Made by a program: the position numbers and the translations under genes. This document shows, in pieces, positions 1 through 29,354 of a stretch of 29,354 nt of DNA (its first letter is position 1; every line of letters starts with the position of its first letter). The notes below the pieces were generated by a model. The model did not search any database and had not been told where the DNA came from. It saw only the letters and a program-made list of their open reading frames with translations. The stretch is from Fibrobacteria bacterium (GTDB taxonomy: Bacteria; Fibrobacterota; Fibrobacteria; UBA11236), in assembly GCA_043745805.1 (NCBI GenBank), contig JAYTSD010000049.1, forward strand, positions 1-29,354, read 5' to 3'.

Positions 1-1259
1 AGCAAGCGCTCTTTTCAGATATTTCCACACAAGTTAATCCCAAATCATTATTGAAACTAACGTCGCAATTAAAAACGGTTAACCCGATTACACTTACCGA
101 AATTCAAGATTTAATTATCACTAGTTTTTTACCTCGATTAGATTCCACGATTTCCGCTTTAGAAAAAGTTTTTACTGAACAAGATTTTACATTCAACTTT
201 ATCGCCAATTGCAAAAAATACCAAATTGATGGCGGAGATATCGGACCTTTTCTTGCCTCCTTAAAAATCACCAAGGCTTGGATGCTCATAGTAGCAGGGT
301 TTCAATGGGATACTGCCCAAAATGGACGCTTCGATTTTTTAGACACGCTTCGTCAAATTAAAACTCGTGAATACGATGATTTGTCTCCGGGGAAAATAGC
401 TGCGCTAGATTACCTTACTCGCTTCTACAAACCTGAAAGTAATTTTTCCATCCTCAAACCCGATTGGAAAAATGCCGTACATAACATCCCCCAACTTTTA
501 TTAAGCGCTATCGAGGATGCACAAAAAGGTTTGCGTTATGCCATAGCTGAGGGTAACAATCCCAGCGCACAAGTAAATGATCTTTATGTCGTAGGGACAA
601 CTTATTATTCCGATGTAGATCCTAAAGATTTACAAAGAATAGTGGATTTACTCGAACGCACCAAAAAATATTTAACAGGTGAAGAACTTCTCACATACAA
701 CAACGGCGGCAATAATTTAAAAGTAAACTTTGCTAAAGTTTTTCAAATCGATGGCTTACAAAACTATATGCCCTATTTCATCATACTTCCGTATATAGAA
801 TGGAATGATACTTTAAGTATTGACACGGCTACTCTAAGGCCTAATATTCGCCTCAAGGCGCCATTTTATTTTACCGACGCACAAGGGCAAAAAACCTTGG
901 ATGGTATGGATTTAAAAGGTTATGACGATTCATTAAGTGCTTTAAAAGCTAAAGTGATTTTCCGCGATCCCACTTTTGGTGGAGTATTTCCTGATTTAAA
1001 TAATGAAAATATTTGGACCGCCATTCATTCGCTGGGAAAAATACAGCTTCGCGTATTTAGAACTTGTGAAGTAAATAATCCCAATGGGGTAAGAAGGGAG
1101 TGTCTCACCACCGAACCCGATTCACCTTCGGATTTAGATATTTTATATGCGGTAATTTATTGGCAAGATAATATGTTTCAGCAAAGGAATTTAACACCAC
1201 TTATTCAACCGCAAAAACTTCCTTTAAAAGAAGTTGTGAATGAAAATAATTTTCCTTAA
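1..1259 (+). CDS. Hypothetical protein, 5'-truncated by the window edge (possibly exported)
   Basis: The frame is open from position 3 through the TTG at 51, so the real start lies upstream. >400 aa with no family I recognise; contains DPTFGGVFP. Its stop shares TTAA (1256-1259) with the convergent gene. Confidence 0.7.
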   Translation, partial: QALFSDISTQVNPKSLLKLTSQLKTVNPITLTEIQDLIITSFLPRLDSTISALEKVFTEQDFTFNFIANCKKYQIDGGDIGPFLASLKITKAWMLIVAGFQWDTAQNGRFDFLDTLRQIKTREYDDLSPGKIAALDYLTRFYKPESNFSILKPDWKNAVHNIPQLLLSAIEDAQKGLRYAIAEGNNPSAQVNDLYVVGTTYYSDVDPKDLQRIVDLLERTKKYLTGEELLTYNNGGNNLKVNFAKVFQIDGLQNYMPYFIILPYIEWNDTLSIDTATLRPNIRLKAPFYFTDAQGQKTLDGMDLKGYDDSLSALKAKVIFRDPTFGGVFPDLNNENIWTAIHSLGKIQLRVFRTCEVNNPNGVRRECLTTEPDSPSDLDILYAVIYWQDNMFQQRNLTPLIQPQKLPLKEVVNENNFP

Positions 1260-1693
1260 TTTTCACCGTTTAAATGTGTTTGTAAATCTTCGTTCATATA
1301 ATCCAAAGAATATTGCGCATAGCGTTCTAAATCCCGACGAATAAAGCGCAGGCGCACTCCAGAAAAATAAAATTCATGATGAAAATGCATTTCACCTTCG
1401 GCATCTTCCTTTATGCGCATAATTTGCTCCGCTTGAAACCACCAAGTGCCCAGCTTGCTTTGCCAGCTCCAGCTCAAATATTTAGGGGCAATAAAGCCAG
1501 TGAGAATAGCTTGCACTTTGATTTTTTTTTGCGTGCGGAATTGCATATCCATTTCGAGTTTAGTATCGGGTATGGGCTGGCCTTTTACCATTAGGTTTAA
1601 TTTATTCCAACGCGGATAATTTTCGAAATCAATTAAGGTTTGCCAAATAGTTTCTGCCGAAGCAGCAATTTTAATTTCTGAAGCAATTTTCAT
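1256..1693 (-). CDS. SRPBCC/START-like (polyketide cyclase/dehydrase-like) ligand-binding protein
   Basis: N-terminal SEIKIAASAETIWQTLIDFENYPRWN matches the SRPBCC pattern; 145 aa with a C-terminal helix (MNEDLQ). Confidence 0.85.
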   Translation of the reverse strand: MKIASEIKIAASAETIWQTLIDFENYPRWNKLNLMVKGQPIPDTKLEMDMQFRTQKKIKVQAILTGFIAPKYLSWSWQSKLGTWWFQAEQIMRIKEDAEGEMHFHHEFYFSGVRLRFIRRDLERYAQYSLDYMNEDLQTHLNGEN

Positions 1694-1710
1694 AATAGTC
1701 TTTCAATAGT

Positions 1711-2511
1711 TTATAATTGGTTTGCATAAAATGAAATGTTTTTGCGATCGTTTAAAGCGGGAAATTGTTTGCGCCAATGATTTATCCTCTCTAAATCTAT
1801 AGGAGCCGAAAGTAATCCTTGGGTTGCAAATCCTTGCGCTAAAACCTCACCCTTAGGAGAAATAATACAAGAGCCGCCCACATATTCGGTACTACCTTGT
1901 TGGCCTAGGCAATTTACCGCAAAAACATACGCTTGATTTTCAATAGCACGCGCTTTTAACAAGATTTCCCAATGCGGCTGGCGCACTTTTGGCCAATTGG
2001 CTTGCACAATATAGGCATTTACACCTTTCTCCAAACCCAAGCGATATAATTCGGGAAAGCGTAAGTCATAGCAAATGGTTGGTTGAAAAACCCAGTCCGC
2101 AATATTTTGTGTGACAATGAGGTTACCTCCTTCAAAATGCTTGCTTTCATAGCCGATACTAAAAGGATGGATCTTGGCATATTGGGAAATTAAGTCGCCC
2201 ATGGGATTAAATAATAGGCTTAGGTTTTGAAAAGTTTCGCCGGTCCACGCAATAGAAGATCCCCAAATCCAACATTTTTTATCGCGCGCTAAATTTCCTA
2301 AAAAAAGTTTGTCTTCGGTAAACAAGTTTTTGGTGAGCATTTGTAACGCTTCAATATCGGTTATAAAACCGGTACTGAACATTTCCGGCAATACCAAACC
2401 ATCACCGGCTTGAATATTTTCAGTTTGAGTTAATTGGCTTACCCGAGTTCGATTTAACTCGGTTTGTCCACGATCAATGGGATATTGCAACAAATGCATT
2501 TGCATACACAA
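1711..2511 (-). CDS. Nitrilase-superfamily carbon-nitrogen hydrolase (Nit/YafV-like amidase)
   Basis: Glu-Lys-Cys triad motifs LPEMF, YAKIHPF and ICYDLRFPE, plus ARAIENQAY. True start may be the ATG at 2505. Confidence 0.92.
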   Translation of the reverse strand: MCMQMHLLQYPIDRGQTELNRTRVSQLTQTENIQAGDGLVLPEMFSTGFITDIEALQMLTKNLFTEDKLFLGNLARDKKCWIWGSSIAWTGETFQNLSLLFNPMGDLISQYAKIHPFSIGYESKHFEGGNLIVTQNIADWVFQPTICYDLRFPELYRLGLEKGVNAYIVQANWPKVRQPHWEILLKARAIENQAYVFAVNCLGQQGSTEYVGGSCIISPKGEVLAQGFATQGLLSAPIDLERINHWRKQFPALNDRKNISFYANQL

Positions 2512-2620
2512 AGGGTACGTTCAAAAATTTGTTTTGTCATGCGGCTTTCGCGAAACATAAAATGCGTTAAGGCGACAAATAACTAGTTTTAATCTCGGTG
2601 GAAACTGCGAAGGAGTCTCT

Positions 2621-5071
2621 GTGCAAATCCCTCTGTTAACCTCTTATTTTACTTGGTTACAAAAAGACAATCCCACGGGGACGGTGGAAGTTTATCCTGA
2701 GCTCGATACTAAATTCCAAAGCTCTGTTCTTGGCGTTTATATTGTTGGAGATTTAACGGGGATCCCTTTATTAAAGTTAGCTGCTCAAGGTGGATCGCGA
2801 GTGGTACGCCAAATGCAAGCCGACAAAGATTTTTTGGCCGCCAGAAAAAACAAAGCCTCTGAAAATTCAAGCTCCAAAAAATGCTATGATATTTTAATTA
2901 TTGGTGGTGGACCCTCGGGTGTCGCTTGCGCTTTGGAATGCGAAAAGCAAGGTCTAGATTATTTATTGTTAGAATCGCAACAGCTTTTTCAAACACTGGA
3001 AAATTTTCCCAAAGGTAAGCCTATTTTAGCTAAGCCGGATGAATGGAAAGAAGAATCTCCTTTAATTATTCGCGATGGCACTAAAGAAAGTTTATTGGCC
3101 GATTTACGAACTCAATTAGCAGATAAAAAATTAAAAGTCCAAACCGATATTCGCGTAGAAAAAATTGTTAAGGAAAAAGAATATATAACGTTGCAAACCT
3201 CGCAAGAAAAATTTCATGCCTTGCGTGTCGTTGTGGCAATTGGTAAAAGTGGCGATGCCCGTAAACTCAATATTGCGGGTGAAGAAAAACCCTTCGTTTT
3301 TAATCGCTTATTTGATGCCGCAGAATATAAATCTCAAAATATTATGGTCATTGGTGGTGGTGATTCTGCTTTGGAAGCCTCTATCGCTTTGGCGGAAGCA
3401 GGGAATCGTGTAAGTCATGCTTATCGCAAAGTCGCTTTTGAACGGCCTAAAGCGGAAAATCTTCTGCGCTTTAATCAATTGAGTGCGGAAGGAAAAATCA
3501 TTATCTATTTCGCTTCTGAACCGCTAGAAATACGCGACCATGAGGTTTTATTAAAGCAAAATAAAATCGAAAAAATGATTCCGGTCGATGCCGTATTCAC
3601 ATTGATAGGTAGAGAATTACCCAAGACTTTTTTTAAGCGCAGTAATATTCGCTTACAAGGTGAACGAGAAGCCTCATGGTTTGTGTTTCTTTGCACCATG
3701 CTCAGCTTTTTCACCATGTTGTATTTTGGAAAAAGTGGTCAATTCGTGGATTTGTTTAGCAAGGCTAAAACCTTTCCGCAAAAAATACTCGCCTATTTAG
3801 CAGGCCCATTCCCAGGGTTATTTGGTGGTCAGCACACCGTGCATTTGAGTTGGAGCCTTGATCATTATGCTTGGTATTCGTCTCTCAATTTAATTTTCGG
3901 TTGGTTGGGCTCCTTGGTTTTTTTGATTTCGGGGAGTGTGGCCTTAACCTTTATGTTACGTCAAAAGAAAAAATATTTTGGCAGCACTTGGGCTAAAATC
4001 AAATACGGTTACTTTATCGCTGTCGCCATAGGTTTTACGGGGGTGTATTTTCGTTATGTTATCGGACGCAATACGGGCTGGTCTGAAGAACCCACTTATT
4101 ATTATAGTTTGCTCTATTGTGTGACAATGTTATTATTCGGTTTGCGTCGAATTTATATACGTAAAAGCACCTATATTCGTTTACAAACGACCACCTTAAT
4201 TTTCGTGCAAGTTTTTTTTCTTTTCCTTTTGCCATTTTATTTATATGAAGGCTTGCTCAAACCTCATCTCGATCCCAATGGCTATGTCTTAAAAGAAATG
4301 TTTCCGGCAGGGAAATGGTCTTCTTTTGGCTTCATCCTTTTTTGGCCTTTGGATATTAATGATTTTGGCAGCAGTACATTTTGGACTTGGTTTCCTTTTG
4401 TGCAAACCTTTGGCATACTTTTTTTTCTTGTTAAGCAATATGGTAAAGGCGCTTATTGCGGATGGATTTGTAGTTGTGGCGGCATGGCCGAAACCTTAGG
4501 TGATGAATATCGAAATTCCGCGCCGCATGGAAAAAAAGCCAAGAGCTTGGAAAATATGGGCCAAATAATTTTGGCCTTCGCCTTTGCCGTAACTTTGCTG
4601 CATTTCGCGTCGCAGCATATCAGCGCGTCTCTTACTCTAGCCCATTGGGCCGACACCATTCGTGGCATTTACAAAATGAGTGTTGATGTGTTTTTTGCTG
4701 GCGTATTGGGGCTAGGCGTATATTTCTTTTATAGTGGACGCATCTGGTGCCGCTATGGCTGTCCTCTCGCGGCCATCATGCATATTTATAGCCGCTTCTC
4801 TCGTTATCGCATTTTCGCAGAAAAGAAAAAATGCATTTCCTGTAATATTTGTACCAAGGTTTGCCATATGGGAATAGACGTGATGGGCTTTGCCAATAAA
4901 GGCATACCACTCAATGATGTAGAATGCGTGCGCTGTTCGGCCTGTGTAAATAGTTGCCCTACCGAAGTTTTGTCTTTTGGTAAAATTGCCAGCATAGATG
5001 TAGAAAACAAGACTCGCCAAGAATTGCCAGAATATGGTAAATTGGATTGGAGGGCTGGAATTAAAAAATGA
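2621..5071 (+). CDS. Fusion of a TrxR-like FAD/NAD(P)H oxidoreductase and a multi-TM NapH/MauN-type polyferredoxin (2x 4Fe-4S)
   Basis: GGGPSG (FAD) and GGGDSA...YRK (NADPH) Rossmann motifs; many TM segments; CGWICSCG and [17 protein letters not shown] and [12 protein letters not shown] ferredoxin motifs. GTG start with AAGGAG RBS. Confidence 0.85.
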
Positions 5072-5883
5072 AACAATATTTGGATTTAGTAAAACTGGTT
5101 TTGGAAAAGGGCGAGAAAAAAGAAGATCGCACGGGAACGGGAACCATTTCGGTTTTTGGAGCACAATGCAAATATGATTTGCGTGAAGGTTTCCCTTTAG
5201 TCACTACCAAAAAAACCCTTTTTGACGGGGTATTACGCGAGTTACTATGGTTTTTAAAAGGATCCACCAATATTAATGATGGGCTTAAGCAGTACACACC
5301 CATTTGGAATGCATGGGCCAAACCCGATGGCGAATTAGGTCCTATTTATGGCTATCAATGGCGGCGCTGGCCTAAATACACGCTCAATCCACAAAGCGGT
5401 GAATATAGTCAAGGCTCAATTGATCAAATTCAACAAGCACTCGATACCATTCGTAAAAATCCTGATTCACGACGCATCATAGTCAGTGCATGGAATGTGG
5501 CCGATATCGATTCCATGGCCTTACCGCCTTGCCACGCCTTCTTTCAATTTTATGTAGTAAATGGACGTTTGGATTTACAACTCTATCAACGTTCGGCAGA
5601 TATTGCTTTGGGCGTGCCTTTTAATATTGCGAGCTATGCTTTATTACTGCAAATGATGGCGCAGGAATGCAATCTCATCCCTGGGATTTTTACCCATACT
5701 TTGGGTGATGCGCATATTTATGTGAATCATATTGAAGGTTTGGAAAAACAATTACAACGAGAAGCTTATGCTTTGCCCAAAGTTACCATTGCGAATAAAC
5801 CTTTTTTTGATTTGCAATACGAAGACTTCACCTTAGAAAATTATATTCATCACCCTTTTATTAAGTTTGCAGTCGCTGTATGA
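5068..5883 (+). CDS. thyA: Thymidylate synthase ThyA
   Basis: [34 protein letters not shown], catalytic [30 protein letters not shown] overlap with the upstream gene. Confidence 0.98.
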
Positions 5884-6518
5884 GCTTTGCTTTAATTGTG
5901 GCCATGGAAAAAAATCGCGGTATTGGTTTTCAAGGCCGATTACCTTGGCCTCGTTTAAAAGGCGATATGGCTTTTTTTAAAGATACGACGCTCGGCGACA
6001 ATCTTCGAGAGGTGATGAGCCGCTACCAAATGATTACCGCTTTCCCCGATAAACGCGTGCTTGAATTTGATAAATTAACAGAAACTTTGGGATTAAAAAA
6101 TGATCCTATTATGGCAAATCCTGAAAAACCCAATACGGTTATTATGGGACATAATACATGGAATTCCCTACCCGAAAAATTTAGGCCTTTACCTCAACGT
6201 ATGAATATGGTTTTGACTCGTGATCCCAAAAATCCCATTGCGGGATCCCATTTTCAAACGGATAGCCTAAATGAAGCGATTGATAGTGCGCAAAATAATA
6301 AGGGATTTATTTATGTCATTGGAGGAGGCCAAATTTATTTGGAAGCTTTAAAACATCCGCAATGCCAATACATAATTATTACCCAAATTTTTTCGGAATT
6401 TCCTTGCGATACTTTTTTTCCTGAACTCTCGGCTGATTTCCAACTCATCACGCGTTCGCCGCATATCCGAGAAAATGATTTAGAATATTGTTTTCAACTC
6501 TTAGAACGCAAATCTTGA
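5880..6518 (+). CDS. folA: Dihydrofolate reductase with a ~45-aa insertion
   Basis: IVA...[53 protein letters not shown] overlap with thyA. Confidence 0.95.
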
Positions 6519-6654
6519 AATAAAAAGCCCATTTCCTCACCGCTTAAGGAACAAAAACCTTCGTTTCTCTCGTCTAAACCGAGAAATGCCTTTGCAATCA
6601 TTTGGCAATGCGAATGAATTTGTACATTAAAGGAAATTTTTCACGGCTAATCAC

Positions 6655-7320
6655 ATGACAAAGCTCATTATTGAAAAAAATTTAGAAGTTTCCAATGCCT
6701 CAACCCGATTGTTGCAGCGTGTAGCTTATGGTAAAATTAATTATTGGTCCACCTTTATCATCGACTTTAGTACGGTCTGCATTTTTGTTTTATATGACTT
6801 CATTTATAAAGAAAAATCTTTGGAATGGGGGCTGGGCGCATTACTATTTGGTTATTGCATTTGGGGTTTAACCGAATATGTTTTTCACCGTTGGATTTAT
6901 CATGAAGAAACTTGGGTATTTGGAATGGGGCATCAACGCCATCATGAAAATGCCCAAACTTTATTAGCCATGCCTTGGTTTATGACGACTTCTGGTATGG
7001 CTTTATTATGGATTGTATTTGTCTTAGTCTTACCCATCCCTTACTTCTCCAGTACTTTGGCGGGTTGGCTCGGTGGCTTTGTTTTTTATTCCTTAGTGCA
7101 TCATAGCCATCATCATTGGACCGCACGCACACCATGGATGCGCAAGCGCAAGGCTTATCATCGCATACATCATCATTTTCCTGAAACCAATTATGGGGTA
7201 ACCGTTTTGTTTTGGGATAAAGTTTTTGGAACTCGATATGAAAAAACAAAGCCTCCCATCACCAATCAAATCGATAGAAAATTAATTCACCAAGCCGAAG
7301 AATCATTACAATTGCAATAA
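6655..7320 (+). CDS. Fatty acid hydroxylase / sterol desaturase family membrane di-metal enzyme
   Basis: His boxes EYVFHRWIYH, HQRHH, HHSHHH and HRIHHH, plus NYG..FWDKVFGT and TM helices. Confidence 0.9.
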   Translation: MTKLIIEKNLEVSNASTRLLQRVAYGKINYWSTFIIDFSTVCIFVLYDFIYKEKSLEWGLGALLFGYCIWGLTEYVFHRWIYHEETWVFGMGHQRHHENAQTLLAMPWFMTTSGMALLWIVFVLVLPIPYFSSTLAGWLGGFVFYSLVHHSHHHWTARTPWMRKRKAYHRIHHHFPETNYGVTVLFWDKVFGTRYEKTKPPITNQIDRKLIHQAEESLQLQ

Positions 7321-7331
7321 AGCAGATTCTT

Positions 7332-8216
7332 CTGAAAAAAACCTTCCTATCTTGCATAAACCGCCTAATTTTTTCCATATTACTTCTCGCATTTTCGTTT
7401 TGCTTTTCTATCGAACCTCAGTATATTCAGGATCCAAAAGTTGACTTTATTTTTTTGGATATGGAACATTATACCGACACGCATAGTAATCAAAACCATG
7501 TTCATTCCAGCTCCGATTTCAATCGAATAGCCGGTCAAATCTCCTTTCCCGCTGGCTCAGTTTGGAACCGTACATTATTTGGAGTCATTAAATCAACTTA
7601 TATTGATAGAGCGATTATCTACCAAAACACCACTTTAAATGCCGATGCCTTAAAGCGGATATGGTTTTCCGGTGGCATTTCTCTTTTAAATAATCACAAA
7701 CGTAGTAGTGTCTTTATGGCTGGCATCGGTCTCAATTCAGATTGGGCTGATTTTGGATCAAAAGATTGGAATAGTGAATGGCTTTACACTTACAAATTTT
7801 TATTAAGTCCAAAATTTTCTTGGGGCATAGGTGCCGATGTGCAACAATACTTCTCCAAATGGGTACCTTATCCGCTGCTTTTTATTAACTGGCAAATCGC
7901 CGATAAAACCAAATTTTGTTTAGATGCAGATTATCTGGAGCTTAGACAATTTTGGAATGCCAAACTAGCCTTTACCGCTGGCATTCGATTTAATCTGGAA
8001 TTCTTTGCTTTAAAAAAAGATGCAAGTTATGAATACAATACCGCAGGAGCCGAAACGGGTATCCAATACGCCTTAGGAAAAGGTTTTTATTTCCGTTTAA
8101 AATATAAAGAATTAATTTGGGGAAGGGAAACGTTGGAGTTACCCGATGGTTCCCTGCATCGTGGAGGTTTTCGCGGTGGCCGAAGTTTACGGTTAAATTT
8201 TGCTTATGGAATATAA
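7332..8216 (+). CDS. Putative outer-membrane beta-barrel protein; probable CTG start at 7332 (ORF track start 7455)
   Basis: Alternating amphipathic, aromatic-rich strands and C-terminal LRLNFAYGI. The in-frame upstream extension encodes a signal peptide, (M)KKTFLSCINRLIFSILLLAFSFCFS. Confidence 0.7.
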   Translation: MKKTFLSCINRLIFSILLLAFSFCFSIEPQYIQDPKVDFIFLDMEHYTDTHSNQNHVHSSSDFNRIAGQISFPAGSVWNRTLFGVIKSTYIDRAIIYQNTTLNADALKRIWFSGGISLLNNHKRSSVFMAGIGLNSDWADFGSKDWNSEWLYTYKFLLSPKFSWGIGADVQQYFSKWVPYPLLFINWQIADKTKFCLDADYLELRQFWNAKLAFTAGIRFNLEFFALKKDASYEYNTAGAETGIQYALGKGFYFRLKYKELIWGRETLELPDGSLHRGGFRGGRSLRLNFAYGI

Positions 8217-8233
8217 GCGAGTGATTTTATAAA

Positions 8234-9064
8234 CTATTGCCGTTTGCGGTATTCCTCGAAACTAATGATTTTATTCTTTTGTCGACGCTTTATTTCACTC
8301 GCTTTATCCAGCTTTTCTTTTTCATCGGCGGTTAAAGCGCCCATGCCAAACTCGGAAATTTTTTTCAAAATGGGATCGATATCAATCATGGCTTCTTGAA
8401 CTACGACTTTTGATTTTTGCACTGCTTTATGCAAACTGGTTTCTTTACGATGTTGAAATTTCCAAAGCATATTTTCTCCCACACTTTCATAGCGTAAAAA
8501 AATAAATGCAAACAATGCACCTCCCAAATGGGTAATATGGGCGATGCCATCGTTGCTTACCATAAGTAGTATTTCAATTGCCCCAATAATCAATACCGCA
8601 TAACGCGCTTCCACCGAAAAAACAAAAAACATTTGGAATTGTTGTGTGGGGAAATATTTGGCAAAAGCAAACATCAAGGCAAACAAAGCTCCCGAGGCGC
8701 CAATAATGGGAGACATTTTTCCGGTCAAGGAATAAAACAGCAAAGAGCATAATGCGGAAAATATTCCCGCGCCTAAATAAAAGCCCAAGAATTTTTTCTC
8801 GCCCATAATTTGTACCAAGGGCACACCAAACATCCAGAGCATTAACATATTGAAAAGAATATGAAAAAAAGGTGGGTTAAGCGCATGGACAAACATATAG
8901 GTGGCAAAGCGCCAGATTTGATAATCATGAATAATGCGATAAGAATCCAAAGCAAAATAATGTTGAATCCACGCACCTTGGGTAAATAAATCCACTAAAA
9001 AAACAATAACGTTTATAATTAATAAACCTTTAACTACGCGCGGTAATAATCCCATTGGTTGCAT
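8234..9064 (-). CDS. Rhomboid intramembrane serine protease with a C-terminal soluble (DUF6576-like) domain
   Basis: WR motif, HILFNM, catalytic GASG and AHITHLGG; C-terminal IDPILKKISEFGMGALTADEKEKL. Confidence 0.92.
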   Translation of the reverse strand: MQPMGLLPRVVKGLLIINVIVFLVDLFTQGAWIQHYFALDSYRIIHDYQIWRFATYMFVHALNPPFFHILFNMLMLWMFGVPLVQIMGEKKFLGFYLGAGIFSALCSLLFYSLTGKMSPIIGASGALFALMFAFAKYFPTQQFQMFFVFSVEARYAVLIIGAIEILLMVSNDGIAHITHLGGALFAFIFLRYESVGENMLWKFQHRKETSLHKAVQKSKVVVQEAMIDIDPILKKISEFGMGALTADEKEKLDKASEIKRRQKNKIISFEEYRKRQ

Positions 9065-9072
9065 AAATTGCC

Positions 9073-9624
9073 TTAAGCTTTTCCTATAGATTTTATTTTA
9101 ACATTTTTTTTCGCTGAAGGCTTTGACTTCGGAGGAGATTTTAATCGCGATTGAAATTTTTCTTTTAAACTTTTTTCTACAAAGGCCGGCACAAATTCGG
9201 ATATATCACCGTTTAAGGAAGCGATTTCACGAATGACGCTAGAGTTCAAATAAGTGTATTTCTCATTGGGCATTAAAAAAACCGTTTCGCAACGAGTCTC
9301 CAGCTTTTTATTCATTAAAGCCATTTGCAATTCATATTCAAAATCGCTCACCGCTCGCAGTCCACGAATCAGCACTTGCGCATTTCTCTCCCGCAAGTAA
9401 TCCACGGTTAAACCTTCAAAAGACGAAACAAAAACATTTTTTAAATGTGCGGCACTTTTGCGAATAAAAGCAATACGTTCTTCCAAAGTAAACAAAGTAT
9501 TTTTTCGTACATTCACCGAAACGACCACATCCACACGAGGAAATAGCTGCGCAGCCCTTTGTAAAATATCCAAATGACCATTGGTAATGGGATCAAATGT
9601 TCCAGGATAAATTGCTTTCACCAT
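9073..9624 (-). CDS. coaD: Phosphopantetheine adenylyltransferase
   Basis: AIYPGTFDPITNGHLDI, IRGLRAVSDFEYELQMA, SS.IREIA. Confidence 0.97.
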   Translation of the reverse strand: MVKAIYPGTFDPITNGHLDILQRAAQLFPRVDVVVSVNVRKNTLFTLEERIAFIRKSAAHLKNVFVSSFEGLTVDYLRERNAQVLIRGLRAVSDFEYELQMALMNKKLETRCETVFLMPNEKYTYLNSSVIREIASLNGDISEFVPAFVEKSLKEKFQSRLKSPPKSKPSAKKNVKIKSIGKA

Positions 9625-9705
9625 AGTTCTGTCCCCCTTCTATTGCTACAGTCCACTTCTAAAATTTACAAAGTCTTAGGCCTAAGCAGCTGTTAGGTGC
9701 TGTAT

Positions 9706-10281
9706 TTAAGCTAATATACTGGCTTCTTCAGCATAAAAGAAAGCTAAAGCGCTTTCGCCATACACTTTTATTTGATCAGCTTGCTCGAACCAAATAGGCT
9801 TCACACGGCTAGGAAATTGTATCACGGCGCAGCCACTAGGTTTTACTAATGGACCAATAGCGTCCCATAAAGGATTAAAATCCTGCGTAAAGGGAGGATC
9901 GGCAAAAACAATATCAAAGCGCAATCCTTTTTTGAGATTTTCCTGCGCAAAGCGCAAGGCCGAGGATTTTACTAAGGTAACACCCATTTCCCGAATCGCT
10001 TCCCCTTTTAAAAGGTTCTCACAATTTTTTTTTAAAACCCCAAAGGATTCACTATGATCTTCCACTAAAATAACTTGAGACGCGCCGCGACTGAATGCTT
10101 CTAAACCCACCGATCCAGAGCCAGCATATAAATCCACAAATACCGATTCGGGAATATTATTACTGAGAATATTAAATAAAGCTTGGCGCACCTTGCCGGA
10201 AGTGGGACGAATGCGATTACCACGGGTATCGGTTTGTAAACCGTAACCTTTATATTTTCCACCCGTTAATGCAATAGCCAT
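9706..10281 (-). CDS. rsmD: 16S rRNA m2G966 methyltransferase RsmD
   Basis: RPTSGKVRQALFNIL, DLYAGSGSVGLEAFSRGA, FADPPF; conserved rsmD-coaD adjacency. Confidence 0.93.
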   Translation of the reverse strand: MAIALTGGKYKGYGLQTDTRGNRIRPTSGKVRQALFNILSNNIPESVFVDLYAGSGSVGLEAFSRGASQVILVEDHSESFGVLKKNCENLLKGEAIREMGVTLVKSSALRFAQENLKKGLRFDIVFADPPFTQDFNPLWDAIGPLVKPSGCAVIQFPSRVKPIWFEQADQIKVYGESALAFFYAEEASILA

Positions 10282-10365
10282 AAAATCAAATTAAATTCGG
10301 TTGCATACAAATATGAGTTTCGTGATGATTAGAATAAAAAAGTATTGCGGGCAAATCCGCAATAC

Positions 10366-11289
10366 TTAATTGACGTATACGGAAAAATCCACGTTGGCTT
10401 TGAGGGATTCATCACCCGTTGCTTTAAGCGCAAATTTTATCAATCCTAAATTACTTTTGTTCTCTTGCAATTGCTCAACTAACCTTTGAAACTGATCGAA
10501 ATTACAGGCAGCTTCGGCCTTAAAAATCATTTTCTTAATGTCGCCCAATTCCGTAGTACTTTCCAATTGCGGATTTTTCATTTGAATACCCAAATGCGAA
10601 GCCACGGTTTTCAATTGCGCTAATTCGCTTTGCACTTTGTCTTTATTCACAATGCGATCTTGCTTAGATCCGTTTTCCAAAGAGTATTTAACACTTCCAA
10701 AAAAAGAAAACTCTTGCTCTTTGCCGCGTGGCTGCAAAAGTCCAGCTTTCAAAGTAGAACCGTCAATTGCGCCTAATGCTGTTTTTAACAATTCATAATG
10801 AGGTAAGTCATAGGTTAATCCATGGACATAAAATTCTCCGGGTGAAGAGAAAATGAAATCCGCAAAACCCACACTTAAGGGCGTGGCCGTGCGAATTTGT
10901 TTTAGGATTTGTATACAAGCAAAGTTTTGATATTCAATTTTTTCCGAAGGAACTAAATCGTGATAGGATTTGGACTTGGGCGTTTGGCTATTTTCTTGCG
11001 GTAATTCATGGACAATTTCTTCAACGGCTTCAGAGGTTACCTGCTTGGGAATCACATGCTCCACCGGCGCTTTAGGGATATTTGCCTCGGCTAATGCTTT
11101 TGCGGCCTGATCTTCCTTAGCTTTTTCTTGGAATTGACTTTTGTATTGTAAATAAAAATATGCGCCGCCACCACAGAGTAAAAGCGTTAGTACTAATATT
11201 AATACTTTTTGTTTTTTCGCCGGAGCTTGGTCTTCCATAACCAGCACCACTTTGGGCTGCAATTGGCGAAGTAGGTTTATCTTAATCAT
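10366..11289 (-). CDS. PilN-like type IV pilus alignment protein with a C-terminal PilO-like domain
   Basis: N-terminal MIKINLL PilM-binding motif, a single TM, and a start immediately after the pilM stop. The last ~90 aa resemble PilO. Confidence 0.65.
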   Translation of the reverse strand: MIKINLLRQLQPKVVLVMEDQAPAKKQKVLILVLTLLLCGGGAYFYLQYKSQFQEKAKEDQAAKALAEANIPKAPVEHVIPKQVTSEAVEEIVHELPQENSQTPKSKSYHDLVPSEKIEYQNFACIQILKQIRTATPLSVGFADFIFSSPGEFYVHGLTYDLPHYELLKTALGAIDGSTLKAGLLQPRGKEQEFSFFGSVKYSLENGSKQDRIVNKDKVQSELAQLKTVASHLGIQMKNPQLESTTELGDIKKMIFKAEAACNFDQFQRLVEQLQENKSNLGLIKFALKATGDESLKANVDFSVYVN

Positions 11290-12228
11290 TTAGGAATCTC
11301 CTCGGCGACGCAATGCCAATCCAACGGCTGCGGCACATTGCGGAGCACTTTCCTGATACGCTTCGCTTTTTTCTTGACTCACGGAAAAAGTCATCCGTTT
11401 AAAGGAATTTAAAAGCAAAACTTCCAAAGGCAAATTGGCAGTTAAATTATCTTTGAAAACTTGGTCGAGTGATAAATCACCGCATAAAATAATATTTTCG
11501 AAATCGCCCAATTCCTCTTGCGCTTTATCAAAAAAACTGCGCACTTGATGGACTAAATCTAAGGTCATATCCTCTTTAGCGGAATCACTTAGATTGGTAA
11601 AACTATCGTCGACAACAATATGATCAAGTCCGAGAAATTGCCCATTCGCATTGCGAATACATTTGATACTATGCGCATCCGCTTTAACAATAAAAGTCTT
11701 TTGAGCTACAAAATCAGGATAATTGGCTTCAAATGCATTTTGTGCGGCAAACACATCCACGTCCAGCACATCGACTTCGAAACCGGTAGCGGCTAAAACA
11801 CGCTTAAATTTTTCGATTTCATGTTTTCGATAGGCCGCCACTAAAAACAACTTTGCAGTTTCACTTTGATTAGAACCTAGGTTTTGATAATCAAATAAAT
11901 ATTCTTCTAAGGGATGCAACAAGTACTGTTCCATCTCCCATTGTATTGCATCCGCAAAATCAATTTCTTCATTAGGAATTTCCACGTTACGTATCACAGC
12001 ATACTCACCAGGAATAGACGCGATCACTTCCACTTTGGATTTACGAATAAACTTATTAGCCGCTTCACGAACTTGTTCGGTTAAATAAGTTTCGTTTTCC
12101 CATTGTGAGGGTTCTAAAGAATGAATAGCTACACCCACAATTTGCTTTTCGCCGGGTAAGTATTCTACCAGTTTTAAATAAGCCTTACTGAGTTCTAAGG
12201 CGATGATACATTTTGCTTTTTTTGCCAT
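11290..12228 (-). CDS. pilM: Type IV pilus assembly protein PilM (actin-like)
   Basis: VIASIPGEYAVIR, AIQWEMEQYL...FDYQ, LVAAYRK, VDVLDVDVFA and C-terminal AAAVGLALR are typical of PilM. Confidence 0.85.
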   Translation of the reverse strand: MAKKAKCIIALELSKAYLKLVEYLPGEKQIVGVAIHSLEPSQWENETYLTEQVREAANKFIRKSKVEVIASIPGEYAVIRNVEIPNEEIDFADAIQWEMEQYLLHPLEEYLFDYQNLGSNQSETAKLFLVAAYRKHEIEKFKRVLAATGFEVDVLDVDVFAAQNAFEANYPDFVAQKTFIVKADAHSIKCIRNANGQFLGLDHIVVDDSFTNLSDSAKEDMTLDLVHQVRSFFDKAQEELGDFENIILCGDLSLDQVFKDNLTANLPLEVLLLNSFKRMTFSVSQEKSEAYQESAPQCAAAVGLALRRRGDS

Positions 12229-12272
12229 GACGCTTAATTATACTATTTTCGAAACTTGTGCTTCTAGGTTTT

Positions 12273-12749
12273 TCAGTGTGAGGGAAGACTTATATTGAGA
12301 CTTAAATGCGATTTCATCTTTTCCAGCTTCTTTTCACCAATGCCTTTAACTTCGGTTAAATCGCCTAAACTCTTAAAAAACCCATTTATTTGTCGATACT
12401 TGATGATATTCTCCGCCGTTTTAGGGCCTATTCCCGGAACTGTTGCTAATTGTTCTGCCGTTGCCTTATTCAAGTCAACTATTCCCGAAAAATCAGCTTT
12501 ACGTACATAATGATACTCCGTTTTCTCTAATTTGCCCTCAATCTTTTTCGGGGATGTATCGGAAACGACATTTTGGGATAAACTGTCGAGGGAAACGGTA
12601 TCCGTAACATTCGTGTCAATAGCGCTCCAAGCTAGATTATTATGCACACCCATTTGTATATGTTTGCGCTCATATTGCTTCACAGCAAATCCTATGGCGC
12701 AGGCCATAAAAATCAAAATCAAATATTTTTTCTCTTTGGAAGTAAACAT
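12273..12749 (-). CDS. comEA: ComEA-family helix-hairpin-helix DNA-binding protein
   Basis: N-terminal TM; VDLNKATAEQLATVPGIGPKTAENIIKYR...LTEVKGIGEKKLEKM tandem HhH motifs. Confidence 0.88.
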   Translation of the reverse strand: MFTSKEKKYLILIFMACAIGFAVKQYERKHIQMGVHNNLAWSAIDTNVTDTVSLDSLSQNVVSDTSPKKIEGKLEKTEYHYVRKADFSGIVDLNKATAEQLATVPGIGPKTAENIIKYRQINGFFKSLGDLTEVKGIGEKKLEKMKSHLSLNISLPSH

Positions 12750-12759
12750 GGTTTTGTTC

Positions 12760-12767
12760 CAAAGATA
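12760..12767 (-). promoter_or_regulatory. TAnnTTTG promoter-like element upstream of comEA
   Basis: TATCTTTG on the minus strand, 10 nt before the ATG; the same TATCTTTGGAA occurs upstream of pcrA. Confidence 0.45.
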
Positions 12768-12806
12768 GCAAGGAGAAAATAGTTTGGGTCGAGCCTTAGC
12801 CTTAAC

Positions 12807-13817
12807 TTAAACGCTAGGGTGTTTTAACTGCGATAATGCCGCAACAATAACGGGATCATAACGTTTACCATTTTCCTTTTCCAATACCGCTAAAGCTTCG
12901 ACTTCATTGTAAGGCGTGCGGTAGGGACGTGATGCTTGTAGGGCGATAAAGGCGTCTGCAACGGCCAATAAACGGGCATAGGGAGTAATGGCCAATCCTG
13001 CTAGTCCTCGTGGCTTTCCTGTTCCGTCAAAGTTTTCTTGAAAGTCTTCCAGTATACGGCTTATGCTGGAAAGCCCCGGCATGGCTTGCAAGGTTTCGCA
13101 AGTCCAAACCCATTGATTGCGAATAAAATTTATTTCCCCTTCGGTAATCGGTTCGGTTTTTTCTAATAAACGCAGTGGTACTCTAATTTTCCCCAATTCA
13201 TAAACAAAACACAGTATAGGCCAATCTTTTTCTGCTTCAATAGGCCATTGCAAGGCTTGAATGAGGCTTTGACCCAAAATTAAAACTTGCTCGCTTTTGT
13301 TTTCCAGCACCGGACAATGTTCATTAACCATTTGATTGAGTAAACGCGCCCAAGCCAAAAGCGACTTCTCATCGTTGGAAAATTCATTGTTCGGTGGAAA
13401 GGGCACGGCCTGTAAGGAAACTAATTTGGAATATAAAAGATTTTCTGCTTTAATCCGTCTATTCGCAATGGCTCTCTCAGCGCGCTCGGCAATTTCTTCG
13501 AGATGAAAAGGTTTTACTAAATAATCAAAGGCCCCTTCGCGCAAAGCCTGGATGGCAGAATGATGCGACGGATTGCCCGTGGTAATGATAACGGGAATTT
13601 CCAGGCCCTCTTGTTTAATACGATGCAGCAAATCGAGGCCACTTAAACCTTGCATACTGATATCGGTAATCACTAAATCGGGATTATTTAATAAAGTCAA
13701 TTCCAAAGCTTTTTCGCCCGTAGTGGCCGGAAAAACGGTATACCCTTTTTCGGTAAAAAAGCGCGTTAATATATCAGTGATGTGACTTTCATCGTCACAT
13801 AGGACAAGCTTGGACAT
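12807..13817 (-). CDS. Response regulator: REC domain plus degenerate HD-GYP domain
   Basis: REC with DDE, ITD (phosphoacceptor), TG and KPF. The C-terminal half has YELGK, ENFDGTGKP, ADAF and RPYR, i.e. an HD-GYP scaffold lacking the HD and HH ligands. Confidence 0.88.
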   Translation of the reverse strand: MSKLVLCDDESHITDILTRFFTEKGYTVFPATTGEKALELTLLNNPDLVITDISMQGLSGLDLLHRIKQEGLEIPVIITTGNPSHHSAIQALREGAFDYLVKPFHLEEIAERAERAIANRRIKAENLLYSKLVSLQAVPFPPNNEFSNDEKSLLAWARLLNQMVNEHCPVLENKSEQVLILGQSLIQALQWPIEAEKDWPILCFVYELGKIRVPLRLLEKTEPITEGEINFIRNQWVWTCETLQAMPGLSSISRILEDFQENFDGTGKPRGLAGLAITPYARLLAVADAFIALQASRPYRTPYNEVEALAVLEKENGKRYDPVIVAALSQLKHPSV

Positions 13818-13823
13818 GTTCTC

Positions 13824-15461
13824 TCATTTTTCTAATGATGCTTTCACTAGATGATAGAACAAGGGAGAGGGATTACGCAAGTTACTCGTAAGTTCCGGAT
13901 GAAATTGGCAACCCATGAAATATTTATGTCCAGGCAATTCCAAGATTTGCATGATGTCTTCTTGCGGGGCTTTACCCGAAAAAACTAAACCGCATTTTTC
14001 TAATTGCTCAATAAACGCTGGATTCACTTCATAACGATGGCGAAAACGCTGGCGCACGGATTTTTTATTGCCAAAAATTTTAAAAGCTTGAGAATCTTCT
14101 TTAATTTCCACATCATGTCCACCTAAACGCATTGTGCCACCTTTTTGGGTGAGGTTTTTTTGACCAGGCAAAATATCAATGACGGGATAATTCACTTGCA
14201 CACCTTCATCGATTACTTCCGAAGTATTCGCGCCTTGCAAACCGCAAACATTGCGCGCAAATTCCACCACGGCCAATTGCATGCCATAGCAAATTCCCAA
14301 ATAAGGAATATTCTTTTCGCGCACATATTGAATGACTTGAATTTTACCTTCGATGCCTCGTAAGCCAAAGCCGCCGGGAACAATAACACCATCGACATCA
14401 TGTAACAATTCGGCAACAGGTTCACTCTCGCTAATTTTAGAAGTGTCTATCCATTTAATATTCACTTTGACATTTAAATGCGCCCCGCAATGCGTTAGGG
14501 CTTCCACTACTGAAGCATAAGAATCTTCGAGAGTCGTATATTTGCCACACAGCGCAATCGTGACAATGCGCGTAGGGTTTTCCATATTGTTTTTAATATT
14601 CTGCACCCACACGCCCCATTGACGTAAATCGGGAGGCGAATAAATCCCCAATTTGGAATGCAATAATTCCGGCAAGCCTTCTTGTTCATAAATTAAAGGA
14701 ATTTCATAAACGGATTTTACATCCACGCCGGAAATCACCGAGCTAGGATGAATATTGCAATACGATGCAATTTTTTCTTTGATGGCCGGACTTAAAAATT
14801 CACTGCAACGACCAATTACTACGTCCGGATCAATACCTTTTTCATTCAATAAGCGCACCGACATTTGTGTCGGTTTACTTTTTTGTTCATTCACTCCATT
14901 AGGAATGGGCACATAGGTTAAATGAATACAAATAATATTTTCCGAGCCGACATCCCGCTTTAATTGACGCACTGCTTCGATATAAAATTGATTCTCCAAA
15001 TCACCCACGGTGCCACCCACTTCAATGAGTACCACATCGGCGGCTTCACTTTTGGCAATATCTAAAAACCAATCCTTGATACAATCAGTAACATGCGGAA
15101 TAAATTGTACGGTTTTACCAAGATAATCACCGCGTCTTTCTTTTTCCAAAATCTTTTTGAACACTTTACCCATAGTCAAATTCCAATGGAATTTAGTTTG
15201 GATATTCATGAACCGTTCATAATGGCCAAAGTCCATATCCACTTCGCCGCCATCGTCTTGCACAAATACTTCGCCATGCTCAATGGGATTCATGGTACCA
15301 GGATCAGTATTGAGATATCCGTCACATTTTATGGGTATCACTTTTAATCGATCAGAGAGCAAATTACCAATGGAGGCGGCAGCAATTCCCTTACCTAATC
15401 CGGAGAGTACGCCACCCGTTACCACAATAAATTTACAATTGCTTTTTTTCACTTTAGACAT
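13824..15461 (-). CDS. pyrG: CTP synthase
   Basis: VTGGVLSGLGKG, DPGTM, GHYERF, GGTVGD, KSKPTQ; glutaminase motifs PGGFG, GICYGMQ, RHRYE, QFHPE. Confidence 0.98.
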   Translation of the reverse strand: MSKVKKSNCKFIVVTGGVLSGLGKGIAAASIGNLLSDRLKVIPIKCDGYLNTDPGTMNPIEHGEVFVQDDGGEVDMDFGHYERFMNIQTKFHWNLTMGKVFKKILEKERRGDYLGKTVQFIPHVTDCIKDWFLDIAKSEAADVVLIEVGGTVGDLENQFYIEAVRQLKRDVGSENIICIHLTYVPIPNGVNEQKSKPTQMSVRLLNEKGIDPDVVIGRCSEFLSPAIKEKIASYCNIHPSSVISGVDVKSVYEIPLIYEQEGLPELLHSKLGIYSPPDLRQWGVWVQNIKNNMENPTRIVTIALCGKYTTLEDSYASVVEALTHCGAHLNVKVNIKWIDTSKISESEPVAELLHDVDGVIVPGGFGLRGIEGKIQVIQYVREKNIPYLGICYGMQLAVVEFARNVCGLQGANTSEVIDEGVQVNYPVIDILPGQKNLTQKGGTMRLGGHDVEIKEDSQAFKIFGNKKSVRQRFRHRYEVNPAFIEQLEKCGLVFSGKAPQEDIMQILELPGHKYFMGCQFHPELTSNLRNPSPLFYHLVKASLEK

Positions 15462-15485
15462 GGGTTTTCCTAAAAAATTTTCAAC

Positions 15486-16256
15486 TTATGCATTAGGTAA
15501 ATGAGGGATGGCCATAGGAAAGGCGGGTAAGTGGGTGAGCAAAATCCGCGCGCGTTCCAAGTCTTCGGGAGTATCAATTGCTTGTCCATTATAAGGGCAA
15601 GCATGGGCCTTAACTGGAGCAATATTAAAATCCCGCAAGAGTTCAATATTCAATTCGTATTCTTGCCTCGACATCGGTGTCTTTGCATATTTTTTTAAAT
15701 AATCTTTATGATATCCATAAGCCCCAACATGCAATTCCGTGCGACCCGGAACCGGAGATATTTTATCCCGAAAAAAATCAATAACAAAATCCTGCGGACT
15801 TAATTTTACTTTGACTCGATTAGGATTGCGTAAATCATCCACCTTTGGCGGCGTGGCATGCACTATGGTATGCGCCCATTCGGGATGGACTTCGGTTTCA
15901 CGACATAAAGTACGCAACGCTTCTAGAGGAAATAATGGTTCATCGCCTTGTAAATTCACTACTAAATCTGTTTCAATAGCCTCTAAATTTTTAGCAATGC
16001 GATCCGTACCATTAAAAGCTTTTCCGGTTTTCACGGCACGAAAACCATTTTTTATGGCAAGATTGAAAATGTCATCATTATCGGTTAAGCAAACGATGTC
16101 AGCAAAACATTGGGCTAGACGAGCTCTTTCCAAGGTATGCAACACGACAGGAATGCCTCCTAACGATTGTAAAAGTTTGCCCGGAAAGCGGCTCGACGCT
16201 AAGCGAGCAGGTACCGCACAGGTTACCTTTGACAAAGGAATAGCTGCTTTACCCAT
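15486..16256 (-). CDS. kdsB: 3-deoxy-manno-octulosonate cytidylyltransferase (CMP-Kdo synthetase)
   Basis: PARLASSRFPGKLL, GTDR, VVNLQGDEP, IDTPEDL; adjacent to pyrG. Confidence 0.88.
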   Translation of the reverse strand: MGKAAIPLSKVTCAVPARLASSRFPGKLLQSLGGIPVVLHTLERARLAQCFADIVCLTDNDDIFNLAIKNGFRAVKTGKAFNGTDRIAKNLEAIETDLVVNLQGDEPLFPLEALRTLCRETEVHPEWAHTIVHATPPKVDDLRNPNRVKVKLSPQDFVIDFFRDKISPVPGRTELHVGAYGYHKDYLKKYAKTPMSRQEYELNIELLRDFNIAPVKAHACPYNGQAIDTPEDLERARILLTHLPAFPMAIPHLPNA

Positions 16257-16552
16257 TATTGACCCAGTACTTTAGGAATGGAAAAATGTTCCAAATCCAC
16301 GGCAGGCGCATTTAAAAAGGTTTTATCCTTGCTAAGGCTCGGTAAAATAATATCTTCGCGCAAAGGTCTTGGGGAAGAATCTACGCTGAGCATAGGTTCC
16401 ACATCTTTCAAATCCAAACCCTTAAGTATATCCACATAGGACATCAATTGATCAAGCGAAGCGGTGTATTTTTCCACTTCCGCTTCGGAAAGCTCTAAAC
16501 GAGCCAAGCTAGCCACTTTTAATACATCTTCTTTGCGTACTTGCATAATCAA
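16256..16552 (-). CDS. gatC: Asp/Glu-tRNA amidotransferase subunit C
   Basis: VLKVASLARLEL, VEPM, LRED, NAP....F.IPKV; TAATG overlap with kdsB. Confidence 0.93.
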   Translation of the reverse strand: MIMQVRKEDVLKVASLARLELSEAEVEKYTASLDQLMSYVDILKGLDLKDVEPMLSVDSSPRPLREDIILPSLSKDKTFLNAPAVDLEHFSIPKVLGQ

Positions 16553-16642
16553 ACCCCAGCCTTCAATAATGGCCTAAATATAGTAGAAACCGAGCCAAAA
16601 AAATCTTTTACTGTGTGTGCCGGTCAATTCATCTGGAATAAA

Positions 16643-16658
16643 CCTGCAAGGATGCAGG
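16643..16658 (-). terminator. Weak hairpin downstream of pcrA, possible terminator
   Basis: CCTGCA-AGGA-TGCAGG inverted repeat followed on the minus strand by TTTATT. Confidence 0.3.
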
Positions 16659-16693
16659 GCTAGGACAAAATTACATTAAGGAGTCGGAAATTT

Positions 16694-19060
16694 TTAATCG
16701 AGAATGACCAGTTTAGCGAATTTAACCATTAATTTACGGCGCATACTATTTTGCGAAAAAAGTACGTCCACAAATGCAGAGTCGCCATGACCCTCAGTAT
16801 GCATGATTTTGCCTTCGCCAAATTTATCATGCTTAACTCTTTGCCCTTTAAAAAAATGCTCGCCTTCTTGGCTAAAATTTTCATAATCAGGAAAGCTTTC
16901 CGTTTCTAAGCTAGCGCTGGCTCCATAAGGCGATCCCGATTTATTATCGTGTCCACTGCTAAACCAAACCTTGGGCGCTTTTTTAAAATTCTGTACATGA
17001 CTAGCATCCATTTCTTGTAAAAACCGCGAGCCAAAACCTTCTTTATAAATGCCATAGCGCCGACGACGTTTGGCATAAGACAAAAATAATTGTTGCCGCG
17101 CACGGGTAACCGCCACATACATGAGGCGTCTTTCTTCTTGTAAATCATTTCCTTCACTGCCTTCACGCAATAAAGGAAATAAACCATCTTCCAAACCCGT
17201 GACAAAGACTTTGGGAAATTCCAAACCTTTAGCGCTATGCACGGTCATTAAGGTTACCGCGTCTTGGCTAGCTTTTAAAGTATCCAAATCCGAAAGCAAA
17301 GAAATTTCCTGTAAAAATACTTCTAAGTCGCTGCCATCAAGGGTTTCGCCGGCTAGCGCCATTTGCAAAGCATTTCCCATTTCAGGATCATTTAATAAAT
17401 CAGGTTCTTTTTTTTCCACTTTGCGACTTAAAAAATCTTGTGCTGCCGAAATAAGCTCTTCCAAGTTGGCAAGACGATCGAAGCTATCCTCACTGCCATC
17501 CTCTTCCAAATATTTTTTATATCCTGTGCGTTCAATCACAGCTTCTATTAATTGTGGCAAGGCCACGCTTAAGCTTTCTAAGCGCAAATCATCCAGCAGC
17601 TTGGCAAAGTCCGCAATTTTTTTAGCGGCTCCTGCCGAAACCCCTTCGGGCAAGGACTGGGGCGTTTTGCCGCCTAAAGGCGCGCGCGCGCTGTTTAAGG
17701 CTTCATGCAGCGGTATCTGATGATCCACCGCATAGTCCGCAAAGGCTTGTATGGTTTTTTCGCCAATGCCGCGCTTAGGGACATTGATAATTCGACTTAA
17801 AGACACACTATCATTGGGATTGCAGAGATGACGTAAATAAGCCAATAAATCTTTAACTTCTTTGCGTTCATAATAACGTGTGCCGCCCACAATTAAATAA
17901 GGCACTCGTTGACGACGAAATTCATCTTCGAGTAAACGCGATTGGGAATTTAAACGATAGAAAACCGCGATATCACCAGGCCTATGCACGGTGTCTTCTT
18001 TAATTTTTTTAGCAATAAAAGTCGCTTCCGCAATATCATCTTCTTGTTCAATCAATTGCACTTTTTCGCCTTCGGCATTTTGCGTCCAAAGGGTTTTATC
18101 CATACGCGCGGTATTGCGGCGAATAATAGAATTGGCTACGCCTAAAATATTCGCTGAAGAACGATAATTTTGTTCCAACTTAGTCACATGCGCATTGGCA
18201 TAATCTTTTTGGAAAGACAAAATATTGGTAATGTCCGCACCGCGCCAACCGTAAATACTTTGATCATCATCACCCACCACCACCAAATTATTATGCGGTC
18301 CGAGTAATAAACGTATTAATTGATATTGTGCTTTATTGGTATCTTGATATTCGTCCACCAAAATATAACGAAAGCTACGGCTAAAGGCACTACGAATTTC
18401 GGGTTGGCTTTGTAAAAGCTGAATCGCCAAAAAGATCAAATCGTCGAAATCCATGCCATTATTGGCTTGTAAGTCTTTTTGATAGCGGCCATAGAGATCC
18501 GCCATTTTTTCTTCAAAGCGATCACTCGCAACGGTTTTCGCTTGCGTGGCTGTCATGCCTTGATTTTTACAGGAACTAATAAAATGGCGCAAGCGCTCTA
18601 CGGTATAATCGGGATTTTCCTCATAGCCCGCATCTTTCAATAATTTTTTCACTAATTTTTTTTGATCGTCTACATCATAAATGGAAAACTGGGCGCTATA
18701 ACCAATAGACGGTGCATGAAAACGCAAAAGTTTGGCACATACCGAATGAAAAGTCCCCATCCAGGGCATACGCACAGCAAAACCCAAAAGATGAGCAATG
18801 CGCTGGCGCATTTCCGCCGCTGCTTTATTAGTGAACGTAACTGCCAAAATTTCAAAAGGCCGCAAACCTTTTTCACGCATCAACCAAGCAATTTTATAAG
18901 TCAATACTCGTGTTTTACCACTGCCCGCACCGGCCAAAATAAGTTGTGGCCCGGGAAAGTGAATAACGGCATCGAGTTGCGGCGAATTGAGTAAAGTCGC
19001 TAAACTTTTTTCACTTAAGGAAGTGGCTGAAGGTTTGGTAGAATTTTCGAACATGTCCAT
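16694..19060 (-). CDS. pcrA: SF1A DNA helicase PcrA/UvrD with C-terminal Tudor-like domain
   Basis: AGAGSGKT, TFTNKAA, VDEYQD, VGDDDQSIYGWRGA, QNYRS, TVHSAKGLEF, EERRLMYVAVTRA; tail VKHDKFGEG. The ATG at 19060 is preferred over the TTG at 19075, which lies inside a promoter-like motif. Confidence 0.95.
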   Translation of the reverse strand: MDMFENSTKPSATSLSEKSLATLLNSPQLDAVIHFPGPQLILAGAGSGKTRVLTYKIAWLMREKGLRPFEILAVTFTNKAAAEMRQRIAHLLGFAVRMPWMGTFHSVCAKLLRFHAPSIGYSAQFSIYDVDDQKKLVKKLLKDAGYEENPDYTVERLRHFISSCKNQGMTATQAKTVASDRFEEKMADLYGRYQKDLQANNGMDFDDLIFLAIQLLQSQPEIRSAFSRSFRYILVDEYQDTNKAQYQLIRLLLGPHNNLVVVGDDDQSIYGWRGADITNILSFQKDYANAHVTKLEQNYRSSANILGVANSIIRRNTARMDKTLWTQNAEGEKVQLIEQEDDIAEATFIAKKIKEDTVHRPGDIAVFYRLNSQSRLLEDEFRRQRVPYLIVGGTRYYERKEVKDLLAYLRHLCNPNDSVSLSRIINVPKRGIGEKTIQAFADYAVDHQIPLHEALNSARAPLGGKTPQSLPEGVSAGAAKKIADFAKLLDDLRLESLSVALPQLIEAVIERTGYKKYLEEDGSEDSFDRLANLEELISAAQDFLSRKVEKKEPDLLNDPEMGNALQMALAGETLDGSDLEVFLQEISLLSDLDTLKASQDAVTLMTVHSAKGLEFPKVFVTGLEDGLFPLLREGSEGNDLQEERRLMYVAVTRARQQLFLSYAKRRRRYGIYKEGFGSRFLQEMDASHVQNFKKAPKVWFSSGHDNKSGSPYGASASLETESFPDYENFSQEGEHFFKGQRVKHDKFGEGKIMHTEGHGDSAFVDVLFSQNSMRRKLMVKFAKLVILD

Positions 19061-19072
19061 CCGAGGAAATTC

Positions 19073-19080
19073 CAAAGATA
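19073..19080 (-). promoter_or_regulatory. TAnnTTTG promoter-like element upstream of pcrA
   Basis: TATCTTTG on the minus strand, 12 nt before the ATG at 19060. Confidence 0.45.
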
Positions 19081-19123
19081 ATTTTTTATAGACGCCATGA
19101 CTGGCCTATTTTGCAGAATTCCA

Positions 19124-19164
19124 TTGACTTAACGTAAATAGTGGTATATATTATGGTATATCAC
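19124..19164 (+). promoter_or_regulatory. Sigma70-type promoter and overlapping autorepression operator of vapBC
   Basis: TTGACT (19124-29), 17-bp spacer, TATATT (19147-52). Inverted repeat GTGGTATA-N8-TATATCAC (19141-19164) contains TGGTATAT twice and overlaps the -10. Confidence 0.7.
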
Positions 19165-19186
19165 ATTCCCATCTCAAGAGACTAAA

Positions 19187-19417
19187 ATGACAACAACGAA
19201 ATTATTCATGAATGGAAGAAGTCAAGCAGTGAGACTACCTAAAGAATGTCGTTTTGAAGAAGACGAAGTAGAAATCAAAAAAATTGGAGATATGGTGATT
19301 TTGGTACCGAAAGATAAAGTCCTAGAAATCTTTCAAAAGTCTTTTGACAAATTTCCCAAAGATTTCCGTATTAAAAGAGAAAAAGATTATCCCAAAGAAA
19401 GAGAATCTTTGAATTGA
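19187..19417 (+). CDS. vapB: AbrB/MazE-fold antitoxin VapB
   Basis: TKLFMNGRSQAVRLPKECRF signature; 76 aa; overlaps vapC by 4 nt. Confidence 0.93.
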   Translation: MTTTKLFMNGRSQAVRLPKECRFEEDEVEIKKIGDMVILVPKDKVLEIFQKSFDKFPKDFRIKREKDYPKERESLN

Positions 19418-19818
19418 AATATTTATTAGACACAAATATTTGCATTTATGTCATTAATGGTCGCGACAAAAAAATTATTCCGAAAATCCAAAAAATAGGT
19501 TTTGAAAACATTTTCATTTCTTCCATTACCATTGCGGAATTGGAATACGGGATTGCAAACAGTTCAAAACCTATTGAATCCAGGATTGCCTTATTGGAAT
19601 TTCTCTTGCCTTTTGATATTCTGGATTTTACCGCGGAATGTTGCCCTCATTATGGGAAAATAAGGAAGACCCTCAAAACTAAAGGTGTTTTAATCGGCAA
19701 TATGGATTTGCTGATTGCATCCATAGCATTGGCGCGTAAACTAATTGTGGTGACCAACAATTTGCATGAATTTGAAAGAGTACCTGATCTGAAATCCGTG
19801 AATTGGTTTGGAAAATAA
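19414..19818 (+). CDS. vapC: PIN-domain ribonuclease toxin VapC
   Basis: YLLDTNICIY, SSITIAELEYG, IGNMDLLIAS, VTNN.HEFERV. Confidence 0.95.
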   Translation: MKYLLDTNICIYVINGRDKKIIPKIQKIGFENIFISSITIAELEYGIANSSKPIESRIALLEFLLPFDILDFTAECCPHYGKIRKTLKTKGVLIGNMDLLIASIALARKLIVVTNNLHEFERVPDLKSVNWFGK

Positions 19819-19842
19819 AAAACGGCCTTGAAGTCAAGGCCG
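19812..19842 (-). terminator. Intrinsic terminator between the convergent vapC and VIT-like gene
   Basis: Perfect stem CGGCCTTG-AAGT-CAAGGCCG (19823-19842) followed on the minus strand by TTTTTTATTTT. Confidence 0.8.
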
Positions 19843-19870
19843 ATAAAAGAATATGGATGTAAGGACTATT

Positions 19871-22192
19871 TTACAGCGCAATCCTCTTTATACCTTGTAG
19901 GCCAGCGACCCGAATTTTCAATACATAAATTCCCGCTTGAATAGTGGAAGCATTGAAGCGCAATAAGCCTGTTTCCGCTTGGATATTCCAATTCCCAAAA
20001 CGCTTGCCAGTCAAATCATAAACCTCAACCTCCACTTTTAAATCACTTGCCAGTCCGGGAATACGTAGCACTATCATACCCTCACGGGATTTTTCCAATT
20101 TCCAAGCGGAAGGATTGGAGAGCGTATTAGTAATAGCCTCAATAGATGTAGGAAGGTCTATTACTTGACCCTCTTTATAATTTGGTAAAATGGTGAGCAA
20201 ATTGGCATTGGAAATGCGTGGTACGCCAGAATCACTATACGTCTTCACATTTGCGGGATTGAGTGAATCTTTTTCTAAAGCCAATAAACTTGCCCAACGA
20301 TCCACAAAGCCATAGATTGGGCCTAAGGGTAATTCTTTCTTTTCGGAAAATGGTGAAGTAGAGCCGGCCCAAAGAATAGCAATAGCCGTATCATTCGCAT
20401 GCTCGATAATTTTCGGCCCTGTTTTTCCTGCACCTAGAGGTTTTCCTTTTTGATCAAAGGCCTGCCACTCTAAGGAATCTTGCCAAGTAACATCCGACTT
20501 ACCATGAAAGGTTAAAGTGCCGCAAGAAAGGCTTAATCCACCTTGGCAATTGACTCCAAAGTCATAAGCATTTTTAGCATTGCGTACAGTAACATTGAGG
20601 TTAAGGGGAGCAAAGCTTGGCATGTCCGTCCAACCCGTCCACGTTTTAGCGCCTTGATAATTATGTGCTCTTTGCGCATTCCAAAAATCAAAACCGGCTT
20701 GATTATAACTATTGCCATTGACGCCGGAAATACTAATAGGTTTGTCTTGAAACATCGAATCGATCACAGCATTCATATCATTATTATCCAGCACATAATC
20801 GGCACCAGCAGTAATCATCAATAGATGACGCGTAACACCGGTTTCAGGTGAATACAAAGTTTTGACTAAGCGTAAATTGGAATAGAATTTGTCTTTGCTG
20901 ATTTTAGCGTTCGCTACCAAAGACCCTGGTTTGGGGTTTACAATGGCTTTAATATTATGCGCAAAGGTGCTGACATAATCACCCTGCACGGTGTGTAAAT
21001 AATCCGTGGCTTGTTGATAAGCCGCTTCACCCTTGGCGCCTACGGCAAAAGCATGTACGGCATTACGGGAATCATCATGTAATAAACCAATTTTATTTCC
21101 TAAGCCACCCATTTGATCATATAAGTTCATAATATTGGCGGCTTGCGATTGAGCTTCCCAAACCGAGGGACCATTCTCTTCCCCCCATGAATATTTTTGC
21201 ACCCATGTTCCTGGATTATGCCATTTCCAAAATACCACGACTTCAATACGTTGATGCAAAGACTTAAGTACCTCATCGGTTACCCCAGTATAGAGATTCA
21301 AATAATTGCCTGCCATATTCCCGTTCGCGAAAGAGGTTTTCACCATCACCTGATGCATTGGATCAATCGGTAAAATGCGGATGCCGGTTTGTAAAATATT
21401 TTGAAATAGTTCATTAGACCATACATATTGGTCGGGGCCAAGAGCAGCAGGCGCAAGTAGGCGCGTGCGTGGCAAGCCCATTTCAATACGCGAAGGTGAG
21501 CCATCGCCCGTGGTTTGGCTGCCGTCCACAAAAATCACTTTATTTACTTCAGAACTATTTTCCAAAGTTAAAGAAATTTTTAAATCTGCATCATTAAATA
21601 AAGGAATCACCGCCGCTTTCAAAGCGATTTCCAAACCCTCGGTGGAAATTTTGGGAGGCAATTGATAACGCAAACGAAAGCGACGTGTATGGCCTAATTC
21701 CACTGGGTATATTTTGAATTGATAAGTGTCTTTTCCGGTTAGGGTAACAATTAGCGGATCACGGGGACGTGGAGGTGGTAATTTATTTCTATCGACCAAA
21801 TCTTCATAAAGACTATCGGAAATGTTTCTATCTAAAAGTTTACCTTGCAAAATATTATCGCCATCCCAAGCTAAAGCGCCAGTAATCACGGCTCCCGGAG
21901 GTAAAGTAAAATTTCCACTGATCTCCAAAGTTTTCGCATCGCCACCTGACTGCACCACACCCACGGTACCGATTTCAATATCTTCTTCCATATCTAAATA
22001 GGCAGGAAAAACTTTGGCCTTAACTGTACCGCGCACCAAATTACATTCACCAGTAGAATAGCCTTCACCATTAATTGCAAAATGGGTGGTTTGCCAAGAC
22101 ACTTGGGCTTGCAAGGATAATGCCGTTAGGCCCGCAAGGATTAGACCTCGGTTTATTGTTCGTGAAGGTTTAAAAATAAAATCCATGCGCAT
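19871..22192 (-). CDS. Secreted protein with an N-terminal VIT-like domain and a C-terminal T9SS type-A-like sorting domain
   Basis: Signal peptide ending SLQA|Q. VIT-like F.LPPGAVITG...YEDLV...RDP...FKIYPV...RRFRLRY. Tail VEVYDLTGK...AGIYVLKI...IKRIAL. AAGGAG RBS. Confidence 0.75.
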   Translation of the reverse strand: MRMDFIFKPSRTINRGLILAGLTALSLQAQVSWQTTHFAINGEGYSTGECNLVRGTVKAKVFPAYLDMEEDIEIGTVGVVQSGGDAKTLEISGNFTLPPGAVITGALAWDGDNILQGKLLDRNISDSLYEDLVDRNKLPPPRPRDPLIVTLTGKDTYQFKIYPVELGHTRRFRLRYQLPPKISTEGLEIALKAAVIPLFNDADLKISLTLENSSEVNKVIFVDGSQTTGDGSPSRIEMGLPRTRLLAPAALGPDQYVWSNELFQNILQTGIRILPIDPMHQVMVKTSFANGNMAGNYLNLYTGVTDEVLKSLHQRIEVVVFWKWHNPGTWVQKYSWGEENGPSVWEAQSQAANIMNLYDQMGGLGNKIGLLHDDSRNAVHAFAVGAKGEAAYQQATDYLHTVQGDYVSTFAHNIKAIVNPKPGSLVANAKISKDKFYSNLRLVKTLYSPETGVTRHLLMITAGADYVLDNNDMNAVIDSMFQDKPISISGVNGNSYNQAGFDFWNAQRAHNYQGAKTWTGWTDMPSFAPLNLNVTVRNAKNAYDFGVNCQGGLSLSCGTLTFHGKSDVTWQDSLEWQAFDQKGKPLGAGKTGPKIIEHANDTAIAILWAGSTSPFSEKKELPLGPIYGFVDRWASLLALEKDSLNPANVKTYSDSGVPRISNANLLTILPNYKEGQVIDLPTSIEAITNTLSNPSAWKLEKSREGMIVLRIPGLASDLKVEVEVYDLTGKRFGNWNIQAETGLLRFNASTIQAGIYVLKIRVAGLQGIKRIAL

Positions 22193-22677
22193 AAAAAAAT
22201 CTCCTTAGTCCTGTGTTTCGCAATGTCAAAAATTAGACGAAATCTATATTCAAAATGATAAAGCAAAATGTGCGCCTATTCATAATAAAGTATTTTCACT
22301 AAAACTTGCTTTCGCAGGGACTTAAAATAGCATGAAGGAAGAAAAACGGTCAAGACTTGCTATGCAAAAATTGACCATTGATGAAGTTTAATGCTAGCGT
22401 AGGTTAATTACTAATCGACTGAATCCATTACTTGCTGCTCCATAAACAATCCTTTTGCTTAGGTGCAATATATTGACGACCATTCAAATCGATATAGGCT
22501 TCAGCGGGAATTTTGTGCGCAATATTAGTACCGGTTATTAACTCAAATACCGATAGACGCTAATAATAAAAGTTTTGGACAGAAATTGTGGAATAAATCC
22601 AAGGTCATGGAAGACGATAAGGTAACACAGGAGATACATAGGCTTGGAGACCAAAATCTCTGGGATACTCAAATCAG

Positions 22678-22714
22678 TGTAAAAAATTATCCTTGAAGGT
22701 CGATGAAATTTACA
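22678..22714 (+). promoter_or_regulatory. Putative enhancer (PEP-CTERM-box-like) for a sigma54 activator
   Basis: TGTAAAAAA at 22678 and the 17-mer GGTCGATGAAATTTACA at 22698-22714 (TGT-N11-ACA-like, one mismatch), 64 bp upstream of the sigma54 motif. Confidence 0.55.
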
Positions 22715-22761
22715 ATCTTTGAAAATAACCTCGAATTTCAGCCTAAGAAATGACCCTATGG

Positions 22762-22777
22762 TGGCATGCTGGTCGCT
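22762..22777 (+). promoter_or_regulatory. Sigma54 (-24/-12) promoter of the PEP-CTERM gene
   Basis: TGGCATGCTGGTCGCT: GG (22763-64), N10, GC (22775-76), about 30 nt before the ATG at 22808. Confidence 0.7.
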
Positions 22778-22807
22778 TTAAATGAGGTTATAAAAAAAGG
22801 AACCTAC

Positions 22808-23365
22808 ATGAAATTCGGTATAAAAATTTTTGTCTTGGCGGCTTTCGTCGGAGCAATGCAACCCGCCTCCGCCTCACCTGTTTATTACTCTTTCCAAGGA
22901 ACGGTAAACACTTCAAATTTCGCTGACCATGCCGTTGGGAAAGCGGTTAACTACACCGTCATGGTTGATCAAGCAACCGATGGCTACTATCATGACGCAG
23001 GCGTAACAGTATACACTTACAACGATTATAATAATGGGTTCGGTTACACGGTTGACTTTTTTCTAGCTGAATATGTTAGTGGAGATGCACTTTCCAACAA
23101 TGAAGTTGGTTCACCTTATCTATACGATTATCATCTTGGGTATAACCAAAATTCTATTGGTACTATCAACGGTGTTGTGATTGGAAGTAATCCCAATAAC
23201 ACCTACAACAATAACTATGCAAGTACCTATGTCTACTCCGACCTGACTCTAATCGGCATTTCACAGGACGCTCCTGGAGCCCTTCCCGAACCTTCGACTT
23301 GGGCCCTATTTGATTTTGGCTTGATTGGCATGGGAGTCTTGACCCGCAAGCATCGATTGGCTTAG
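22808..23365 (+). CDS. PEP-CTERM sorting domain-containing exported protein
   Basis: Signal peptide MKFGIKIFVLAAFVGAMQPASA; Y/N/S/T-rich body; C-terminal LPEPSTWALF...TM...RKHR. The alternative ATG at 22766 falls inside the sigma54 motif, and AAGGA precedes 22808. Confidence 0.88.
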   Translation: MKFGIKIFVLAAFVGAMQPASASPVYYSFQGTVNTSNFADHAVGKAVNYTVMVDQATDGYYHDAGVTVYTYNDYNNGFGYTVDFFLAEYVSGDALSNNEVGSPYLYDYHLGYNQNSIGTINGVVIGSNPNNTYNNNYASTYVYSDLTLIGISQDAPGALPEPSTWALFDFGLIGMGVLTRKHRLA

Positions 23366-23372
23366 GCCGGCT

Positions 23373-24074
23373 CTACTGAGGTGTTATATGTCGAAAACCT
23401 TTAATAAAAAACACCTCTAAGGAATCATTCTCCAAATAACCTTTTACTGGATTACCCGAAAGACGGAAGGCTACATTTTCATTGTCCCAATATTTGTCAA
23501 AGCCATTCGCTTCGATTTCCTTTTGCCTTATACCGTGATGGAACTCACAAGTTGCCTCGCCATTGCGTGTTTTGATTTGGGTAATATTTATTTTTCCTGT
23601 AAAGAGTTGCTTAGGCCAAAAATCCCCCTGGCTATGGGTGAATACCAACCATAATCGCCTTATATGCTGATCATTGACGGGATGATTAAAAAGCATCTCC
23701 GCCGCAATGCCCAAACTATCCCAAACCACCATGCCACCTGATCTATCCAGTTTACGCGAAGGCTTGCCTAATATTTTTGTCCATTCCGTAAGCGAAGCGC
23801 CAAAGGGCATCGCTTTACCATTAAGTGTTAAGCTATCGCCAATCAATTGAAAACAAGGGCCGCTTCCACAGACAAATTTTTCTTTGGGTTTTGATTCCAT
23901 TGATTTTGATGGAGGCATCACTTGCAAAACTTCCTTTGATTTTTCCACTTTTTTTCCGTACATAAAGAGTACCACAACGGCAATAAACACTATTATTACC
24001 ATTAATACAAAAGCGACCATTATCAATTTAATAATTCCGATAATTTTCAAAATTTTTTGTATAAAATTCTTCAT
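23373..24074 (-). CDS. Membrane-anchored hypothetical protein, candidate immunity protein (paralog 2)
   Basis: Long N-terminal TM; shares NG...F.....W.K.LG.PS...W.SLG and F.GKI with the upstream gene; starts 1 nt after its stop. Confidence 0.6.
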   Translation of the reverse strand: MKNFIQKILKIIGIIKLIMVAFVLMVIIVFIAVVVLFMYGKKVEKSKEVLQVMPPSKSMESKPKEKFVCGSGPCFQLIGDSLTLNGKAMPFGASLTEWTKILGKPSRKLDRSGGMVVWDSLGIAAEMLFNHPVNDQHIRRLWLVFTHSQGDFWPKQLFTGKINITQIKTRNGEATCEFHHGIRQKEIEANGFDKYWDNENVAFRLSGNPVKGYLENDSLEVFFIKGFRHITPQ

Positions 24075-24075
24075 A

Positions 24076-24822
24076 TTAATCAGCTACTGTCAGTGTCATA
24101 TATTCAAAGTAATAGTTACATACATCTTTAGTTGAAGAGGAATAAATGGGAATATGCCCAAAATATCGGGTAACCGAAGTATTCTTGCCTTTTGCCAATT
24201 TCGAATTTTCGGGGCAGCGAAGAAAAACTTCTAAGTTCATATTAAAGCCATCTTGACCAAAAAGAAACATATAACCAAAAGCAGGATGCTGTCCAGATTC
24301 AGCATCAATAAAGGTTTTATTAGAGTCGATAGCCTTTTGTAAAGCACGGTAATGCGGAGTTCTTGACTCTAGTACGATGCCTTGTAAAATAATTTTTCCC
24401 GGAAAGCCATGGTCGAGATCGTGCTCTACATGACGATAATAGCGATCTGATTCGGAAAATTCGGTTACGTCACGTAACCATATTTTCAAGCCGCTAATAT
24501 AAACTCGCCCATCAATAGCTGAACTAACAAAAACACGCAGCCCTAAACTTTCCCAAATATATTCAGAATTGTTTTTATCGATTAAAATTTTGCTTGGCGG
24601 ACCCAATACCTTAATCCAGGTTTCCACTCTATCCATAAATCGAAGTGTGTTTCCATTGTAGCGAAGAATATTTCCGTCAATTTCCAAAGTGGGTAAAGAG
24701 GTGCTTTTTTTCAAACTCATATTAGGAGAATGAATAGAATCTGAACCAAATATTTGTGATATAAATATCATTATTAAGGTTATTAGGAGGCTTATTTTCC
24801 AAAGAATAGTTTTCAACTTCAT
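24076..24822 (-). CDS. Exported or membrane-anchored hypothetical protein, candidate immunity protein (paralog 1)
   Basis: N-terminal hydrophobic segment; ATGA overlap with the HET-C toxin gene; paralogous to the downstream gene. Confidence 0.6.
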   Translation of the reverse strand: MKLKTILWKISLLITLIMIFISQIFGSDSIHSPNMSLKKSTSLPTLEIDGNILRYNGNTLRFMDRVETWIKVLGPPSKILIDKNNSEYIWESLGLRVFVSSAIDGRVYISGLKIWLRDVTEFSESDRYYRHVEHDLDHGFPGKIILQGIVLESRTPHYRALQKAIDSNKTFIDAESGQHPAFGYMFLFGQDGFNMNLEVFLRCPENSKLAKGKNTSVTRYFGHIPIYSSSTKDVCNYYFEYMTLTVAD

Positions 24823-27734
24823 GCTAGTTTTAAAAGTGAAACCAAGCGGTCGGCATTCTTTTCATCGAAGGCATACATCTCTCTAGCTTCTTGCAAAGTT
24901 TTCTCCCTCTCAGCATGTACCTCCGCTAAAAAGCGTGCTTCGGAATGAGCTTTATCTAATAAAGGAATGATCGCAGGTTTTGCTTTCGCAAAATCCTTAA
25001 TCATTCCTAGGAGTATTGCAGGACCCGTTGCTAAGGTATCGTCTATATCATCTGGATGAATAAAATATTTAAGTGCTTCAATGACCACTTGATCAGGAGT
25101 ATTTTTTCCTTGCCAGCCATCACGCATAAATGTGCCAACATCTCTAACGGCTTCCTTTGCACAAAGAGCGGCAATGGAATGAAGTAGATTATCATCATGA
25201 TCTTTGGCAATCATGCTATGTGAAGGACAAGTAGAATTTGGATTCTTCAAAACTTCCCTTTCAAACTTACCAATTTCCTTAACTCGCTCGCGCATGGTAG
25301 CCCCAACTAATGCGCGTAATTTATCCATGAGTGGCTTGGTGGAATGGCACATAAAAGTCATAAATTTTGGATATTTTTCTTCTAATTTCTTAGCTTGCGT
25401 AAACAAGGATTCAATGGCACCACCGCCATCTTCCGTAAGCAACTTTAATAAATTTATGGCCAATACCGATGCTGGAGAAAAAACACCGGTTTCGCATTCA
25501 ATATCCTTTTCTAATCCTTCGCCTATAGCACTTATACCACTAATACCCGCATCATATAAGGCGAAGTTACCCGTAACCATGGGGATGCGAATTTGAGGTT
25601 TTCCATTACGGATTACGGTAATACGCGCGAGTTCGCCTATCCAAGGATGCACATTTTTATGGCCTAACCGAATAAGAGCTAATTCCACAAAATTACTATG
25701 TGCGTAAAGGTCTTCCAAGGTATGTAAAGCTTGTCCCAATAACCGCCTTCCTTCGGGGTTATAACCTTGTGCCAATGCCGCGCGCAAACTTTTCTCTACA
25801 AAATCGACTGCCGTCACAAAACCCTTACCTCGCGTGGCTATATATGCCTTAACACCTGTATTAGGATCCACATCAATTTCACCAGGAGCAACAGGGCCAT
25901 GAAATAAAGGATCAATAGCCGATCCATCGGTTATGCCTTGAGGATTGTCTATATGTTCTTCAGGGCGATAAACCCCACAATTGGCCAAGGTAACATGGAA
26001 AATACCTGAAGCATGCGCCGAAGGTGTAGCCGCTTTATCAAATTCTGACTTAGCACGTAAATCCAAATAATCCGTCATTATTTGTCGCGCTTTAGCCCCT
26101 TTTTTTATATAGGGGTTTTGGAAAATCACCAACCATCCTGGATCCAAAAATTGGGAATAATCTCTTAACCAATTTCCAAAATAAATTTCATCTCGATTTC
26201 TGAAACCCGAATTATTTTGATAGAAAATTTTATCTGCATCTCCTAACCCATCTTCAATACTCTGATGCCCAAACGAATCACCGGGATTCTGCACGTTTTT
26301 GGCACCTCGACCAGCTCCAAAAAATTCCAAAGTTTCCTTTTTTGCCTCATCTTGTTGAGTGGGATCGCTTAAATATTGTTTTGCTAAATCATGAAACTCT
26401 TGATAATTCAGAGCTAAAATCACGGACTTGCCATCGTGAGTTAAAGTGGCAAAATTAAACCCAGTATCATCTACATGATTTAATCCTGCGATCGCATAGG
26501 CAAAAAATCCACCTTCTTCTCCAGGCGCATCCCCTCCCACATTGGAATAATGTTTACGGAGCAAGGTATCAATATGATGTCCAAATTCATGCATCAATAA
26601 AGCACAAAGTTCCCCTGCTGAGGCATCATCGGCTTCAGCTGCCAAGGCTATTTCTTCACGCATTCCAATCATACGAGTGGCATTATCGTAGGCGCTATCC
26701 TTCCCTTCAACACCTCCCTGCACCAATTGAATTTCAGGTGGATTTAATTTTTTGTTCTTCAGATCATTGTACAAGGCGTGATAGGCCTCCAAAGGGATAT
26801 CGGATCCATATCCAAGAGTAGCCCATGCTACAAAAACATCTTCTTCCATTTTCGAGGCAACAATTTCAAAACGCTCTAAAGCGTAGCGTGACTCCAGCTT
26901 CGCTATTCCTGATTCTTCACCCAATACGATGTCAATATTATGTCCCACCTGCTTCAACCATGCTGGGTAATCTGTAGATCCCTTAGCGGAAGTCTTTGCA
27001 GCTGGAGCCGGAACAATAGGTCCATCAAAAAAGAAAATCTCCACCCGTCGATTATCAGCATCACGTTTACCATCCGCAGCATTGTCTACCGGAAAGTTTT
27101 CACCGCAACCATGAGTAGTAAGTTTAATAGTATTATTTGCATCTTGCGGCAAAGAGGTGCCGTCAATATTCATATAAGCTTGAATCAACGCCTTATGGGT
27201 TTTGGAACCGGCGATACCATCGTCTTTTAATCCTGCCGAGCTTTGAAAAGCCTTGACTGCCTCTTTGGTTTTTGTATCCTCTTTACCGGTAATATCTTTT
27301 TCCGTTAAAAATTTCTTTGCTGCTCCATCGGGCAAAGCCGATAACATGAATTGAACTTCTTTTATTCCCCACTTTTTTTCCGCGGGCTTATTGTCTCCAA
27401 AAAAAACGTCCCAGGTTTCCACCTTATCTTGCAAATACGCGGCTACGGCTTCCGCGCGTTCCAGAGACAAGCTGAGATTATAATCATCCTTACCTGACGT
27501 ATCAGTATGCCCTACCACCAGTAAATTACTATTAGGATGTAAATCGTATTGCTTTTTAATTTCCTTAATGCCATGCATCGCCGAAGGCAATAAAAAACAT
27601 TTGTTCAAATCAAAAAACATCCCGACCAAACGCACACGGGTTACCCCATTTTTAACGGCAAAAGAGTGGCTTTGTCCAGCTTGAACTTTTACTCCAACAA
27701 CTAACTCACTTGATGTAAAGCTTAAATTCGCCAT
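24819..27734 (-). CDS. Multidomain candidate toxin: OmpA_C-like domain with nested PG_binding_1, HExxH metallopeptidase-like domain, HET-C domain
   Basis: FFD...VVGHTD...YNLSLSLERAEAV...NRRVEI (OmpA_C); AVKAFQSSAGLKDDGIAG (PG_binding_1); LMHEFGHHID...EEG; HET-C motifs FGAG, YFGNWLRDYSQ, GVYRPEEHIDNP, GQALHTLEDLYAHSNFVELAL, PMVTGNF, PSHSMIAKDH. Confidence 0.85.
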   Translation of the reverse strand: MANLSFTSSELVVGVKVQAGQSHSFAVKNGVTRVRLVGMFFDLNKCFLLPSAMHGIKEIKKQYDLHPNSNLLVVGHTDTSGKDDYNLSLSLERAEAVAAYLQDKVETWDVFFGDNKPAEKKWGIKEVQFMLSALPDGAAKKFLTEKDITGKEDTKTKEAVKAFQSSAGLKDDGIAGSKTHKALIQAYMNIDGTSLPQDANNTIKLTTHGCGENFPVDNAADGKRDADNRRVEIFFFDGPIVPAPAAKTSAKGSTDYPAWLKQVGHNIDIVLGEESGIAKLESRYALERFEIVASKMEEDVFVAWATLGYGSDIPLEAYHALYNDLKNKKLNPPEIQLVQGGVEGKDSAYDNATRMIGMREEIALAAEADDASAGELCALLMHEFGHHIDTLLRKHYSNVGGDAPGEEGGFFAYAIAGLNHVDDTGFNFATLTHDGKSVILALNYQEFHDLAKQYLSDPTQQDEAKKETLEFFGAGRGAKNVQNPGDSFGHQSIEDGLGDADKIFYQNNSGFRNRDEIYFGNWLRDYSQFLDPGWLVIFQNPYIKKGAKARQIMTDYLDLRAKSEFDKAATPSAHASGIFHVTLANCGVYRPEEHIDNPQGITDGSAIDPLFHGPVAPGEIDVDPNTGVKAYIATRGKGFVTAVDFVEKSLRAALAQGYNPEGRRLLGQALHTLEDLYAHSNFVELALIRLGHKNVHPWIGELARITVIRNGKPQIRIPMVTGNFALYDAGISGISAIGEGLEKDIECETGVFSPASVLAINLLKLLTEDGGGAIESLFTQAKKLEEKYPKFMTFMCHSTKPLMDKLRALVGATMRERVKEIGKFEREVLKNPNSTCPSHSMIAKDHDDNLLHSIAALCAKEAVRDVGTFMRDGWQGKNTPDQVVIEALKYFIHPDDIDDTLATGPAILLGMIKDFAKAKPAIIPLLDKAHSEARFLAEVHAEREKTLQEAREMYAFDEKNADRLVSLLKLA

Positions 27735-27868
27735 ATCCTTTTTTCCTAGGAAAATTTTTGTATAACCGAAAAGTCCAAGTCAATTTATGAATGACTTTGC
27801 CAATATGAAATCGAGTTCATAAGAATAGTAAAGCGCGCATAAGTCGTACATAGAAGATATCGCCTAGA

Positions 27869-29354
27869 TTAAGGTAAGCTATTATTATTCCCGAAAATTA
27901 GTGTTGAGCCTATATCGATTTTAATGGCTGATTTACCGCCTTCGATAGCGGAGAAATCAATGTCGAGGGAGGAGGAATCTCTCACTCCGATTTGGCTACT
28001 ACTAGTTGATCCAGGCTGATCTGGTCGAAAAGTGTTGGCTTTAAAGGTTGAGTTTCTAACAACAACACTTGCGCCGCTCATAATCTCAAGTGCGGTAACA
28101 ACTAATTTACCATTAATAACTTGCAAATTATCAATATTAACTTGACCTCCAAAAATGAATACAGATGATCCGTCACTTAAACCATTCACTATATTATTTC
28201 GAAGAGTTACCTCAGAATGATCGAGAAGAAATGCATTGTTACCCTTAGCGCTAGAGTTTTTAAAATTGCAATTTGAAATAGAAATATTTTTGCTATGATC
28301 AATAAAGATCGCATTAGCAATATAATTATCGAAGTATAATCCATTCATAATTATATCGATTACAGGTTTCCAATCCCCATACGTATTAGTGAGGTAGTCA
28401 CTACCGCCATCACCTTCAAGAACTACTTTATTTGTTAAAAAGTTTCTCTCCGTAAGGTTTCTAGGATCTCCATTGTTACTGAATCCACCATAAATTTCTA
28501 ATCCTGAAAGTAATGGAAAAAATTTATATGTTGAGTTGCTCCTCGTTGCCTTTGGAATATAGCTCCCCTGTGCAACCCATAACTGAGTACCTTTCAAATA
28601 AGTTTTTGTAGTATCCAAAACATCGGACAATTCCCCAAAGGCATTTTCCCAGCTAGTCCCATCACCACTCGCTCCCTTACGTACAAAAATCACATTTGAA
28701 CGCCTGTAAATCGAAATTGAATCCATACCCACATTTCCGGCTCCATCCGTTCTCGAAATTTTAAAAACATTCGCACCTTCCGAAATCAAGCTGTCTATAA
28801 TAGGAATTTGCCCATTGCCATCCCAACTCCAATTTAAAGTAACCTGTTTGTTACTAGTTACAAATCCATTTACGGGATCGGTTATTTTTATTTTTGGAGG
28901 AGTTCTATCCACAGTGACAGGAGAAGAAACCTCACTGCTAACATTTCCCGCACTGTCTATAGTCTTCACATAAAGCGTCCATACCCCATCGGCTAAATTC
29001 ACGGTTCCAGGTGGAGTGTACCCTACACTATTTAAGGTTTGTTGATCCCTTGGTGTGCTACCTTGTAATAGTCTTATAGAGTACTTCGCTTTAGTTTCCA
29101 CCGCAGGCCAAGTCCAAGCTGGGTTTTGAGTGGGAGTTGCAGCTGATAAACTAGCAGTCGCAGGTGATTGCGAGTCTAAGGTGATATACAACGAGTCCCC
29201 ACCGATTTTACCTGCATTATTAGCCTTAATCACAATCTTGGTGCGTCCTTCGGCCAAGGTATAAGGTTTAGTTTTCTTTACTCCATTGGAATCGTATTCC
29301 ACAATGAAAGAGGCATTATTCACTAAAGTATCTTGTGCAGGATGAGTGATTTTA
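27869..29354 (-). CDS. Large extracellular protein, 5'-truncated: bacterial Ig-like repeats plus a pectin-lyase-like beta-helix domain
   Basis: The frame is open to the window end. Ig-like LADGVWTLYVKTIDSAGNVS...VTVDRTPP and TDGAGNVG; VIFV..GASGDGTSWENAF...LWVAQGSY.P...IYGGF followed by I/N-rich beta-helix repeats. Confidence 0.75.
   Translation of the reverse strand, partial: KITHPAQDTLVNNASFIVEYDSNGVKKTKPYTLAEGRTKIVIKANNAGKIGGDSLYITLDSQSPATASLSAATPTQNPAWTWPAVETKAKYSIRLLQGSTPRDQQTLNSVGYTPPGTVNLADGVWTLYVKTIDSAGNVSSEVSSPVTVDRTPPKIKITDPVNGFVTSNKQVTLNWSWDGNGQIPIIDSLISEGANVFKISRTDGAGNVGMDSISIYRRSNVIFVRKGASGDGTSWENAFGELSDVLDTTKTYLKGTQLWVAQGSYIPKATRSNSTYKFFPLLSGLEIYGGFSNNGDPRNLTERNFLTNKVVLEGDGGSDYLTNTYGDWKPVIDIIMNGLYFDNYIANAIFIDHSKNISISNCNFKNSSAKGNNAFLLDHSEVTLRNNIVNGLSDGSSVFIFGGQVNIDNLQVINGKLVVTALEIMSGASVVVRNSTFKANTFRPDQPGSTSSSQIGVRDSSSLDIDFSAIEGGKSAIKIDIGSTLIFGNNNSLP

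Follow-up and report, generated by a model that had tools for sequence, protein, structure and literature searches.

A candidate type VI secretion effector gene with a Het-C domain and two DUF7738 genes in a Fibrobacteria bacterium

The three genes and their domains

The window, a stretch of 29,354 nucleotides from a Fibrobacteria bacterium, carries three minus-strand genes at positions 23373-27734, here called A, B and C in the order in which they are read. Their tight coupling, noticed in the original prediction, is seen both in the list of open reading frames and in the DNA. Genes A and B share an ATGA stop/start overlap (...GCATGAAG), and genes B and C are separated by a 1-nt gap (GATTAA T ATGAAG). 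The three genes are flanked in the window by housekeeping and surface-protein genes, and no gene that marks a type VI secretion system (T6SS), namely vgrG, hcp, PAAR or adaptor genes, lies within these 29 kb. Because no such marker is linked to it, the locus is regarded as an orphan, and its membership among T6SS effectors rests on homology.

Gene A (24819..27734, minus strand) encodes a candidate T6SS cargo effector of 971 residues, in which an OmpA-like/PG_binding_1 part, a region with an HExxH motif and a Het-C domain follow one another. Fifteen homologues with the same architecture were found (P0002-P0016, 53-62% identity). The OmpA-like peptidoglycan-binding domain (27021..27671, minus strand; residues ~22-238) is recognized by its Pfam profile (40.0 bits) and also by fold criteria. 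It is split by an insert, and a PG_binding_1 module (27153..27416, minus strand; residues ~107-194; 40.3 bits) lies inside it. Such peptidoglycan-binding modules (OmpA, PG_binding_1 and LysM) recur across the effector family of gene A. In P0037, a VgrG among the relatives, this N-terminal part forms a C-terminal extension (497-750), with 61% identity to residues 19-276 of gene A. The N-terminus of gene A has no hydrophobic stretch, and ahead of the first start codon the open frame continues for just 15 codons (a frame of 986 aa), in agreement with the predicted lack of a signal peptide. Since the protein has two peptidoglycan-binding modules in spite of this, a route other than Sec would be needed to bring it into a periplasm.

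The core of the Het-C domain occupies residues ~472-900 (25035..26321, minus strand). The Pfam profile (PF07217) matches it in two stretches at E 2e-58 with 198.7 bits, far over the cut-off of 21, and the six-frame search of the genome gave 159 and 41.8 bits. Every motif of the HET-C series named in the original prediction is present in the translation, including FGAG (472-475), YFGNWLRDYSQ (518-528), HTLEDLYAHSNFVEL (671-685), YRPEEHIDNP and PSHSMIAKDH. The conserved series of Tox-HET-C given in the passages on this toxin in Zhang et al. (2012, PMC3482391) runs H, [DE], HxD, HxxxDxxxH, Nxx[DE] and [ST]G. It is matched in gene A by H490, E494, H594-I-D596, H671-TLE-D675-LYA-H679, N681-FV-E684 and T721-G722, where H490 and E494 would be the first two elements. 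All these residues are invariant or at least 90% conserved in the alignment of homologues (A1), and the conserved His/Asp/Glu set of the domain is intact. It had also been stated beforehand that HET-C is predicted to have a zinc-dependent phospholipase C/S1-P1 nuclease-like fold and occurs in bacterial polymorphic toxins, and both statements are found in the same passages of Zhang et al. (2012, PMC3482391). While the fold stands as a published prediction, it is weakly supported for the domain studied here: hhalign gave a probability of 0.7% for A1 against 10 S1-P1 nucleases, and the A1 profile had 0 matches at E<=1 among PDB sequences. A 2026 paper, in its passages on the domain, calls Het-C "uncharacterized" and just a "proposed" phospholipase or nuclease (PMC13055248).

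Between these two parts lies a conserved alpha/beta region, possibly zincin-like, that is found in bacterial Het-C proteins (26325..26897, minus strand; residues 280-470). It aligns across all bacterial homologues in A1, including Pseudomonas proteins of ~720 aa. From the translation and the secondary structure of the model, its HEFGH motif (26577..26591, minus strand; residues 382-386) is placed on a predicted helix (370-395) preceded by three short strands; two adjacent Glu residues (406-407) lie twenty residues past H386. When 72 Het-C host ORFs were scanned with a regular expression, 47 had HExxH, 9 had EExxH, 3 had other variants (RAFGE, NAFGH), 10 had no motif found and the remaining 3 were mis-picks of the expression. 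The region, searched as part of the larger sequence, had no Pfam match at E<=10. Its nearest neighbours in the ESM Atlas are Tox-MPTase3 (0.80) and Peptidase_M48 (0.79), scores that shuffled proteins reach one third of the time. A peptidase or zincin-like identity is a lead only. The architecture originally proposed, OmpA/PG-binding, peptidase and HET-C, is borne out by Pfam for OmpA, PG_binding_1 and Het-C, and the putative peptidase part has the HExxH motif.

Genes B (24076..24822, minus strand, 248 aa) and C (23373..24074, minus strand, 233 aa) both encode DUF7738 proteins, matched by Pfam at residues 45-156 (E 2.4e-12) and 77-167 (E 8.1e-18), respectively. They are mutual paralogues as predicted, with 27% identity over 134 columns in BLASTP (E 6e-9). 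The hydrophobic N-terminal anchors noticed earlier are also present: gene B starts with a signal-peptide-like segment and gene C with a membrane helix, and the model of the latter has a helix at 2-39 and a beta-rich core at 74-180. Gene B clusters with the first-position genes of orthologous loci (support 99/99) and gene C with the second-position genes (support 99/95). These B-type and C-type clades, each a putative immunity subfamily, are separate and well supported, and the gene order is kept in loci of Fibrobacterota and Myxococcota. B and C are anciently diverged DUF7738 paralogues. A hydrophobic stretch at the N-terminus is present in 36 of 37 DUF7738 proteins, and a strict lipobox pattern in 10 of the 37. 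Because nearly all of them bear signal-peptide-like segments or lipoboxes, action in the periplasm is suggested for the family, which comprises at least 1,410 representative proteins.

Het-C neighbourhoods and secretion systems

The pairing of Het-C and DUF7738 genes recurs in many bacteria. With our own HMM, 36 of 77 related loci were found to have a DUF7738 gene adjoining the Het-C gene, nearly always immediately 3′ of it and in arrays of up to 8 copies. A Pfam survey counted 35 DUF7738 ORFs downstream of Het-C in 30 loci. Since the HMM was made from matches in these same 30 loci, it is an independent test in just 6 of the 36 positives, and related genomes are non-independent samples. Within the phylum, Het-C is sporadic (6 of 296 genomes), and DUF7738 genes stand next to it in G249 (2 copies), G258 (2) and G283 (3). 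In three genomes reached via Het-C loci, every DUF7738 match is at the Het-C locus. However, the family is not exclusive to such loci: 7 of 11 phylum genomes with matches have weak ones only, in other contexts. These score ~31 bits where rescanned, and 4 of the 5 rescanned are short and cover the N-terminal half; one, for example, is fused to a methyltransferase.

T6SS-type markers are fused or adjacent in 14 of the 23 DUF7738-positive loci checked, as a fused VgrG (8), an upstream vgrG (2), a Tox-PAAR-like N-terminus (3) or an upstream DUF2169 gene (1), and 9 of the 23 have no adjacent marker. The VgrG fusions are of T6SS type, carrying T6SS_Vgr and DUF2345. No marker was seen in the 6 DUF7738-negative loci checked. 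A DUF7738 neighbour is absent from all 35 Pseudomonas loci that resemble the locus of PhcA; T6SS markers are likewise absent from this class, as judged from the 6 negative loci checked for them.

The genome that carries gene A has both kinds of injection device for which a search had been proposed. A complete T6SS core (TssK, L, M, A, B, C, Hcp, TssE, F and G) lies on contig C22, a single orphan VgrG among housekeeping genes on C37, and PAAR genes on C3 and C40. An extracellular contractile injection system (eCIS), with a sheath gene and three eCIS_core proteins, is on C43, so that the T6SS is not the sole device available. Across the phylum, TssC is present in 115 of 296 species genomes; the 5 whose Het-C match exceeds the cut-off all have it. 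Gene A adds a candidate T6SS effector to the record for genomes of the Fibrobacterota type.

A putative effector-immunity module and its alternatives

From sequence comparison, genes A-C probably form a type VI secretion effector-immunity module at an orphan locus. The Het-C effector with two immunity genes that was first suggested is supported at this level by the 36 of 77 neighbourhoods, the VgrG and PAAR-like fusions of relatives, the T6SS core of the genome and the export signals of DUF7738 proteins. In the mechanism we propose, the product of gene A would be a cytoplasmic, signal-less cargo that is loaded on the single orphan VgrG spike, and the T6SS encoded on C22 would inject it into the periplasm of Gram-negative neighbours. 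At this site, its OmpA-like/PG_binding_1 module may anchor it to peptidoglycan, and the HExxH region together with Het-C, whose conserved residues of metal-ligand type are all present, may hydrolyse an envelope substrate in a metal-dependent reaction. The substrate would most likely be membrane phospholipid, cleaved in the manner of a phospholipase C. B and C would be exported into the periplasm of the producing cell, one of them probably released by cleavage as a soluble protein and the other anchored in the membrane, and would bind and neutralize the effector arriving from sister cells. We infer how the effector is delivered, that it acts in the periplasm, that immunity works by binding and that the protein is an enzyme. 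To our knowledge, no biochemical activity has been demonstrated for the Het-C domain of either fungi or bacteria. A Het-C effector with a candidate cognate family of exported immunity proteins would provide a simple setting in which toxicity, rescue, binding and structure can be used to find this activity, and the link to Het-C would assign a putative function to the whole DUF7738 family.

In the same module, killing might instead be proteolytic or directed at peptidoglycan through the HExxH region, with Het-C in a helper role such as targeting or attachment to the membrane. The helix and Glu pair around the motif, its retention in 47 of the 72 host ORFs, the recurrent peptidoglycan-binding modules and the metallopeptidase toxins nearest to it in the ESM Atlas speak for this version. 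We consider it unlikely, since the region has no peptidase family match at E<=10, the Atlas scores are of a size common in shuffled proteins, and in 9 hosts Glu replaces the first His of the motif, which is degenerate in others, whereas the Het-C residues are invariant or nearly so; moreover, Pseudomonas proteins retain HExxH yet have no immunity gene. A version in which the effector has two warheads, the B-type and C-type proteins each neutralizing a different module (the HExxH region or Het-C), would explain the two paralogues. The Het-C domain, anchored to peptidoglycan by the OmpA/PG_binding_1 module, would then attack a phosphodiester bond in an envelope lipid near the wall, either in phospholipid head groups or in a lipid-linked cell-wall precursor. 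This is rather unlikely; if true, a biochemical activity would be known for a Het-C domain for the first time, and killing by fungal HET-C could be modelled on it.

Delivery by the eCIS of the same genome appears distinctly improbable. Het-C is found behind eCIS_core domains in P0087 and P0088, and PVC export is listed for Tox-HET-C by Zhang et al. (2012, PMC3482391). However, gene A has no eCIS_core (PF13699) among its Pfam matches at E<=0.01, although the same library finds this domain in P0087, P0088 and three other proteins of its own genome, and its closer relatives bear T6SS_Vgr/DUF2345 VgrG fusions, Tox-PAAR-like domains or DUF2169 adaptors. The same source describes PVC toxins as often without adjacent immunity genes, but gene A has two candidates. 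That the protein is aimed chiefly at fungi or other eukaryotes, as has been proposed for Pseudomonas syringae PhcA, with a secondary antibacterial role, is very improbable. The domain is common to fungal HET-C proteins (matches of E 1e-30 to 1e-47), and, as the original prediction stated, expression of PhcA in Neurospora sets off incompatibility, according to the summary of a 2025 preprint, in which natural delivery of PhcA into fungi is said never to have been observed. A bacterial periplasmic target is favoured because exported candidate immunity proteins and peptidoglycan-binding modules are sensible only against Gram-negative periplasms, and the PhcA-like loci are the class without DUF7738 and T6SS markers. 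Finally, gene A could encode an enzyme of the producer's own cell envelope rather than a toxin, and B and C its lipoprotein-like accessory partners, as the housekeeping and surface-protein neighbours and the lack of an adjacent secretion gene might suggest. This is extremely improbable: without a signal peptide the producer's own peptidoglycan is out of Sec reach, the distribution in the phylum is sporadic, and relatives are fused to VgrG or PAAR, with the partner gene in arrays.

Relation to known systems

Neurospora crassa HET-C is the founding member of Pfam PF07217, and fungal HET-C proteins act in allorecognition. Their Het-C domain is homologous to that of gene A (E down to 3.7e-47), but they have neither a peptidoglycan-binding N-terminus nor a DUF7738 partner. 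T6SS-delivered phospholipases, the Tle effectors, act on membrane lipid from the periplasm and are neutralized by periplasmic Tli immunity lipoproteins, often multicopy. By analogy, the module of gene A may work in the same mode. Tle enzymes are alpha/beta-hydrolase or PLD-type lipases, and gene A is ruled out as a member by its all-helical Het-C domain, which has at best a phospholipase C-like fold.

Closer counterparts are evolved VgrGs with C-terminal Het-C, such as Stenotrophomonas maltophilia VgrG4 (strains S25/S377) and the LysM and Het-C VgrGs of Acinetobacter bereziniae. They share the HExxH and Het-C part (~32-33% identity over residues ~280-900; L028, L040-L042) and the DUF7738 genes directly downstream, and some have a peptidoglycan-binding module. 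Unlike these spike-fused proteins, gene A encodes a free-standing cargo with an OmpA-like/PG_binding_1 N-terminus at an orphan locus. In their passages on Het-C VgrGs, the published accounts are bioinformatic only, use the label "unknown function" and name no DUF7738 immunity gene (PMC13055248; PMC6838775). Het-C T6SS toxins were predicted already in 2012: the passages on Tox-HET-C, which has the same domain and motif series, name T6SS as one predicted route of export (Zhang et al., 2012, PMC3482391). There, the protease is PVC-metallopeptidase and the table entry for the immunity protein is "-", whereas the family of gene A has a different, unnamed HExxH region and the recurrent candidate immunity family DUF7738. 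In the literature searched, neither a mention of DUF7738 nor a cognate immunity family for Het-C T6SS toxins was found.

PhcA and the Pseudomonas "HET-C-related proteins" of ~720 aa share the HExxH region and Het-C core with gene A (~29-33% identity over residues ~280-900) but have no OmpA/PG module. The only role reported for PhcA in the summary of the 2025 preprint is its interaction with Neurospora. The genes of these Pseudomonas proteins adjoin TatC/PhoX, PTS or solute-binding genes.

The three-gene unit and its surroundings

Three tightly coupled genes lie on the minus strand of the window, namely gene A (24819..27734, 971 aa), gene B (24076..24822, 248 aa) and gene C (23373..24074, 233 aa), and these ORF coordinates agree exactly with the place where the original prediction had put a candidate HET-C toxin and two immunity genes. 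The ATGA overlap of stop and start codons between A and B can be read in the DNA, as can the single base between B and C. Between A and an upstream gene for a Big_13-domain protein there are 134 nt, and AGGA occurs just 5′ of the ATG of A. As had been claimed, protein A lacks a signal peptide: its N-terminus is not hydrophobic, and the open frame reaches just 15 codons further upstream. Every motif of the HET-C series listed for it is present in the translation, and Pfam profiles detect Het-C (198.7 bits, E = 2e-58, cut-off 21), OmpA (40.0 bits) and PG_binding_1 (40.3 bits). B and C are indeed paralogous to each other (27% identity, E = 6e-9), and both match the Pfam family DUF7738 (E = 2.4e-12 for B and 8.1e-18 for C). 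In a scan for regulatory sites, promoter-like sites (17 found against 13.8 expected) and terminator-like sites (5 against 5.5) were at chance level, so that the limits of the operon receive no support from it.

The remaining genes of the window are housekeeping genes (pyrG, kdsB, a UvrD/PcrA helicase gene, thyA, folA, coaD and rsmD), together with those for a T9SS-tail protein and a PEP-CTERM protein. The latter (22766..23365, plus strand) is convergent with gene C, the two stop codons being 7 nt apart. A rhomboid-family protease is encoded 14 kb away from it (8234..9064, minus strand), and its rhombosortase match is weak (34 bits, cut-off 84). At 24001..25000, a stretch taken up by gene B and the 3′ end of A, the G+C content is 35.5%, whereas the adjoining kilobases have about 40%. 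The 212-aa dihydrofolate reductase (5880..6518, plus strand) is matched by DHFR models at residues of about 1–42 and 85–211, and this split suggests that some 40 residues have been inserted near the N-terminus.

DUF7738 genes beside Het-C genes

The neighborhood of Het-C genes was surveyed in 77 loci, derived from 231 confirmed relatives in contigs representing one genome per species. In a Pfam scan of 63 ORFs, 35 downstream ORFs, belonging to 30 loci, matched DUF7738. A census HMM was built from these 35 ORFs plus B and C and run on all six-frame ORFs of the 77 loci; it detected one or more DUF7738 ORFs in 36 of them, a count with some circularity, as 30 of these 36 loci fed the model. The pair also occurs at loci of Lysobacter, Massilia and Pseudomonas putida (L045, L020 and L035). 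Nearly all of the ORFs in this census are directly 3′ of the Het-C gene, and the predicted co-occurrence of the downstream family with Het-C is borne out. The 41 negative loci comprise 35 from Pseudomonas and six others, and in four of the 41 (L009, L025, L049 and L056) the gene runs into the contig end. The Pseudomonas genes for proteins of about 720 aa adjoin TatC/PhoX, PTS or solute-binding genes. T6SS markers were present at 14 of the 23 DUF7738-positive loci examined upstream (VgrG fused in eight, vgrG upstream in two, a Tox-PAAR-like N-terminus in three and DUF2169 upstream in one), and at none of the six DUF7738-negative loci examined. The nine positive loci lacking a marker include the three closest orthologous loci (L007, L008 and L011), which are orphans as the window is. 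In Stenotrophomonas, VgrG-Het-C genes (loci L028, L029, L031 and L042; for the last, L042:8064-13377) are followed by arrays of 5–8 DUF7738 ORFs. Some of these ORFs are short or overlapping, and the arrays resemble orphan immunity islands known from other T6SS loci.

Within the phylum (296 genomes, including one, G254, flagged as unpublished), Het-C exceeds the cut-off in five genomes. TssC occurs in all five versus 115 of the 296 overall, which is weak evidence of association because the genomes are related. DUF7738 adjoins Het-C in four of the 11 DUF7738-positive phylum genomes (G000, G249, G258 and G283). The other seven have weaker matches only, in unrelated contexts: three rescanned proteins from them gave about 31 bits, and of the five genomes among them that score best, four have short matches to the N-terminal half. 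Thus, Pfam DUF7738 is wider than the Het-C-linked clade. In one genome (G059, L118:4480-5592, minus strand), profile positions 13–66 are matched at 31 bits behind a Methyltransf_4 (TrmB-like) domain, a fusion indicating that the Pfam family takes in members unrelated to Het-C loci. In three genomes chosen by way of their Het-C loci, all DUF7738 matches are at the Het-C locus. In the family of genome G296, DUF7738 occurs in two of 151 genomes, once at a VgrG-Het-C gene; in the second (G410) it is at a contig end, and Het-C was not found in the 2.4-Mb assembly. The phylum genome G039 encodes an 888-aa Het-C protein (L119:3909-9273) that has no DUF7738 neighbor; its gene adjoins those for a 282-aa protein resembling annexins and for a Tle1-like phospholipase effector, and the second gene upstream encodes a PG_binding_1 protein. 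Here a separate effector island seems to have a candidate immunity gene of another kind.

DUF7738 proteins are predicted to be exported: 36 of 37 have a hydrophobic N-terminal stretch, which in many is closed by a lipobox-like Cys, the strict lipobox pattern being present in 10 of 37. The family is very diverged (mean column identity 18%), and therefore a word-based homologue search with protein C returned only itself. A full HMMER search with the family alignment against 1.84 billion representative proteins gave 1,410 proteins at E ≤ 0.001, mostly of 180–280 aa, with some tandem fusions of up to four repeats. One protein of 972 aa (P0090) has four tandem DUF7738 stretches. The term DUF7738 is unmentioned in the literature searched.

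The two paralogues were placed in a maximum-likelihood tree of 36 DUF7738 proteins, from which three near-identical rows had been dropped. One clade (support 99/99) unites the first-position genes of L007, L008, L011, G249 and the window, and another (99/95) the second-position genes of all of these except L007, which stops 137 nt after its first DUF7738 gene. Locus L008 lies in genome G258, since the coordinates coincide. The two position-specific clades imply that the genes had duplicated before this class of effector spread between genomes of Fibrobacterota type and of Myxococcota. The retention of both copies in the same order argues for non-redundant roles of B-type and C-type proteins. 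Complex prediction for A 280–971 with C 60–233, using custom alignments, gave 0.00 twice, without controls, and weighs neither way on binding.

The putative catalytic regions of protein A

The Het-C core of A spans residues of about 472–900. A has every one of the Tox-HET-C residues of Zhang et al. (2012; PMC3482391), and they vary little or not at all; the conserved positions are H490, E494, H594/D596, H671/D675/H679, N681/E684 and T721/G722. In a structure search of the model of A, made without Foldseek against 48,161 representative PDB chains, the only matches on residues 472–877 among the best 50 were three zinc phospholipases C, from Listeria (8cqm_B; search values 7.9, 3.6 and 157), Clostridium absonum (1olp_A; 7.5, 4.2 and 156) and Bacillus cereus (1ah7_A; 7.4, 3.9 and 160 of 245), each spanning nearly the whole enzyme. 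These matches agree with the phospholipase C-like fold that had been predicted for HET-C, for which Zhang et al. describe a borderline profile prediction (PMC3482391). All structure-match scores are too low for naming the fold, including that of 9j9w, the TseN-TsiN effector-immunity complex (PMC12574953). With both predicted models, that of A included, Foldseek found nothing in the PDB at E ≤ 0.001; a profile of the A homologues gave nothing at E ≤ 1 against PDB sequences, and hhalign returned a probability of 0.7% when the same alignment was compared with ten S1-P1 nucleases of this phylum. On balance, the Het-C part is likely a metal-dependent hydrolase, and a phospholipase C-like activity is a best guess only.

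In the AlphaFold2 model of A (20-sequence alignment, mean pLDDT 80.6, pTM 0.62), residues 280–470 form an alpha/beta region, in which a long helix carries HEFGH (382–386). A Glu pair follows 20 residues past the second His, a spacing reminiscent of gluzincins. All bacterial homologues can be aligned over this region, the Pseudomonas proteins of about 720 aa among them. HExxH was found in 47 of 72 host ORFs and EExxH in nine; the other 16 are three with a degenerate variant, three regular-expression mis-picks and 10 without a match. Residues 269–470 scanned alone against Pfam gave nothing even at E ≤ 10, and the nearest ESM Atlas clusters, Tox-MPTase3 (0.80) and M48 (0.79), are leads only.

Relatives, delivery and a proposed mechanism

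A word-seeded HMMER search with A returned 88 proteins. The whole architecture is found in 15 of them (P0002–P0016; 53–62% identity), some labelled by their sources as Fibrobacteria, Fibrobacteres, Polyangia or Myxococcaceae MAGs. At a greater distance, the catalytic part has relatives joined to VgrG domains (P0022, P0033, P0046), PAAR (P0053, P0056, P0058), Tox-PAAR-like (P0032, P0034), LysM (P0023, P0026, P0035, P0043) or eCIS_core (P0087, P0088). In the VgrG protein P0037, a C-terminal extension (497–750) is 61% identical to A residues 19–276, suggesting that the peptidoglycan-binding module itself travels on spikes; the first 20 or so residues of A are missing in this spike-fused form.

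The genome of the window (3.95 Mb, 50 contigs) contains a single Het-C gene, and B and C are its only DUF7738 genes. The searches for T6SS and eCIS genes both succeeded: a T6SS core (TssK, L, M, A, B, C, Hcp, TssE, F and G) is on contig C22, and an eCIS with three eCIS_core proteins on C43. The sole VgrG is on C37 between housekeeping genes, and PAAR genes are on C3 and C40.

The Het-C/DUF7738 neighborhood, the T6SS markers in relatives and the T6SS of the genome itself support reading the unit as an effector-immunity module, and we consider it probable that it consists of an orphan T6SS-type Het-C effector and two DUF7738 immunity genes. A would be made in the cytoplasm and loaded on the orphan VgrG, perhaps via its first 20 or so residues. 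The T6SS would fire it into the periplasm of a neighbor, where, held on peptidoglycan, it would hydrolyze an envelope substrate. B, whose signal peptide is probably cleaved, and C, which has a membrane helix at residues 2–39 in the model, would shield kin cells from the periplasmic side.

T6SS effector-immunity modules as a general kind are well known. A 2012 study (PMC3482391) predicted Het-C as a toxin domain linked to T6SS, T2SS and PVC, and listed no immunity protein for it. Evolved VgrG-Het-C proteins were noted in Acinetobacter in 2019 (PMC6838775) and in S. maltophilia in 2026, where the paper calls the domain 'uncharacterized' and of unknown function (PMC13055248). No experimental study of a VgrG/T6SS Het-C effector was found in the literature searched, to which subscription journals largely do not belong. 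New here are the putative cognate immunity family of Het-C effectors, DUF7738, the free-standing OmpA/PG_binding_1 architecture of such an effector, and the conserved pair of candidate immunity paralogues.

eCIS_core was sought in A with Pfam and is absent. The eCIS on C43, outside the window (L120-L123, about 114–146 kb), comprises a Phage_sheath_1 gene and three large proteins with open frames of 724, 1021 and 1093 aa, each bearing an eCIS_core/DUF4157 domain.
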